A stretch of DNA of 64,000 nucleotides. Origin: Fistulifera solaris (lineage: Eukaryota). The stretch covers positions 1 through 64,000 of the forward strand of contig AP026135.1 of assembly GCA_030295235.1 (NCBI GenBank). The letters are read 5' to 3'. The translations under genes were made by a program, and so were the position numbers. Each line of letters begins with the position of its first letter. Position 1 is the first letter of the stretch. The notes below the pieces were generated by a model. It saw only the letters and a list, made by a program, of their open reading frames with translations. It did not search any database and was not told where the DNA came from. Of this stretch, positions 1 to 64,000 are shown one piece after another.

Positions 1-464
1 CCCTAACCCTAACCCTAACCTCTAACCCTAACCTCTAACCCTAACCCTAACCCTAACCCTAACCCTAACCCTAACCCTAACCCTAACCCTAACCCTAACC
101 CTAACCCTAACCCTAACCCTAACCCTAACCCCTAACCCTAACCCTAACCCTAACCCTCAACCCCAACCCTAACCCTAACCCTCAACCCCAACCCTAACCC
201 TCAACCCTAACCCTAACCCTAACCCTAACCCCAACCCTAACCCTAACCCTAACCCTAACCCCAACCCTAACCCTAACCCTAACCCTAACCCTAACCCTAA
301 CCCTAACCCTAACCCTAACCCTAACCCTAACCCCAACCCTAACCCTAACCCTAACCCTAACCCTAACCCTAACCCTAACCCTAACCCTAACCCTAACCCT
401 AACCCTAACCCTAACCCTAACCCTAACCCTAACCCTAACCCTAACCCTAACCCTAACCCTAACC
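1..464. repeat. Telomeric (CCCTAA)n tract (TTAGGG on minus strand), chromosome end
   Basis: Uninterrupted CCCTAA repeats from base 1 with a few variants (CCTCTAA, CCCCAA, CCCTCAA); ends abruptly at ...ccctaacc|acggtc. Confidence 0.98.
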
Positions 465-3400
465 ACGGTCTCAGAAAGAAGATGACAATGAAGAATACTA
501 TGTAGACAATAATGAAGAGAATCGACTTGACAATTCATCGCCGCAGGCGTCCGCTTCGATCTCTCAAATCGATAAGGCTATTCAAAACGAATGGTGGAAT
601 GCTGTTTTTGGTCGGAAATGGAAACCATCTACACAGTCGACGGTCGGCCTAGCGGGCTACAAGTCAACAATATCACAGCAGTTGTGTCTTCCCTCGGATA
701 CGGGAAAATTAGGTGTTACAATCAGTCGATTGGTTTTGGGCGTTTCGGTTCGATATGTACAGCCGAACTCGCCAGCAGCTATAGCCGGCTTACCAATGCA
801 TGCTGTATTGCTAGAAATCAATGGGATTCCTTTACTTGCAGAGCCAACAAGGACAGCTCTTGAGCGACTGTGGCAGTACCAGGGGTTTGCGCAATCGGGA
901 AATCGAATGGATCTTCCAGTCCGACTTCGTTTCATCAAAGGAGGACGCATTCGAACTTATCTCATCACGGGAAGACCCCCATGGGGCATTACCTGGGGAA
1001 CCTGTGGGCAATTTGCGTTGGTGAAGAAAACACGGGGTGTAGCAGACGAAATTGGGATTAAGCGGGGAGCCATTATATCGGCAGTGGACGAACACGTAGG
1101 ACTGGATCATGTTGCCGCTGCTGGCTTTCTCAAAGATGGAGCCCAGACGATTACCTACTCATTGCCTCCTATGACGGCTAGATCGCAGAGAAGAAAATGC
1201 ATCCATGACGTCGAAGGAGAGACGACGGCCTTGCGGAAAACATCTGTGGAAGGCGTACAGGTCACATTTCATCCAGTTTGGTCAATGAGTAAGAAGAATT
1301 CTTCAATACGACATACGGAAGCGGATTTACGAACGCTGGCGGACTAGGTCGCCGCGGGGTTCGACGAACCCCAATCTGTTTCCTTCTTTGACGGTATTGT
1401 TGCCCCACGCCCTGATGAAGTTTTTTCCTTCCCGCCCCACTCCTCAGCGACGAACAAATCATCGAAGCAATGGACCCGCTGTCGTGCGCACTTTATTGTT
1501 GGAATATGCTCCATGACGATTTCGGAACCACAAGTTGCTTGTGACCGATGGAAAATAACTCTTGAATCATCCAAGCACGCGCATGTTCTCATACTCCCCC
1601 TGTTGTCTTTTGCTGTGCTTCTCTCACGAATCGAAGCAACCGGTCGAGCTTACAGTGCTCTTGTTGAAATTGTCGCGGCGAGACAAATCAATGCAACAGT
1701 ATCTATATTATGCTTTTATGCAGCTACATTGCGACTTTAGAGACTTCGCAAAGACGGCAATCTCGTGGCCCTACTTCATTGCCTAGAATTGCTACGTTTT
1801 GCAGAGAAGGAACTTGCTAGTCGCGTATTGCCGGATATAGAACAACTAATACCTCCAAGCCCTACTTCAACAGTTGAACAACCGCTGGGTCCGGAAGAAG
1901 GAAAGCGCTACCTGCGTTTCTTTCGCAAAAAGAAGAAACGAACCACTTCTCGAAAACAATTGGAACACGACATTGTGAAGTCTGCCTCTTCGACGCTCTC
2001 ACATACCCCTAGCACCGTGTACGAAAGTATGAGCGATTTTTTGAGTGAACTTGACCGATTATGCTCTTCTCTTGAGCGTTTTTTACAAAAAATCATTTCG
2101 ACAAAAGCTAACAGACTGGGCCGTTAGCGCCTGGAGTGCTTCAAAGGGGACGGCATTAGCGGACGTAACGAGCACCCTGCGTCGCTCCTTGAACCAACCT
2201 GCGTTTCCACTGTTGAACCCTGTTGATCCCTCCCAATATTTGACAAAAATTGTGATCGAGGAATGTTATATTCTTCCTAGCGCTCATTTTCCTATTCTTT
2301 GACGTTCGAAGTGGATCGTTCGGAAGAGAGCCTCTTTCTTACGGAAGTCCAGCTGGAGAGCCTGGTTGGCGAAATCGACACACCGGAAGAAGTAATTTAC
2401 ACCGTGGATATGACCGTTGGAGGATGTTTTGTGGGGTCGACACCTGGAGTTATTATACACAATGCGTCGGGCAAATCAATGTACCAATGGACGGATCAAA
2501 AATATTCTTTCGCAACAAGAGATCGAACACCTCCTTCCACGCTGTCCATTCGTCTATCATCGCGTCCTAAAAGCGACTCGGGAGCAACTACTGCTATTGG
2601 ATATGGCTGGACTGATTTGACACACGATGCAATAGTGAAACGAGTTCAGTTATTTTCCTCGCCGTCTTTTTGATAGTACAGGTGCGAGCACTGCGGTGTT
2701 ATCGCCGTTCGAATTGAAGCTGAACATTCGGACAAGAAAGACGGCCCTTGACTTTTCGGAAACGTCTTTTGCTATACAAGCATGACGATGACCTCCGACA
2801 AGAAGCATTTGCGGTAAAATTCCTACAAATTTGTGATCGGTTACTTCAAAAGAATGGCCTCGATTTGCATCTGCTGACGTTCGATGTGGTTCCGGTAGGC
2901 ACTCATCGCGGTTTTGTGGAGTGGATCTCCGGTAGTATCCCTCTTTCGGAGTTGTGTGAGAATTGGATACCGGAGGAGCCCAGCATGATAAGGAAGGCAG
3001 GTCTTACAAAATATGAGAACATTAGCGATGGAAGCTCTAATCCAGTTCAAGATTTCTTGCGCTCTTGCGCGTTCGATGCCGATGCACCCTACTGGATCAG
3101 CAAAGTTGTCATGGATAGATACATCAAGAGCTGCGCGGGATATTCTATTCTGACCTATATCCTTGGTGTTGGAGATAGGCATTTGGATAATCTACTCATT
3201 CATTCGTCGGGAGCTTTCTTTCATTGCGACTATTCATTTTTGATGGGGAGCGATCCGAAAGCCTACTTGCCGCTTCGAATCACTCCTCATATGGTAGCAG
3301 GCATGGGCGGGGTTGAATCGGATGGTTATACTAAGTTCTTGTCTTTGATGGGAGCAGCTTTTCTGTGTCTGCGGCAAGCGGAGAACGTGCATTTGATTTT

Positions 3401-3598
3401 GAGTTTGATTCGGCTCATGGAAGCGAGTTGCTTGCCTATGGAATGTGCTTAAACGACGTCCGAAATCGTCTGAGGCTTGATCTGTCGGACGAAGCTGCGC
3501 TCGAATACTTAGAGGCGTTACTTGAAACCACGGTGACCAATAAGATATGGCTGGCTGTTGATGCAATTCATACTATTGGAAAGCGAATCAAAATGTAA
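463..3598 (+). pseudogene. PI3/PI4-kinase family (Vps34-like catalytic domain) gene with N-terminal PDZ-like segments; 5'-truncated and multiply disrupted
   Basis: Kinase motifs LYKHDDDLRQE, YILGVGDRHLDNLL, FHCDYSF in 2748..3452; C-terminal RLRLDLSDEAALEY in 3365..3598; PDZ-like GKLGVTISR...VQPNSPAAIAG...LLEING. Frame is open from 463 with no early ATG; in-frame TAG at 1345-1347 and at least 6 frameshifts. Pseudogene versus end-of-contig errors is unresolved. Confidence 0.75.
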
Positions 3599-3649
3599 AA
3601 TTTTATATCACATTAAATGCAACGATGCAAATCTTCCAAACCAAATCTT

Positions 3650-6600
3650 TTACACCCGGGTGGTGTTCGTTTGCCCCATAACAGCTTGAACAGAGTCCAT
3701 CAATGCTTGTCCTTCAAAAAGAATTCTTTGACTTCTATTTCGAACGGGAACCTTTAAAGCGTCACCCTGAATATCAATGCAATCAGATTTCTGGACGCGG
3801 AGACCGTTGGTACCTAAAATGGCATCGAGTTCCGGAATGGCAGGCAATTCGACCATCACATCGTCGCCCATAACCTTGATTGGAAAGGTCAAAATTTTGA
3901 GGTCACCACCGAGCTCCTCGCCGTTTTCTAATGCAAAATTCTTCTTGTGCAATGGACATGCGACCTTCGGAGTTCCAGCGTTGTCGCCGATGATGCCTTG
4001 AGACAAGACGAAAGCCTGCTTGTGCGGACACATATTTTGAGTGCAGTACCATTCACCTCGGGCCACGTTATTGAAGACGGCCAATTGCGTTTCTCCTACT
4101 AGAATAGGTGTCCCAACATTTGGTCCGAAGTTGGACACCTTGCCGACGATAATCCAACTTTTCTCAGACTTTGCAAACACATCATCAGTTGGAGCACGCC
4201 ACATCGTTTGGGCCTGTCCATCTTTCGGCCAATCTGTCGGGCGCTTCTGGCCTCGCATGTCGACGAACTCAATCATGTGCTCTTTATCAATCGTCTTATC
4301 GGTGTTCGCGAACTGCTTGAACTTGGCGCGACGAGCTGGGTCCTTTACTACTTCGGCCTGCCGTACGATAGTAATGTTTGAGTTCTGGTTTTAGCGCGTG
4401 TCGAAGAAAAGTAAAACGACAACCATTTGACTTACCCACTCATCATGATAGGTGTCGACCAAATGCTTCATTCTGGCGTCAAGTTCCGCACATACTCCTA
4501 GCGAGTCGTCAATGATGACATCGCGCAAATGTCCAATAACAGTTCCGTCCTTTCCCTTTGGTAGCTTTTGCTGCCAAAAAGCCGTGCGCTCCAGACGATC
4601 AGCTGTCAGAATGTAATACATGATGTATCGGTCCAAATAGAGCAACACGGTGTCTTCGTCGATATCTGTAGCAAGCAGTTGTGCATGAACAGGAACTGAA
4701 CCTCCGTTACCGCCAACATACAAGTTATAGCCGTTTTCTGTGGCAATCATACCAAAATCTTTAGATTGCGCTTCTGCACACTCACGGACACAGCCTGACA
4801 CTGCACTCTTCATTTTGTGGGGAGATCGAATGCCCTTGTAGCGGTTCTCTACTCGCACCGCGAAACTTACGGCATCTTGCACTCCGTAGCGGCACCACGT
4901 TGACCCGACACACGATTTGACCGTACGCAGCGCCTTCCCGTAAGCGTGTCCCGACTCAAAGCCAGCCTCGCCCAACTCTTCCCAGATATCCGGCAGTTCA
5001 TGCTTGGCCGCTCCAAACAAATCAACACGTTGTCCTCCTGTAATCTTGGTGTAAAGATTGTATTTATTGGCCACCACACCCAATGCAATCAACTGATCAG
5101 GGGTTAGCTCGCCACCAGCCACGCGAGGAACGACGGAATATGACCCACCCCGTTGCATATTCGCTAGGGCCCGGTCATTTGTATCTTGAAGTGCTTCATT
5201 GTCGTCGATAATGACATCATTGACAAGCGAAGCCAAGATCGAACCCACAGTCGGTTTGCATATCTCACAACCGTCACCGCTTCCGTGTTTGTGCAAAATC
5301 TTTTCGAACGAATCAACGCTAGTAATATCCGGAGCTGTGCGGATCAAAGCCATCAGTTCTGGGCGACTGTAAGCGAAATGTTCACAAAGGTGATTAGAGA
5401 GACTACCACCAAGTTTTTCAAGCTCTGAGGCTAATACGGCTTTCACTTGGGACTCGCATCCTCCGCATCCAGTTCCAGCGCGAGAGCACTTTTTCACATT
5501 GGCGTATGTAGCCTCTTGAACACCGAGCTCTTGAACGACGGATGCAATCGCACCTCGGGTAACATCGTTACAGGAACAGATCTGAGTGTTGGGGTCGTCG
5601 CTTATGCTTTCTTCTTCCATTCCACTCTCTCCACGAGCCGAAGGTGGTGCGAGTAGGACAGCACCGGGCAGGTCGAGTTCTTTGTCGCCGGGCACAGCGA
5701 GCTTATGCAAACGGTCGTAATCGCCGGCATCGCCCACCAGAATTCCACCACGCAACTTTGTGCCGGCCTTGTTGAAAATCAATTTTCGATAAATGCCAGA
5801 AATAGGATCATTCCAGACCATCTCGCTAACATCCTGGTCATCCGGTCGGGGCTGGTTGACACCAAAGGAAGCCACATCGCAGCCGAGCAACTTAAGTTTT
5901 GTCGACATGTCGGCTCCAGTAAATTCTGGCAGTGCATCGCGAAAGACGCCCCAGTCGGCAGCAATACACTTGGCAGCGACATCCGCCATAACGTATCCCG
6001 GAGCAATCAAGCCGTAGATGAAATTATTGTAAAGAGCAATCTCGCCGATGGCATACACGTCTTCCACGCTTGTTTTCATGAAGTTATCGACGACTATGCC
6101 CCCTCGCTCGCCAATCGCTATGTTGGAACCGTCAGCTCGGGCCAAGTCGTCACGTGGTTTGATACCTGCCGAGATGATGACCATTTGAACCTCCAAATTG
6201 TCCCAGTTTTCATTACTAAAGCGCAGCGCTGCGACTGGACTTGTGCTTTCCATATCTGTCGACCCATCTTGACCGACAATCGACTCGGTGCGTGCACCAC
6301 AGTGAACCTTGAGACCCATTTCTTCGATCTTTCCCACTAAAGCATTGTGACCGCCTTGATCGATCTGTCGACACATGAGGATGTCCGCGAACTCGATAAT
6401 ATGCGATTCGAGACCCATGTCTTTGGCGGCTTTGGCAGCTTCCAATCCGAGCAAGCCTCCTCCGATGACGGCCGCCTTTTTCACGTTGTTGTCAGCGACA
6501 TACTTGAGCATGCTCTCCAAATCTTCGATAGTGCGGTAAACAAACACACCGGGTCGCTGCTTGCCGGGAATCGGAGGAACAAAAGGAAACGATCCTGTTG

Positions 6601-7045
6601 CCAAGACGAGTTTGTCGTAGGGGATCGTCCGACCGGATACTCCGGTCACCGTTTTGGATGCTGTGTCAACCGCGATAGCTTTATCATTCAAGTATAGCTC
6701 CACATTGTTTTCTTTGTACCAAGTCGTGCGTCCGTCTTCTTGAAATTCGCTCGTCATGCTCAAATCCGATGGATTTCTTGTTTCCAAAAAAGGATGTGAG
6801 TTTGACTCGATTGTAGGCGGCTCGTGGCTCCTCGCAAAAAGTACTCAATTGCACCGAAGGATCCAGTTTGAGGATATTTTCCATAAAACGCTGTCCGACC
6901 ATGCCGTTGCCAACCACAACGACGCGTTTCCCCGGACTGTCACTTTCGGATGCCATCGACAACGACAAGAACGATTTCTTCGTCGAATGAATGCCGACAA
7001 AGCAGTAGTGCTGCCTAGCAGCAAAAAGGACACGAAGGTTTTCAT
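3650..7045 (-). CDS. nirB: NAD(P)H-dependent nitrite reductase, NirB large subunit fused to NirD-like Rieske domain, with signal-peptide/plastid-type presequence
   Basis: FAD site VVVGNGMVG, NAD(P)H site IGGGLLGLEAA, BFD 2Fe-2S CSC...GTGCGGC, siroheme/4Fe-4S KSCVGSTWC and SGCVRECA, Rieske CPH...CPLH. GT-AG intron 4358..4435 restores DEW|AEVVKDP. Start MKTFVSFLLLGSTTALSAF at 7045; 1-nt frameshifts near 6985 and 6790. Confidence 0.93.
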
Positions 7046-9175
7046 CGTGCAATTTTTATTCTTAAAAGGTTTATTACAACAAAGGAGAATAGGATTGTTT
7101 TGTTGTTAAAGATGAAAAGAAAACGAGATGATGGAGGAAAGGTATCTTCGGATTGGCCATTTGCCATTATTTTTCTTCCTTCTTCCCCTTCCGCTTCCTT
7201 CATGCTTCCGGAGGATATTCGGAATTCGGCATACTCTTTAGTCTATATTGCGAACAGAAGGACATCTGGCTGAATACCGAATAATCGATTTCCCAAGCAC
7301 AAGTAATGTGTGGAAAGTGCCCGCACTTTCTGCACGTGAAAACAAACGGAAGCATTCTTCGAACGAGGACGATTTGGAGCGAAGAAAACCTCGGGAACTT
7401 TCGTGCGTACAGGACACAGGACGGTTTGGCGTAGCCAAAAGCCAAATACTCCTTTGCGTCGGTACTGGTAGTCAAAACCCTCTGAGAAACCGTTACGACT
7501 GTTTGTAATATGGAGAATTACGGTTACGAGGTTAAGGGTACCCGGTACCCGTACGGAGTCAGAGCATTGAATTGAGAATGAGTCAGGCTAGGTATTCATG
7601 GGTCATGGCAGTGGGCGAGGCTCTCGTTGCACTCTAGACGACTTACAGTTATTTACTTCAAATAGTGACATCACGAACAAGAGAAATATCCCAATGGTTT
7701 CCAAGTCCTGACTTTGTACCAGAAGTATCTATGTTTCATCCCTCATTCCAATCAAAGTGTTTAAAGTCTGTTTGCCATGAATAAAGGTTATGTGTTGTAT
7801 TTGGCTGCATAAGAGGGGTCGTTACTGTTCATTTCTTTTGCTCTCTTTCATGCAAACTAGATTGCATGAGTCGTCTTATCAAGTACATGAGAGAAAGTAA
7901 GGGGCGCGCCGTAAGGCGAAGAAAAATTGGTTAAAAGCACGCTTTAGCTTAAAAATCACAGGAAAAGATGGAGTTGTTAATCCTATCAAAGTTTGGTAAT
8001 GATTAACTTTTGGAAGGATGAACTTTTGCAATGAAAACTATGGGGAGGTGGGAAAAAGGCGAGGGAACGTAAAATGTGAAGTCGCGATTTGCTTGGAGGG
8101 AAAATCAAAAACTTACACAACGGAAACACAAGCCTCGCCTCGCCTCGCCGCCCGCCCACGCAACTCGGGATCCAGTCACACCTAACCGGGTCTTATTTGT
8201 ACCACCTTCAAAGATTTTTCAATACCTCAATACTGGTATTATACCGTATGGTATTGCGGTATTCTAGAGCCCGTTGAACTATAACTAAATACTAAATCCA
8301 ATCCAGATTTAGACGCTCAGACATTTCTGGCAAGGCACTTTCACTTTTATCAACGTTTCTCATTATTATTTTTTGGAAGAGAGTAATAATTAATAATGGT
8401 ACGAACTGCCATGGTTGCTTTATTACGGAGTACAAAAAAACCGGTTGGTCCAGTGACCAGTGACCAGCGACCAGTGTGACCTTAAACCTTCAAGCTTCAA
8501 GCTCAAGTCGTAAGTCGTTGACCGTCGGCCTTTGGCATTAGCAATTGTGTACTAGGGTGTATTTTGGTGAGGGTTTTGAAATTTTCGTATTAACGTGTTC
8601 AAAGAAGGCCCAAAAGAATTCAAAAGGCTGTCTCAAATCTCAAAGCTTTAAACCATCTTTGGAGCGGTAGAGCGTCAGTCACACGGTAAAGGTAACACGT
8701 CAGCTTGATCAGTAATCGTGGTTCGTCGTCGATTGTGCTTCTTGTCGATCCATTTTGTCGTTCGTCGTCCTTAATGTGTTACGTGAACTACATTTACCAG
8801 GTAGCATCAAGAATCAAGATAGGGCACGTGGCATGGATTTCGGGTTTCGGGCTACATACAATTTAAGGTACATGACCCGAGGCCGAGACTTGCGTTCGTC
8901 GAATTCGAACAGAGAACAGAGTGACTAGTGATACCTTGACTATAGCCTACAAAGTAATCTCACTTTCGACTTTGGGTGCCTTTTGACTTTTGACTCTCTC
9001 AGAATGACCGTCAGCGACGCCCAATTACAAATTTCCAATTGACAAGGACGTACCTATTTGGCAACCTCACAAAACCTTTCGAACGTGAAACTACATCGAA
9101 CAACTGCAATCATGTTAGGCTGGATGAACGATTGTCTTGAGAAGCTCGTTGTTGAGAAATTCGGGATCGATGCGC

Positions 9176-9301
9176 GGCATGAAATCAAAGCCATTGCCAA
9201 GTGTGACGTTGCTGATTGCGGCTTCTTACGATTCGAGGAGTATCCTGATCAAGGCTGCCTATGATCTGATTCATGCTGGAAGTAAAGTGTCCGGTTTAGC
9301 T
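9176..9301 (+). repeat. Left copy of 126-bp direct duplication flanking the satellite
   Basis: ggcatgaaatcaaagcc...tccggtttagct; matches 11170..11296 except for one extra G in the right copy. Confidence 0.95.
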
Positions 9302-11169
9302 TACGCTTTTGGACACTTACGCTTTTGGAAACTTACGCTTTTGCAAACTTACGCATTTGGACACTTACGCTTTTGGAAACTTACGCTTTTGCAAACTTAC
9401 GCATTTGCACACTTACGCTTTTTGAAAACTTACGCTTTTGCACACTTACGCTTTAGAAAACTTAAGCTTATGAAAACTTACGCTTTTGCACACTTACGCT
9501 TTTGGAAAGTTACGCTTTTGCACACTTACGCTTTTGGACACTTACGCTTTTGGAAACTTACGCTTTTGGACACTTACGCTTTTGCACACTTACGCTTTTG
9601 CAAACTTACGCTTTTGGACACTTACGCTTTTGCACACTTACGCTTTTGCAAACTTACGCTTTTGGACACTAACGCTTTTGCACACTTACGTTTTTGCACA
9701 CTTACGCTTTTGAAAACTTACGCTTTTAGACACTTACGCTTTTTGCACACTTACGCTTTTGGAAACTTACGCTCTTCCACACTTACGCTTTTGCAAACTT
9801 ACGCTTTTGCACACTTACGCTTTTGCACACTTACGCTTTTGAAAACTTACGCTTTTAGACACTTACGCTTTTGAAAACTTACACTTTTGGACACTTACGC
9901 TTTTGGAAACTTATGCTTTTGAAAACTTACGCTTTTGCACACTTACGCTTTTCAAACTTACGCATTTGCACACTTACGCTTTTGCACACTTACGCTTCGC
10001 TTTTGGACACTTACGCTTTTGGAAACTTACGCTTTTGCAAACTTACACATTTGCACACTTACGCTTTTGGACACTTGGCGCTTTTGCACACTTACGCTTT
10101 AGAAAACTTACGCTTTTGGAAACTTACCCTTTTGCACACTTACGCTTTAGAAAACTTACGCTTTTGGAAAGTTACGCTTTTGGACACTTACGCTTTTGAA
10201 AACTTACGCTTTTGCACACTTAGGCTTTTGCACACTTACGCTTTTGGACACTTACGCTTTTGGAAACTTACGCTTTTGCAAACTTACGCATTTGGACACT
10301 TACGCTTTTGGAAACTTACGCTTTTGCAAACTTACGATTTGCACACTTACGCTTTTGCAAACTTACGCTTTGGAAAACTTACACTTTTGAAAACTTACGC
10401 TTTTGCACGCTTACACTTTAGAAAACTTACGCTTTTGCAAACTTACGCTTTTGGAAACTTACGCTTTTGGACACTTGCTTTTGAAAACTTACGCTTTTGG
10501 AAACTTACGCTTTTGCACACTTACGCTTTTGCAAACTTACTTACGCTTTTTGCACACTTACGCTTCGCTTTTGCACACTTACGCTTTTGCAAACTTACGC
10601 TTTTGCACACTTACGCTTTTGAAAACTTACGCTTTTAGACACTTATGCTTTTGAAAACTTACGCTTTTGGACACTTACGCTTTTGGAAACTTATGCTTTT
10701 GAAAACTTACGCTTTTGCACACTTATGCTTTTGCACACTTAAGCTTTTGGATACTTACGCTTTTGCACACTTACGCTTCGCTTATGGACACTTACGCTTT
10801 TGGAAACTTACGCTTTTGCAAACTTATGCATTTGCACACTTACGCTTTTGAAAACTTACGCTTTTGCACACTTATGCTTTTGGAAACTTACGCTTTTGAA
10901 AACTTACGCTTTTGGAAACTTACGCTTTTGGACACTTACGCTTTTGAAAACTTACGCTTTTGGAAACTTACGCTTTTGCACACTTACGCTTTTGCAAACT
11001 TACGCTTTTGGAAACTTACGCTTTTGGACACTTACGCTTTTGGACACTTGGCGCTTTTGAAAACTGACGCTTTTGGAAACTTACGCATTTGGACACTTAC
11101 GCTTTTGCAAACTTACGCTTTTGCAAACTTACGATTTGCACACTTACGCTTTTGCAAACTTACGCATTT
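9302..11169. repeat. 16-bp minisatellite, consensus G(G/C/A)A(A/C)ACTTACGCTTTT, about 117 units
   Basis: Directly visible tandem units such as ggacacttacgctttt, ggaaacttacgctttt, gcaaacttacgctttt, gcacacttacgctttt; count is ~1868 bp divided by 16. Confidence 0.97.
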
Positions 11170-11296
11170 GGCATGAAATCAAAGCCATTGCCAAGTGTGA
11201 CGTTGCTGATTGGCGGCTTCTTACGATTCGAGGAGTATCCTGATCAAGGCTGCCTATGATCTGATTCATGCTGGAAGTAAAGTGTCCGGTTTAGCT
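11170..11296 (+). repeat. Right copy (127 bp) of the direct duplication flanking the satellite
   Basis: Same sequence as 9176..9301; continues into the remaining H-NOX coding sequence. Confidence 0.95.
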
Positions 11297-11679
11297 GTTG
11301 ATGATCTCTTGGAGGAGTTCGGTCGGTATTTTGTTCCTTACATCTTCAATTCGGGCCATGAGAATCTAGTAAGTTAAGCTTGGTGACTGCAAGAATACAC
11401 CGTGCGTTGTATCTTCGCTGTCGTTCGACACTTGGATTTCAAACAGATTGCAATCATCCTTTACTGGTATAATTGATCAGATATTACGACATTCAGTGAA
11501 ATTTACCCGAATTTTACGTGCTGGTACTTAAATGGAGCATTGTAAACATTAGAACTTTTTTTGATCCGTGACCCATGACCATGACCCATGACCCTTAGAA
11601 CTTTTTTTTGATCTCTTAACCCTAAACTTTTCCGCCTCTCACGGGCGGGCGCCTGCCAAATGCTTACTCCGGATTACTT

Positions 11680-12409
11680 TTATTGCAAAAGATATCGATT
11701 ATTGTTGCTTGTCCTTTGTTTAAGTGAAATAGCTACCCTGTTGTGGTGGTTTTCTTCGTGCTTGGACACTCTGTCGTCGGTTGGCGCTCTCAAGAAAGTG
11801 GAAATTGTATTATCATATAACAATTGTGGTATAACGATGATTTGCGACGCAATCATCAATTTCTTTTCGCGCGCGAAAAGATACTTAAGTCGCCGTTCAA
11901 TTCTTGTCTCGTCTCTAAGGTCCTCTCCCAGCAAGTGAAACTTCTTTGTTATGGGGATGGTTGTGGGAAATAGCGAAGGTGTAGATGCTGTTCGGTCTTA
12001 CATTGGTAAATTGGATATCACCTGAGAAACATGGTTCATGGGCCAGTTGGAAATAGCGAGCGCTACGAAAATGAATCAGTGCACTATGATGATGGTCATC
12101 ATAGAAAACGCTGAAATCGTACGTCTGGAAACAAACTTGCCTGCGGATGATTCGCTTTGCAGGTTCGACGCACAAGTTTAAAAACCATACCAAAACGCGC
12201 CCAATCCAGCAAGAACGATACATATTTTTCTTTCTACAGAAAGATGCTCCTGGAACCACAAAATCACCATTCCAATACCACTCATACGTTTTCCGGCTAT
12301 CCACAGCGTATGGGTGTGGATAGATACCCAGCTTAATGTAAGCAGCGATGGCAATTGATAAAGCGGATACCAAAAAGCAATTGTCCTTGTACAACGACGA
12401 TAATGTCAT
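11680..12409 (-). CDS. Hypothetical protein (two overlapping ORFs, possibly one frameshifted gene)
   Basis: 164-aa ATG ORF with N-terminal hydrophobic stretch overlaps an 84-aa ORF by ~20 nt; no recognised motif. Confidence 0.25.
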
Positions 12410-13990
12410 CGAGACTTGGGCTCGAGCATTGCAGAGATGTACAGTAAGGTAAAAGCAAAACGCAAAAGCCGTTCCAGCTCAATTCGGTCAGTTGGCGTAT
12501 GCCGTTGTGCAGATTTTCCGACGGACTTAGAATGCATACTTCTCTGCCTCTTGATGGCTCCTCACTCCGCTGAAAAATATGAAGGCCGAGAATGGGAAAC
12601 AGGAAAGGATCGTTTTGATAATAGACAGTACCGATGGCTTACTATCCAGCACGAGAAGTGCAGCTGCAATACGTTTTATGACCCAGCGAATGCATATGCC
12701 CATTTTCATGTAAGTTCTTTGACACGCGTAGTGAGTCAGCAAAGCTGTTTGAAATGGCTCTATGAATCGTATCGATAGGACAACAGACGCGGAATTGAGT
12801 TAAAACAGAAGACAGTCAAAAACTCGCCGACACAAAGTAGAATGTGACCGGAAGTCCGACGTTTGGAGGAGAAAGAGTCGATAGGGATCTAGACGGGGCA
12901 TTGATCTTCGCGGCGCAAAGTAAAAGAGAACCCACGTAACTCATAACTCATAGTTGCAAAGCGGTAATCCACAAGGCGGTAGCGAATGCATATTCTTCGT
13001 TTGTTGTTCGGATTCGATGATCGGCATACTCTTGCATCACAATCGCTTGCATGCCAAATGCCCCATACCATGATGCCGCGACAATCACCACACGAGGGAC
13101 TGCGGAAGGAAATGCATTTCCACATGTTGTGAAATGCCTTGTAATAATTATGGAGTAATCTTCAATGAGTGAACGGCTGTGCCCTGTGCAGTAAACTTGG
13201 ACCGTACTTCGTAGTATCCAAAATATCTGGAACGTACACAGCATTTTTGTTTGCAGAGGTACACATTATCCAGAATATCTGGAACCTACACAGATGTTTG
13301 GTTTAATCCAGAAACAATCTATCCGTCTATAATACTTTATACCGCTGCTTTCTGTGTGCTTGCGTAACGTGTAGACTAATATTTAATGTGATTGTCTTCT
13401 TTTTTTACTCGATGTTATCCCCAATCGCCGATCACTATTTCTACATTATTATTTTTTTCTCATATCCTTGTATAATCGATCTATTTTTTTTAAGGAATGT
13501 TGCAAGACGATACCAGGTAGTCGCAAGTTTAATTAATGGCAAACTTGCATTTTTGCATCTCACATTCTAGAGAAGTCAGGATTGAACTTTCTTTGGTGAC
13601 TCGTGACTGAAGGGGCAATCGTGGTAAAAAAGTCGTCTACATTTTGGGGCTATAGTAACTGTCCATGGAAATGATAACCTAATCTCTAACGCCTACAGTA
13701 TTGCGAGTCCGGAATCCTCCGTCATCGCGTCCGCAGCCCGCAGTGTGATGAGAATATCTCGCGGCGCCTCACGATCGCGACGAAGATGATGATGCGATGA
13801 AGGATGTGAGATGTGAGTCAATCACAAACAAAAAGGAATTCAGAAGGTTGAAAAGTCGAAGAAAGGTATTAACCTTCAACATTGCGTTTCATAACAATCA
13901 CCAGACCTTGTCGGTTGCTTTGTATTCGCTTCGCTTTCAAAGCACCCACGTAGTTTCTTTCGTTGTGCTTTATAACGCATAACTAACAAT

Positions 13991-15965
13991 ATGATGCATA
14001 CGACAAGTTCCCCAGCCGCTAAAGCAACACTTGTTACACCTCTCACCCAAGCAAATCGCGATGCTGTTGTACAAGAAGAACACGTTATTGATCACTGTTT
14101 AGTGTGCTATTCTTCCTTGGCCGATTATCACGTCATAACACCCTGCGGGCACGCGGAAATTTGCGGTGTCTGTCATTTGCGATTGCGTTATTTGCATGCG
14201 GATCGGAAATGCCCCATTTGTAAAGCGGAATCGGAACAAGTTATTGTCGATCTCACCACATCCGACAAACTTGAATTTAGTGAATACAATATTTGGGGAA
14301 ATGATTTGGGAGCTGACTTTATTTATAATGAAGAAAGTCAAATGTTTGTGCGCACCGATTATTATGAAAGAGAATTGAAGCCACTGTTTGGTTATCGATG
14401 CAATTGCAAGAATTGTTCATTTGATGCAACCGCACAAGTCAACAAGAGCGAAAATAAAAACAATGGCGAGAGCAACCACAAGAGTAAGAAACCCATTCGC
14501 GTCTTACAAGATCATTTACGGATTCAACACAAGCTCGCATTGTGTCAATTGTGTGTCGATCATCAACGGGATTTCGTATCGCAACTACCCCGTTTCACTC
14601 CTTCGCAATTGCAAACACATCTTAGTCGGGGAGATCCAGCCGCTGGGTTTCATGGACATCCGCTGTGTGAATTCTGTCGACCGACCCGTTTCTATGACAT
14701 TACCGCATTGCATCATCATTTGGCTCTGGAACATTTTAAATGTCATGTTTGTGAAAAACAAGGTCTTTCGGATCAATATTTTAAGAACTATTCGCAACTT
14801 GAGAAGCATTTTGATCGACAGCACTTTCTTTGTCGGGATGTGCAGTGCCTCATGGCAAGATTTGTGGTCTTTGGCAATGAACTCGATTTGAAGCATCATC
14901 AAAGGACGGTACATGGGGCGACGCTAGGTGACACCAAGATTCAATTGGAGTTTCGTGTCGCGCGGTCCTCAAATGCGCCGCCAAATCAGTCAGTTCCGAA
15001 CGATGAGGAATTCAATTATGGAGTGGATGGGCAAGCCTTTGTACCTGCCGCTTTGCCGGGCAACAATGAGGGTGGATCAAATACCGTCGCGTTGCATCCT
15101 TTGCACGTGCAACGTACCGCTCAATTGCGAGAGCAGGCGGCGTCTTTGCGTATCTCGAACATCCAGGCTAGTCAAGCAGAAGAATTTCCAACGTTGCAAC
15201 CCAATACGGCTGGTGCTAATGCTGCTCTTCGCACTGGTTGGACATCGGCTGCTCAACGGACAAGAACTCGAGGACCAGCTGGTGCTGTCACGCAGGAAGA
15301 CTTTCCCTCTTTGCCAGCCGCAGCTCCAGCGCTTCGAGGAAAGGTTAATAAACTGCAAGCACTTCGACCACAACCAAAACCCGCATCAGCCCCTATTGCA
15401 TCATGGGGTACGGCGGCTCGTCCTTTACCTTCCAGTTCCGGTGTCAACCATTTTCCGTCCTTATCTTCTACAGCAGCGGCGCCATCGATGGCTGCTTCGC
15501 GGAAAAAAGCCGCCTCCAATGAACAGCTTATCGGATTTCCCTGCGCCACCAATGTCCTCTTCACCCTACATCGGACTTCCCACTGCATCAGTAGCCGCCG
15601 CGAACGTAACGATTGAGGATATGAAAGCGACCATGGGTTCGCTCGGTTACAAGCAGCTGAAGCAGTTGACACAGAACTTGGTAGTTCACAAAACTATCAA
15701 TCCCGTTGACTATGTACAGTCGACGGCGGCCTTATTCGATCACACCAATACCCATCAGAAGTTCGTTACGGCCTTGTTGCAATCATGTCCGCCGCATCCA
15801 GCAGCACAAGAAGCTTTGCAACGCTTGCTTCAATCGCAAGTACGTGGACTTGCAGTTAACAATAAATTGAACAGCAACGGTAGTAGTCAAAATAGCAGCA
15901 ACAATGCATGGACCAAGAAATCAAAGCAAAATAAGGAGTTGCGACAGCTGGCTTTTGGACGATAG
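13991..15965 (+). CDS. ZNF598: ZNF598/Hel2-like RING E3 ubiquitin ligase (ribosome quality control)
   Basis: RING CLVC...PCGH..ICGVCHLRLR...CPICK; C2H2 fingers GHPLCEFC..RFYD, HFKCHVC, HF...HFLC, FVVF.NELDLKHH; EEFP/DFP motifs in tail; +1 frameshift in A-run near 15505. Confidence 0.88.
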
Positions 15966-16379
15966 ATCATGCTAATGAAGTCGTTAATGATCTCGCACAT
16001 ATATAGTTAAAGAAATGCAGTTTCCAAGGAGAAGTTAACCTATAGACTTTATAAAGTAGACTGCAGCGATAATGGCGTTTTAGTTTAAGGCTTCCGATAG
16101 AAACATACAACAATCTTGGATATTTCGGCTCTAGTATTTCAATAACAATATAATTAAGTTCATTACTATAACCATTGAACATGGCTCAGGGCAACTTGCA
16201 TGACTGTAAAAGCTTTTACGGATTACCAGAAAATAAGATGATATGTTTTGGTTCAAAGATAAAGATAGTTGTGCCCTTAGCTCGCGCAAATAACTCATTC
16301 TTTGGTTTTGTGATAGTCTTCTATTGCTCAGTTGTATGTTCTACTTCTATTGGTTTCCCAGTGCAAATCGACTGGCAAA

Positions 16380-18102
16380 TTATTCATCTTGCTTTGGCCG
16401 TTTGGCCGACGACTGCAAATAAGCCATGCACTCATCAACTGTCCCGTTGGGAAATTGGTATTGAAAATCCAATTGCCGCTGCTGATAATCGCCAATCATC
16501 GGACCTGGTTTCAACTGTAACTTCTGCATTAACTGTTTACCCGGTAGCAGCGGCACAATCGTCCAAGCCTCGTGCAGTTGTGCTTCGTGAATCGCTTGAA
16601 TAAGGCGTGTCACAGTTGTAGCACATGTATTAGCCGTCGTTGATGTTGGAGCTGATTCATTGCTCGAAACAAACCAAACCGTGGCTGCCAAATACAAGCT
16701 GCTAACCCAATTCGTTCTAGATGCCTTAACAAAACGCCCCGCTTTCAGTCGATCCAACATTAAGACGTTGCTAGTGCTTTCTTGACTTGCCGATGAGTGC
16801 AACCATAAGTCCATGGCCATTTCAAGTGTATCAAAAAGGTTGGCCACACACTGTACATCCACATTTTTTTGCTTTAAGGGAATTTCGAAAAATGAAAGCA
16901 ACCGCCGACGTACTCTTTTGTTTCTCATCTTGACACAAATAATCGCGAAAGGGCAACAAAAACGCTGCAACGGGCGTCCATACTTTGTGATAGTAAGGCG
17001 CCGAGAGAGTGTTAAAAGTTGTCGAATCATTCATGTCTTGTACCATTTTTACAATGTCGTCGAAAGCCTGTAAATAGGTGTTTGTGAGCGACCAAGCCGT
17101 TGCAAGCATAGTATCATCCACCGCTACTTTGTTGCGTTCCAAGGTGAGAGCTTCGCCGTCATTCGGAACTTTTGTTATGCAACTCATAGATGATGCATCA
17201 GGTAGTATGAAAATCGACGAAGCAATGTTCCATTCGTACATGGTGTGCAATGCCGAGACAGCATTCGCTTGCCACATTCCCATGCATTCCTTCCCTATCC
17301 GTTCTCGCGATACTTTCGTCTGTAACAATTGATTCATGTACGTTTGTTTCGCCACCGCCACAAACTCCGGATCGAGCGTAAACGAATACCGTACAGCAAA
17401 TCTCAGTCCTCGCAGCAATCGCAATGGATCGTCTTGTAGAGTAACGACAGGATCGAGCGGCGTCACCAAAACCCCGCGCCGCAAATCGGCTAGACCCCGG
17501 CCTGTCCAATCTTCAATACACTGCGTATGCACATTGAAAAACAAAGCATTCAAGGTAAAATCACGACGCATGGCATCTTGATAAGGCGTTCCTGGTTGTG
17601 TTTGTTGCGGTATTCGACTGTGCGGATTAGAATAGACTTCGGCACACCGGAGAGAGACAAAGTCAACATCCAGTTCCTTGTACAACTTCAACACGGCCGT
17701 TTCTAAATGCTTCGACTGCTCTGGATTCGCTGCTACGATTCCGAGTGATGAAACGATAGTATGCGGCGGTGCATGTTGCGACACAACCCATTCGGCCGCT
17801 TCGACGCCTGTCGCGTGCTCGACAGCAACATCAATATCGTGCGATTGTTTCTGCAATATTTTGTCACGAACCCAGCCACCTGCTAGTCGAAATCGCATAG
17901 GGGAGGGTGCTCTCTGCAATAATCCCAGTAGTTTGTGTTCAGTAGGCGTAAAGTGAATCGGAATTGTAGCGTTCACGGAGTTAATATTGTCGTTCGGTGA
18001 GCACGCGGCCTGTGCTGCTATTTCGCCTTCTACACCGACAGAAATGAGCGTCGGGTAAGATACCGATTCAATAGAAGGTTCTGTTGCTGTTACATCGCTC
18101 AT
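16380..18102 (-). CDS. CCA1: CCA-adding tRNA nucleotidyltransferase / class II poly(A) polymerase family
   Basis: RLAGGWVRDKIL, DIDVA, NPEQSKHLETA, DFVSLR.EVY, DAMRRDFTLNALF, DDPLRLLRGLRFA, KVSRERIGKE, PLLPGKQLM...GPMIG; frameshift in homopolymer near 16868. Confidence 0.9.
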
Positions 18103-18924
18103 TATGTATGAAAAGAGGGAAAGTAGTCAATCTTTGTTGTATGAATAATGGAAAATCAATGGATAAAAAAAATAATGGCGAGAGATTATTGCTGTGCGAC
18201 TGAAAGCGAGACATATATCCGGGATCGCTTCCTTTTCCTACGGCGGGTACGTGAAAATTGTGTAGGCTTTCCAATGAGTGTACCTTGCTGTCTTCTTCGC
18301 TTTGAATATGAAATGGAGATATGTATAAGTCCTTGGTAATGCCAGCCATACGATAATGAAGCAATTTACTGCTGTTGCGTCCTTGTTGCTGTTGATACGT
18401 TGTGGTCGGAGTTTGACAACTTCCGGGGTGCCCCTTACTCGATAAATTTTCTACCAGGGCTACGTGAAAACCGTGTAGACTTTCCAATGAGTGTGACTAA
18501 ACTCTTTTTTCTTCATTGCTGATAATTCAACCTCAATGATTGACAGCCACATAATAGATGCCGATTAGGCAATTATCATAATGATTAGAGACGAACCGGG
18601 CTGTCTTGTTGTTCATTGTTTTTCGTCGTATGGGGCTCGTGTCTCAACTGACAATCAAATCGTCCTAATACTACCGTAGTACCAGGTACGGTAACAAAGA
18701 GGATCATTACACTCCCTGGCTAGTTGTAACAACCTCATCCTTCATGATCTGTGAGTGCATGCTCTGTACGTCGCATCGTCAGTCTGCGCACAAAAATGTC
18801 GATCGCATTGAGAGTTGAGAGCACACAAATAAATAATGAAAAAATGTTTCATTGATAATTGTTAACCAAAAGCACCCGTCTCCTTACTTCCTCCTTTCTA
18901 CAAAAGAATACTTTTCTCATCAAG

Positions 18925-19991
18925 ATGACAGACCCAAGCAACGACTGGTGCACGATTGAAAGTGACCCTGGCGTCTTTACCGAATTACTCGAAGCCCTAG
19001 GATGTCATGCTGTCGAGTTGCAAGAATTGTATACATTGGATGATATGGATATTATATCATCCGATCAGACGATCTACGGTTTAATCTTCCTGTTTCCCTG
19101 GAAGAGTAAAGAAGAGCGCGCGGCAGCTGCTATCAATAATGCTACTTCGACAAGTCCTGCCGAACAGTCCCCGCCACCGGAAGATCTCTTTTTGCGCATC
19201 AAGTAACAACCAATGCGTGCGCGACACAAGCGTTACTCAGTGTCGTTTTGAATACAGTGACGGATCTCGGTAGTACTTTGACGGAATTCAAGACGTTTAC
19301 GGCGTCTTTTCCGCCTCCGCTGAAAGGAATGGCGATTGCCGGTAGCGAAGTCATTCAGAGGGCACACAATTCGTTTGCGCGGGCCGATGCTTTTTGGCAA
19401 GATCCCACGCAGCCGCGGGCACCTCGGACGGGGTCGAAGGATGATGTGTATCACTTTGTTGCTTACATTCCTTTTCGTGGGACTGTATATGAGTTGGATG
19501 GATTGCAACCGGAGCCTGTGTTTGTAGGGACTTACAACCAGGAGGATGAGATGATCAATACCTCTTGGCTGGCGGTAGCACGTGAGGCATTGCAGTCACG
19601 CATGGCGGAACAGCAAGGGCAATTTAATCTAATGGCGGTCATTCCCAATCAAATGCAGAAGGTACAGCGACAATTGGAGCAAGAAGGCAACAGCAGTGAC
19701 ACGGATATTCTGCAACTGCAACAGCAACTGCAACATGAAATGAACAAAAGGCAGTTGTGGAAACTGGAAAATGAACGTCGCCGACACAACTATGTGCCAT
19801 TGTGTGTGCAGTTGTTGAAGGAAATGGCACGGCAGGGAACGTTGGAGCAGTGCGTACAGCAAGCCCGAGAACGACGTGCCGCCAAAAAAGGCCAAGCAAA
19901 GTCAGGATTGAGGTTAAGGGATTTTAATCATATTCTACATACGGTGTTTAATTTTTTAACAGACAGTGTCGTTTTTGCTTTAAACCATTAA
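18925..19991 (+). CDS. UCHL5: Ubiquitin C-terminal hydrolase UCH37/UCHL5 (peptidase C12)
   Basis: WCTIESDPGVFTELL, QVTTNACATQALL (catalytic Cys after correcting a T-run frameshift at ~19190), YHFVAYIP, YELDGL, ENERRRHNY; true stop may be ~19910. Confidence 0.92.
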
Positions 19992-20257
19992 TGGACAAAT
20001 TCGCTGAGCTCGTTATGTTTAACGACATGATCGTGGCATGCCTGTTTTGTTAACTCGGGACACCCACGTACATGCCTTCCTCAAATTAATACTTTAATTG
20101 AGACAGAGAAGGAAGATAGATACGGCAGTCTAGATAGACCAAACGCCAACGCATCTCGTTTGTTCTAGATAGTCGATGACGTGTGGCTGTCTTATATCGG
20201 ATAGACCGGATCCTCCCGTAGCGCGTTTCGCTGAATTAGCTGCTGGCTGAAATGGTT

Positions 20258-21824
20258 TCAAGTCGGCGGTTCTGACTGCAATGATTGTTCCTGTTCGTTT
20301 TCTGCCTGTTCGTGTGGTTTCTTGTTCATGTTGGCAATAACGCGCTGCGTTAATAACTGTGCAAGCAAAGCAGGGAAGTGCGGTACCTCCTTATAAGAGG
20401 GGGAAGTAATTGACATCGACAACCCACAGCATAGGTTCATCATCCTTGTTCTTACTATCCTCTTCGGGTCTGACTTCTAAAATGACATCAAACCCAAATA
20501 GTTCCAATCGAAAGGCTTCTTTCAAGGCTGCCGCTATGGGTTGCACTCGTTGAACTGTCAGCGGTGGTAGTACGTGCTTGGTAGGATTCGTTCCGCCAGA
20601 CAAACCAAAATCCGCCGGTCGAGGATACGGTCGTTGCGAATCAAACCATAAGGACTTTCCTCCCGTGGCAGGCAAATCGGGCAAACTTCGACGTGGGTGA
20701 ACACTGACATGATCTCCCAGCACATATACTTTGTATAAGACCGAGCCGTGATTGCGATACTCTTGCGTCAACCAGGATGTCTCGGCAATGTGTGGTTCTG
20801 GCAAAGGGCTATCGGCAAATAAAATAGCCATGTGATGACTGACTTGTGTTCCAGCAGCAATAAGGGGTTTCAGAATGAGAGGAAATTGCAACACTCCCTG
20901 TTGTTGACAACCCTCCGTGTCGGTGACGATCGTACTAGCCGGACACTGGACGCGTGGCAATGATGCGAGGCATTTGGTCAATGTCTGACAAATATTGGCA
21001 CGGTTTAAGAGTGTTTGCACACGAACAGGGTCATCGAGGACTAAACACCCGGGTGGTGGGTGACACAAACGGTGAACACGGCGGACGGCAGCGTGTTCGG
21101 TGGGTGTTAAAGGAAGTGATGAGATCACCGTCGCAGGAACGCCGCGTAAATCGTGCAGTATTGTGTGTTTTTGTGCAAGCAGACTAGTGCACAGAATGTC
21201 CTCTGTAAGTTTGTGTAAAATGACATGACAGGAAGGAGTGTCGGTTTCTCTCGTCGCATCATCGTCTACTTCATCTTCAGCTTCCACGGGTACAAATGTG
21301 ATAGGGGGTAGTCGCCACGGAGCTTGCCTTGAACGTCCGGCAGTAGTAGAACTTGATGCTTGTGAAGCGGTACAAGTTCCCATGGACTCATCCGTGGACG
21401 CCGCTAAACGTCCCAAAATCAATCCCAAATCCGAATCACCAACCGTAAAGACTACATGCTGTTGCTGCTGCTGTTGCGGATGCGGTGACAGAGACGTCAA
21501 AAAGGAGATTCTCGTTGATCCCACAAACTCGCTTTTTCCATCACAACACTCATTGTACTCATCTTTTTTGGGTCCAAACGCATATCCAACTACAATCGGT
21601 ATCTGCGGAACAAGATTCTCGTAAGTATCGGGAGCAGAATCGTCCTCATCGTCATTATCTAGTGATTCTTCGAGATCACAGAGTGATATTCTATTAATCG
21701 TTGCCTCGTTCTGGCCTTCCTCTTTGTGTAAAAACGTGTCCGGAAAAGGAGTACTGGTAATGCTGCTAATTTGCTGATCCTCTTCTTCCTCCTCGTTCCC
21801 CGACCATGTATTTAACCGTGTCAT
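20258..21824 (-). CDS. ITPK1: Inositol-tetrakisphosphate 1-kinase (ITPK1, ATP-grasp)
   Basis: VVGYAFGPKK, ILHKLTED, FPLILKP.IAAG...SHHMA, QEY.NHGSVLYKVYVLGD, RRSLPD, LFGFDV, VVDVNYFP(S)YK; frameshift at ~20400. Confidence 0.88.
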
Positions 21825-22423
21825 GATTTACTGAGAGGAAGAGAATGTAATAACCTGAAGTAGAGCTTTAGACTGAGCTCTCACAAAGATCAATATTTTT
21901 TCGATTTAAATGGATATGCGGCTTGTGAATCTGTATCGATTTCAGATTACAGAAAGCTAATCGCTTTTTCTATCCATTTCAGTTTTCCGACCTCTTTCCT
22001 ATCGTTTTACTATCTCGAATGCCTCTGCTTGATTGATTTCTTCTTTTGATGTCATTGATTGAAAGTGTTTGCTCGGAGTATCGTTGGTAGGTTTGTTGTC
22101 GTTCTTTTGTTTTCTTATCAATCGCAACGATCCGAACCTCGGCTGCCGGCCGCCGTACAGACGGTCGTTTGGACAGCGCACACAGCCCGTCGAAGAACAG
22201 ACGTAGTACCTAGCTAAAACCAAAGTGACGAGCCGTGCTATTGCCATTCTACATAGCTGGCGTTGAAAGATTGTTTGCACATTATCAATGATATCATCAA
22301 TTATTCTTGTTCACAAATTATTACTAGGATAATGAAACAACTAAACAATGTCCGACGGAGGATCGCCACCTCGTGCTCGTGGTGCATTGGGCTGGTCCGC
22401 AGAGGACGCTCTTCGGATGCGAG

Positions 22424-24719
22424 TCAATAGGCCCGAGTCTTCAGATTGATCCAATACCGGTTGTTGCTGTCGCGGGGGTGCACGATAACTGGAAGATGGT
22501 ATGGATGACTGCGGGCACTGGATTTCTTATTGTTCTTTCTTGGTTTTGGTTGCTTGGGTGTGACCGAAGGAGTGTCTTCGTCAATTACAACATCAGTCAG
22601 ATAATGCGGGACACCGCTGGATCGATGACGACCCAAATCGCGACGATGCGAATTACGACGGACACTGGTCATACGACTATTCCCACCGTGAGGTCGTCCG
22701 ACTTGGGGCTGCCATCTTCTTCGTCCGTGGAGCGGGTAGCATTAGAACCGTCTTCTCCTTCTTCTTTCATGGACCAGAATTGATTCTCGGCGTCTAACTC
22801 AGCTATGCTCTGACTTACATCTCCTCTACCTCCCATGCGGTGCATCATACTAGGTGCCTTGCTGACGGAATAGTCAATGCCCAGACCACGAAAGCTCCAA
22901 TCGTAACCATTTTATGAAGCACGGCTGTGATCACGACTGGCACGACTGCGCTCGCTGTCGAATAGTGGCAGCAGGATGACCGGGCTTGCTCCACTCAATG
23001 TGAGTTAGGACGTGGTATTTACTGCTTTCTCCGATCTGGGACGATTCCTCGGCGTTACGGGAGTAATGGAAACGATTAAGCGACGCATGTGACAGCTCTT
23101 CCCGGAAGCGATTGCGGCTTTCGGCAACAGTACTGAAAGTAGACAAACCAGATTTCGAAAGCGCCGACAGGGACATGACGGACATGCTGGGTTCTCCGAC
23201 ACTTTTGATTTCGGTCTCTTTGGGAGCTTCTCCGACGCTGCCTTCTTCAATAGCCATGTTTTCGGCTTTCGCACTACTGAGGCGTGACACGCCAAGCAGA
23301 TTCTCCAGCCACTTGCTTGAGATGCGCGACACGACAACAAACGTTCTTGGCGTCCGTGTAGATGAGTAGCGAGAAAATGGCGTATTGAACAAACCACCAA
23401 GGATTCTTCAAGCTCGGATGGCACAAAGAGAACGCAAAAAGCGTACTGACAGGTCCGATGATGGTTGTGAAAGCGGTGGCACTGAGCAAGAGAGGATCCA
23501 AAAAATTGAATTCGCGGCCCTGAATGTACCAGTACAGAAGAAGGGTAATGATCTGCGATGCGATCCAAGGATAGATTTCTCGGATAAACAGAAGCATAAA
23601 CATGCCGAACTTTTGTCGAAGACCCAAGTTGTGATTCAATATTAGGGGTATGCAGTGCTTCATCGAAACCTGCATCCAACCTTGCGCCCAACGCAAACGC
23701 TGATTCCAAGTATGAAGCGCAGTGGTCGTAGATAGCTCGCGACTGATGAGTTTTGGGTCGGTCTGTAACAAAGAGAGAGAGGCAAATGAGTACAGTCGTC
23801 CCAGAAAATTTCATCGCACACTTCGGCATATAAGTACTCACACCAATGTTTCCGCCTTCAGCCAGCACCCGCATACTGCTATCAATATCTTCAGTCAACA
23901 TGCTACCAAGCATACCAATACGCTTCAAAAGAGGACTCTTCCAGTATCCATTCGAGCCACCAAACACGCCGAATCCGTCCACGAACGGTGCGACCCGGAT
24001 GGGCGACGGCATATATTGTTTCGAACTCAATAGCAACCATCTTGGCCATCCAGGTTTCTTCTGGGTTTCCGACTTAGACAGTGACCTTGCACGACATCGT
24101 AGCCGTTCGATAACCAGCGCCAGGCTCGCGAGTATGAATCCAGATCAGGTTGGTGATCAGCATCGAAGACTCCCACAAAATCTCCGACGACAAAGTCCAG
24201 AGCGGCGTTCAAGTTCTGACTTTTACTTCGACTGTTCTCAATTTTCAATACCAACAGGTTAGGATGCTGATTGGAAAGCGCTCGAAGGTCATCTTCGATG
24301 GGCATAGGTACTGGTGTGTTGTAACTGAGAATGACTTGAATACCTGGTTCGTACTCGATGCTAAGGAAATGTTCTAAAGTTTCCATGATGGTTTCAGCCT
24401 CGTTAGGCATATAGGCGCAAATGATGGCAGAGGCAGGCGCCTCAGGAGCTCCAGGCTTTGTCGGGGCGCCCTTATGAAAATATGCAACAAAACATTCCGT
24501 CAGAATCAAAATGGACATGACGTTCAAAAACAGAAGTGTCGCCACGTAAACTCCGTATGTTATATCGATTCCGACCAGATGAAAGAGATAGAAGATGAAC
24601 ATAGGAAGGAAGACAGACAATGCGTAGGATGCGATGACTTGCAGGAAGTCCATGCCCATCGCCGTGATTTTGCCATCCTTCATGAACCATCGGAAGGAGA
24701 AGAAGTCGATGCAGCCCAT
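22424..24719 (-). CDS. Membrane GT2 (cellulose-synthase-like) glycosyltransferase, paralog A, with disordered C-terminal tail
   Basis: AYMPNE, SKSQNLN, FDADH, VVQG, FGGSNG, LTEDID, QRLRWAQGW (D,D,D,QxxRW set), flanking TM helices; intron 23763..23841; frameshifts near 24065, 23277 and 22955; TAA near 22913 in the tail. Confidence 0.85.
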
Positions 24720-25890
24720 GGTAACTAACTTCCGCTTCGGTTAAGAGACTGGACTTCTTAGCGCTTGGAAAAATGATACTTGTAGTAAGCAGGAAGCCTT
24801 TTGGCTTTAGGAATTTAAGAACTTGGTGAGCAATACAGCCCGTTGTTGCCCTTACAACCGTTTTGAAAGGAAGGACGAGTGTTGCTTTTGGGCTTCGGCT
24901 CGAAAAGAAAAATTTGGAGGGTCTTTGTGGTCATTCATGTTGGGTCGCGCCATAGATCGGCCTGCGCGAGATTCCCTAAATAGAATCCGTTTAATATCCT
25001 TCTTTTGTCGACTAGCAAGGCAAGCCTACATCTTACGTCATACGATCAAGGTTTAAGTCCATTCTACTTCGAAGCAAAGAGTTTTAAGTTTTTTTAGGTA
25101 TCCACTGCAGTCATCGGTCATCGTGTCTCCTTCGGAGTAAACTAATAATGACCAGAAACCAGAAACATCTGAAGGGTAATAGCGGACTAAAGTGAATTCA
25201 GGATTACCGAATACCGAATGATATGATGGGGGATAGTGCTTAGTGCTTTGTCGTCTGTCGACATGAAAGTGGGATTTTTTAATGACTCTAATTTATCTTG
25301 TTCCTCCGTTGTCTTCGTCGTACATTCAGAATTCAGTTTCAGTATCAATGCACCGTGCAAAGGGTCACAAGTTACAACTCAAAATTCAAAATTGTTTTCG
25401 GTAGTATTAGGTCATCAGATAATTTTTTTTTTTCACATATATATTTTATTCCTAATTTTTTAATCGTCAGAATCTAATCTTGACATTCGACTGAATTTTC
25501 CACTTTTCATTCACATAATTCAAAATTCAAACGGATGACTGAGGACTGAGGACGAAGGACCGAACGATTGGGAATTAGAATTAGGGAATGAAAGATAATA
25601 CATACGTAGTAGTACGTAGGGGAAACTCGTCACGTGTCACGAATCACCCTCGTCGAAATTGAATGAGGAAATCAAGCATCGCCAAGAATTCTGCTGTAAC
25701 TTGCGATCATAATCGACATGATTGATCGAATATAGGAGATACAGATACAGGTGTACGCGCCCTCTTTCACTGCATGGCTTTCCGGCATTACCGACAACCA
25801 GACGGTCATAGAGGACTAAGCTCACACGTCGAACCTCGAAAGATGAGCCTACATAGTCCTACTTCATCTCGATTTCTACATAAAAAGCTA

Positions 25891-26499
25891 TTATTTCAAT
25901 GGTCGTAAGCGCTTCATAGCTTCTGTCTTACAGTTGCGGTGGTGAGAATCACGACGGACACTGGTCATACGACTATTCCCACCGTAGTCGTCCGACTTGG
26001 GGCTGCCATCTTCTTCGTCCGTGGAGCGGGTAGCATTAGAACCGTCTTCTCCTTCTTCTTTCATGGACCAGAATTGATTCTCGGCGTCTAACTCAGCTAT
26101 GCTCTGACTTACATCTCCTCTACCTCCCATGCGGTGCATCATACTAGGTGCCTTGCTGACGGAATAGTCAATGCCCAGACCACGGAAGCTCCAATCGTAA
26201 CCATTTTGCGAAGCACGGCTGTGATCACGACTGGCACGACTGCGCTCGCGCTGTCGAATAGTGGCATCAGGATGACCGGGCTTGCTCCACTCAATGTGAG
26301 TTAGGACGTGGTATTTACTGCTTTCTCCGATCTGGGACGATTCCTCGGCGTTACGGGAGTAATGGAAACGATTGCGCGACGCATGTGACAGCTCTTCGCG
26401 GAAGCGATTGCGGCTTTCGGCAACAGTACTGAAAGTAGACAAACCAGATTTTGAAAGCGCCGACAGAGACATGACGGACATGCTGGGTTCTCCGACACT
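25891..26499 (-). other. Partial duplicate (~560 bp) of the GT2-A C-terminal tail forming a 196-aa ORF
   Basis: 25936..26499 is near-identical to 22640..23203; no GT2 domain attached. Confidence 0.85.
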
Positions 26500-26926
26500 A
26501 GAAAGCGATGAGAGTGAGCGAGAGCTTTCTTTCTTTACAGTAATTGCAAAACGTTTTCGTCTGTCTTGTTGTTATGCAATCTAATTCCCACGAGACGATG
26601 TCCCCAGGCACCAAGCTTTCCCCACGTACAAGACTCTTTGTAAATTTTCCAATTCTTGTGAATGTATATCGTACATGAGAAGCGTGTGCAGCCGAGGGAG
26701 CTTCTTGAATGAAGGGACATTCATTTACTACGATGACACTCTAGATAGCGAACTCTCATGGTCTCCCTGGTCAGGCTTTGATGCTTTTCGATAAAACAAA
26801 AGGTATTTAAAATTAGTATGTATGATGCTATTAGCGGAAAATTGTAGCATCCAGCATAGTTACTCCAAAACTCAAAACAACCATGACATAGCAAAATCAA
26901 TCAAAAACGTCAGAGCCGTCCTCGCT

Positions 26927-27322
26927 TTAAAGGTCCATCTCAAAGATTCCTTCTTCCGGGTAGTAGTCATGATCGAAGAGTTGACCGTGTTCGTCGACGC
27001 GAGACTTGGCAAAACTGATTTGCTTTGACGTTACCAAACTTCGCAAGTCATCCGAAGGCAACCCAAAGGCACTGGCGCAAGTGGGAGATGATGACACCGT
27101 TGGTTCATTGCGCTTGGTCGCAATGCGCTGAAACATGACGTAGTCTCGATAGTCAGCGAGTGCTTCATAGTTCTGGAGCTGCATTTGATATGTGTTCGGT
27201 TTCGGAGGAGCAATCTTAATCGACCTTGCCGCGGGAAATGTTGACGAAAACTGCGACTCCTTGTTAGGTGTACCGCAAGGTGTCAAATGTGACGATAATG
27301 ATTGATGTTGGGAGCTTTGCAT
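26927..27322 (-). CDS. Small hypothetical protein (YEALADYRDYVMFQRI ... EEGIFEMDL)
   Basis: Clean 131-aa ATG ORF; helix motif plus acidic C-terminal IFxMDL resembles small diatom proteins of unknown function. Confidence 0.6.
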   Translation of the reverse strand: MQSSQHQSLSSHLTPCGTPNKESQFSSTFPAARSIKIAPPKPNTYQMQLQNYEALADYRDYVMFQRIATKRNEPTVSSSPTCASAFGLPSDDLRSLVTSKQISFAKSRVDEHGQLFDHDYYPEEGIFEMDL

Positions 27323-28508
27323 GATTGTATTGTTCGATCAGTTGAACGATTGGATAAAAGGCGATAATTTATGAGGCAAAGCGAAAGGATGTCTTTCGCT
27401 GTGTGGCTTGGGAATTTTGATGTGGTTGAGAATCTTCAACGAAATGAAATCTCTCGTTGACCGCTCACTTCTCACAATTTTCAGCGAGTAAAACGGTAAC
27501 TGTGCCCGGGCAAAACAATCACATGTCGTCACATGGCTACGGAGATATTTACAATACGCAAAAGAGTGCGCAATGCGTCGTTGTCGTGATATTGATCTGA
27601 TGCGAAGAACAGGGAGACACGGGGACCGGGAACGCACCTTTGCGTGGTACATTTTTCTACGGGAGCCTACGTGAATGTACACTTTTTCCCGCAGCTACGG
27701 TATGGCACGCCAAACGTGGCAATGGGTTATCGGCCTAACTTTACAGACTGGTTGGCTTGGGGGCGCGGGACGCCCTATTCTGGTGATGTCACGAGGAGTA
27801 CCGGTAGATGGATGATTTATGCGGAGTTATAACTGGATCGATACTCGAAGTAGGTCAATAGTGAATATTATTATTATTTGTCGTGCGCACGCTTCCAGAA
27901 TTGTGCGATCAAATTCCTTCCCAAAGAGAATTGGGAAGAAACCGTGTGTACAGTTTAAATCAGAGAATCACAAAGGTCACGATCTACAAAGCGGAAGATC
28001 GGAAGATCTACTGCAAGATTGTGAACCTTCAAGATTCTTGGAAACCGTCAATCGTCAACCTTCCATCTTCCAAGGACTCAGTTTTGATATGTTCCACCAT
28101 CGTCGCATGGTAAAGATGTTTCTTTTTCGAGGCTATCGGATCCGTTACCAGGTACCTGGTACAGTACCAGTACCGGTACAATCCGGATCATCATCAATTC
28201 ATTAATGAGGACTAGGGCTGGAAATTTACCAATAACGAATGAAAGTCATGATTCCATTTTTGAAAATGATGCAAGCAAAGATTTGGTTATATTGATGCTG
28301 GCTTGTCCTTCCAAAGAAAATAACAGCAAGACATTGCTTTTAACTACCAGGAAGGTGCGGGAAATTGTGTGTGCATCAAGCAGAGATGCGTTCCGTGTCT
28401 CCCAAACAGAAGTCAATAGTAAATTTTTTGACGCCGTATACACTAATACTATCGATTAATGTCCTATGTTGAGAATCGGCTAGCTCTACTCTCAGGTTTT
28501 ATTATGCA

Positions 28509-29922
28509 TTAGTCAATACGACAATCCAGGGTAAAACTGGAAACTCCCGATACGGCATAAACAAATGCGTACGCGACGCCTTCACCTTGCGAGGGCGTTG
28601 CTATCGAGCATATTTGAACACGATCATTCGTCTCGGCACTGCATGCGAAATCGTTGAACTCACCGTGATGATTGAGAAACAAGTCTAAATCACCGTCGTC
28701 GCCAGCAGTGGCGGTTGTAACAATACATGTCAACAATGAGTCGGACGGAATATTCTGCAATTCAACTAGTTGGGTCGCACCAGTTTCCAAGGGACCCATT
28801 TCGTAATAACCAACCTCCGTCGAAATCGAATTGGCCAAAAACAGTGACGCATCAGCTGTACTCCGATAAGCTTCGAGGCTGTCCAACATTGCCGCCATTT
28901 GGCCACTGGTAAATTCGTACATGCACGCATCTGAAGAATAGTCCATGTAATTGAAAATAGGATCCGGTAACGAATCACCTGGGCAAGTATCGCGTCGCTC
29001 TGATGGTGTGCACCCCTTGTTGGCACTGCGCTGTGGTGCTGTGATAAAGAAATTGTCAGTGAAAGGAAGCCTTTTGTTTCATAATGGACTGTTGAAACGT
29101 ACCTGTATCGTCAACACCGTCTCCCGGACTGCATCCATCTTGAAAGGTGTGAAACAACCCCAACCAATGACCCACTTCATGCACGAGGGTATCTCCTTCA
29201 TTGAATTCGGGGAGTGAACCACCTTGCACCGTTCCGGGATTGATGACTACGCCATCCATTGCCGGATCTGCTGCATATTCCCACGGAAATGAGGCATATC
29301 CCAGCAATTGGGTGCGGGTGACGGACATGGGTCGAATGTAATAAATATTCAGCGTTCGGGCGTCCCCTTTTCGCAACGCTTCCTTGATTGGTCGCTCGCG
29401 ATACAGCAAACTGTTCATAATGATCTGCGTCCATTTTCTATTTTTAGGGCGCGTCACACAAGCAGAGGCATCGGTCACGGAACTCGTGGTCCCATTGACG
29501 TTGCCATCGGCATCAAGCGTTGCCATCGCAAAGGATATTCCAGTATTGAGCGAACATTCTCCATTGCACCAATCCAGGTTAGTGTCACAACAGGAAGAAG
29601 ACGAATAGCCGAGATTTAGGTGCTCTAGCTCACGCTGCAGTTGTTCATCAGTGAGTGGGGCCGTTTGTCCTTGAGGCACATGAAAGCACACCGGAATGAC
29701 GATGGAATTGCCCAATTCGCTTTCCGGTCGAAGAATTGAATGTGCCTGATACCGTTCCGACCGAAATTTTCGATATTGCCGAGCCCGTTTTGATGCGCGA
29801 TGATCATGCTCTTGTGGTTCTTTGGTGTTGCATCGCTGAATGGACGATGGAGAGTGAGCGTGAGCCTGTCGAATACCCAAGGCCAGTAACAGTAGCCATT
29901 GCCAGGTTGTGATATGGAGCAT
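28509..29922 (-). CDS. Secreted M43 (pappalysin/ulilysin-like) zinc metalloprotease with C-terminal PPC-like domain
   Basis: Signal peptide, cysteine-switch-like RCNT, LLGYASFP, DGVV, HEVGHWLGLFHTF, Met-turn NYMDYS; intron 29039..29102; C-terminal GDLDLFL segment. Confidence 0.9.
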
Positions 29923-30473
29923 TATCGTTTTTTCGTCTCTTTGTTTATGTTAATACCTTTTTCATTCTTTCTAAATGCCTTTATGATGCAGTCGTTCGAA
30001 ATTAATTCATGTTTTCTCACAACGAGGGCGGCAGTTGAGAAAGTCTTTTTCGTGCTCGAGATGAAAAAATGGCGCAAGGTATCTTTGACAGGTGCAGTAT
30101 CGTGTTGGAAGTAGACGATGCGCGATCCCAAATTTCTCGTTTCAACGGGTGTTTCCGTCTACAATTTAACGGTGAGTACCATGAAGTATAAGCACTATCT
30201 GTTGGTTCCCTTGGCGAATAATGGCCGCTACGACACGGACGAGTTTTAAGGATAGCGATTTTGTGCGCACCTCGATTACATCAACAGCACGACCCGCGAA
30301 ACGGAAAGAGGAGAAGAAGCATTACCTATTACCTGGTAGTTCGAAAAACGATCGACTTGACAAGTCAAAGCATTCCCAGTAACCAAGGAACGGCTACAAA
30401 TGTACTGTCTTGTGTAATTGACGAGAGAAAAGACAACAAAAGACGACAACAACGAGTAAATTAGCGGCAGAAT

Positions 30474-33400
30474 ATGGTTCGACATCCGGAGCGCTTTGAG
30501 CCTAGTGAATCCTCTGACACAATATCACCTCAAGTCACTTTACCCTTCAATGAAGACACCAGTTATGTTTACGAACCTCTTCCAATATCGAAGCGGATGC
30601 AACAGAAACGGGCATTACATCTAAAAGAAGATTCGACAGAATTCGACGAGGAAGAAGGATCGAATGGAATTCACGATAAGCATCCTTCCACCTTCGGAAA
30701 CAGAAACGATTCAACGACCGCCTGGATATCGAGGAGACTGTATACTTCGAATGGATGGAGACTGATCAACACTTATTTGATTACGCCTTGCTCAGGAGCG
30801 CTGTGTTCGTCGAGGATCTGCCGTTCTCTGTATCAAAATGGACACTTTACTCCCTTGGGTCGAGAGGTTTGGCAGCTGGGTCTTGTCGTTTTCATATTTC
30901 ATCTGATTCCCATGTTTCTCTACTTCTTATTTGATCTGATAGGACTCAATGTCAGTTTTGGGGTTTATGTCGCGACTATGATCTTTCTGGTGACCATGTC
31001 CTTTCTGCTCCTCACCGAATGTTTGTGCGCATTCGGGCATTCGGGCCCTCCAAAAGCACCCGGCGTCCCCGAAACACCCGCGTCAGCTATTATTTGTGCC
31101 TATTTGCCCAATGAAGCCGAAATTATTGTGGAAGCAGTGGAACACTTTTTAAATCTAGAATACGAGCCGGGCATTCAGATCATACTAGCCTACAATACAC
31201 CCGTGCGTATTCCTGCCGTCGAAGAACAACTGGAAGTACTCGCGAATCGATTTCCCAATTTGCTGGTATTGTGCATTGAGAATTCTACTTCGAAAGCACA
31301 AAATATCAATGCTGCGCTGGATTTTGTCGTCGGGGACTTTGTAGGGGTATTTGACGCCGATCATCGACCAGAACTGCATTCGTTTTCACGCGCGTGGCGA
31401 TGGCTGTCCAACGGATACGATGTTGTGCAAGGTCATAGTGTATCGCGCAATGCGAAAGCTTCGTGGATGGCTCGGTTGATGGCGGTGGAAGCGGAATGTC
31501 ACTATGCAGTCTCCCGTGCCCGGGCAGACTACGCGTGATAAGATAGGCTTTTACCGGTCCAATGGTTACTGGAAAAGTCCTCTGTTCAAAAGAATTGGAA
31601 TGCTGGCGAGTATGAAAGCAGAAGATGTGGATGCTGGGATGATGGCTTTGGGTGAAGGTCGCAACATAGCGGTATGTATGCTAAGGAATTAATTTACGCC
31701 ATAGTTTGGCTTGTTTGATGCTTGGCTGACAATTGATCTCACGATTTTTACGATTATTATTATCGATGCAGATGGACCCACAATTGATCAGTCTTGACTT
31801 GTCAGCCACGACTCCTTTTCAGATATGGAATCAACGCATTCGATTAGCTCAGGGGTGGTTCCAGGTATCGATGAGACACTGCTTCCCACTTCTTTTTTGT
31901 CCTGCTTTAGGAGTTCGGCAAAAACTAGGTATTTTTCTGCATCTCAATGTCCGAGAAATGTTTCCATGGTTTTCATCGCAAGTCTTTACCTTGGTCTTTT
32001 ATTGGCTTATCTCGGATCGCAATCGAGATCTCATTCGACCGTTGCTACTTGCGTACATAACATATCTGCTTGTGGAGGGTCCCTTGACGGCCCTGGCGGC
32101 GTATTGCTTGTGCCAAAAGACAATGCGAAATCCATGGTGGTTTGTACAGTATGCTCTTTTCAATATTTTCTTTTTTGCCGCCGCCAAAGGTTTGTTTGCG
32201 CGTATGGGGCACATCAAACAAGCCACTGGCGAAAACATTTGGAGAGTGACACCACGATCGACGAAAGCTATTCACACTGCCCAACCGGAGCATGTTTTTC
32301 CGATACCGCAAGAGGCAGAGATCAAGGCCATCGGCGAGCCGAGCATGACGGTACTGACGATACAAAAAGTGGCGCAGTCAACACAACGAAATATGAAAAG
32401 CGTACTGCAGGAAAGTAGATTGCTATTTCAGGAGCGACTTGATCGCACTGACCGATCTCGGCATCATTTCAGCCGCCAAGAAGACGAGAGTATGATGATT
32501 GCCAAGCACAAGCTGCACCACATTGTACAGAGATGCGACTGGTCGTACGCAATCACGAATGTTGATTGCCTGGTTAGCACAAGTCCTGATGGCAGCCAAA
32601 GTGATGCTGACAGAGGTCGCCAAGGCGAAGAGTATCCGATCGAAAACAAAATTTCGGGTGTCACTCGTGTCGCGCCAAATCATATGCGGCGACCCAAGTC
32701 TTCCTGGGTAAAGTCCGAACGTGTGAAAGTGGTGGACAAAAGAAACCACTGTAGTCGTGCGAGCGAGAGCAGCAGTGATAGCCAAAGCCGTGGAAAGGCG
32801 TATGCAATGGATTGGAGCTTTCAAAACATGGATGGTGACTATAGTGTCTCCGTACAGCGTGCTGACTACGGTATACCTGTTTCGCCCGTTGATCAGAGTG
32901 TTTCGTTGCAGCCCTCCGATCATAGTGACTCAATCCGGACTTATGACATGTCGACATCACAAGCACAACAATACAAGCCGAGAACCACACGATTTCAAAA
33001 GGTCTTCAATTTTTCGAAACTTTTTTCAGGATCTGTTTCGAGCCGGGGAAGTTCCGATCTAAGCTCCTCCAAGAACTCGTTGCACACTGACTTCAGCAAA
33101 AGCATTGATGAAAATGGACCGGGTGCTTTCTGGACAAGAACGAAAGAGACAAGTATCGCTGACGAACACTCAAGTAGTACCGTTTCAGAGGCCCAACTTC
33201 CTTTGCAAGACACAACAGAAATGGGTCTCGAAAATGGATTGGAAGAAAACGGTGATGTGCAGCGCCTTCAGGCACAAAATTTAGCTGCCGCAATAATTCC
33301 TCTTCAGAATACCATTGGCCTTGTTTCATCAAACATTAAGAAGGGATTCGCTTTTGACCCGCCTTCGTCATCCATTTCAGAGACCGACGTGGCGTTTCGT

Positions 33401-36033
33401 CCCGATCCACCCTTAAAAGAGGTCTCTCAGACGATCCAGAAAGATGGCATCCAGCCGACTCTTGCAGGTCAACCTTTAAAAGAACAGTACTGGAAGAAAA
33501 GAGGTCGATACTGGGCCACGAACAGCGATAAATCAGGATCGGGCGCTACGCCATCGGGAGAGTCTTCAAAGCCGCATCGAGTGCGCAGGGACCCCGAGGG
33601 AAGACGTAAGCCGCAGAAACGTCGACACAGAGACGCACCGAGTAAGCTAGGCCGGATATACACCATTGAGGAATCACAAGATGGCAATGCGTCGGACGAG
33701 ACAGGTAACTTGGATGTACTGAGTTATACACCTAACGAGATTCATTCAGGGTTACGGTGTGCCGATCCTCCGGCAGAAGAAATGCCATCGACTAGTCATC
33801 ATGGCTGTGATATATCCATTCAGACATCATTCGACTCAGCTCCTATAATCTTGGGTGCATGTTATCCAAGCCACAATCCAAATCTGGCGCAGCAATCGGA
33901 TATAAAGCCTTTATCTGACCTCTCTGACGACAGATTATTGCAAGCTTCGCACGCGGATGCTCCAGCAGAGCTTATAAAATGCCCGTATTGTCTTGACTTA
34001 GATCAAAACGTAACGATCGATGAAGATAGTGAGGCTGGGCGATACGGAACAAAAACTGAAAGCGAAGAGGAAGGAGGGCATTCTGTCATTATTGCATCAA
34101 CGACGACAGGCATTACTGGTCTGTCTTTTGATGAAGTACGTGTCGATCGTGAATTGCAATTTGTTCATGATAGGAATGAGGTGCTTGAATATGCTACTTT
34201 GATTTCACAAAGTGGCAGAGGAAATTGTAGTGTTTCGACTTCTAACCAGGCTTGTAGCGATGACGCCCTTATTGCCGAAGTCGTGGAACAAGGTACAGAG
34301 TTTACGCTTGACGAAAAAGCAGCAGCAGATCCGCTTGGATACGCTGACAAGGCAGTAAGTGAATATACTGTCGATATGCAAGCGCGGAGAAGAGATGATG
34401 CTAGTATTGATCGAACTCATGGATCCACTGATATTCAAGCGGGCACGCTGTATTCTTGTTCGGATAATAATGTCATGTATTCTTTAGAACAGCATGACGA
34501 TACCGAGGCTTCAGAGGCTATGTCTGAAGGTCTCACAGAATGTTCGTGCGGACCCGAATCGAAAGGCTGTGCGTCCATGTATTCATTCATTTCAAAAGCC
34601 GAAGACGCCAAACATTTATCTACAATAAATGTGGTAGATTGTATCTCTATCGATTCGAGTGACCTTATAGATTGCGACGAAATGTGCAGAAGCACCAAGA
34701 TTATTCGAGTGGATACTAACTCAGAGTATGATATCGCTGAGTCTGTAGATGAACACCTTTGCGCCAAAGATCCTCTCAATCAATTCCTAGATGCAAATTC
34801 TACAGCTAACGGCCAACACTTTGGGGATGGTCATGACTTGGTTGCACTCCAAGAAATGATGGCGCTTGAGATGAATCGTGAATACAATGCAACCGATAAC
34901 TACGTAGAGGCGGAGTCTGATACTAGGCTAGACGATCGAGGATTCAAGCTTCAGCCATTACCGACCGAGAATGAGCCATCGAAACGGAGGTCCTTTTTCA
35001 AAGAACTACCAATGACAGCAGCTCTTGATGAACTTTCAGAGGGTGTTTCTGCTAAGCACGATCAATCATCGTTTTCAAGCCGTTCGCAGCCAAAAACTCT
35101 CAACGTGATTACTCCTCGTGCAGACGGCCTTTCCAGCCCTTCAAAAAATAAAACGTCGAGGCGATCCCACGAACAAATATATTTTCCTTTCCGACCGCCC
35201 GTTCACATCGAGCTTGACGACGTGGCATCGCTCAGTGATAGCGTCTCATTTGCAGGGATGACTATCCATTCTTGCTCGCAATCGCACAGTGCTACACATA
35301 TCGGCGACTTTGATGATGTGCCTAAGACAGATGACCATTTATCAGTTGGCTGTGATCCATCAAACGATGCATATTCAAGCACTCTGGAGATCGAATCAGA
35401 ACATTATCAAGACACAAATTCTTGCAATTTTGTTCTCGAGGGGCACGACCACAGTACAAATTCAACCTCCAACCTACAGAGAGGCAGCTTTGAAAATGTG
35501 CACGAGTCGAGAGTCTACGCAGATCTAGCTGCTCCAATAAAGAACAATTTGAATGAATATTGTTTCAGAGAAGTATCGCACGAATACGAAATTGGTGTTA
35601 CTGAAAAGCCAGATTATAGCGACCCGCCGGCAAAGGAAAAAAGCGGAGTTGACGTAGCATCAAGCGACGGAGACGAGCAGTTGTTGGTCAAACCCACCCT
35701 CTGCTCAAACATGCGGATTTCTACAAGCCAGTCTACCGCTGATGAAGAGTCTGCTGTAACTGTAACCGAGGAAAACATACATTCGTGCGACGCAACCGAA
35801 CATTCCACATCATGGATTCAAAACTTGCTAGACACCATGGATGAGGAAATCATTTTTCTGATACATTGCTACCCTTTGTAGAAGATGACGATGAAGAAGT
35901 TCCCGACTTATTGCCGTCAGTTACTGAGCAAGATACATTTCAAACAGCATCGTCGCAAAGCTACGATGAACCAAATAACCGCAACGATTGGGTAGGCGAC
36001 GAAGTCTCAACCGTCGATTTGACTGTAAACTAA
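30474..36033 (+). CDS. GT2 glycosyltransferase paralog B with degenerate catalytic motifs and ~1200-aa acidic/Ser-rich tail
   Basis: AYLPNE, SKAQNIN, FDADH, VVQGH retained; TED is AED, QxxRW is QRIRL, GGSNG is YRSNG; intron 31672..31771 at the same position as in paralog A; frameshifts near 31518 and 35855 (corrected stop 36031-36033). Confidence 0.8.
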
Positions 36034-36625
36034 GAGCTAGCAAAATCTCTAAACTTAGACTAGCATCTAAATAACGAAGGATCATTGCTTAAGAGAATAA
36101 TAAACTAGGAAAGATACGTTTACTCGCTCTAGTCTAGTCAAGGGGAGATAGAAGATGGGTCGCATGTCAAGGAAAAATCGGGGGGACATCCGTCTGGGGT
36201 CTGGGAAGCTGGAAAGTAGGAAGCCGGCAGAAAAATTACTCCGCATTTCTGTTTCCATAATTTTTTCGGCAATAATTTGTACTTTGTAGTTTGTAGCGGG
36301 GTAATGATTTCCAGATTCTTGCATGTCCGGCATTGGATTTAGGAAAGTTCTGTGCTGTTGCTGGTCGGTAAGGAATAAGGAAGCCTACAATCTGCAATCC
36401 CGATTCCCGATGTCCGATGTCCCCTTGGGGCATTGTGCATACAGTACCTGGTAGTGTTTCCCGGTAGGGATTATTGGTATTATAGTCTGCGCCTCCCTTC
36501 TCCCTTCTCCCTTGTTCGTTTCTCCGCTGCTGCAATCCGCGTCTCCGTCTCACAGTCGCACCTTTTACAAGCTCAGATTTTTACATGATCGACTCTTTCA
36601 TCGGCAACCAAAGTAAACGTCAAGA

Positions 36626-37897
36626 ATGCCTCCTTTGCAGCGTATTCCTTCAAACCAAACCATTTCAGAGACTCGCACATCTGTTTCAACCCATCGTTTC
36701 AAGACAGGTCGGGACGATGTAAGCGAAAATCACGTTCAAGGCTGTTTACCCGTAATTAAAAAACGAGTCAAGAGGACAATAGCTAGAACTCCTTTTCTCC
36801 AGTCCATTCCTCCAAAAGACAACGTTGCGTCCATTGGACAATTTATGAGGTCTGAGATACGGATTGGTAAGAAACTCGGAGAAGGAGGTTACGCGGAGGT
36901 ATATGAAATTGAAGCGTTCGATCTATGCCCCGTGACGTCCAGTAAATACTCCAAAGATATGCAAACTATCCGAGCAAACTTTCAAAGAGACGCGATCGAC
37001 CCATCGACAGGAAGATGTCGCTACGTGATCAAGCACATGAGGAAAAGCTCCCTGGAAAAAAGTCGAGGCGAGTTTGCCACGGGAGTAGCGGATATGGCTG
37101 CGGAAGCATCCTATTTGATGCGTTTCAAGCATACCAATATTTTGTCACTTCGCGGCCTTCCCTCAAAAGGACTGGAGTCTCTAGAGGAGGGCAAATACGA
37201 CAGCTTCTTTCTAATCCTCGATCGGATAACTGAAACTCTCAACGAGAGAATTGTCCGATGGCGTTTGGAGGAAAAGCAAAACAAGAAAACCAAGATTTTA
37301 TACAGCAAACAAATCGCGAGTGCTTTGGAATATCTTCACAGCCATCGAATCGTCTACCGCGACATCAAGCCGCAAAATATTGGGATCGATTCGAATGAAA
37401 ACATTGTGTTGTTCGATTTCGGTCTCTGCCGACAACTCCCTGCAACGCCCGGCGACAGCAATGATGTTTACAAATTAGCGAGGGCCGGAACACGACGCTA
37501 CATGGCACCAGAAGTCGCCGCTCAAGCATCCTACAATTGCAAGGCTGATATCTACGGATGGTCACTTGTCGTTTGGCAAATGTTTACACTGGCAAAACCT
37601 TTCTCGGCGTACAACGAACATTCGCATCTCAAATATGTTTGCATTGGGGACGAGCGACCAGCTCTGAACCTTCTGGATAGCATGAAAAGTCTTCACGAGG
37701 ACATTTACTTTCCTGTACCGAAATCAATCAGGGCTATCCTCGTGAAGACATGGGATGCATCGCACACCAAGCGTCCAGGAATGCACTCCGTTTGTTGCGA
37801 GCTTGACAGCCTACTGACGCGCCAGACAAACAAAACTCCCAACCGATTCAGTCGTCTCGTTTCGGGAAACCGAAAAGTCCGTGTCGTCAATGCCTAA
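36626..37897 (+). CDS. Ser/Thr protein kinase
   Basis: LGEGGYAEV, YVIK, YRDIKPQNIG, LFDFGL, GTRRYMAPE, ADIYGW, RP; intact 423-aa ORF. Confidence 0.92.
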   Translation: MPPLQRIPSNQTISETRTSVSTHRFKTGRDDVSENHVQGCLPVIKKRVKRTIARTPFLQSIPPKDNVASIGQFMRSEIRIGKKLGEGGYAEVYEIEAFDLCPVTSSKYSKDMQTIRANFQRDAIDPSTGRCRYVIKHMRKSSLEKSRGEFATGVADMAAEASYLMRFKHTNILSLRGLPSKGLESLEEGKYDSFFLILDRITETLNERIVRWRLEEKQNKKTKILYSKQIASALEYLHSHRIVYRDIKPQNIGIDSNENIVLFDFGLCRQLPATPGDSNDVYKLARAGTRRYMAPEVAAQASYNCKADIYGWSLVVWQMFTLAKPFSAYNEHSHLKYVCIGDERPALNLLDSMKSLHEDIYFPVPKSIRAILVKTWDASHTKRPGMHSVCCELDSLLTRQTNKTPNRFSRLVSGNRKVRVVNA

Positions 37898-38917
37898 AAT
37901 TATATTCTATAGAATACAGTATCATCAGCTCACGATTCTACGCCCCTTTTTTATCTTTATTACGGAGTAGATGTCACATGCCACTCATTAAAATATCTTG
38001 CTTCGGTTCTGCCGAACTCGTGACTTTTTGACGCGGGACGGATGTCAGACACGCTTTCATCACTCGCCCTCACTATGCTCGGATCTCGAATGACATTCTC
38101 TTTCTTGTTGTTTGATGTTTGATGGCTGATGATTGATGATGAACGTTTATGAATGATTCGAGCGCAAACGCAGGTAAAAGCGGAGAGGTGGTGGTTGTGC
38201 ACTGTTTCTACCGTCAACACTATTGTATCAACATTGTTGTGGGGTATGAGGGACTGAGGATTGTACGATAATTTCACTTCAATCGAGCAAGTTCAACTAG
38301 AAAAGCGGAACGCAGAAACGAAAGCACAGCAAAGTTCAAGATGGGAGATTTAGCATGGATTTTACCTACAATCATTCCTATTTCGGTGTCTTGCGTCTGA
38401 TAAAAGATGTACTAAAAGATAAATGACCATTTGTTGCTGAATAATTCTCGGAAGCTCTTGCCGCTTCCTATTTCACTTAGGTCCAGTTACCGTTTACCGT
38501 AATACGAAATACGAATAGGGAAGTCTGGAGTTAGAGTACCAGGTACCTGATACACTTGACTCCTAACTAACTCCCAACTTTTTTCCTAACTTGAATCTGC
38601 GCTTGGCACTGTGCGCTGGCAGTTGGCAATCAGCAATCCAAGTTTAATTATTTAGTGCGCCGTATAAAGTACACCTTTCTGTGCTTTTAGAATACCAAAC
38701 TGTCCCTCTCGACTTTTCTATGCGTCACGTACATCATCGGCTGAATACAACGGCGGGAGAAGCGAGAGGCGGCTCGGAACGCAGAACGCTCGCAAGTTCG
38801 CTCTCCGCAAGAAGGCTTATCAATGCAGTCCAAAGGTGCCTTGAAAGGTGTGCCTTGCTCATCAATCGGACAATCATTTCATCCAATTTATCTTGTAATA
38901 TAATACTGCACGCAACA

Positions 38918-40669
38918 ATGAGACACGACGACTTACTTATCACACTAGCTTACTTCTCCATCCCGATACAGCTGCTCATCTCGCTGTATTATTATCCGCT
39001 GTTGAAAGTTACCCCCAAACGATTCCTCGCGCTGATTGTGCTTTTTGCCTTATTCATTATGCTTTGTGGCGTGGGTCACTTGCTTCGAGCGTTCGGAAAA
39101 CACGGCGACGGCTTTGAACTCTTGAACGGCTTAACAGCAGCCATCAGCGTGACGACTGCTCTTTATTTGATTCCTATGATTCCTAATATCATGGCTACGA
39201 TCGAAAATGCGCTCGCTGAATTGAAAATGAAAGAAGAACTAGAAGAAATCAAGAACCGAAAGCTGATGACTTTCATAGGTTTCTTGTGTCATGAAGTTCG
39301 CAACCCGCTCTTTGCGATTACAAGCAGCATTGCATTTATGAAAGAAGGAGGCAACGAGAGTGATCGTGTCAATTGTCTTTGCTCGATTGAGCAAAGCGCG
39401 AATCTCATGCTACGATTAGTGAATGATGTGCTTGATATTAGCAAGCTCGAGTCGGGGAAAGTCGAGCTGGAGTTGAAAGGATTTAATGTTCTGGATCTGT
39501 TGAATGGGATATCCGCGTCTATCCAGACGCAAGTTCGCCATATGCGAGGCGCTACGGTGACTTTCACTTCTCATATAGGAGAAAATGTACCAGCAGTCAT
39601 CGAAACAGACCCCGCTCGGCTGCTTCAGATTGTATACAACTTGCTCTCGAACGCTTCCAAGTTCACTGAGAAAGGGAAGATTGATTTCATGGTAGATGTG
39701 GTACGCTATGATGAGGCTTTTGGAGATGATTCGCATACGGATGAATCATCACTGAGACGCTTACTGACAGGCGATGAGCCCGATTTTTCGGTGCAGTTGC
39801 TAGCGAGCGATGATCAAGCGTTCGTCTCCGGAAATCGTTCGGACCAACATGTTCTCAAAATCGTGGTAGCAGATACTGGGTGCGGAATCGCTCCCGATCG
39901 AATCAATGATATCTTTCGACCTTTCAATCAATCCAAAGTGTCAGATTTTAGAAAGTTCGGAGGGACTGGTCTGGGTCTAAGCATCATTGCGCAACTTACA
40001 AAGGTGATGTCAGGAAGGATTCAAGTCGATTCGAAAGAGAACGAAGGATCGATTTTCACTGTTTATTTACCCGTGCTAATCCCCACAACTCTCCAAGCAC
40101 CTCCGATGCTAGATACCGAATCAATACTACATGACTCCATCAAGAACAGTCGCTTACCGCCTATGCTCATAAATGAAGGCAGCATAGAATTTGAAGATGT
40201 AGTTGGACACGAGGCAGCATCTGCCATGGCAATTGCACCGCCTTCCGTCCGTGACATTGATGAGCTCGGAATTCTACCAAAGAAAAGTAGGGTTTTAGTT
40301 GTTGACGACAACACCGTGAATCGGAAAATTCTAGGACGAATGTTGGCGAGCTTCCAACTGGAGGTAGAGTTTGCTACAAATGGACAGGAAGCGGTGGATA
40401 TTCTCACAAGTGTACCTGGTTTTGGATTGGTATTGATGGACTTGGATATGCCTGTGTTAGATGGTATATCTGCAACCCGAGTGATTCGGCGAGACTTGGG
40501 TTTGACAGATCTGCCCATCATTGCCCTGACGGCATTTGCGGTCCAAACACAAGCGACGGACGCCCTGGATGCCGGGGTGACAGAATTTGCGACAAAACCT
40601 ATTCTCAAAGAGGACTTGCGACAGAAGTGCTGTCGGTATTTATTGAATAGGACAGACGAGATCGTCTAA
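38918..40669 (+). CDS. Ethylene-receptor-like hybrid histidine kinase 1 (3-TM ethylene-binding domain, HisKA, HATPase, REC)
   Basis: DDLLITLAYFSIP...FIMLCGVGHL...LTAAISVTTALYL.P.IP aligns by eye with the ETR1 ethylene-binding domain; H-box LCHEVRNPL, N-box NLLSNASKFT, G1 DTGCGI, G2 GGTGLGL, receiver VVDDN/LMD/KP; ATG placed at 38918 by comparison with the paralog. Confidence 0.9.
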   Translation: MRHDDLLITLAYFSIPIQLLISLYYYPLLKVTPKRFLALIVLFALFIMLCGVGHLLRAFGKHGDGFELLNGLTAAISVTTALYLIPMIPNIMATIENALAELKMKEELEEIKNRKLMTFIGFLCHEVRNPLFAITSSIAFMKEGGNESDRVNCLCSIEQSANLMLRLVNDVLDISKLESGKVELELKGFNVLDLLNGISASIQTQVRHMRGATVTFTSHIGENVPAVIETDPARLLQIVYNLLSNASKFTEKGKIDFMVDVVRYDEAFGDDSHTDESSLRRLLTGDEPDFSVQLLASDDQAFVSGNRSDQHVLKIVVADTGCGIAPDRINDIFRPFNQSKVSDFRKFGGTGLGLSIIAQLTKVMSGRIQVDSKENEGSIFTVYLPVLIPTTLQAPPMLDTESILHDSIKNSRLPPMLINEGSIEFEDVVGHEAASAMAIAPPSVRDIDELGILPKKSRVLVVDDNTVNRKILGRMLASFQLEVEFATNGQEAVDILTSVPGFGLVLMDLDMPVLDGISATRVIRRDLGLTDLPIIALTAFAVQTQATDALDAGVTEFATKPILKEDLRQKCCRYLLNRTDEIV

Positions 40670-41802
40670 GTCAAAATCTTCATCAGTAAATTTAGGAAGC
40701 TAGACACTAAAATGAACAATTATGTTGATCTATTTGGAGTTTTTCATCATTCTGAGTATGCTATGCCGAGGAAAGGCGCTAGTCTTCAGTGTCGTCGACG
40801 ATACAGTATAAAATGGCTTGAGTCCGACCAAAACCTCATGACTCACGACTCACGACCCACCATCGCAGGTGGTTGTTAGTTGTTGGTACTTGTAATAAAG
40901 CCTAAACAGGAAACTGCTCCAAAGGAGAATACTTTCACTCAACAACTATCATCATCATTCATTCTATGTTCTGAAAAAATTCCTACACGGAGTTTAAATT
41001 GACTCATGACCATCCTAGCTCGTCTCTCACTCATGCGCATCGGTACCCAGTCTTTAAGTAAAATTAATCGTTTACATAGTCACACACGTTTACCGGTATT
41101 ATTGCAGTCATTACCTGGTGAGAGAAAGTGAAACCCGACTCGGCACCCGACCAGCAGCAGATGGCAGATGTCTGGATTTTAGATTTTGGACAGCAGGGAA
41201 CAATACACTTCTTCAAAGTTCAATGCTCCGTGATGATGCAAAGAAGCTACTTTTTCGGAAAGAGTACCAAATACTGTAAACGTACTTCTTTGAAAGTCAA
41301 CGAAATTTTTTTTAACATTAAGTATTTATTCCAAATAAGATTCGGAATTCGGACGACTTGTTTCTGTGGCTTCTGGTCGTCAGAGACACTGATTGATGAA
41401 TCATCACTCATCACTACTTTGTATACACTATCACCTATCCCCTGGTGCCATGGTCAATGGTCAATGGTCACACCCGTTTCAAAAGAGACCACGTTTTCTT
41501 GGCTTCTTTGTTTTTCTTTTCCAGGTGAAAACAAGAAAACAATAGCCTACGACTACTACTATCCAGCCTACTCTATACTCTACTCTGCATCATCGATCAT
41601 CGATCATAGCAACTTTTGTCTTTTGTTGACACGTCATCGTTTTAAAGTACGTGGCATCCGGTCTCTAGGTCTAGACTTTGTACGTACACAAGACGCTTAG
41701 CCTTATTTTCACCCGACTAAGTGGAATTGGTTCTATAAAGAGTTTATGTAGCATTTTGTGTTACTGACTACAACCGGAAGCAACAAGTTGTTAAAAAAAT
41801 AT

Positions 41803-41840
41803 TACGTGACACGTGATACGTGATCTGCATTTTTACGTGC
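41803..41840. promoter_or_regulatory. Cluster of four ACGTG (G-box-like) cores upstream of histidine kinase 2
   Basis: tACGTGacACGTGatACGTGatctgcattttTACGTGc; first three spaced 7 bp apart, ~230-260 bp before the ATG at 42064. Confidence 0.35.
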
Positions 41841-42063
41841 TTCGTTTCCGAAATTCGGAAGGTCAAGCTTTGCTGTATGGGCCGTGGTGGGTGTAGGTTG
41901 TAGAGCGATCAAAACGCGACAAATGTCTGCTCGCGGGCTTGCGGATTGCGGACGCTCGCGTTTGCCGTGGAGGACAATCCATTGTCTTCGTTTTATAGTT
42001 CAGAAGGACGTCGATTCGTAAATAATTGCTTGGTAACAAACAAACAAACAATAATCAACTATC

Positions 42064-43809
42064 ATGAGACACGATGACTTACTAATCACATTGGCGTATT
42101 TTTCTATCCCGATACAGATTTTGATTTCTTTGTATTACTATCCGCTGTTAAATGCTACGCCGATACGATTCTTGGCCCTTTTCGTGTTGTTCGCCCTTTT
42201 CATTCTGCTGTGTGGGATAGGGCATCTATTCCGAGCCCTTGGAATACATGGCGATGAATTCGAGCTCTTGAATGGTTTAACGGCCGCAGTCAGTGTCATT
42301 ACCGCACTTTATTTGATTCCCATGATACCCAATATCATGTATACGATTAAAACGGCGTTAGACGATATCATTCTACAAGAAGAATTAAACAAGAATCGAA
42401 AACTAATGGCTTTCATGGGCTTCTTGTGTCACGAAATACGTAATCCGCTCTTTGCGATAACGAGCAGTATTGCCTTTATGAAAGAAGGAGGCAACGAAAA
42501 GGATCGTATCAACTACATTTATGCGATCGAGCAAAGCGCTAATCTCATGCTGCGATTAGTAAACGATGTTCTCGATATTAGCAAGCTCGAATCAGGCAAG
42601 GTTGAGTTAGAAAGGAAAACCTTCAATGTTCTGGATCTTCTGAATGGTATATCAGCTTCCATCCAGTCTCAAGTTCGTCATATGCGAGGGGCTGCAGTTG
42701 CTTTCAATGCTAAAATCAGCCAGAACGTTCCAACTGTCATCGAGGCGGACCCCGCACGACTTCTTCAAATTATTTACAACCTACTATCGAATGCCAGCAA
42801 GTTTACCGAACAAGGAAAAATTGACTTTAAGGTGGATTTAATAGCTTACGAGGATGCTTTCGGAGACGATCCTTCCACCGAGAGCGGTGGACGGCGTTCC
42901 TTGCAGGACGATGAAGCGGATTATTCGGCACGTTTGCTGGAAAGAGATGACTCAGTATCAAAGTCGGCGTATAGACCAGAGCAACATGTCCTCAAAATTG
43001 TGGTTGCAGATACTGGTTGTGGAATCGCGCCAGATCGTATCGTCGACATCTTTCGACCTTTCAACCAGTCCAAAGTCTCCGACTATCGCAAGCACGGAGG
43101 GACAGGTCTTGGTTTGAGCATTATCGCACAGCTGGTTAAAGTCATGGCTGGAAGAATTCAGGTCGACTCGAAAGAAGAAGAAGGATCGACTTTTACGGTT
43201 TACCTACCTGTCTGTTTACCTTCTGCCCTGACAACATCCTCTGCTCTTGATACCGATTCGATCTTGAACGACTCGATTAAGAACAGGCGTTTACCGCCTA
43301 TGCTTACAAACGAGAACAGAATAGATCGCTTTGACGACTCGGAGAACAGCAGCTCGGATTCACCACCGCCGATGTCGCGGCCTCAAACTGACGACGTGGA
43401 CGATTTTCGACATTTGCAGACTGATAGTAAGGTACTAGTGGTCGATGATAACACGGTGAATCGAAAGATTCTTGGACGAATGTTAACGAGTTTCCATCTG
43501 GAGATAGAATTTGCAACAAACGGTCAAGAGGCGGTTGATATTCTTGCCAGCAGATCCGGATTTGACTTAGTACTGATGGATTTGGATATGCCTGTCTTAG
43601 ATGGTATATCGGCAACCCGCATAATCCGGAAAGAACTCAGATTGACCGAGTTACCTGTAATTGCTCTGACAGCATATGCCGTCCAAACACAGGCCAAAGA
43701 GGCACTGGATGCAGGTGTGACGGAATTCGCTACAAAGCCCATCTTGAAGGAAGACTTGCGCCAAATGTGTAGCCGATATTTACTGAAGCGAACGCAGGAG
43801 ATAGTGTAG
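42064..43809 (+). CDS. Ethylene-receptor-like hybrid histidine kinase 2 (tandem paralog)
   Basis: Same architecture and motifs (DDLLITLAYFSIP, FILLCGIGHL, LCHEIRNPL, DTGCGI, GGTGLGL, VVDDN, LMD); intact 581-aa ORF. Confidence 0.92.
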   Translation: MRHDDLLITLAYFSIPIQILISLYYYPLLNATPIRFLALFVLFALFILLCGIGHLFRALGIHGDEFELLNGLTAAVSVITALYLIPMIPNIMYTIKTALDDIILQEELNKNRKLMAFMGFLCHEIRNPLFAITSSIAFMKEGGNEKDRINYIYAIEQSANLMLRLVNDVLDISKLESGKVELERKTFNVLDLLNGISASIQSQVRHMRGAAVAFNAKISQNVPTVIEADPARLLQIIYNLLSNASKFTEQGKIDFKVDLIAYEDAFGDDPSTESGGRRSLQDDEADYSARLLERDDSVSKSAYRPEQHVLKIVVADTGCGIAPDRIVDIFRPFNQSKVSDYRKHGGTGLGLSIIAQLVKVMAGRIQVDSKEEEGSTFTVYLPVCLPSALTTSSALDTDSILNDSIKNRRLPPMLTNENRIDRFDDSENSSSDSPPPMSRPQTDDVDDFRHLQTDSKVLVVDDNTVNRKILGRMLTSFHLEIEFATNGQEAVDILASRSGFDLVLMDLDMPVLDGISATRIIRKELRLTELPVIALTAYAVQTQAKEALDAGVTEFATKPILKEDLRQMCSRYLLKRTQEIV

Positions 43810-43965
43810 TAGCGGCAGCCAGGATGGCCGATTGTCTTTGTAAATTTCACCCACAATTCATTTTTCCGATGACTCCATTAAATGATAAGGACCTTTTCCG
43901 TTAATGATAAAAACATAGAACTTATGGCAACAGCACCATTGTCTTACACGACAGTCACATAAGTT

Positions 43966-44446
43966 TTACTTCTTGAAAGTCGAATACAACTGATACATGC
44001 CCCATATCGGAAACAGCCAAATCCCCCAGGAAATGAATCGTAGTGAAAGGATAGAAGCGTATTGAAGAAAAATAGCCAAGCCCAAGACATCCAACGATTT
44101 TCCTCCCGTCAGTTCACTACCTCTACTGCTCTTCGCGGAAACCGAAGTTGACGTTCCTATGGCAGCGTGCTCTAAAATACCCTTGTAAGCTATGTACTGA
44201 ATCATTATTAGAACAGCTAGTCCGAGCCCTTCCCATTTGAAAGTGCAAGGTCTTGGTGAAACAAATACTCGTATGGCAGCATAAATGAAATTGAGAACCA
44301 AAATGATTGGTTGATAAGTCGATGAAGCCGCCTGACGCGCTGATTTGAGACGATTTTGTTGTGAGACAATATTGTGGGAAACGAAAAAGAGGGTGAGTAC
44401 TTTAATAGTTACCTGCGGTGGCCTTCTTCGCAGCAGCTCCAGCCAT
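43966..44446 (-). CDS. TMEM208/SND2 (DUF788)-like small membrane protein
   Basis: Exon 1 MAGAAAKKATA, intron 44340..44412, then ARQAASSTYQPIILVLNFIY; several TM helices; G.EL.GG..LDVL segment. Confidence 0.6.
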
Positions 44447-45143
44447 GATTTCTCAGAGTACTACTAAAGACGAGACGATTCTTTGCAATTTTGTTATTGT
44501 TATTGTTTGCGAGACAGCTAATGATCATTGCAGCAGAAAATGATAATCGCTGTTTATTTATTGCGTCGCGGACCATCGTAGCTCAAGACTAATGACCGAA
44601 ATGCAGTCTTGCCCAAGTTGATAGTACAAAAAAATTCAACTGGCACAGTCGTTGTTAACGTTAGCCTTCCGTAAGCACTTTCCGACGAAAAGATAAACAA
44701 TGTAAAAGGTACCGGTATTGTTTTGTTTCGTAAACAACGTTGATTAAAGCTTGGAAGCGTGAACAGTAAATAGCAGCCAGTGCGTATAAAGTCATAAAGA
44801 AATGTTACTCATGACTGAAATTCAGTCGTGGTAAAATGGTTGCCTAAATTTTGAGGCTGCAGTAATTATTGGAAAACAACGATCGACCTCAATTTTCTAA
44901 GTAAACGACCGAGGCGAACAATGAAAATGATGTTGATGGTTATCTCATGTGAAGAAGAGCAAATTGAGCTCATAATGTCTGCAGATAGAACCGATTGAAT
45001 CAGCGACCGGGAAGATGTTTTCCAATAAACATAAACAATTATCAAGGTTTGCCTTAATTATTAATAATTGGTTGTCGGTGAATCATTACGTATCTATTTT
45101 ATATTCATCGAACATCTTTTTTAAGGAAATGAAGTCATATTCT

Positions 45144-45749
45144 TCAACTATATCCAGTCGAATCCAGATCTGGGAAGGCGATCCTGGATATTACGTTGAC
45201 GTTCGCGAAGCTGGGGGACTCTCGTAGTCTCGATTTCTTTTCTTGAACAAAGGTTCTTTCTGGAGACAGCTTAGCTCGACAATAGACCGGTGTTTTGTCC
45301 TTCAATCGCCTGCGAGTAGGGGTTCTTCCTCTCGCCTCTGTCCTTCTAGATGCAGAGAGGCTGAGATCATACTTGTTACTATGAGACTTTTTCCCGATCG
45401 GAGACAAGGCGACCCCGTTGAGGTGTTTTCTCACGTCCGTCAGGTCAAAGTTGAGTACAAACGACAAGAGCTTACTGAGTTCTTCATGACATGGAGAAGC
45501 CGGCGTGCTCCCTTCTGTGGAGCGCTTTGGAGAGACACATCGTCTTGGGCAAACCGGTGGCTCATCGACGAAGCGCTCGCCAACCAGAGACCATGTCCAC
45601 CTTTCGCAACCTGTGTTCGGAGAGCTTTTACGAAGCTGTTCATCTGATCTGTGTTTTCTAGCTCTCGAATCGAATCGTTCTGGTCGAATCGGTTGTTGAT
45701 CAGCTGCGTAGGAATGGAAGCGACTCAGGTTCAAAGAATGTCGATGCAT
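45144..45749 (-). CDS. Orphan basic/Ser-rich protein, paralog 1
   Basis: MHRHS...PIRPERFDSR...FVDEPPVCPRR.VSPKRS...PDLDST; conserved with 47433..48019. Confidence 0.6.
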   Translation of the reverse strand: MHRHSLNLSRFHSYAADQQPIRPERFDSRARKHRSDEQLRKSSPNTGCERWTWSLVGERFVDEPPVCPRRCVSPKRSTEGSTPASPCHEELSKLLSFVLNFDLTDVRKHLNGVALSPIGKKSHSNKYDLSLSASRRTEARGRTPTRRRLKDKTPVYCRAKLSPERTFVQEKKSRLRESPSFANVNVISRIAFPDLDSTGYS

Positions 45750-47432
45750 TGCAAGTTTGATAAGAAATGAGTAAGAGAAAGGATACCACTTGAAAGATAG
45801 TTTGCAGACAGCAAAAAGGAACACGAACGGAAGATGTGGCGCGGATGATCTGATTTCTTTTGGTGGTTCCTGAGATTTATGATCGACGTACTTTTTGCGT
45901 CTTGGCAGTTGGCAGCCATCACATAAATTACCCCTTACATAGTCACACCCGTTTCAACTAGTTACTGGTAGTAGCACCCATCACACATCAAACTTCGTTC
46001 TAGCGTCCTTCTTAACGTATCTTTCGATGCTGGTTTTCTCGTATCTTTCCTTTCCTCCATCTTGCATTGTACATTTGAGGATCGTGATTTACAAGATGAG
46101 CGCCAGAAACAGAAAAGAGAAGTGCAACTGCATCATTCACGCCACAAAGGATACCCGGGCAGTACTTGATAATCCGATCGAAAGAGAAACTGCTTTCCGT
46201 GTGCAATAGTTTAGCCCGTAAGCGACGCGATCCTTTGCCACGTGAAGCACCAGTAGTAATCTGGATTCATGAGGCACTTTTTACCTCTTGTGAATCTCAA
46301 AATATGAATCTTGAATCTCTGTCCTCAGTCAGAATGTGAAAAAATCTCTAGCTAGAGACGAAAGATCGGGTCGATACGCGGAGGAACAGGAACAAAGTGG
46401 CGTCAAAAAAGCAGCAGCTGTGTCACGACCGTTAACTTTCGTCTTTTCGTACCACATACAGACGTAGAGCAGTGACGTCAATGGGTGGATGACGAAAAGG
46501 GTGCATGAAGAAAAGATGAAGGAGAACAAAAGCATGAAACACCTTGGCACTTGAGACACTTAGCGCCGAAGCGAACGAAGTTGAAGCCATGTAATCGATA
46601 CTTTTGTACAAAAGATGTGCTCTCAAGTAGCAGAGTCTCAGAAGCGGAGTGAAAGATGTAGTTTCTCACGCTTCTTCGAGGCCTTGATGCGGGTTTCTTG
46701 CTTCTCTTTCGCTCGCTCAATCGATGTGGCCTTTCGAGCCTCGCGGGCGATACGTTGTGGAAACTTTTCACCCAAAAATGCTGATTTGAGTCTTTTCATT
46801 CCCTCGTTCTACAAATCGCAGTGAAGAAAGTGAAAGCGCCAAACCTTCTATTTGCCAGATACGAAATAGATTTTGGAAGATTACCAGATACTTAGGGCAC
46901 GTGCTTTGGTTGCAGTCTTTGCCCAGAAAGCAACGTTTTTAGAAGTATCCGCCGCGTGAAAGCACGATTGTACAAAGGATATTCACCCGAATAGTGTAAA
47001 GATTGTCTCATTGATCAGCGATGACTATGTTTCATGTGAACCGTCATATAGAAGCGATTGCTCTATCTTGAAGCCCATCAGTCGGCAGTCTCTCCTTTTG
47101 TAAATCAGGGTCTCAATATTGGATGTGTCAGCGACAAATCGTGTGTTTGGGCTCTCAGATTGCTGTTTGACGTACAGTATTTGTGAGGTAACAGGAGGCG
47201 TGGTAACGAAAGAGAATGAAGGAACTTTAGTCACAGATAGGACTGACTTTTTTTCTCACGCAATTAAGCCGAATGTTTTCGGCGCACACCACGTTCTTTT
47301 TCGGTTCCAGTCCATTCGCCAATGAGGCTGCAATAAGGACGACTTTTCGCGGTACCACCACTCCTTACAGCAGAATCCTACACACGCCGCAAGAAAGTCT
47401 TGGAGATAACAAAACTATACTATGATCATTAT

Positions 47433-48019
47433 TTAACTATTTTCAGTGGAGTCCAAATCCGGCAATGAGATGTTGGAGTCATTTACGCAACCGGGGGCCT
47501 TGTAAGAAAGTATGTGCTTAAACGAGTCGTCTCTTTTCTGTGGAGAGCGTGGAGGCCTTCGATAGATTGGTATTTTGTCGACATTTTCCTGGCACGTCGG
47601 TGTTCTTTGTCTCATAGCCAACGACAAGTGTCTGAGAGTTTGCACTTCCGTGTCAGTCTTATTATTGGATTGTGTCGGCAGAGCGTCTTTAGTGCTCTCG
47701 TTGCTAAAGCTGCTCAAGTTTAGGCTGAGGGCAAACGATAAGATCTTGCCGATTTCTTCCAGTAGTTGGGACGGTTTTTCGTGTCTGTTGATCTCTTTGG
47801 AGAAACAGATCGTCTCGGGCAGATAGGTGGTTCATCCACAAAGGATTCGCGAAAACGAGACCACTCTCTCGTATCGCATAGCGTAGTCAACGAAATTTGT
47901 TTACACAGCGTGTCTGGTCTTGGTTTTCGGGTCCTAGAATCAAAGCGTTCGGGTCGAATGGGCCGTCGATCCGCCCCGTATGAGTAAAAGCGACTTGATT
48001 GAGAAGGATAGCGGTGCAT
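47433..48019 (-). CDS. Orphan basic/Ser-rich protein, paralog 2 (one frameshift)
   Basis: MHRYP...PIRPERFDSR...FVDEPPICPRRSVSPKRS in 47720..48094 and PDLDST at the end of 47433..47717. Confidence 0.55.
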
Positions 48020-49736
48020 TTCGAATTTGTTCTGTGAAAGATGATACAATCGAGAATCGAATAATCGCACTCGTTCGAGGACGTAGATAAGCAAATCGTT
48101 TCGAATGGGAGAGAATGTTCACTGATAATGTTTTAGCATTCAAGGACAAAAAGAGATAGCAATTCCAATCGTTGCTCGAAGTATGGGCAGATACAGATAC
48201 CCATCATCCACATCACTTTCACGGTTTGTTCTTGGTCGCTGATAGCCAACCGTTGGCATTTGGTTTCGACCAATAGTTCGAAAGGATCTTTTGTCCCATG
48301 TCCAAAGTCTCGTCGGTGCAACTTGTAAGATGTAAGATACTACTACTATTTAACATTAAACCATCCCTGCCATATGCCATATAAATCTTGAATATCGCCT
48401 ACCGCCTACTACTAAAGATGGTGTAAAACAATGACCAGAACAATAAAATGGAAATATTAGTCCCTTCAAAGCTGAACGTTAAAGTCAAGGCGGAGGATAA
48501 CGGCATAAGGGACAAAATGACTTTTGAGATCACAGCCGAACAACCGAAGTAAGCGGCAACAAGCAACACGGCAACATCCGGATACCGGATAACGAGCTGT
48601 AGCACGTAATCCATTTTTCTTCAAAAACAGCTGGACATTGGTTCTCTGAGTATTTCGCTAGTAGTGTCTTATGGTTTTCCGAAAGCAGAGTTCGGCGGAA
48701 ATAGCGAAAAGCGCTCTTTCATTTTCTGATAGTGGATTGTACAATGGCCAAATGGTGTCTGATTCTTCATCGCAGCGTATCTCTGCTCGGAACCATAATG
48801 AATCTTTAAGATCCTGAATCTGAATCTGAATTTGAAGAAGAAATTCGAATCTGCAATCGGAACATTCTATTTTGAAATGTTCCGATGGTTATAGTCCTAG
48901 CGACAAAGCTCCAGCACTTTCCTGCGAGCTACGAAAGCATCTAGAGAGTAGAGAGCGCCGAAAAAGAAGAAGAAGAAGACGTTCCACATTGTTCGCTTTC
49001 TCTCTTCAGGAGAGAAGTTGAGCAGTTTATGTTTTATGTGTCATCGACACTTCAAGAGATAAGTCTCTGTCGATTTTAGTAAGTAAGCAAGGAGGTGGCG
49101 CAGACTCGCTATTCATGGCTAGTTTCTAAAGTTTGTTGGTGAATGATGAATAAATTTCGATTGATCTATGGAGGCTTAGTTCTTGTTTCAATTCCTCTTT
49201 TCGTCTCTGAGCCCCAGCCGTGTCTAGATCTAATGTATATTTTTCGTGCACGAGCAACTTGGAAAAGTTGGATCATTCCGCAGACGAGAAACAACGATAC
49301 ATCTCAGGCCTCGTGACTGAAATCCAGTCTTGGATATAATTGGACGAAGCCTATTTCGGCTTGAGTCTTTACAGTAATCTTCGGGGTCAATAAAAAGGTG
49401 TCGATTGAAAGTCAAAAAAAGACGAAAATGGCATAGCCTCTCTTGATGGCACTCCCCATGATAGGATGTGGGTGCGGGTATGAAATAATCCCAGGATTTG
49501 AATTTTCCTACGAGGCCTGTCCGTAGCAGTGGCGTAGAGACAAAGCGGCACCCGCGAAGGCGCGATAGGTTCCGCGCTTCTCCGCGATCGATCTTGTTTT
49601 CGTGGTTCGGCATTCTCATCGTTTTGGTTGAATGATATTCTTACAGCGAACAATATTCTCTTCCTTTGTTATTGTTTGTGAACGCATCATCAAGTAGAAA
49701 TCGTTCACTTCTCTTTTGATAGTCTTTTGAATTTGT

Positions 49737-51841
49737 ATGATTGGGCGATTCTTTTTGCAACATCAGCGCTATTTCCGTCTTCCGAGAATGCACATTCCCC
49801 GATCATTCGTGACGACGACTACGACCGCCTTTCTTCTCTTTCCTACGAATAATCATCCTTCCTGTCAAGCGTTTTCGATTCCGGGTGTCAATTCTTCATC
49901 GAGTCGAAACACTTTGTTGAAAATGAGTAGTACAAGTAGTTCAGCAACCACAACGACCGACACGGCCGTCGATAAGCCATTCTTGTTGTCGTCTCTTCAC
50001 GACATTCAAAATGCATTAGACAATTCGTGGCCACGGCAATTGAATGCAGAAACACCCGAGAATCTTAGTAAAGCTCGTCAACTAGAACGCTTGTCGGAGG
50101 AGGATGACAATCGACGTAAACGTCCCGTTTACAATGGACATTTCGTCTCGGTGAAACCGACCGGATTGCCCGATGCCCGTCTTATCTTGACATCCGAGTC
50201 GTTGGCGACTGAAACCTTACATCTTGATCCGCAATTCTTGAAAAAGATGACTTTGTGCAATTTGTGGCTGGCAATACAGTATTAGCCGAAACCTGGGCGA
50301 CGCCGTACGCACTGAGTATCATGGGACAACGGTATACGAACAATTGTCCGTACGGAACCGGTAATGGTTACGGCGATGGTCGTGCGATCAGTATTGCCGA
50401 ATTTATGGGACAGGAGTTGCAATTGAAGGGAGCCGGAACGACACCCTTTCATCGTGGAGCGGATGGACGAGCCGTCTTGCGATCGTCGATTCGAGAATTT
50501 TTGGCCAGTGAAGCCATGTTTGCGTTGGGCGTTTCCACCACGCGGGCGTTGAGCTTAGTAGTCAGTGAGAGCTTGACGGTGCAACGACCGTGGTATTCCG
50601 ACAATGCTGTCTTGCAATTGCCGTCGTTGGATGATCCCCGCTTGGCGAAATATTCTCCGGAAGAAAAACAAGCATTGTTACAACAATTGCGTCATCAACA
50701 AAAGGCCGATCCCAATATTTTACAAAGTGAACCGTGTGCGATCACGTGCCGTGTCGCTCCCAGCTTCCTACGCATTGGGCATTTGGATCTTATGGCGCGG
50801 CGGGTGCGAGCCGAAGTCCTACAGGGCAAAAAGAACTTTGTAGCAAAGTCGTTGGCGCAACAAGAATTAGAGCAATTGATTTGGCATGCTTGTTACCGGG
50901 AATTCAAAAGCATTGCGTATGATCCATTCATTGAGTCGAACGATTTGAAATCGGCCGCCCGCGTGTTGTTAGAACAATCGCGACAGAACATTGCCAAAAT
51001 GGTCGCGGATTGGATTCGGGTGGGCTTCGCGCAAGGCAATTTCAATGCCGACAATTGTTTAGTAGCCGGACGAACCATGGATTATGGACCCTTTGGATGG
51101 ATGGACGAATACCATCCGTTGTTTGCCAAATGGACCGGTAGTGGAACGCATTTTGGTTTTATGAATCAACCCAATGCAGCATTAGCGAATTATCAGGTGT
51201 TGGTAGAAAGTGTGCAAGCCGCATTGGATGAAGACGAGGACTTTGTCGATGAATTCGTGCAGCCGGATGTATTCCAGCAAGCACTGGATCGCGTGTTTCG
51301 AACGAAATTGGGTTTTCCAGAGGATGCCGATGTGGCCGATGAGTTGTGGGAATCGTTGGAGCCATTGTTGCGCAAATCACGGACGGACTGGACATTGTTT
51401 TGGAGGGAATTGACGTATTTGGCGAATGATACCACGTTTCAGGAAAAGACACCTTCCGAACTGATGGAACGTTTTCTTTCCAGTCCGACCATCCCAGACG
51501 ATCATAGTATTTTCTACGAACCGCCGTCTTCTGAATTAATAGAAGAATGGACCAAGTGGTTAGCGCAATGGAAAGACGCGGTTTTGGCATTCGATATGAC
51601 GTCCGACAGTTTGAAACGCATGTATCAAGTGAATCCGAAATACGTTTTGCGCGAATGGATGTTAGTGAACGCATACGAAAAGGCGTCACGGGGCGATGAG
51701 AGTGAATTGCACCGTTTGTATTCTTTAATTCAACGTCCGTACGACGAAGGAAGTACCGACGAACAAGAACAATACTATCGCAAAGCTCCATTGGAAGTAT
51801 TAACGAAAGGTGGTACCGGTTTCATGAGCTGATCCAGTTAA
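49737..51841 (+). CDS. SELENOO: Selenoprotein O (SelO/YdiU protein AMPylase), C-terminal Sec encoded by UGA
   Basis: GYGDGRA, ELQLKGAGTTPF.RGADGRAVLRSSIREFLASEAM, SFLRIGH, QGNFNADN, DYGPFG, VNPKYVLREW; ends ATG AGC TGA TCC AGT TAA = M-S-U-S-S-stop; A-run frameshift near 50245. Confidence 0.9.
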
Positions 51842-51940
51842 GCGTCTTTTTGTTGAAGTGTGCATGCGTGTGTGTTTGTTGAAACGGGATGGGTTGTACT
51901 GGAATGGCAATACACACACACACACAGATCGAAAAGACGC
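51842..51940 (+). promoter_or_regulatory. Candidate SECIS element
   Basis: Helix I GCGTCTTTT/AAAAGACGC; core UGAA (51854-57) opposite AGAU (51926-29); helix II from GT/AC runs; unpaired AAA at 51882-84 in the apical region. Folded by eye only. Confidence 0.5.
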
Positions 51941-52659
51941 GAATACAAATGATGACAAAAGCAATAGGCTTTTGGCAACAATGCTTTTGTGTTATACGGA
52001 GTACATGAAACGCAAGATAAACCGGCGAATGACAGTAATTGCATGTATTTTATGGAATTGTTTGAACAGCCGATTTGGATTCCCTTGCGAGTTGGAATAG
52101 AATTTTAATATAAATAATGATGGATTTTTCTATCTATTTTGGCGTGGTGTACCTAGATCCTACATGCAGTCAGAGACGCAAGAGGGTTCAGGTTATCGAA
52201 TTATACCCTCGTTCCCGCATCCCAGTGAGGCAAGGCTTTTATTATGTGCTCTTTTTCTATCCAACGGAAAACCTTGGGCCGATTACTGTCAATAATAATG
52301 TGCACATGGAACTCCTAATTATTGACACGATCTCTGGTGGAAGTGCGCGAGAAAATGGAGGCGAAAAAGTCTTTCTTCGTGACTGCCGTGCCTTTCTAAC
52401 CAGCGGCATACCCTGGACTTTGTAGACGACGACAAAAGCCTTTCGATGCAAGAGAGGATACAATTCATTCGTCTTTTCATTTCATTTGGTTGTTATTAAT
52501 CGTCGTTTAGTAATAACAACTCGAAAGGCTGATTTTGACTCGAATATCGCCCCTTTTCGTTTTTGAAACATCATTGAAAGAAGAAAGGGAGAGACACACA
52601 AAGACTCGCTTCTTCTCCATTTAATTCCTTCAAAAGTTTTTCGCTTACTATTCTTCGAA

Positions 52660-55161
52660 ATGCCCCGCCGCAGTCGTCGTGCCGTCTACGATCCGACTAT
52701 CGAAAATGATCAGTTGATGAAAACAACGCTATTTCGAGATGATCCTTTAGCGATGAATGCGGATCCCGAAGATGACATTCGTCAATGGAGTAACGCTTCT
52801 TCATCTTCTTCCGCGGTGATTTCGAAACGAAAATGGTGTTACATCGTGTCAGCTGTAGCAACCATCGTTCTCATGGTTGTCGTAGGCGTCGCGGTACGCA
52901 ACAACAACAGCCGTGGAAGTAGTAATAATAATACTACAGTCAGTAGCAATTCCGGCAACACCGCCCCCGTCGCAGCACCCGTTGCCGCACCGACGTCCGG
53001 CCAAATTCCTCTCTTAGATCCACCCATTGCGACCTTATCGCAACTCTGTTCTCGTGACCGTGTTCAACAAGCCGATAAACGGGGTCTCTGTGAAGCGGAG
53101 TGTGCCAAGGCGGCTTGTTGTGCTCTCGATTGTGACACGGGTGCGAATGTCGCGACGTGTCAAGCCTACGAAAAGATTTGTGAAATATTGCTGCTGACGG
53201 AAGTCGTGCCCAGTGAAGGAGGTTTAGCGATGCCTCCCAACAATTTGTCGCAATTCTGTGCCTTAGATCAGTTAATGAGTTTACAAGGCTATCAAACCTG
53301 TGAAACCATGTGTCAAGTGGCCTCGTGCTGTCATTTGCCCATGAGTGATCCGACGAGCTGCAATGTCCCCTATCACACCGAGTGCCTCGCCTATCATTCG
53401 GTTTGTGGCGTCCTCGAACATGTGTCGGCGCCGGAACAAAGCCAAGCCAAAGAACTCGATTTGCCATCGGAGGAAATCGCCGACTGGTGTGCCCTCGAAC
53501 AATTGCAAACACTCGAAGGATACGAAACGTGTCGCAAGGCTTGTGAACCGGCTAGCTGTTGTACGGCAACACAAGAATCATCGCAACTGAATTGTTTTCA
53601 AGAATATGCGTACGAATGTGATGCCTACGCAGAACCCTGTGGTGCATTGTTGCGAGTGGTGCCTCCCCCTCCCGACAATTTGCCCGCTCTCTGTGGGGTC
53701 GACCAATTGCAAACTGTAGCTGGCTATGAAACATGTGAAGACATGTGTGAACGAGCCTCGTGTTGTCACGAAGGAATGCAGCTGTCGTGTGCGTCCGATC
53801 CACTCTGTTTGGAATATCAAGGACCGTGTAGTATTTTAGAGACGGCCGTCAAGCCCAGTTCGGCGGAAACACCCGTGGCGGCCAATCAAGGAGTGAGTTC
53901 GAACCGCATGCATCCGCCTCCGTCGTTTATTTCGGAACAATGTACGGAAGAAAATATTTCAGCGTCGACAGAAGGACGTCAACGATGTTCCGATATTTGT
54001 GTCGAAGCTCTCTGTTGCAATTATCCTAGCAATTTGCCGGAATTGTCTTGTTTGGCCGGTAACGAGGATATCTGTGCCGAGTATTTTTCTTATTGTGCCC
54101 TGTTGGATGTAGCCTCGAGTGTGGATGATGCAGAAAGTCCGATGAAACCGCCATCGGAGTGGTCACACGAATACTCTGCTACTGACATTTATACAGCCTG
54201 TGCGGACTTGAGCACTCCCGATGGCATTCAACAATGCCATGATGTGTGCACCGAAGCTCGCTGCTGTTACTCGACGGGTACCGATAGTTGCATAGACGAC
54301 GAGCGCTGCGATGATTTTGATATGTGCTTCAACTACAAGGCATTGTCTTACATTCATGAGGATATTCCTACCTTGATTGCTAGTAACTGTGCGGATTTGG
54401 AGAGTTTGGAAGGACTTGAATTGTGCGAGGCCTCGTGTGAACAGGCCGAGTGCTGCTTTGCGGAAGGTGAAACATTTGATTGTGAAGGTGTTGATTTGAG
54501 TTTTTGCAGTCAATATGCTGCCTGTGAAGTCCTGGTTCGAGAGAACCTTGGTGATCCGGATCAAATGTCCGATCTTATTGGAAAGAATTGTGATGATTTA
54601 GTGACTTTGAATGGAATTCAAGTGTGTCAGGCCTTGTGTGAACCGGCTGTCTGCTGCTACACAAACGACAATACGATTGATTGCCAGGAAGAGGATCTGA
54701 ATGTTTGCGGATACGGATACCAAGAATGCGAGAACTTGTTTGATTTAGCAGTGGAGGACAGGTCTCGAATATCTAACTTGGTTGAACAAAATTGTGCTGA
54801 TTTGGTGAGCTTGGAAGGTCGCGAATTGTGTGAGGCGTCGTGTAAACCGGCCATCTGCTGCTTTGCAAATGGCGCTGCAAATGATTGTGAGGATCGAAGA
54901 CTGAGTTATTGTGGTCAATATCAAGCATGTGAAGCCTTCTTTGAAAATGAGCTTGGTGAAGATGAGAATGATGTTATCACTGTACCTGACAACGAGCCCT
55001 CACGCGAGCAAATTGAGCTGGCGTGTCAAATTTCCAATTTGAACTACGAAGGTTGTTTGACTCTTTGCGACAAGGGACGATGTTGTTGGAACAGTGACGA
55101 AACCATTTGTTCCAGCGGAATAGATTGTTCGACGTATGATTCATGTGCCATTTTGGTGTGA
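52660..55161 (+). CDS. Single-pass (type II-like) membrane protein with 10 acidic Cys-rich repeats
   Basis: Intact 833-aa ORF; TM WCYIVSAVATIVLMVVVGVAV near aa 59-79; repeated C-x3-C-x2-A-x-CC...C-x2-Y-x2/3-C units. Confidence 0.85.
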   Translation: MPRRSRRAVYDPTIENDQLMKTTLFRDDPLAMNADPEDDIRQWSNASSSSSAVISKRKWCYIVSAVATIVLMVVVGVAVRNNNSRGSSNNNTTVSSNSGNTAPVAAPVAAPTSGQIPLLDPPIATLSQLCSRDRVQQADKRGLCEAECAKAACCALDCDTGANVATCQAYEKICEILLLTEVVPSEGGLAMPPNNLSQFCALDQLMSLQGYQTCETMCQVASCCHLPMSDPTSCNVPYHTECLAYHSVCGVLEHVSAPEQSQAKELDLPSEEIADWCALEQLQTLEGYETCRKACEPASCCTATQESSQLNCFQEYAYECDAYAEPCGALLRVVPPPPDNLPALCGVDQLQTVAGYETCEDMCERASCCHEGMQLSCASDPLCLEYQGPCSILETAVKPSSAETPVAANQGVSSNRMHPPPSFISEQCTEENISASTEGRQRCSDICVEALCCNYPSNLPELSCLAGNEDICAEYFSYCALLDVASSVDDAESPMKPPSEWSHEYSATDIYTACADLSTPDGIQQCHDVCTEARCCYSTGTDSCIDDERCDDFDMCFNYKALSYIHEDIPTLIASNCADLESLEGLELCEASCEQAECCFAEGETFDCEGVDLSFCSQYAACEVLVRENLGDPDQMSDLIGKNCDDLVTLNGIQVCQALCEPAVCCYTNDNTIDCQEEDLNVCGYGYQECENLFDLAVEDRSRISNLVEQNCADLVSLEGRELCEASCKPAICCFANGAANDCEDRRLSYCGQYQACEAFFENELGEDENDVITVPDNEPSREQIELACQISNLNYEGCLTLCDKGRCCWNSDETICSSGIDCSTYDSCAILV

Positions 55162-55355
55162 GCAAACTCAAAGAAAGTACACGAACTTTTCAAGATCAGA
55201 TGATAAAAAAGACAAATAAATTCACTGGAAACTTCTGTCTCATTTTTGTTTAACTGTTTAACACGACAAGAATGGGGAGCGTCGAAGCTAACCGTACCGT
55301 TTAAAAAGCACGAGTTGCTTATCTCTTCTTAATCCGATACTTCCGTTCCTGTTAT

Positions 55356-56648
55356 TCAACGGACACGCAATGGTCGATACTTGCGATAATAGAGGGGAGA
55401 CGACCAATACAAGAGCGGATTCAGACCAATCCTTGCAGAATCGTAACGTTGTTGCATGCCGTACCACGCCCCCTCACCTTGCGCCGCATCTTCCTTCATC
55501 TCAGTACGACCACCTCCATGATTCAGCTCTTGGAAATGACTCCTCATATACGCCGACAAATCGGCACGACTTCCACATGTACTCGCATGACCGGCATCGG
55601 GTACCATACGAACGCGGGAATTGGGCAATATTTCCTTCAAACGGATGGCTTCTTCCGACGACGGCAATGTCTCATCCCGTTCTCCGATCACAATCAATGT
55701 ACGTAGATTTGGATGTACATTTGAAAGTGTTTTCAACCGAGTCGCGATGTAGTGACATCCTGTTTTCAGCCATGCGTGCAAACGCCAATCGAGAGTGGAA
55801 GGTGTTACAGTGGGGATAACAAAGGGCAAAGAAAAGGCCACACGACCCATGTACGCTTCCCGCATGGGATTGTCGATCACACTCGGCAAAGCTTGTGCCG
55901 TGAGTATCAGTAGGAGTTGTTGAAACGAGTGTTCATCGGTAAAGAGGGGAAGTAATTGCAGTAACCCGGCCGGATAGTTCCACCATGGTAGTTGAGCCAC
56001 GGGAGGGCCCTCTCGCGCTAATCGAGATCGGTCATAAGAGGTAGCTGGATTAATCAAGACAAGCCCTTTCAACAGATCTAACAGCTGGTTGCCATCGGCT
56101 ATTTGTAAGGCAACGTTGCAAGCCAGAAGACCCCCAAAGGATTCTCCCATCAAGTAGACGGGTCTCTGGGTTGTCATCGTTTCTTGTTGAATGTATCGCA
56201 CGACACACTCGGTTAATTGTGCAAAAGAAGAGCGATCGGAAGTCGAAATTGTCATACAACGAACATCGAAAATGGTTCCCAGTTCCGGAAATTGTAAAAA
56301 AGGACAGAGAAAGGTTCCATCAAAGCCGGGCAAATATAGTAAGAGAGGTTTCTCAGACAGTGAATTGTTCTCGTATTCTTCCACTGTGACAGGATATCCG
56401 TATTCGAGTAGCGGTGAAATGAATCGAACGCCTATATTCTCTATTGGTGAGCTGAACGAATCCACCAGAGCGTTGCGAATGATCATCATCCGACGACAAC
56501 TACGGTCTAAGTTCCCTTTCTGCTTTCCTCGATCCGATGGCGACGACCATCGACGAGAACGCGTCCAAGGGAAAAGGAATCCAGCACAACAGGAAAGCCC
56601 GACTATTAAAACAAATGAGAGCAACGATTGTCGATGTCTAGTTATCAT
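55356..56648 (-). CDS. Alpha/beta hydrolase (esterase/lipase; resembles the hydrolase half of phytyl ester synthase/ELT proteins), signal peptide
   Basis: LLYLPGFDG, nucleophile GESFGG, LINPATS, GERDETLPS, GHA; hydrophobic N-terminus. Confidence 0.85.
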   Translation of the reverse strand: MITRHRQSLLSFVLIVGLSCCAGFLFPWTRSRRWSSPSDRGKQKGNLDRSCRRMMIIRNALVDSFSSPIENIGVRFISPLLEYGYPVTVEEYENNSLSEKPLLLYLPGFDGTFLCPFLQFPELGTIFDVRCMTISTSDRSSFAQLTECVVRYIQQETMTTQRPVYLMGESFGGLLACNVALQIADGNQLLDLLKGLVLINPATSYDRSRLAREGPPVAQLPWWNYPAGLLQLLPLFTDEHSFQQLLLILTAQALPSVIDNPMREAYMGRVAFSLPFVIPTVTPSTLDWRLHAWLKTGCHYIATRLKTLSNVHPNLRTLIVIGERDETLPSSEEAIRLKEILPNSRVRMVPDAGHASTCGSRADLSAYMRSHFQELNHGGGRTEMKEDAAQGEGAWYGMQQRYDSARIGLNPLLYWSSPLYYRKYRPLRVR

Positions 56649-57325
56649 CCTGAATACTTCATCTTATTTTTTGCGACGCAATGACACGAAAATAAAAAAA
56701 AGTCGATGCATGCTGTCTCAAGACTGAATCCAGTCGCGGATCAGTGAGCCCACACTTGAAGCTATAGTGAATCATCGAGACCGGCAACATCCAAATCCAC
56801 TTTGGAAGAAAGCAAATCGAATCCAGTTTTCCATTTCTTAGGAAATTGTCCTTTCATGGCATAAGATTCTTCATCAAAGTCTAATTGTTAGGGCAAAACG
56901 TGAATTTACGCAACAATTGGATGTTCGTCTCATGACTGAAATCCAGTCTTGGGGCTGATCAGCAGAGGCGGACGTTTGAAGAAATAATCATTGACAAAAG
57001 CGGTGACAATAATCGGTGTCTCTTGATCATCTCGTATGCATCTTCAACATGCGCATCAATTCTTTGTTGTTTTGTTTTGCCTCCATGTTTGTCTTCAAAT
57101 TAATCAATAGCTCATGCCGGCGGATTCACTATAGTCTTAAAGTGTAGTCTGGTTTTCGTCAAGGGTTGCTTGGGTACCGGTAGGATAACTTGTGAAGCAC
57201 GTGCTTTGCGGGTTTCGTGCAAAACCGCAAATCTGCCAAACCGAAAAAAGCCGACAATAACCGCAAAGTCAATCGATGATGGATGAGATTCAACAATAAT
57301 TCCACAAAGAGTCACGAAAGCAACC

Positions 57326-59452
57326 ATGACAAGAACACCAACAGAAGCAGCAACGAAAGATCTACGTATAGCGTGTCTACTTCCGTCGGCCACGGACATT
57401 TGTGTTGCCTTGGGTTTATCGCAACAAATTGTCGGCATTACACACGAGTGTCACTTTCATTCTTCAGATTCGAATCAGAAAATACACATTTTGACGCGCG
57501 ATGGTTTGCAAGCCGCTGATAAGACACAAATGGAAATTCACGTGCGTGTTCAGGAACAGCAACAAATGTGTCGCATGCCGAAGGAAGATACGATTTCTTC
57601 GAAGGCGAGTGAAAGTGTGCCTTCATTGTATCCCATTGATGTGGATGCCTTGCGACAAGCAGCTCCGGATTTGATTATTACGCAAGACTTGTGTGCCGTA
57701 TGCGCTCCTTCCGTGTCCCAGGTTAAAGGATTATTGAGGGCAAACAATACCACACGAATACTTTCCCTTTCGCCGCAATCATTAAGCGATGTTTTGCAGA
57801 CCTTTGTTACTATCGCCACCGCCTGTGGTGTTCCAGAACGAGGGATTCAATTGCGCGATACGCTGCAACAGCAGTTGCATCAACTAAAATCAATCATTCA
57901 TTCCTTTCGTCGTCAACAGCCATCACCACGGTTACTGTTTTTGGAATGGTTAGATCCACCCTTTGATGCGGGCCATTGGATTTTGGATATGATGGAATAT
58001 GCCGGTCTTCAAAATGCGTTTGACAACAATCAACAGCGACCACGCAAATCAGGTGTCCGCTCATGGGATGCTATCACAAATACAACAAGTCCTGATGTGA
58101 TTCTTATTGCTTGCTGTGGTTTCGATGTCGAACGAAATGCCCAAGATGCTGTAACGCATTCGCATCATTTACAGCGGGTCATCGCGGCAAGTAGAAACGC
58201 CAATGCTCCCATTTATGCTACCAATGGTGATCGGTATTTTACATGTCCCGGTCCACAATTGGTTACGGTTGGGGTGGTCTTGCTGGCTATGGCTGCGTAC
58301 CGTCATGAGTATCCGGATATGATTGCCGCCATTCAAGCTTTGCCGTGGGTCCAAATGTGGCTGCCGGACGATTTGACGGAACATTATTTACGTCCTGTTA
58401 CGTTGTCGTCTTCACCAACGGTAGCGTCGCTTCGTACTGTAGACGAAACGAGGATTGCGGACATTGAAGATTGCCCAAACGCTGGCTGCGATGCTGGAAA
58501 AGACTGTGTGGACGACACCATGGGACATTCCGAACAGTTAGGCTGGGACAAATTACACGATGAAGCATGTCAAGCAAGACAGTTGACCTACACAGATCCT
58601 GATTCTGGTTATTCCGTCTTTACCGAATTGGCGCATCGACAGCGTGGCAAATGTTGTGGATCCGGATGTCGTCATTGCCCTTACCATCACATGAATGTAC
58701 GCGACAAGGCAACGAAAATCCAGCAGCCGGCTTGGCTGTTCTTACCAACCACTGTAGAAGAACATGACGTGTTTACATCGTTATCGCAAGCTCACAACAA
58801 TGTCCGAGTCCTCTTTTTCAGTGGAGGCAAGGATTCGTTCTTGACGATTCGTGCACTGGCACGTCAAGCCGCACGCTTCCCGTTGGTATTATTGACGACA
58901 TTTGATGCCACTTCCCGCGTGGTCGCACACCAAGAGGTGTCGATTCAGCAGATTCTTCGACAAGCACAACACCTCCAATTGCCTTTATTGGGCGTCCCAT
59001 TGCATCGTCATCATGCCAACTCCAATTCTCTGTCGTACGTACAACGCATTCAACAAGCATTGGCCGTTATTGAAGAACACGTGGCCAAAGTCACTGGTAC
59101 GACACCAGGTGATGCCATCCATGCTCTGGTATTTGGGGATTTGCATTTGGAACACATCCGCGATTGGCGCAAGGACCAACTGGGTGGATTGTACCGGATG
59201 GAATACCCTCTCTGGAAAGTGGATTACGCAACTTTGGCACAGGATTTGGAGCTCTCGAGTGTCCCGTGTATTGTGAGCAGTTCTACGGTGGATACAGTTC
59301 AAGTGGGTGAGCGCTATGATGCCTTGTTTCGCGAACGACTCAAAGCAGCGGGAGCGACCATCGATCTATTTGGTGAGAATGGTGAGTTTCACACGCTTGC
59401 TCAAGTCTGGGAAGTGGATTGGTGGGATGCTCTGGGTTACCAGTACTACTAG
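57326..59452 (+). CDS. Triple fusion: BtuF-like class III substrate-binding domain + DUF5522-like Cys motif + DUF71/Dph6-like PP-loop ATPase
   Basis: RIACLLPSATDI..ALG...VGITHEC, PDLIITQDLCAVCA, LEWLDPPF.AGHW, CGF, YF.CPGP; YTDPDSGYSVFT...RGKCCGSGCRHCPY; FSGGKDS, FGDLHLEHIRDWR, GENGEFHT; intact 708-aa ORF. Confidence 0.88.
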   Translation: MTRTPTEAATKDLRIACLLPSATDICVALGLSQQIVGITHECHFHSSDSNQKIHILTRDGLQAADKTQMEIHVRVQEQQQMCRMPKEDTISSKASESVPSLYPIDVDALRQAAPDLIITQDLCAVCAPSVSQVKGLLRANNTTRILSLSPQSLSDVLQTFVTIATACGVPERGIQLRDTLQQQLHQLKSIIHSFRRQQPSPRLLFLEWLDPPFDAGHWILDMMEYAGLQNAFDNNQQRPRKSGVRSWDAITNTTSPDVILIACCGFDVERNAQDAVTHSHHLQRVIAASRNANAPIYATNGDRYFTCPGPQLVTVGVVLLAMAAYRHEYPDMIAAIQALPWVQMWLPDDLTEHYLRPVTLSSSPTVASLRTVDETRIADIEDCPNAGCDAGKDCVDDTMGHSEQLGWDKLHDEACQARQLTYTDPDSGYSVFTELAHRQRGKCCGSGCRHCPYHHMNVRDKATKIQQPAWLFLPTTVEEHDVFTSLSQAHNNVRVLFFSGGKDSFLTIRALARQAARFPLVLLTTFDATSRVVAHQEVSIQQILRQAQHLQLPLLGVPLHRHHANSNSLSYVQRIQQALAVIEEHVAKVTGTTPGDAIHALVFGDLHLEHIRDWRKDQLGGLYRMEYPLWKVDYATLAQDLELSSVPCIVSSSTVDTVQVGERYDALFRERLKAAGATIDLFGENGEFHTLAQVWEVDWWDALGYQYY

Positions 59453-60210
59453 GAATAGGGTATCCATGAGGGAAGCGCCACGCTATTCTTTGACAGACTC
59501 ACAAGATAGTTTGCTTCGGCGTATATTAGCCGGTGCATAGGGCGAAGTTCAAAGCAAATCCCGTGTTCATCAGATTCTGTATCATAATCATATTTTATAA
59601 AAGAATTTCTTCCGTATTATATACTATCCTTACATATGAATTAATTATCATCTTCATTTGAGACGCAACTATTTGCAACGAAAAGCATCCGTATTGTCGA
59701 CTGCCATTTTCACTATGGTATTAAAGTGTAAGTTGTACGCGATTGCGACTAAATTTCAGTCAGTTGGAACGCCACCGAAGCAATGAGAGCACCAAAGTCG
59801 TTCACAAACAAAAGCGCGAAGTCTATAATCAAATGCCATGGAAATACCATTATATGAACTAACTGTCATCTTCATTTTTGAGACGCAACAATTTGCATTC
59901 GAACAATCGTTAGCCGAGATGAAGTCAGTCATGAATTTTGTCCGTTGGTGTTTTTGAATTTACCCAAGACTACTCTTTATACTATTGCCTAATTTCTAGT
60001 CGTATACCGATCGGCTCAGAATGCACTTAAAACTACAACGTGTTACGCTCTTTTTTGCAATGCAATGCAATGCATCGCAACGCAAGAAAGGCAACAGGTA
60101 CCGGTACCAGGTAACAAGCAGTTAGTTTACCGAAGATTAGTACATTGAGAGACTTGTAGTTTACTTCCTTTTATTCTGTCACCCCTCATCTAGTATCTTA
60201 TCTTGTTGCA

Positions 60211-61625
60211 ATGAAAACACAAGTCGCAGTGACGCCGATGCGCGCTAGGCAACAACAATCACAACATCCATTCACCTCTCCTGACACAGCGGCGCTGTTG
60301 TTGATCGATTCGCATTCCAATCGTTTTGAACTCATTCAATTGAACAGTGAATTATCGGAAACAGATATGTTGTTACAAATTCCAAACATAGCAACCCACA
60401 GCTTCTTTCGTTCGCAACGATATGTGGGAATTATCGGAGGATCGTCGCCAGTGCGCGTCGCTCTTCCGCACGGCATGACGAAACGTGCTTGTGTGCGATG
60501 GGCACGATCGATTCTTACGACGAATCCTGTGTGTGCTATGGTGAGTTCTGTGCATGTGTAGGTTGTGTTTGTGTGGATTGCAGAGAACAATTGTTTGCGG
60601 GTGAAACGGAAAGTTATTTCTCGTGATACTCACTCTATTCTTTTACATTACGACATTCGCCGTACTACTGTGAATTGATTTTCTTTTCGTCAGTTGACAA
60701 AATATGGATATGATTTGCAGGAATGGTTTTCTATAAGGCCCGATTTATTGATCCTGTTGTTGGATCTGGCTTCCCAACGCTTCGAACTGGTCGTTATGGA
60801 CTCCATTTCGACGGTGGAAGAGTGTTTGCAACAAATACCTGTACGAGCGACAGATCCGTTTTTGAAGCAACAACAAACGTATGTCGGACTTTGTGATCCC
60901 ATAACGATGGAACCATGTCAGTGGATAGAGGCGAACTCTGCTGCGAAAGAGAATCCATCAATGTCGACTGTGTTCGTAGCGATCCCAAAAGGCCACAGTG
61001 CCATAGAATGTGCCACATTGGCTCGATCCATTTTGGCGACGAAAGCTGTAATGCAAACGGTACGTTCTGGTGCTTGCATTTGCCCTGTCGCTTCGCCTTA
61101 TTCTTCTGACATGTGTCGTTCCTGTCATTATCTTAGCTGCACTCGCACGGCTTTCCTGTCCCTATTCTTCCGTCGGTTTCGAATGCTGTTGTTTTATTGT
61201 TGGATCCACACAAAACGCGTCGCATGGAATGTCTTCGACTGGATGGGTTGACGAACCCCACACCGACGGTCACTCACGTGCTGGAGTATATTCGTCACAC
61301 GGCACGAGAACCGGCGTTGCGCGAACAATCGTACGTTGCTCTCGCAAATGCGTCCGGACCAATCGCCACATCGTCCTTGTCTGTCCTAAAAGATTCAAGG
61401 ACGTGGGTGGCCGTGCCTTTGGGAATTTCGGTGCGCAAATGTCGAGCCATGGCGCGATCCATCTATACGAGTGATCCTGTCCAACAAATGGTATGTGCGG
61501 GTGTGCTTGTGTCTGTCTGTCCGGTTTTATTTTTCTTTGATAAACTCACGCAATGAAATGTTCTTTTTTAGTTACAAAAACATGGATTGGATGCGAACGA
61601 ATGGCGGACTCCGGCGTCCCCGTAA
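60211..61625 (+). CDS. Protein with three tandem ~110-aa repeat domains, one per exon
   Basis: Repeats LLL.D....RFEL...QIP..AT...L..Q.Y.G...VA.P.G.....C...ARSIL; phase-0 introns 60541..60693, 61060..61136, 61491..61571; 3' end uncertain. Confidence 0.7.
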
Positions 61626-62085
61626 CCGAACCACGCGCTGAAATAGTGGGAATGCTTTCAGGGGATCCATTGTCATCCTCGTTATGCGTCTATTTGTGGC
61701 AGAAACGTTCAGCGAATGAAATGATCTGTATAAAGTGTTCGCGTCGACAACGGAATGAAATGGAAAAGGTGAGACCAAACTTGCGCCAAGGATTCGCGTA
61801 AAAATTTTCGGCGACTATGTCGTACTTTACTCAAAACTGTCGCCAGTCGACTCTAGCTTTTCAGAGTAGTCTTGTTTCCGTTGAAGAAAGCACCGCCGAT
61901 AATGCTTCGACCGGGTCATCGGTGCGATCTGTGACCGATGACCCTCATTCAAAATAATAACCAAGATACTCTTTCCTTGCTTCGAGAAAGTGTTGTAGTC
62001 AATCAAACAAAGCAAGAACAAGAAAAGCATACCTTTTCTTGCTTGTGTGAATTTAAACGCACTTAGTTTGAGAAGTAAAAACATC

Positions 62086-63811
62086 ATGAAGTCACATACA
62101 CAGGCCCTTCTTCTTTCATCGGCAGCTTGGTGGACCCTCTCATCCTTCCTCGTCGTCGTACGTGCCGATGACACCAACAGCTCTGCCGCCGATGTCTATG
62201 AGGTGTGTGATTTGGAAACATATTATGCCGATCTCTTGTCGCTCGGTACACCGGATACGTGGACGTTGGAACAAATTCGCGATCACTTGACGGAAACACA
62301 TCGCAACATATTACCCTCGTTCCCAACGAACGAACAACCGGATGACATTGTCGCCGCCTTGATCGATTTGTGGCCCGCTTCGGCGCACGGAACCGGTACT
62401 GACAACGAAATTCACTTGATTTATTCCAATACTGCCATTGCCAGTCGTCCGGCGTTGGGACTCGAGAACTGGAGGCCGGAACAATATTGGCCCTTGACGC
62501 GAGGAGTGTCCGTAACCTCGGCGACGTATACCGATGTGCATCAGAATGCTCCGGCCGATTACAGTGTTCTGGATGATAAGGAAGCCTTGAATCGAAACTT
62601 TGTTGTCTTTTACGGAGAATGCGGTACCGTCAAGGATGCCGAACTTTGTGTATCGCCCGCCAACGTCGAAGCGGCCGAAGATACTTCACAAGATGGAAAA
62701 GTGTACACACCCGAGGCCAACATGCGCGGTGACATTGCGCGTGGATTGTTTTATGACAGTGCTCGCTACGTCTACTTGACCTTGACAGACTGTCCACCCT
62801 TTGCGCAGGGGAGAATACGGATACCGTTCGGCTCTGTTGGAATGGCACGCCCAAGATCCCCCCGACGAAGTCGAACAAGCCCGCAACGACCGGGCCTGTC
62901 GTCGTTGGCAGGGAAATCGTAACATTTTTGTCGATTATCCTCAACTTGTGCCGCGTTTGTTTGGAGAGCCCGATTTCATTCTGGACAACCAGCAAACGTA
63001 CAATGAGTGTGTCGATGCGACCGAAGCCCCGACCGCGACACCCAACGAATGCAGTGCCATTCAACCGGGCGATATTAGTGTATTTGGATTCAATTCGGTC
63101 GACCCGGACCAGATTCTGTTCTTTCCCATTTTCAACATTCCAGCTGGCGTCGGAAGTCTGTTTTTGACCACCAACGCGTGGGATGGAGAAGCACTGTTGC
63201 CGACCGGAAAGACCGTTGAGGTGAGTGTGCATAGTGCGTGTGCTTGTGCTGGAATTTTCAGAGTGACGCGTAATGCTCATGCTTGAATGTTTCTCCTTTT
63301 CTAGTACGTGATTCCGGACAGAGGTATTGAAGCTGGTCTTGTATTTGCTTACAATGCAGTCATTCTCAACTACACCACCAATGAACCACGAGAAGAATTC
63401 GTATGGAACGAATTGAATGACGAGCCGTTTGCCGTGGACAATTTGGGCGATCACTTTCATTTGTACTGTATCAATGCGGACAATGAACCCCATTTCATTT
63501 TCAGTCTCGGGTTCAATAGCGTCAAGGAGTGGAAAGCAGACGCCTTACCGGCGGCCGAATATGGAAAGTCGAGTGCGTTGCCCGCTCGTCTTAGTGAAGA
63601 AGGCAATGTTTTGTTGCCGGACTTTGCAAACTGGTTCTACAATGGAACCCAAAATGCCAGTGCTTCTGTATTGATTCCGGCCTTTTCCGATGCCGCCAAC
63701 TGGATCAGTAGTGATCGACCATTCGAGATCGATAGTGGGGCGTCGACTATTCTGTCGATGCTTGTTTCAGTCGCATGTGTGTTTGTGTCCGTAGCATACG
63801 CTTGGATGTAA
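62086..63811 (+). CDS. Secreted or membrane-anchored endonuclease I (EndA/NucM)-like protein, active site apparently degenerate
   Basis: Signal peptide; RGDIARGLFY, LLEWH..DPPD..E..RN, WQGNRNIFVDYP; frameshift in G-run near 62808; intron 63221..63304; hydrophobic C-terminus. Confidence 0.8.
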
Positions 63812-64000
63812 GGGAAAAAGAAAGAAGGGTAGTAAACTTGAGAAAAAGAATCTATTTCATACTGTCATTAGGTTTTGTATCTTTATTTTACATTATATTC
63901 AAAATAACGTCGCTCGATTGTTGCGTCAATCGAGATTTCAATCTAACTATATTCTCTAGTCGAGTGATTTAAAACCGCTTGTGATTGTTATCTTCGCCAA

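Follow-up and report, generated by a model that had tools for sequence, protein, structure and literature searches.

A 16-nt satellite array between two copies of an exon segment interrupts an H-NOX-like gene in one subgenome of the diatom Fistulifera solaris

The window analysed here is the whole stretch of 64,000 nt that forms positions 1 to 64,000 of contig AP026135.1 (forward strand; assembly GCA_030295235.1) of Fistulifera solaris. It opens with telomeric repeats, CCCTAA being given as the telomeric repeat of F. solaris contigs in a section of bioRxiv 10.1101/2021.11.10.468027, and about 9 kb from this chromosome end the first exon of an H-NOX-like gene is interrupted by a satellite array. 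The window was compared with an older and independently annotated protein, P0121 (103 aa), with the closely related proteins P0122, P0123, and P0124, with contigs (numbered records) of the short-read run X1, and with contigs of the metagenome run X2. P0121 derives from the same 242-kb contig as a nitrite reductase, and the nitrite reductase ORF of the window is 100% identical to the F. solaris protein at NCBI. The features of the locus are the following:

1..464, strand not assigned: telomeric repeat (CCCTAA)n (TRF: period 6, 76 copies)
9112..9174, plus strand: single-copy start of exon 1, with its ATG at 9112 (ORF and translation; Pfam HNOB 2-44; tblastn with P0121-P0124)
9175..9301, plus strand: left copy of the duplicated exon segment (exact repeats; P0121 has W as the first codon here, an in-frame GVYDL, and then the array)
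9302..11168, plus strand: inserted satellite of about 116 units of CTTACGCTTTTG[C/G]A[A/C]A (TRF, pattern search, unit census, internal repeats)
11169..11296, plus strand: right copy of the duplicated exon segment (exact repeats; X1 record 7, of the window's own subgenome; X1 record 6, across the joint)
11297..11368, plus strand: remainder of exon 1, ending in …VDDLLEEFGRYFVPYIFNSGHENL (translation; Pfam HNOB to position 85; tblastn; sequence reading)

The two parts of the exon match the Pfam HNOB profile at consecutive stretches (positions 2-44 for the left piece and 46-85 for the right one), in agreement with P0122, which covers the N-terminal half of the H-NOX/HNOB domain (PF07700; E 1.9e-15, positions 2-86 of 163). 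Directly after the exon, the sequence GTAAGT at 11369-11374 reads as a likely 5' splice site. The C-terminal half of the domain holds the haem-ligating histidine. No match to this half was found by Pfam in the 34 downstream ORFs, the residues beyond ~90 of 15 longer relatives had no tblastn match in the window, and a profile of our own for positions 89-197 gave no match across the window; a distant or much-split second exon is possible.

The open reading frame of the interrupted homeolog (locus tag FisN_30Lu135) leaves the gene at residue 63 and continues through 40 residues encoded by the array before its stop, as recorded in P0121. Therefore, this homeolog is most likely inactivated, with an intact exon kept by the other subgenome, and the case would show the loss of one gene copy from one subgenome of an allopolyploid diatom. 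Reading of the duplicated segment found no AGGT sequence through which splicing could restore the exon exactly. Splicing from a GTAAAG of the left copy to a TTTAG that closes the right copy could excise the array plus 18 nt in frame.

The inserted sequence consists of 16-nt units placed end to end, as seen by TRF, pattern search, and unit census. TRF found a single 16-nt array, at 9300-11170 (period 16, 115.8 copies, 84% matches), and a search of the 64 kb for CTTACGCTTTTGSAMA with no more than one mismatch gave 90 matches, all of them on the plus strand between 9300 and 11158; outside these limits the window held none, with none expected from shuffled sequences. The units occur in many variants, and the array contains internal block repeats (102 nt at 100% and 160 nt at 97.5%). 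The full length of 1.87 kb is taken from the window assembly alone, although X1 contains an array-like contig of 645 nt. Over the array stub, the depths of the X1 contigs add up to 1665, versus 22 for single-copy sequence; one array of ~2 kb would give roughly this value, and the satellite does not appear to be an abundant repeat. Of 15 satellite strings present in contigs of X1 and X2, two occur exactly in the array of the window and the other 13 do not, indicating either that other arrays exist or that the consensus of the long-read array has been smoothed.

Searches for the satellite elsewhere were made with a dimer pattern, which had no matches in viral contigs or in genome contigs, and with the 157-aa ORF of the array, for which P0121 was the sole one of seven protein hits that comes from this satellite. 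Five of the remaining six hits were read and rejected as H/T/F-rich repeat proteins unrelated to it. The F. solaris centromere motifs described in part of the bioRxiv preprint (10.1101/2021.11.10.468027) show no link to the 16-nt repeat.

The array lies between two copies of one exon segment, an arrangement noticed in the preliminary description and now confirmed by TRF, exact repeats, P0121, and X1. Two exact repeat blocks connect the copies, 9176-9218 with 11170-11212 (43 nt) and 9218-9301 with 11213-11296 (84 nt), and in the window they are separated by a single extra G in the right copy. The copy starts one base before the first block, at T11169, a base included in the X1 contig of the window's own subgenome; at the corresponding position 9175 the window has a C, but P0121 has a Trp (tgg). 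In the left copy, the window errs by one inserted base (T9256) and two substitutions (C in place of T at 9175 and 9258); in the right copy, by two inserted bases (G11212 and T11251) and one substitution (C in place of T at 11253).

These are errors of the assembly consensus, including the +1 frameshift seen in each copy and the G indel by which the copies differ, because the X1 contigs lack G11212 and T11251 and carry a T at 11253, and P0121 reads PDQGVYDL in frame. The consensus differs from the X1 contig by six one-base indels and one substitution over 11169-13900. As a practical warning, the frameshifts that make the exon look doubly broken are consensus errors, not biology. Both copies are in reality the same 126-nt sequence (121-126 nt when the microhomologies at the joints are allowed for), an identity that X1 by itself cannot prove, as identical words collapse in de Bruijn contigs. 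Of the duplication of 126/127 bp proposed earlier, the duplication stands, and the inequality of one nucleotide disappears with the consensus error. The identity of the flanks of the array contrasts with a divergence of ~10% between homeologs within the same exon; gene conversion could also keep both copies alike.

At the joints, which read ...TTTAGCT/TACGC... (left) and ...CGCATT/TGGCATG... (right), there is no filler. The left overlap is CT and the right one TG or TGG, the bases CT at 9300-9301 and TGG at 11169-11171 being assignable to the array or to the gene alike. The preliminary description had reported overlaps of 1-2 nt; overlaps do exist, with the lengths corrected here. According to our own arithmetic with the usual formula, overlaps of at least 2 nt at both joints have a chance of ~2%, and these microhomologies of 2-3 nt are weak evidence for template switching. 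The longest words shared by the duplicated segment and the array measure 9 nt (including CTTACGATT) and are attributed to chance, because 21% of 1295 control segments match or exceed them.

Misassembly, a concern raised in that description, has been checked at both joints and the structure holds. The left joint is present in the older, independent annotation, where P0121 reads ...KVSGLA and then YAFGHLRFWKLTLLQTY..., while the right joint is spanned by X1 record 6 (58 nt, depth 15.4), which covers 11141-11198 with no differences and reaches 28 letters into the array and 30 into the copy, just under the bridging threshold of 31 letters.

The state of the exon without the insertion is found in the second subgenome. 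X1 record 8 (3626 nt, depth 18.9), distinguished from the window by 21 other letters and 2 gaps over 11169-11373, leads from the upstream part of the exon (loose end ...GAGAAATTCGGGATCGATGCA) into a whole exon with one copy of the segment and no array. The exon is also read without interruption in P0122, P0123, and P0124. The empty allele that had been asked after is therefore found in the second subgenome and in three close relatives, and the restoration of the exon that the preliminary description had obtained on paper, by removal of the array and one copy, is seen as an existing sequence in the homeolog and the relatives. Each of 148 further listed proteins (P0121 and P0122 aside) aligns as a single matched stretch. 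A scan of metagenomes with P0122 gave distant H-NOX loci only, L001 (33% identity) and L002 (40%), and a scan of genome contigs for DNA of close relatives gave none. Runs X3 and X4 likewise contributed no contigs. Because the exon is uninterrupted in the second subgenome and in the three close relatives, the insertion is derived and lineage-specific. The empty homeolog thus serves as a built-in "before" state within the same cell, with both joints resolved to the base. Taken together, it is highly probable that the insertion is real and was produced by one event.

Features of transposons were looked for in the insert and its surroundings. A Pfam scan of 86 window ORFs gave no reverse transcriptase, transposase, integrase, or endonuclease family, which bears out the earlier observation of an insert without a transposase or reverse transcriptase ORF. 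By sequence reading, neither end of the insert carries an A-run, poly(A), or element-type 3' tail on either strand; no inverted or terminal repeats were found, the insert is satellite throughout, a LINE or SINE body being absent, and tRNA and Rfam scans of the region gave no match.

The footprint left by the insertion (identical flanks of 126 nt, overlaps of 2-3 nt, and a heterogeneous insert) constrains the mechanism, in that the target was either re-copied or cut with a stagger. We favor, with moderate confidence, a replicative repair of the FoSTeS/MMBIR type that was templated by DNA and involved two template switches. According to this model, a nascent or broken 3' end would leave the exon, prime on a satellite array via a microhomology of 2-3 nt, and copy ~1.9 kb of it. 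Synthesis would then return to the exon ~126 nt behind the exit point, again via 2-3 nt, so that the same event would re-copy ~126 bp of the target and generate the direct duplication that flanks the array. In the case of a one-ended break, break-induced replication would need only ~9 kb more of synthesis to reach the chromosome end.

Two features expected of template switching are present, namely a re-copied target that adjoins the insert and joint microhomology without filler, yet duplication and short overlaps would equally be left by a staggered break that was filled in or by target-primed reverse transcription. We infer template switching from the footprint of the insertion alone, and the use of DNA rather than RNA as a template, as well as the link to the telomere, in the same way. 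Because the units have diverged (84% matches) while the flanks are identical, what was copied in the single event was a mature array, already heterogeneous. Of the two mechanisms suggested in the preliminary description, templated repair is the one that fits best, while target-primed reverse transcription in trans finds neither a poly(A) or other tail nor a reverse transcriptase or endonuclease among the 86 ORFs.

The insertion may instead have arisen from extrachromosomal satellite DNA, linear or in the form of an opened circle, end-joined into a break with nicks ~126 nt apart, whose overhangs would give rise to the duplication when filled in. The purity of the insert and its clean joints with overlaps of 2-3 nt suit this explanation, and reinsertion of circles is discussed in passages of PMC9940879 as a proposed mechanism of satellite dissemination. 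Nevertheless, nothing at this locus indicates nicks 126 nt apart, and the phases of the array ends, ...CATTTG(G) and CTTACGC, fall ~3 nt short of a simple circle junction, a discrepancy that the ambiguity of the microhomologies makes not decisive. We regard this origin as possible, though doubtful.

It seems unlikely that a non-LTR or Penelope-type enzyme, supplied in trans, reverse-transcribed a satellite transcript at one nick, with a second nick ~126 nt away giving the long duplication. Non-LTR elements can indeed have long flanking duplications, with 126 bp given for R9 and a median of 900 bp for Dualen-4b in sections of PMC9977147, and RTE-like non-LTR elements are reported from at least one diatom in a section of PMC2806351. 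Against this, the ends of the insert lack poly(A) or an element-type tail, no LINE or SINE body accompanies it, none of the 86 scanned ORFs has a reverse transcriptase or endonuclease domain, and the duplication, at 121-126 nt, has no other likeness to that of R9. The heterogeneity of the units also speaks against the reiterative copying of a short template.

An origin in situ, in which the exon first underwent a tandem duplication of 126 bp and the joint of this duplication later gave rise to the array or let it expand, is very improbable. The internal block repeats do reveal unequal exchange within the array, which may have occurred here or in the donor, but the tandem joint (...TTTAGCT/TGGCATG...) offers no seed for the 16-mer, and a divergence of 16% among the units contrasts with identical flanks. 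Moreover, the satellite is probably older than the insertion, because related strings occur in run X2, whose exon variants differ from those of the window. Finally, a chimeric or mis-joined long-read contig that created both the duplication and the array is hardly credible and already largely refuted: despite the imperfect consensus and an array length known from the window assembly alone, both joints occur in data independent of that consensus (P0121 and X1 record 6), as does an array-like contig in X1.

Template switching with templated insertion, of the FoSTeS/MMBIR type, is known from the literature on human copy-number variants and on break-induced replication in yeast. The F. solaris insertion resembles these events in its kb-scale insert, the 2-3 nt of microhomology at both joints, the re-copied target, the lack of filler, and the position near a chromosome end, and it differs from them in that the insert is a satellite instead of unique sequence.

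An autonomous LINE, R9 inserts specifically into 28S rDNA and encodes a reverse transcriptase and an endonuclease. The direct duplication of ~126 bp that flanks the F. solaris insertion resembles that of R9, but this insert has no ORF and no rDNA target, lies in another kingdom, and has a duplication whose length (121-126 nt) varies with the assignment of the microhomologies. The 126-bp target-site duplication of this non-LTR retrotransposon of bdelloid rotifers, invoked in the preliminary description, does exist (Gladyshev and Arkhipova 2009, cited in a passage of PMC9977147), and the agreement in length is most likely a coincidence, as that description had allowed, since the length ranges over 121-126 nt and nothing else is R9-like. 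For the LINE Dualen-4b_cRei of a green alga, passages of PMC9977147 describe flanking duplications with a median of 900 bp; these are likewise long and variable duplications around insertions in an alga, but they belong to a LINE with two endonucleases, in contrast to the pure satellite of F. solaris. Of the features of R9- and Dualen-type elements, the diatom insertion has the flanking duplication of the target and lacks the LINE, SINE, or reverse transcriptase body and the 3' tail.

The closest precedent is MSAT-11_cRei of Chlamydomonas reinhardtii, a "mobile" satellite that interrupts genes by a mechanism called unclear in passages of PMC9977147 and PMC9940879. As far as those passages describe it, both cases involve insertions made entirely of satellite, devoid of transposon features, interrupting a gene, and absent ancestrally, and one of the MSAT-11 insertions lies in a first exon, like the F. 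solaris array. Differences are that MSAT-11 has a monomer of 1.9 kb, compared with a unit of 16 bp, and insertions of 0.5 to >21 kb, and that it has home arrays on two chromosomes and several de novo events, while F. solaris shows one old event. The flanking duplication is a notable feature of the diatom case, on which the MSAT-11 passages are silent. The insertion represents a rare, base-resolved footprint of the spread of satellite DNA.

The designation "mobile satellite" given in the preliminary description is not supported by the one insertion examined. It is improbable that the 16-bp repeat is a truly mobile diatom satellite, inserted repeatedly into genes with a duplication of ~126 bp each time by an enzyme-set staggered cut or by reverse transcription of array RNA; in a milder variant, the array together with one copy of the duplication may be becoming a new intron. 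If it were truly mobile, this satellite would be a small-unit counterpart of the Chlamydomonas MSAT-11, with joints that reveal the mechanism.

An array of a 16-nt satellite lies in the first exon of an H-NOX-like gene, between two copies of one coding segment (9175-9301 and 11169-11296), an arrangement that had been described previously and is borne out by TRF, by exact repeats, by the protein P0121 and by the sequencing contig X1 record 6. The segment belongs to a frame opened by the ATG at 9112, which matches positions 2-44 of Pfam HNOB, and the sequence beyond the right copy matches positions 46-85. As assembled, the copies agree exactly in two stretches (9176-9218 with 11170-11212, and 9218-9301 with 11213-11296), divided by a single extra G in the right copy. 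The short overlaps reported for both joints were recovered as well: CT on the left fits the gene (TTTAGCT) and the unit (CTTACGC) alike, TG or TGG on the right fits the gene (GCG TGG CAT) and the unit variant CTTACGCATTTGGACA, and neither joint holds filler sequence. Given these overlaps, the duplication proper is therefore 121-126 nt. A 9-nt word, CTTACGATT, that an array variant shares with the duplicated segment is attributed to chance, since 21% of 1295 control segments did equally well or better.

Features of the window
9300-11170, plus strand: satellite array (TRF: period 16, 115.8 copies, 84% matches, single array)
24030-24740, minus strand: family-2 glycosyltransferase ORF, within a ~2.7-kb repeat-flanked segment
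38648-40666 and 42055-43806: tandem paralogous hybrid histidine kinases (ETR1_N, an ethylene-receptor-like N-terminal domain; HisKA; HATPase_c; Response_reg)
Minus strand: NAD(P)H nitrite reductase ORF (Pfam), 100% identical to an NCBI protein of F. solaris

Both joints are present in independent data. Searching with residues 1-47 returned two proteins. P0121, the older NCBI annotation FisN_30Lu135 of the F. solaris 'L' homeolog, is encoded on the 242-kb contig that also carries the nitrite reductase and reads ...HAGSKVSGLA followed by YAFGHLRFWKLTLLQTYAFGHLRFWKLTLLQTYAFAHLRF, so that the left copy leads straight into the array, in the frame of the window. For the right joint, Logan contigs of four runs were aligned to 11131-13900, a stretch holding only ~40 nt of array. 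In X1, a 2015 run with contigs totalling 51.6 Mb, record 6 (58 nt, depth 15.4) covers 11141-11198 with 0 differences and crosses the joint between array and copy, with flanks of 28 + 30 letters, slightly below the 31-letter bridging threshold. X1 also contains a 645-nt array-like contig. The concern about misassembly is answered in this way for the two joints, and the value of 1.87 kb for the whole array is taken from the window only.

X1 record 7, from the window's own subgenome (2905 nt, depth 22.2), spans 11169-13900 with one other letter and six one-base gaps; it lacks G11212 and T11251, has T at 11253 and includes T11169. Record 8 agrees with it at 11251 and 11253. The corrected codons, GGC GTC TAT GAT (G V Y D) and GAT TGC GGC (D C G), give P0121 exactly, and P0121 has Trp where the window reads CGG at 9175-9177. 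Because record 7 and P0121 read otherwise, the +1 frameshift that both copies show, the G indel that sets them apart and the C at 9175 are judged to be errors of the assembly consensus. The true copies do not differ from each other and span 126 nt, starting with T11169, so that from the initial picture of 126/127-bp copies the duplication is retained and the one-base difference is dropped. Between the window and X1 contigs, one-base indels or substitutions occur at 9175, 9256-9258, 11212 and 11251-11253, which are the exon errors and all adjoin CpG, and at 11556, 11602, 12371 and 13626. The CpG-adjacent errors may be methylation-related base-calling errors, and false frameshifts of the same type may make other genes of the assembly appear broken. 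A small dispersed repeat at 13627-13659 shows about double depth in X1, with contigs branching on both sides. The F. solaris nanopore assembly is described as built with Canu, polished by nanopolish only and having contig ends of CCCTAA repeats (10.1101/2021.11.10.468027), and a long-read assembly of this Canu/nanopolish kind is the probable source of the window.

The allopolyploid F. solaris has two subgenomes. Over 11169-11373, X1 record 8 (3626 nt, depth 18.9) departs from the window at 21 letters, with 2 gaps, a divergence of ~10%, as expected of the other subgenome. Its sequence left of 11169 reads ...GAGAAATTCGGGATCGATGCA, the single-copy part of the exon that the window has at 9149-9174, and to the right the entire exon is continuous; given this continuity on both sides, the homeolog carries a single copy and lacks the array. 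The close relatives P0122, P0123 and P0124, encoded on other contigs, share 86-91% identity in the exon and are likewise continuous (...KVSGLGVDVLLEEFGRYFVPY...), in agreement with the proposal that the uninterrupted exon is the state without the array. An exhaustive search gave 148 further proteins besides P0121 and P0122, each with one matched stretch, mostly covering query residues 1 to ~88. Since the homeolog, P0122-P0124 and these 148 proteins are uninterrupted, the filled state is a derived one, confined to the 'L' homeolog.

In the true reading frame, the ATG is followed by 63 H-NOX residues and then by the array, with a stop after 40 more (P0121), and the right copy lacks a start codon; for these two reasons, and barring removal of the array by splicing, the 'L' homeolog would most likely be inactivated. 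Of the H-NOX domain, no more than the first ~88 positions are detectable in the window, and the later residues of the full-length relatives P0132, P0134 and P0135 have no match in the 64 kb. The second half of this domain is the site of the haem-binding histidine. The exon ends at GTAAGT, with conservation exceeding that of its flanks, and there may be an undetected second exon or a lineage retaining just half of the domain. P0122-P0124 also stop shortly after ...GHENL, and more distant relatives are full length.

The window starts with 76 copies of CCCTAA (1-464; TRF). This telomeric repeat passes directly to coding sequence, with ORFs for a PDZ-domain protein (from 463) and a PI3/PI4-kinase (2724-3452), and no subtelomeric satellite or transposon zone lies between repeat and genes (1-3452). 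The same subtelomeric region holds another duplication-flanked segment, the ~2.7 kb with the glycosyltransferase, bordered by a 559-nt direct repeat of 97% identity (22647-23203 and 25943-26499); an inverted paralogous stretch (67% identical) lies at 30907-31435. The two histidine kinases are 78-80% identical in DNA over their repeated parts.

The insert consists of 16-nt units throughout, without unique sequence, and its long plus-strand ORFs are just the periodic translation of the unit. At <=1 mismatch the unit CTTACGCTTTTGSAMA has 90 matches, all on the plus strand and within the array, with 0 elsewhere in the 64-kb window (shuffle expectation 0). The five commonest variants occur 15, 14, 14, 8 and 8 times, with dozens more at 1-3 each; the CpG of the unit is largely kept (94 TTACGC vs 6 TTATGC and 4 TTACAC); and blocks are repeated within the array (9300-9401 in 10235-10336, 102 nt, 100%; 9786-9945 in 10566-10725, 160 nt, 97.5%). 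X1 contigs over a 36-nt array stub have a summed depth of 1665 vs 22 for single-copy sequence, which by rough arithmetic corresponds to one ~2-kb array, and the repeat is therefore not abundant. A protein search with the array ORF recovered P0121 alone as this satellite, and the pattern had 0 matches in viral and prokaryotic contig collections. Among 15 satellite strings from contigs of X1 and of X2, a wetland metagenome, two are exact in the window's array and the others are 1-7 edits away; the non-matching strings represent either other arrays (a possible donor, with a satellite older than the insertion) or a consensus-smoothed array. Three strings are letter-identical in X1 and X2. Over 11169-11399, X2 holds two exon variants (depth ~10 each), one like P0122 and one like the X1 homeolog, both differing from the window's exon. 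These data suggest a close relative in the wetland habitat, possibly with two subgenomes, carrying the satellite.

The flanks of the array are identical, its units differ by ~16% and the exon differs by ~10% between subgenomes; because of this, the insertion is considered much younger than the subgenome split. From the same contrast between flanks and units, the array was mature on arrival, copied from an existing array or a transcript of one, with gene conversion between the two copies as a caveat. Growth in place from one unit and reiterative copying of a short template were both rejected on these divergences.

As for the mechanism, the insert has no terminal inverted repeats and no A-run at either end, no Rfam or tRNA match was found near the insertion, and none of the 86 window ORFs scanned with Pfam (12 ORFs at an E-value limit of 0.01, 34 at 10 and 40 at 1e-4) belongs to a reverse transcriptase, transposase, integrase or endonuclease family, which upholds the view of an insert without such ORFs. 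The footprint is a kilobase-scale insert that lacks transposon hallmarks, is flanked on either side by re-copied target and has filler-free overlaps of 2-3 nt. Such footprints are left by replicative template switching (FoSTeS/MMBIR), to which we give about an even chance of having made the insertion. A one-ended break would have been repaired by break-induced replication, for which a site 9 kb from the telomere is suitable, and after two template switches ~9 kb of synthesis would be left to the chromosome end. An identical footprint results when extrachromosomal satellite DNA is captured at a staggered break that is then filled in, and such capture is a proposed route of satellite dissemination (PMC9940879); it is held tentatively, at well below an even chance. 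Target-primed reverse transcription in trans is improbable: non-LTR elements are capable of long duplications (126 bp for R9, a median of 900 bp for Dualen-4b; PMC9977147), but the duplication is the sole point in its favour. An origin of the array in situ, at odds with units ~16% different between identical flanks, and an assembly artefact, at odds with the left joint in P0121 and the right joint in record 6, are both unlikely. Of the mechanisms in the preliminary description, templated repair is favoured, while target-primed reverse transcription and the term 'mobile' are unproven.

R9 does make a 126-bp duplication (PMC9977147), as noticed at the outset, but duplication length is the only likeness between the two cases. 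The nearest precedent is MSAT-11_cRei from Chlamydomonas, with pure-satellite insertions that lack transposon features and disrupt genes, including one in a first exon and four de novo events in mutation-accumulation lines (PMC9977147, PMC9940879). In contrast to the 16-bp unit of F. solaris, the monomer of MSAT-11_cRei measures 1.9 kb; its home arrays are known, and the available portions of these two sources make no mention of flanking duplications, which the F. solaris insertion has. To this rare known kind of satellite insertion, the F. solaris case adds a diatom, a 16-bp unit and fully resolved joints.

Follow-up and report, generated by a model that had tools for sequence, protein, structure and literature searches.

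Two tandem hybrid histidine kinases with an ethylene-binding-type domain in the diatom Fistulifera solaris

Surface seawater contains ethylene. Do two adjacent histidine kinase genes of Fistulifera solaris encode sensors for it? The genes lie in a 64,000-nucleotide stretch of contig AP026135.1 (assembly GCA_030295235.1), referred to here as the window, and the locus is organized as follows.

38918..40669, + strand: copy 1 coding sequence (P0001), an ETR1_N-HisKA-HATPase_c-receiver hybrid histidine kinase (583-aa open reading frame [ORF], Pfam)
40670..40719, + strand: copy 1 3' untranslated region, ending near 40719 at a probable poly(A) site (non-templated A-run)
40670..42063, no strand: intergenic spacer, sharing no similarity with the sequence 5' of copy 1
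42064..43809, + strand: copy 2 coding sequence (P0002), with the architecture of copy 1 and 75% identical to it (581-aa ORF, Pfam)
43810..43935, + strand: copy 2 3' untranslated region, ending near 43935 at a probable poly(A) site (non-templated A-run)

Both ORFs are intact, with no internal stop codon in the translation of either copy. No intron was seen in copy 1 or copy 2, and the contigs of public runs were without joints. The annotated starts are well supported by the onset of paralog DNA similarity exactly at both ATGs (repeat family D3), by an in-frame TAA four codons 5' of the copy 2 ATG, and by a 23-row alignment in which MRxDD opens most diatom rows, directly or behind a short leader. 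An in-frame ATG also lies 5' of the copy 1 start, at 38720, without counterpart in copy 2 or the homeolog. The repeat families in the paralog comparison covered coding sequence only. The spacer carries a multi-copy repeat at about 40911-41072, where many loose ends occur and the depth in run X1 is 662 versus about 17. Transcript ends of both copies are polyadenylated: directly past 40719, contigs from runs X3 and X4 have 21 non-templated A residues, and a run X4 contig has 18 directly past 43935.

Single-exon genes of a bacterial-type signaling family might be suspected of being bacterial contamination, an assembly artifact, or decaying duplicates rather than functional diatom genes. This explanation has next to no probability. 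The flanking genes on both sides belong to typical eukaryotic-type families (among them protein kinase, RING finger protein, and inositol-trisphosphate kinase), and poly(A)-ended contigs lie behind both genes. The tandem pair is also present on three other contigs, where the copy-1 proteins are 90-91% identical, and the closest prokaryotic ethylene-binding-type domains (EBDs) are merely 25-42% identical. Both frames are open, and the comparison of the two copies gave a dN of 0.17, a saturated pS of 0.73, and an omega of about 0.06. Both copies are under purifying selection, and the first-pass annotation of this DNA, which had described both duplicates as kept intact and proposed such a dN/dS comparison, was right on this point. 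Since synonymous sites are saturated, the duplication is old; it is specific to the Fistulifera lineage.

The N-terminal domain bears most directly on what the proteins may sense.

38918..39196, + strand: copy 1 three-helix domain of ethylene-binding type, residues 1-93 (Pfam ETR1_N, 58.9 bits; AlphaFold2)
42064..42339, + strand: copy 2 counterpart, residues 1-92, sharing all nine functional residues (Pfam ETR1_N, 60.4 bits)

Both copies match the Pfam profile ETR1_N (PF25487) far beyond chance, with E values of 6.2e-16 for residues 4-93 of copy 1 and 2.1e-16 for residues 4-92 of copy 2, the curated cut-off being 27 bits and the match spanning profile positions 9-96 of 97. DDLLITLAYFSIP stands at residues 4-16 of both copies, and residues 46-54 read FIMLCGVGH in the first copy and FILLCGIGH in the second. 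Both copies have D5, Y12, I15, and P16 on helix 1, I47, C50, and H54 on helix 2, and S77 and P89 on helix 3, for which the ETR1 reference positions are D25, Y32, I35, and P36; I62, C65, and H69; and S98 and P110. The intra-helix spacings (7, 3, 4 / 3, 4 / 12) are exactly those of ETR1 in both copies. The basis of this mapping is the Pfam profile together with the test of spacing and a published alignment. The accessible text of PMC6586836 gives the roles of ETR1 positions D25, I35, P36, I62, C65, H69, S98, and P110, and Y32 was taken as a functional position from the residue list of the first-pass annotation only. Seven residues are described as required in PMC6682694 and PMC6944256. An ETR1-type three-helix domain with ethylene and copper residues had been proposed in the first-pass annotation, and the proposal holds: instead of non-homology, the profile alignment returned a match above the cut-off. 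The predicted EBD may carry a Cu(I) cofactor and bind ethylene saturably. On hydropathy, helices 1 and 2 passed a threshold of our own setting in both copies, and helix 3 passed it only in copy 2.

The domain also departs from that of ETR1. The loop between helices 1 and 2 differs in length, the numbering being offset by 20 on the first helix and by 15 on the second. In both copies, about 4 residues stand ahead of helix 1 and C50 is the sole Cys within residues 1-120, whereas ETR1, as described in the accessible literature, has a leader of about 19 residues with a Cys4/Cys6 disulfide pair. The absence of the whole segment before helix 1 from the diatom clade, which leaves profile positions 1-8 unmatched, was counted against the ethylene-receptor reading.

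Downstream of the EBD, the kinase and receiver modules were located as follows.

39269..39457, + strand: copy 1 HisKA (DHp), residues 118-180, phospho-accepting His125 in HEVRNP (Pfam, motif)
39596..40075, + strand: copy 1 HATPase_c, about residues 227-386 (Pfam in two stretches, motifs)
40292..40627, + strand: copy 1 receiver, residues 459-570, with D463/D464, phospho-acceptor D508, T538, and K560 (Response_reg, 79.5 bits)
42412..42597, + strand: copy 2 HisKA, residues 117-178, His123 in HEIRNP (Pfam, motif)
43432..43767, + strand: copy 2 receiver, residues 457-568, phospho-acceptor D506, with LMDLDMP at 504 (Response_reg, 87.6 bits)

HisKA, HATPase_c, and Response_reg all exceeded the Pfam cut-offs in both copies. 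The copy 1 ATPase domain has an N-box with N241 and N245 in NLLSNASKF, a G1 box (DTGCG) at 319, and a G2 box (GGTGLGL) at 348; an insert at about residues 272-304, with pLDDT below 50, splits the Pfam match into two stretches. H125, N241, N245, D319, G321, G323, the G2 box, D463, D464, and D508 did not vary among 56 diatom sequences, in which T538 and K560 showed at least 90% conservation. By their motifs, the kinase and receiver of both copies have intact catalytic residues. No GAF match was found by Pfam in either copy even at an E value of ≤1, and HisKA follows helix 3 after only about 25 residues. The first-pass annotation had thus correctly listed intact kinase and receiver motifs and the lack of both a GAF domain and N-terminal disulfide cysteines.

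How might such a sensor reach the kinase? An AlphaFold2 model (monomer, 56 sequences; mean pLDDT, 73.7) has helices at residues 3-25, 27-31, 34-58, and 64-142, with pLDDT of 74-90 in the EBD blocks. Helix 3 is predicted to be continuous into the DHp helix, with pLDDT of only 58-71 over residues 91-180 of this monomer. Sensor and kinase are therefore predicted, with moderate confidence, to be coupled via a single helix, and such continuity would make a GAF relay unnecessary.

Alternatively, the three helices could be a mere membrane anchor or dimerization module, with the kinase regulated otherwise, for example by the variable linker or the ATPase-domain insert. The linker at residues 391-455 evolves rapidly, with a dN of 0.49 between the paralogs, the insert at 272-304 is modeled at pLDDT below 50, and no other input domain is recognizable. 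However, buried Cys, His, and Asp residues would not be expected to stay invariant in an anchor, and C50, H54, S77, and P89 were unchanged in 56 of 56 diatom sequences. Few parts of the protein evolve as slowly as the EBD (dN of 0.10 in EBD and receiver; EBD omega of about 0.03). We consider this alternative improbable.

A profile built from 14 N-terminal domains matched 6185 representatives at E ≤ 1e-3, of which the non-diatom ones mostly have a cyanobacterial-type PHGxCYLW leader. Diatoms have a broad family, with the domain in 93 of the best 120 relatives listed. In the 85 PHGxC-type rows, the C, H, Y, I15, I47, and S were each present in all 85, P16 and P89 in 83, and the D in 79. Among rows without this leader that had a residue at the position, the C and the H were each kept in 142 of 145, the D in 113 of 117, and the S in 153 of 156. 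The diatom-type EBDs form a separate clade: in a midpoint-rooted FastTree of 154 EBD rows, a 110-row clade without any PHGxC-type row had a support of 0.87. The EBD score of about 60 bits in both copies is far below the 104-143 bits of cyanobacterial EBDs (Pfam). EBDs of the same sensor type are also fused to nucleotide cyclases, which suggests a general-purpose input module.

An alternative reading takes the domain for a genuine EBD relative that carries copper but has a natural diatom signal other than ethylene, for instance a different small molecule of the unsaturated or pi-acceptor kind, or the membrane copper or redox state. The separate clade, the low score, the lack of the leader found in all proven receptors, and the fusion to cyclases all favor this alternative, as does a literature search that turned up no ethylene response of any diatom. 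Against it, all ETR1 ethylene-site residues, beyond the two copper ligands, are kept near-invariant, and every EBD tested to date bound ethylene in the published accounts accessible to us. We consider this alternative rather unlikely.

The two genes are expressed, intact, and ancient nuclear duplicates of a Fistulifera-type pennate diatom, each encoding a membrane sensor kinase with the ETR1-type EBD as its sole input module. More probably than not, they are ethylene-sensing kinases. In such kinases, a dimer would hold Cu(I) at Cys50 and His54 on helix 2, in a pocket lined by Asp5, Tyr12, Ile15, Pro16, and Ile47. A ligand such as ethylene or a comparable small alkene would partition out of the membrane and bind the copper, and the change would be relayed through helix 3 (Ser77 and Pro89) into the DHp helix with His125 (His123 in copy 2). 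Autophosphorylation would thereby be switched, and the phosphoryl group would pass to Asp508 (Asp506 in copy 2) of the fused receiver and then to an HPt protein and response regulator encoded elsewhere; neither type was found among the 18 ORFs scanned in the window. The first-pass description of a minimal gas-sensing phosphorelay is a reasonable inference.

It is also conceivable, at somewhat less than even likelihood, that a single stripped-down diatom copper/alkene sensor, without leader, Cys clamp, or GAF domain, serves two outputs, namely, His-Asp phosphorelay, as in the present pair, and cyclic-nucleotide synthesis, through the cyclase fusions of this sensor clade. In that case, ethylene or a related marine alkene would be a genuine signal for a major group of ocean primary producers, and the module of about 115 residues, its helix 3 leading directly into that of the kinase, would offer structural studies the simplest ethylene-receptor core found in nature.

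As reported previously by Kabbara et al. (Genome Biol Evol 2019; PMC6324907), four F. solaris kinases, FsolaHK12-15, are ethylene-receptor homologs. The main text of that paper states that the three N-terminal helices hold all residues for ethylene perception, FsolaHK13 is depicted in its Supplementary Fig. S4 with three helices followed by H, A, and R and without GAF, and its Table S1 lists two pairs of adjacent accessions (GAX13824.1 and GAX13825.1; GAX21919.1 and GAX21918.1). Here, P0003, 91% identical to copy 1, corresponds to GAX21919.1 (HK14), and P0252 corresponds to GAX21918.1 (HK15) and falls in the 90% cluster of P0005 (580 aa, 74% identical to copy 1); GAX21919.1 and GAX21918.1 share one 274-kb contig. 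Two of FsolaHK12-15 are the 91%-identical homeologs, and by elimination the window pair, whose proteins are recorded in NCBI, UniRef, and EukProt on a 242-kb contig, is most likely FsolaHK12/13. In essence, the window pair is what that paper describes. With the gene set already in print, the core finding of the first-pass annotation repeats published work. The first-pass annotation was correct that non-plant domains had been reported by sequence, but it underrated this prior work, in which these genes or their homeologs appear as GAF-less FsolaHK12-15 with the same residue argument. The accessible text of PMC6324907 does not discuss tandem arrangement, duplication age, selection, or expression, and a 2020 review notes that a functional study exists for no SAR homolog. 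For ethylene perception by phytoplankton, these genes are obvious candidates and have been in print since 2018; polyadenylated ends, strong constraint since an old duplication, a broad diatom family, and predicted single-helix coupling are added here.

Arabidopsis ETR1, a plant ethylene receptor of subfamily 1, shares with the pair the three-helix EBD, the functional residues and their intra-helix spacing, the histidine kinase, and the receiver, but has a GAF domain between EBD and kinase. There was no hint of a CTR1/EIN2-type output: the adjoining kinase is generic, with no CTR1/Raf chain among its best 60 PDB matches. Published accounts, as far as accessible, describe two Cys residues in the N-terminal segment of plant receptors and one in cyanobacterial receptors. 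They also describe ethylene binding or response for SynEtr1 (slr1212, Synechocystis; SynEtr1[1-130]), for Geitlerinema cells (GeiEtr1/2), and for AzoEtr1, a bacterial EBD kinase of Azospirillum. According to the same accounts, these proteins likewise combine a non-plant EBD with a histidine kinase and conserve the seven residues, whereas they have a PHGxCYLW-type leader of about 30 residues with one Cys, absent from the diatom proteins, and extra PAS, GAF, or cyanobacteriochrome modules, likewise absent from the diatom proteins, which end in a fused receiver. Herivaux 2017 and Kabbara 2019 are cited for EBD kinases of early-diverging fungi, Capsaspora, and Acanthamoeba, eukaryotic homologs outside plants that were identified by sequence only. 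The matches of the 14-domain profile included P0164 of Allomyces javanicus, which has 1297 aa and a gap of about 360 residues between EBD and HisKA, compared with about 25 in the diatom proteins.

The first-pass annotation described a tandem pair of ethylene-receptor-like hybrid histidine kinases at 38918..43809. Two open reading frames bore this out, both carrying an ETR1-type sensor (Pfam ETR1_N, PF25487) above the cut-off.

38918-40669, forward strand: coding sequence of copy 1 (P0001, 583 amino acids), open reading frame
42064-43809, forward strand: coding sequence of copy 2 (P0002, 581 amino acids), open reading frame

The two proteins were 75% identical, with 71% identity over the aligned nucleotides. 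Both contained the same four Pfam families (ETR1_N, HisKA, HATPase_c, and Response_reg), each above its curated cut-off. ETR1_N scored 58.9 bits in copy 1 (residues 4-93) and 60.4 bits in copy 2 (residues 4-92), against a cut-off of 27, and the HATPase_c match was split into two stretches by an insert in both copies. As a profile-level result, the ETR1_N match shows homology to the ethylene-binding domain (EBD) family at the level of the domain. As first proposed, the GAF domain was missing: Pfam gave no GAF match in either copy at E<=1, and the gap from the end of helix 3 to HisKA was only about 25 residues.

The similarity between the paralogs started exactly at both ATGs and was confined to the coding sequence. 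An in-frame TAA lies four codons 5' of the copy 2 ATG, and most of the diatom sequences in a 23-row alignment had an MRxDD N-terminus, either directly or behind a short leader. A further in-frame ATG was observed at 38720, 66 codons upstream of the copy 1 start, which would add 66 residues (38720-38917). Neither copy 2 nor the homeolog (the 91%-identical counterpart of copy 1 in the same species) has an equivalent ATG, and 38918 was therefore taken as the start. Possible explanations for the ATG at 38720 are an upstream start codon within the 5' leader and a position beyond the transcript. With the starts thus assigned, the proteins begin about four residues ahead of helix 1. C50 (copy 1 numbering, used throughout unless stated) was the sole cysteine within residues 1-120, in line with the claimed lack of the N-terminal disulfide cysteines, which in ETR1 stand at residues 4 and 6 (passages of PMC6586836).

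In ETR1, C65 and H69 form the copper site, D25 contacts copper, ethylene binding depends on I35, P36, and I62 among others, and S98 and P110 are needed for signal transmission, as described in the same passages of PMC6586836; ETR1 is reported there to carry about one Cu(I) per monomer. Seven residues are given as required in parts of PMC6682694 and PMC6944256; Y32 as a functional position of ETR1 was taken from the first-pass annotation only. Matching residues were present in both window proteins (D5, Y12, I15, and P16 in helix 1; I47, C50, and H54 in helix 2; S77 and P89 in helix 3), as mapped by the profile match, spacing, and conservation rather than by direct alignment to Arabidopsis ETR1. 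The intra-helix spacings (7, 3, 4 / 3, 4 / 12) were identical to those of ETR1, and the numbering was offset by 20, 15, and 21 in helices 1, 2, and 3, respectively; thus, only the loop lengths differ from ETR1. Kabbara et al. (PMC6324907, seen in part) aligned FsolaHK13 to ETR1 and slr1212 and concluded likewise on these residues.

For conservation, 246 distinct proteins were aligned to a profile built from 14 N-terminal domains and were split by a custom regular expression for the PHGxC leader (cyanobacterial type) into 85 rows with and 161 rows without it. All 85 leader-bearing rows had Y, I15, I47, C, H, and S; D was found in 79/85, and P16 and P89 in 83/85 each. Many of the 161 leaderless rows were N-terminally incomplete or lacked the domain, so that counts refer to rows with a residue at the column. 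In helix 1 of these, D was found in 113/117, Y in 117/122, I15 in 118/122, and P16 in 117/122; in helix 2, I47 in 116/144 (V in 18) and C and H in 142/145 each; and in helix 3, S in 153/156 and P89 in 153/153. The claim that the ethylene and copper residues are intact held for both copies, and in their relatives these residues are near-invariant. No plant protein was recognised among the best 150 profile-search matches, of which three were checked by name. A search of the PDB returned 0 relatives of the membrane domain at E<=10, and we know of no solved membrane domain for comparison.

The catalytic part was likewise intact. Both copies had the H-box HE(V/I)RNP, whose phospho-accepting histidine is His125 (copy 1) or His123 (copy 2), as well as the N-box NLLSNASKF, the G1 box DTGCG, and the G2 box GGTGLGL. 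The receiver motifs VVDDN, LMDLDMP, ALTA, and TKP were present in both, with the aspartate at Asp508 in copy 1 and Asp506 in copy 2. Among 56 aligned diatom family members, the key kinase and receiver residues were invariant or at least 90% conserved.

An AlphaFold2 model based on the 56-sequence alignment had a mean pLDDT of 73.7 and a pTM of 0.51. The sensor helices were predicted at residues 3-25/27-31 and 34-58, with a third from residue 64, at a pLDDT of 74-90. The third helix ran unbroken from 64 to 142, through the linker into the HisKA (DHp) helix bearing His125; confidence over the linker/DHp stretch was only 58-71, and a single chain was modelled for a protein that must dimerise, as histidine kinases do. 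This gives a moderate indication that one continuous helix may couple the sensor to the kinase, which would explain how the protein copes without a GAF domain. Two segments were disordered in the model, namely, the insert in the ATPase domain (272-304) and the linker to the receiver (404-448). The first-pass observation was correct in each detail that was checked, and the proposal of a minimal gas-sensing phosphorelay is sound as an inference, with ethylene and copper binding putative.

By the Nei-Gojobori method, dN between the two copies was 0.17, and the synonymous sites differed at a proportion of 0.73. These sites are saturated, and therefore the resulting dN/dS of ~0.06 is rough; purifying selection on the pair is clear, and the description of a duplicate with both copies kept intact stands. 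The slowest parts were the sensor and the receiver (dN of 0.10 each), and the fastest was the linker at 391-455 (dN of 0.49).

A quick maximum-likelihood tree with SH-aLRT support only was built from 27 rows picked from ~250 proteins (named diatom sequences, some unnamed ones, and two outgroups). All eight Fistulifera-type proteins were united in one clade (support 100). Within it, a clade of copy-1 proteins (99) stood beside one of copy-2 proteins (98), with four members in each, one of them from the window. This makes the duplication lineage-specific, yet it predates the divergence of the three locus versions seen. P0003 (GAX21919.1, Fistulifera solaris) was 91% identical to copy 1 and shared one 274-kb contig with GAX21918.1 (P0252, also F. 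solaris, a member of the P0005 cluster). F. solaris is an allodiploid, which would explain two homeologous pairs. P0004 was a third version, ~90% identical to window copy 1, and the locus therefore exists in three or more versions in public data. The tandem arrangement was seen again for P0004/P0005 on one 32.6-kb contig and for P0250/P0251, near-identical to named F. solaris proteins, on one 26.6-kb contig. The window proteins themselves are recorded in NCBI, UniRef, and EukProt, on a 242-kb contig. The best named relatives were from F. solaris, followed by Mayamaea, Seminavis, Nitzschia, Amphora, and a Bacillariaceae MAG at 40-48% identity.

Transcription was examined by placing contigs from four small public runs of one study (X1-X4, whose type was guessed, not on record) on 37900-44400. 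At copy 1, contigs of X3 and X4 ran on past 40719 as 21 nontemplated A, ~50 bases after the stop, and at copy 2, a contig of X4 ran on past 43935 as 18 nontemplated A, ~125 bases after the stop. These runs of A are positive evidence of polyadenylated transcripts from both genes. No joints were reported in the contigs over 37900-44400, which fits single-exon genes. X1 covered the entire region, spacer included; X2-X4 lacked cover between the genes and upstream of ~38827-38832, stretches that were not counted as evidence, and run depths were not used to rank the copies. A short multicopy repeat occupies 40911-41072 in the spacer, where the summed contig depth of X1 was 662 versus ~17 around it, and many contigs break off at its edges. 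No similarity was found between the upstream regions of the two copies, and the idea of a shared promoter was rejected on this ground.

The open reading frames around the pair code for enzymes and regulators of ordinary kinds, and several of these belong to typical eukaryotic families.

4391-6757, reverse strand: NirB-type NAD(P)H nitrite reductase, by domains (Pyr_redox_2, Fer2_BFD, NIR_SIR)
31766-35881, forward strand: long open reading frame (1371 amino acids), no Pfam family at E<=1e-5
36626-37897, forward strand: Ser/Thr protein kinase (423 amino acids), directly upstream of copy 1, ~1 kb away
52660-55161, forward strand: long open reading frame (833 amino acids), no Pfam family at E<=1e-5

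The NirB-type frame begins inside the Pyr_redox_2 profile, and an upstream exon is therefore likely. Other neighbors were a RING finger protein, a poly(A)-polymerase-type nucleotidyltransferase, an inositol-trisphosphate kinase, two GT2 glycosyltransferases, an M43 peptidase, SelO, and an alpha/beta hydrolase. The protein kinase at 36626-37897 was considered as a CTR1-like partner and rejected, being generic by Pfam with no CTR1/Raf chain among its 60 best PDB matches. No HPt protein or response regulator was found among the surrounding frames.

The sensor belongs to a broad family. PF25487 was present in 93 of the 120 best full-length relatives listed (counted from a table of precomputed annotation). 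At E<=1e-3, an EBD profile matched 6185 representatives among 1.84 billion, and at the stricter E<=1e-10 it matched 1504. Almost all matches listed below the diatom-type block had the PHGxCYLW leader. In prokaryotic genomes, 12 loci at 25-42% identity were found in Bacillus and relatives, Leptolyngbyaceae, Chlamydiota, and Bdellovibrionota; one Leptolyngbya genome carried five ETR1_N genes (104-143 bits), and the 14 control genomes of this search had none. In a midpoint-rooted FastTree of the domain (154 of 249 aligned rows kept, with >=88 of 98 columns filled), the window sensor fell within a 110-row clade without a PHGxC-type member (support 0.87).

The core observation is already known for F. 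solaris. Kabbara et al. (Genome Biol Evol 2019, PMC6324907) covered 34 histidine kinases of this species. The part of the supplement consulted shows FsolaHK13 with three helices followed by H, A, and R, without GAF, and lists GAX13824.1, GAX13825.1, GAX21919.1, and GAX21918.1, which make up two pairs with neighboring accession numbers. Two of these four accessions are the homeologs, and by elimination the window pair is therefore most likely FsolaHK12/13. Passages of two reviews (PMC6944256 and PMC7700396) restate the ethylene-receptor homologs in F. solaris, and the latter states that no SAR candidate has been studied functionally; our literature search on diatom ethylene perception gave nothing beyond these three sources. 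Section 11 of a brown-alga preprint (bioRxiv 10.1101/2024.02.19.579948) reports EBD-like kinases, among stramenopiles, from brown algae alone and describes them as seemingly absent from the other lineages, which is at odds with the large diatom EBD family here and with Kabbara et al.

The closest nonkinase relatives of the sensor had the same leaderless diatom-type EBD joined to a class III nucleotide cyclase. A limited search, covering the literature in part, found no mention of such a fusion. In a word-indexed search with residues 1-100, 15/385 candidates matched, only diatom-type proteins plus one cyanobacterial-like protein; 5/15 were of the cyclase-fusion type, with 48-54% identity over the sensor. 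ETR1_N and Guanylate_cyc were both above the cut-off in 5/18 scanned proteins (P0121, P0124, P0140, P0142, and P0146). The proteins with this EBD joined to a class III adenylate/guanylate cyclase came from metagenomes and assemblies and included P0121-P0125, P0140, P0142, and P0146. In addition, P0141, a fragmentary protein of the centric species Minutocellus polymorphus (a diatom, from MMETSP), has the sensor and, judged by eye, resembles the cyclase type.

Follow-up and report, generated by a model that had tools for sequence, protein, structure and literature searches.

Probable B12-handling candidate enzyme in diatoms: a fusion of a leaderless BtuF-like domain, DUF5522 and a DUF71 PP-loop domain

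A single gene of the diatom Fistulifera solaris unites three domains whose bacterial counterparts are encoded as neighbours, often close to genes for vitamin B12 uptake, and its product is probably a candidate enzyme handling B12-like compounds inside the cell rather than the translation-factor enzyme of its database name. We see an even chance that it is a cytosolic corrinoid-processing enzyme that would form AMP and ligate an amide. The link between DUF71 and B12 has been known since 2012; the three-module fusion was found in no published account.

Gene and domain architecture

The window analysed is a stretch of 64,000 nucleotides of F. solaris contig AP026135.1, and all positions in Table 1 refer to it. 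As the first-pass annotation had claimed, the gene is one intact reading frame of 708 amino acids, listed as such and translated without stops, and the motifs quoted at that stage are all found in the translation: CCGSGCRHCPY, SGGKDS (Table 1) and GENGEFHT (residues 683-690). Full-length homologues, at least 120 among the matches listed, all have E < 1e-147 and align over 92-100% of the protein, so the gene model is taken to be whole. The protein is conserved across diatoms, and two Atlas clusters, of 220 and 58 members, consist mainly of eukaryotic sequences. The contig bearing the A run behind the possible poly(A) site shows 18 differences from the window and is therefore assigned to a near-identical second copy. 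In the assembled contigs of runs X2-X4 the bins on either side of the gene are uncovered, which we do not take as evidence.

Table 1. Features of the fusion gene and positions in the window
Feature	Residues	Position	Strand	Evidence
Whole gene, intact intronless ORF, three-module protein	708 aa + stop codon	57326..59452	+	ORF list, stop-free translation
Module 1, leaderless, cysteine-lined BtuF-like class III binding domain	about 13-357	57362..58396	+	Pfam PF01497; model pLDDT 85.6, pTM 0.84
Cys42 in T-H-E-C motif, invariant in family	42	57449..57451	+	45-row alignment
Q-D-L-C-A-V-C-A motif; Q120, Cys123, Cys126, A127 invariant	120-127	57683..57706	+	45-row alignment
L-E-W-L-D-P-P-F-D-A-G-H-W; W208, D210, P211, G216, W218 invariant, H217 nearly		57938..57979	+	45-row alignment
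Cys264 (A-C-C-G-F), nearly invariant	264	58115..58117	+	45-row alignment
Linker, predicted disordered	about 365-400	58418..58525	+	model pLDDT <50 over residues 365-400
Module 2, DUF5522	410-457	58553..58696	+	Pfam PF17653, 78.4 bits
Four-Cys motif CCGSGCRHCPY of module 2	443-453	58652..58684	+	
Module 3, DUF71 PP-loop ATP pyrophosphatase domain	about 496-705	58811..59440	+	Pfam, profile, Foldseek
PP-loop S-G-G-K-D-S	499-504	58820..58837	+	S, G, K, D, S invariant in 47 rows; aligns to PF0828 ATP-binding loop
E-N-G-E-F-H, DUF71-B12 signature, His replacing Dph6 catalytic Glu188	684-689	59375..59392	+	GenGefHtla vs GEGGEFETFV of PF0828
Possible poly(A) site, 25 bases past stop codon		59477..59477	+	two assembled contigs (runs X3, X4) end in A run absent from genome

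Pfam finds Peripla_BP_2 (PF01497) at residues 15-291 (E = 1e-11, 45.2 bits, cut-off 27.5), DUF5522 at E = 4e-22 (cut-off 25 bits) and Diphthami_syn_2 (PF01902; DUF71) at residues 496-691 with 22.8 bits, narrowly below the cut-off of 23.2 that relatives of the protein pass (e.g., 60.7 bits). The three-domain composition expected at first pass thus holds for two domains by Pfam score, and the identity of DUF71 is secure despite its score because a profile of the C-terminal half matches the archaeal DUF71 structures 3rjz (E = 7e-9) and 2d13 (E = 2e-6), which are also the best matches of the AlphaFold model (Foldseek E = 1.8e-8 to 6e-7). The conserved N-terminal domain begins at residue 13 (LRIACLLPSATD), leaving no space for a signal or transit peptide, in agreement with the earlier remark that the binding domain has none.

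Complex prediction weakly supports a contact between module 1 and modules 2+3. Their score was 0.40 against 0.01 for the best control; at least 84% of contacts are common to the runs, and partner pLDDT is at least 78. In the calibration, made on microbes and with alignments not used, 51 of 78 solved complexes came up to the mark, as did 2 of 108 mismatched pairs, and scores of 0.60 or less comprised 5 of the 78 solved complexes and all 4 passing mismatches (of 180).

Binding domain and bacterial relatives

With a Peripla_BP_2 score above the cut-off and a two-lobe fold, module 1 is a class III binding domain. The best Foldseek matches of its model are the heme binders RhuT, BhuT and ShuT, together with BtuF (target-normalised TM 0.68-0.79), and a profile search against solved structures returned 4m7o and the BtuF structure 5ysc at E about 5e-22. 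Because heme binders stand at the top of the Foldseek matches and BtuF ranks 14th, the fold does not separate heme from B12. BtuF proper is ruled against by the missing leader and by the NCBIfam BtuF equivalog model, which scores 12.6 bits against a cut-off of 234. Relatives of the binder carry the automatic names 'iron complex transport system substrate-binding protein' (JGI) and 'cobalamin-binding protein' (NCBI).

The position of Cys42 has no cysteine in 4m7o and 5ysc according to the profile alignments. Q-x-x-C-x-x-C is present in 120 of 120 listed stand-alone relatives and in 120 of 120 listed full-length homologues, and the L-E-W-L-D-P-P-F-D-A-G-H-W motif is shared with family members encoded in riboswitch operons. 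The first conserved motif starts 12 or fewer residues from the N-terminus in 94 of the 120 listed stand-alone relatives, which we count for a cytosolic location. The family is large, lacks a leader, is lined with cysteines and derives from those class III binding proteins that bind heme or B12.

The nearest stand-alone relatives of the diatom protein are bacterial two-domain DUF5522+DUF71 proteins (about 45% identity). Using tblastn, we located a homologue of the diatom N-terminal domain directly upstream of DUF5522-DUF71 and on the same strand in 10 of 79 fetched bacterial loci. These matches (28-31% identity, E = 1e-28 to 1e-37) end 36-95 bases before the DUF5522-DUF71 match, and Pfam confirms the pairs. 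Pairwise fusions also occur, of BtuF-like with DUF5522 (P0399 and an Atlas cluster of 54 members) and of BtuF-like with DUF71 (a bacterial Atlas cluster of 61 members). The suggestion that a bacterial gene cluster was compressed into one gene is therefore borne out by the upstream homologues and by the pairwise fusions. In the 26 DUF5522-DUF71 loci scanned for riboswitches, most of the genes lie in unrelated surroundings; a multicopper oxidase, an aminotransferase fusion and peptidases are examples of what adjoins them. A quick tree took in eukaryotic, bacterial DUF5522-DUF71 and DUF71-only Bacteroidota rows and no Dph6 rows. In it, all 18 eukaryotic rows fall into a single clade (SH-aLRT 99) inside the bacterial DUF5522-DUF71 rows, and the DUF71-only Bacteroidota genes lie on the other side. 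Judged from these sequences, the diatom gene probably came from bacteria, whose neighbouring genes it unites.

Among the 26 DUF5522-DUF71 loci scanned, 3 have a cobalamin riboswitch; in L024, L029 and L091 it stands directly before an operon of DUF6580, leaderless BtuF-like and DUF5522/DUF71 genes. In a sample of one bacterial order, the leaderless BtuF-like family occurs in 15 of 121 genomes, and 8 of the 15 copies (G001 counted) are preceded by a cobalamin riboswitch and accompanied by a TonB-dependent receptor. At locus L107 the leaderless copy adjoins a canonical leader-bearing BtuF, FecCD and an ABC ATPase; that BtuF lacks the motifs of the leaderless family. The DUF6580 membrane protein had no match among solved structures at E up to 1, and its relation to BtuM is therefore unsupported.

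DUF5522-DUF71 is present in 1 of the 121 genomes, so this order sample is unfit for a co-occurrence statistic on the enzyme; 10 of the 15 binder-bearing genomes are without any DUF71. The binder can thus do without the enzyme, and its far greater frequency would suit a cytosolic B12 acceptor or chaperone that handles the cobalt ligand (decyanation, dealkylation or hand-over to methionine synthase) and uses its ATPase for loading or release, forming no amide. The cysteine lining of the binder points the same way, with a precedent in BtuM, which binds B12 via a cysteine on cobalt and decyanates it (PMC6072759). We nevertheless hold such a chaperone to be unlikely: invariance extends over the PP-loop and the entire DUF71 catalytic core, which argues for an adenylating reaction and against a mechanical ATPase. 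Furthermore, PP-loop enzymes release AMP and PPi and are not known to work as motors.

Equally unlikely, in our judgement, is a ligand other than a corrinoid, namely heme, another tetrapyrrole or a cysteine-held metal ion, the B12 context of some bacterial relatives then being a special case. Heme binders head the fold matches, 4m7o carries an iron-binding annotation, NCBIfam gives a weak hit to TroA-like metal receptors, and 23 of the 26 DUF5522-DUF71 loci scanned have no riboswitch. Against this, the neighbourhoods examined showed no genes of heme or iron uptake, the cobalamin riboswitch is the only regulatory RNA found beside these genes (11 times in all), and for the receptor beside the L029 operon the best-scoring assignment is a TonB-dependent B12 receptor. 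In a published survey, moreover, 75 of 102 DUF71-B12 genes adjoin B12 transporters (PMC3541065). The expectation of a corrinoid rather than a siderophore is supported by the eight riboswitch operons of the order sample and by the closest solved relatives, which bind heme and B12 and not siderophores. The riboswitch-free majority of DUF5522-DUF71 loci speaks against it.

DUF5522 and the DUF71 subgroup

The cysteine motif of module 2 follows the pattern CCxxGCxxCP, and all 47 aligned rows keep its C, C, C, R, H, C and P. Foldseek gave no match over DUF5522. The many conserved cysteines of the protein are also compatible with PP-loop enzymes of sulfur transfer, found further down among the fold matches.

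The DUF71-B12 subgroup is defined by ENGEF/YH in place of the EGGE/DxE of Dph6 (PMC3541065, de Crecy-Lagard et al. 2012). The diatom protein has the ENGEF/YH motif as well as the SGGKDS PP-loop, and ExGE[FY]H is found in 118 of the 120 listed full-length homologues. With ENGEFH present and the Dph6 motif absent, the initial placement of the domain in the B12-linked subgroup and not in Dph6 is upheld.

According to the proposal of de Crecy-Lagard and colleagues, DUF71-B12 replaces CbiZ; the diatom enzyme would then remove the lower-ligand loop of pseudocobalamin, or serve another salvage route, before cobalamin is rebuilt. DUF71-B12 is reported to be strictly anti-correlated with bacterial CbiZ and to co-occur with CbiB (PMC3541065). 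F. solaris and Phaeodactylum tricornutum are described as lacking CbiZ+CbiB and other late genes (10.1101/2020.01.24.918219), and a 2026 preprint notes the same remodelling gap for P. tricornutum. An ATP-dependent PP-loop ligase would, however, be an odd catalyst for amide hydrolysis, a point raised by a reviewer of PMC3541065, and the proposal presupposes pseudocobalamin remodelling in the diatom, itself a premise. We rate it as rather improbable.

We find it still less probable that the protein inserts sulfur, as the PP-loop enzymes TtuA, NcsA and LarE do, with DUF5522 and the cysteine-lined domain carrying an iron-sulfur cluster or persulfide. Eight conserved cysteines are spread over modules 1 and 2, and Foldseek matches TtuA, NcsA, LarE and ThiI at E about 1e-3. 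These matches reflect the generic PP-loop fold (target-normalised TM about 0.3), whereas the DUF71 match is specific (TM 0.6-0.65), and sulfur-relay genes were not seen in the neighbourhoods examined.

That the protein is the diatom diphthine-ammonia ligase (Dph6), as UniRef and JGI name its homologues and as the shared PP-loop and overall DUF71 fold might suggest, is barely credible: EGG[ED]xE occurs in 0 of 120 listed homologues and the catalytic Glu188 is replaced by His, the NCBIfam Dph6 model (TIGR03679) scores 19.5 bits against a cut-off of 197.3, Pfam finds none of the C-terminal RidA/YjgF domains that belong to the eukaryotic Dph6 architecture (DUF71 is the last domain), and the closest relatives are from bacteria, from which diphthamide is reported absent (PMC3541065). 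The database name, which refers to an unrelated translation-factor enzyme, is a misnaming.

Proposed reaction and comparison with known systems

We favour a cytosolic three-module enzyme of the B12-linked, non-Dph6 lineage of DUF71/COG2102. Module 1 would bind a cytosolic corrinoid, possibly through a thiolate on cobalt as in BtuM; its three invariant cysteines and one nearly invariant cysteine may lie in the cleft loops. By analogy with Dph6, module 3 would activate the bound substrate by adenylation at a free carboxylate, converting ATP to AMP and PPi, and a nitrogen nucleophile would then attack the adenylate to give an amide. The four cysteines of module 2 may bind a metal and couple modules 1 and 3. 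Since no carboxylate is free in complete cobalamin, which counts against this reading, the substrate would have to be a precursor or a damaged form. The likely role would be salvage or repair of imported corrinoids. This could mean restoring amides to corrinoids that have lost them or never had the full set, or, in the course of lower-ligand remodelling, re-ligating the f side chain. More tentatively, the protein may represent a so far unrecognised cytosolic B12 step of diatoms and other algae in which a thiolate-lined BtuF-like domain captures imported corrinoids and feeds them to a fused PP-loop ligase for repair or completion. If this is true, a wider pool of seawater B12-like compounds would be usable by algae.

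Many phytoplankton are limited by B12 supply. The uptake, sorting and remodelling of B12 inside algal cells are poorly known, and missing enzymes are still noted in a recent preprint. The reaction of DUF71-B12 has been an open question since 2012; the fusion brings DUF71-B12, DUF5522 and the leaderless BtuF-like family, all three uncharacterised, into one testable unit. As a soluble protein of one chain, it could serve to find the reaction of the entire DUF71-B12 family. No paper describing a BtuF-like + DUF5522 + DUF71 fusion was found, and literature searches for DUF5522 and for diphthine, cobalamin and diatom together returned none. Judged by the titles listed, papers since 2013 on DUF71-B12, COG2102, ATP_bind_4 or Diphthami_syn_2 include no characterisation, and one of them does no more than cite PMC3541065. 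That paper and two of its supplements mention neither diatoms nor this fusion.

Vancaester et al. (10.1101/2020.01.24.918219) describe late cobalamin genes acquired by diatoms from bacteria: CobN, CobA, CobQ, CbiZ+CbiB and CobU. Like the candidate described here, these are bacterial-type B12 genes in diatom nuclei, and the present family occurs in F. solaris, which is reported there to have none of those late genes. The terms 'btuf' and 'diphth' have 0 occurrences in the main text of that study, whose supplements may list the family among horizontally transferred genes.

Module 1 shares with BtuF, the periplasmic B12 binder of BtuCD-F (PDB 1n4a, 5ysc), the class III two-lobe fold (target-normalised TM 0.73-0.76) and Peripla_BP_2. 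Unlike BtuF, it is leaderless, cytosolic and unpaired with BtuCD in diatoms, and its Cys42, Cys123, Cys126 and Cys264 are absent from the aligned solved binders. BtuM (membrane B12 binder and decyanase; PMC6072759) offers a possible analogy only, that of a B12 uptake protein whose cobalt ligand is a cysteine; the diatom protein has a different fold and no sequence relation to it, and the likeness is one of idea. Module 3 has the DUF71 fold and ATP-binding loop of Dph6 (yeast YLR143w; P. furiosus PF0828, PDB 3rjz) and probably, by analogy, its adenylate-forming chemistry. It differs in the His at the position of Glu188, in having no RidA domain and in its substrate-side residues (the FGDLHLEHIRxWR block), and its profile match is weak (38 bits). 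With the DUF71-B12 subgroup the diatom protein has SGGKDS, ENGEF/YH and bacterial affinity in common and, in some relatives, a neighbourhood of B12 uptake genes and riboswitches. From that subgroup it is set apart by its N-terminal four-cysteine DUF5522 module and by the leaderless BtuF-like domain fused to it in eukaryotes.

Gene architecture and DUF71 subgroup

The gene is a single uninterrupted 708-codon frame encoding a BtuF-like module, a DUF5522 module and a DUF71 module (see table). The DUF71 assignment is secure despite its sub-cut-off Pfam score, because a profile search with the C-terminal half matches the archaeal DUF71 structures 3rjz and 2d13 and the best Foldseek matches of the C-terminal model (pLDDT 89.8) are again these two. 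Among the at least 120 matches listed, full-length homologues align over 92-100% of its length, so the gene model is complete and has no intron. The first conserved strand of module 1 begins at residue 13, too close to the start for a leader or transit peptide to precede it. The first-pass annotation, which had described an intact 708-aa ORF with no evident signal peptide, is therefore borne out, and every motif that it named is present in the translated protein. The rest of the window carries ordinary eukaryotic genes, among them a tandem pair of hybrid histidine kinases with an ETR1_N (ethylene-receptor-type) N-terminal domain and a receiver domain; no second B12 gene was found elsewhere in the 64 kb.

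Contigs from three sequencing runs of one study (the kind of run is guessed, not recorded as RNA) span the gene. In two of the three a contig ends in at least 21 A residues absent from the genome. With 18 differences from the window, the contig ending in the A run must stem from a near-identical second copy; the tail is at most a hint of a polyadenylated transcript. Around the 3' end of the gene, some contigs of runs X2-X4 show 9-18 differences from the window in stretches of about 600-830 bases, and others are identical to it; a near-identical second copy, either an allele or a homeologue, exists. A Fistulifera solaris protein 85% identical to the window protein is also on record.

DUF71 has been divided into Dph6, the diphthine-ammonia ligase, and a bacterial "DUF71-B12" group, in which ENGEF/YH stands where Dph6 has EGGE/DxE188 (de Crecy-Lagard et al., PMC3541065). 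At this position the window protein has ENGEFH, and a profile alignment sets GEGGEFE of the P. furiosus Dph6 PF0828 (PDB 3rjz) opposite GenGefH. Among the 120 homologues listed, ExGE[FY]H occurs in 118 and EGG[ED]xE in none. UniRef and JGI name homologues "Diphthine--ammonia ligase" or similar, but these names are misleading, given the B12-subgroup motif, a score of only 19.5 bits against the NCBIfam Dph6 cut-off of 197.3, and the absence of RidA domains by Pfam. Judged by its motifs, the protein belongs to the B12-linked subgroup and is not Dph6: the ENGEFH signature is present and the Dph6 motif absent.

Coordinates of the features described
Feature	Location	Coordinates	Remark
Triple-module gene	window	57326..59452 (+)	
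Peripla_BP_2	protein	residues 15-291	45.2 bits, cut-off 27.5 (Pfam)
DUF5522	protein	residues 410-457	78.4 bits, cut-off 25 (Pfam)
Diphthami_syn_2/DUF71	protein	residues 496-691	22.8 bits, slightly below cut-off 23.2 (Pfam)
Contigs of three runs	window	57267-59616	
End of A-tailed contig	window	59477	
Second-copy differences	window	58873-59477	
Histidine kinase pair	window	38720-40669, 42064-43809 (+)	
Binder and remnant	L040	7025-8228	
Multicopper oxidase junctions	L010, L013, L014, L017	about 4700-8007	
tRNA array	L017	425-2123	
DUF6580	L024	6538-7197	
DUF6580	L029	6535-7197	
DUF6580	L091	873-1532	
DUF6580	L097	4885-5385	
DUF6580	L099	4884-5387	
DUF6580	L104	3507-4001	
DUF5522/DUF6580 pair	L063	2782-3737	
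DUF5522/DUF6580 pair	L074	7207-8171	

Bacterial relatives and origin of the fusion

The nearest shorter proteins are bacterial DUF5522-DUF71 proteins of about 270-290 aa and about 45% identity, encoded on genome-sized contigs. In a sample of 79 bacterial loci, about 40 of which hold a full-length copy, a tblastn search with diatom residues 1-400 gave matches at 10, all immediately upstream of the DUF5522-DUF71 match on the same strand; Pfam verified the gene pairs. BtuF-like+DUF5522 fusions are found in the protein P0399 and an Atlas cluster of 54 members, and BtuF-like+DUF71 fusions in a bacterial Atlas cluster of 61 members. These adjacent genes and pairwise fusions directly show what the first-pass annotation had proposed, a bacterial cluster condensed into a single gene.

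At L040, only a short DUF5522-DUF71 remnant match (residues 201-276), perhaps a decayed enzyme gene, comes after an intact leaderless BtuF-like gene. In Gemmatimonadota loci, only a few bases separate the end of a multicopper oxidase gene from the same-strand start of DUF5522-DUF71 (L010, L014, L017) or of the leaderless binder preceding it (L013); L017, from a Longimicrobiales genome, also has 17 tRNA genes arrayed inside 1.7 kb. P0065 (980 aa) continues the triple fusion with a spermidine synthase domain and may be a merged gene model. Genome G002 (containing L007) carries two classical DUF71 paralogues (L080 and L085, about 104 bits to PF01902) alongside its DUF5522-DUF71 gene, with no riboswitch within these two short loci.

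Among the matches listed, named homologues come from Fistulifera (85% identity), Mayamaea, Cylindrotheca, Nitzschia, Pseudo-nitzschia, Seminavis, Cyclotella, Stephanocyclus and Epithemia, and another entry bears the prefix Skav, presumably a dinoflagellate gene model. Chromera has a two-module form; some short "two-module" transcripts, including that of Rhodella, open with the tail of module 1 and may be truncated. Two Atlas clusters serve as leads only, one of 220 members (diatoms commonest) and one of 58 (Oomycota commonest among 9 with known phylum). A quick 70-row tree joins all 18 eukaryotic rows in a single clade (SH-aLRT 99), which nests with bacterial DUF5522-DUF71 rows and is bordered on the other side by DUF71-only Bacteroidota genes. 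This single nested clade fits one bacterial acquisition.

The DUF71-B12 link was published in 2012 (PMC3541065). Our literature search found no paper on DUF5522 and, going by the titles listed, no later characterisation of DUF71-B12; the triple fusion is absent from PMC3541065 and two of its supplements, and from the main text of a diatom HGT preprint (Vancaester et al., 10.1101/2020.01.24.918219).

The leaderless binder and its cobalamin context

Among the 120 matches listed, stand-alone relatives of module 1 show 33-35% identity; they mostly open with MRIVSLLPSATE... at residue 1-2, and in 94 the first conserved motif begins no more than 12 residues from the start. In a 45-row alignment Cys42, Cys123 and Cys126 (Q-x-L-C-x-V-C-A), W208, D210, P211, G216 and W218 are invariant, and E41, H217 and Cys264 nearly so. 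Module 1 represents a distinct leaderless, cysteine-lined family; the solved binders of the two alignments shown lack cysteine at the family's Cys positions. Solved heme and B12 binders top the family profile search (4m7o, 5e-22; BtuF 5ysc, 7e-22; ShuT; BtuF 1n4a), siderophore binders being far weaker. The model (pLDDT 85.6, pTM 0.84) matches RhuT, BhuT, ShuT and BtuF alike (target-normalised TM 0.68-0.79), a likeness that cannot separate heme from B12.

At L024, L029 and L091 a cobalamin riboswitch lies directly ahead of an operon of DUF6580, leaderless BtuF-like and DUF5522/DUF71 genes; L029 has a second riboswitch ahead of a receptor scoring best as a B12 receptor. The leaderless binder occurs in 15 of 121 sampled genomes from the order of genome G001, with a riboswitch upstream on the same strand in 7 of the 14 other than G001. 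Riboswitch, TonB receptor, DUF6580 and leaderless binder is a repeated order; L107 has riboswitch, receptor, leaderless binder, leader-bearing BtuF, FecCD and ABC ATPase. Binders of riboswitch operons carry the module 1 family motifs, which the canonical BtuF of L107 lacks. Against a B12 link, a riboswitch stands at only 3 of 26 scanned DUF5522-DUF71 loci, whose neighbours are otherwise heterogeneous, DUF5522-DUF71 was found in 1 of the 121 genomes, and only 4 of the 14 other binder-bearing genomes have any DUF71; in 3 of the 4 it adjoins the binder or lies no more than 2 kb away. The binder is thus the general component, with the enzyme as an accessory.

DUF6580, a small membrane protein family recurring in riboswitch operons between TonB receptor or riboswitch and leaderless BtuF-like gene, is a candidate carrier of corrinoids in the inner membrane; sequence searches matched it to no solved structure and to no NCBIfam model. 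At L063 and L074 a stand-alone DUF5522 gene and a DUF6580 gene are arranged head to head, some 150-300 bases from each other, with no riboswitch found at either pair.

Proposed mechanism

Module 1 would most likely present a corrinoid. In class III binders, ligand contacts lie on loops following strands of both lobes, and the secondary structure of the model would put the module 1 cysteines on such loops. Predicted as a complex, module 1 and modules 2+3 scored 0.40 (best control 0.01). Of 78 solved complexes 51 pass the mark, as do 2 of 108 mismatches; at 0.60 or under, just 5 of the 78 pass, together with all 4 of the mismatches that pass at all (of 180). Contact agreement between runs was at least 84% and partner pLDDT at least 78. 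The prediction lends weak support to an interaction of module 1 with modules 2+3.

Complete cobalamin has no free carboxylate, so the enzyme would act on a precursor, on a deamidated form, or on cobyric acid from remodelling. By analogy with Dph6, module 3 would adenylate a carboxylate, which an amine then attacks; the invariant His at the Dph6 Glu188 position and the family-specific FGDLHLEHIRxWR block point to a substrate different from that of Dph6.
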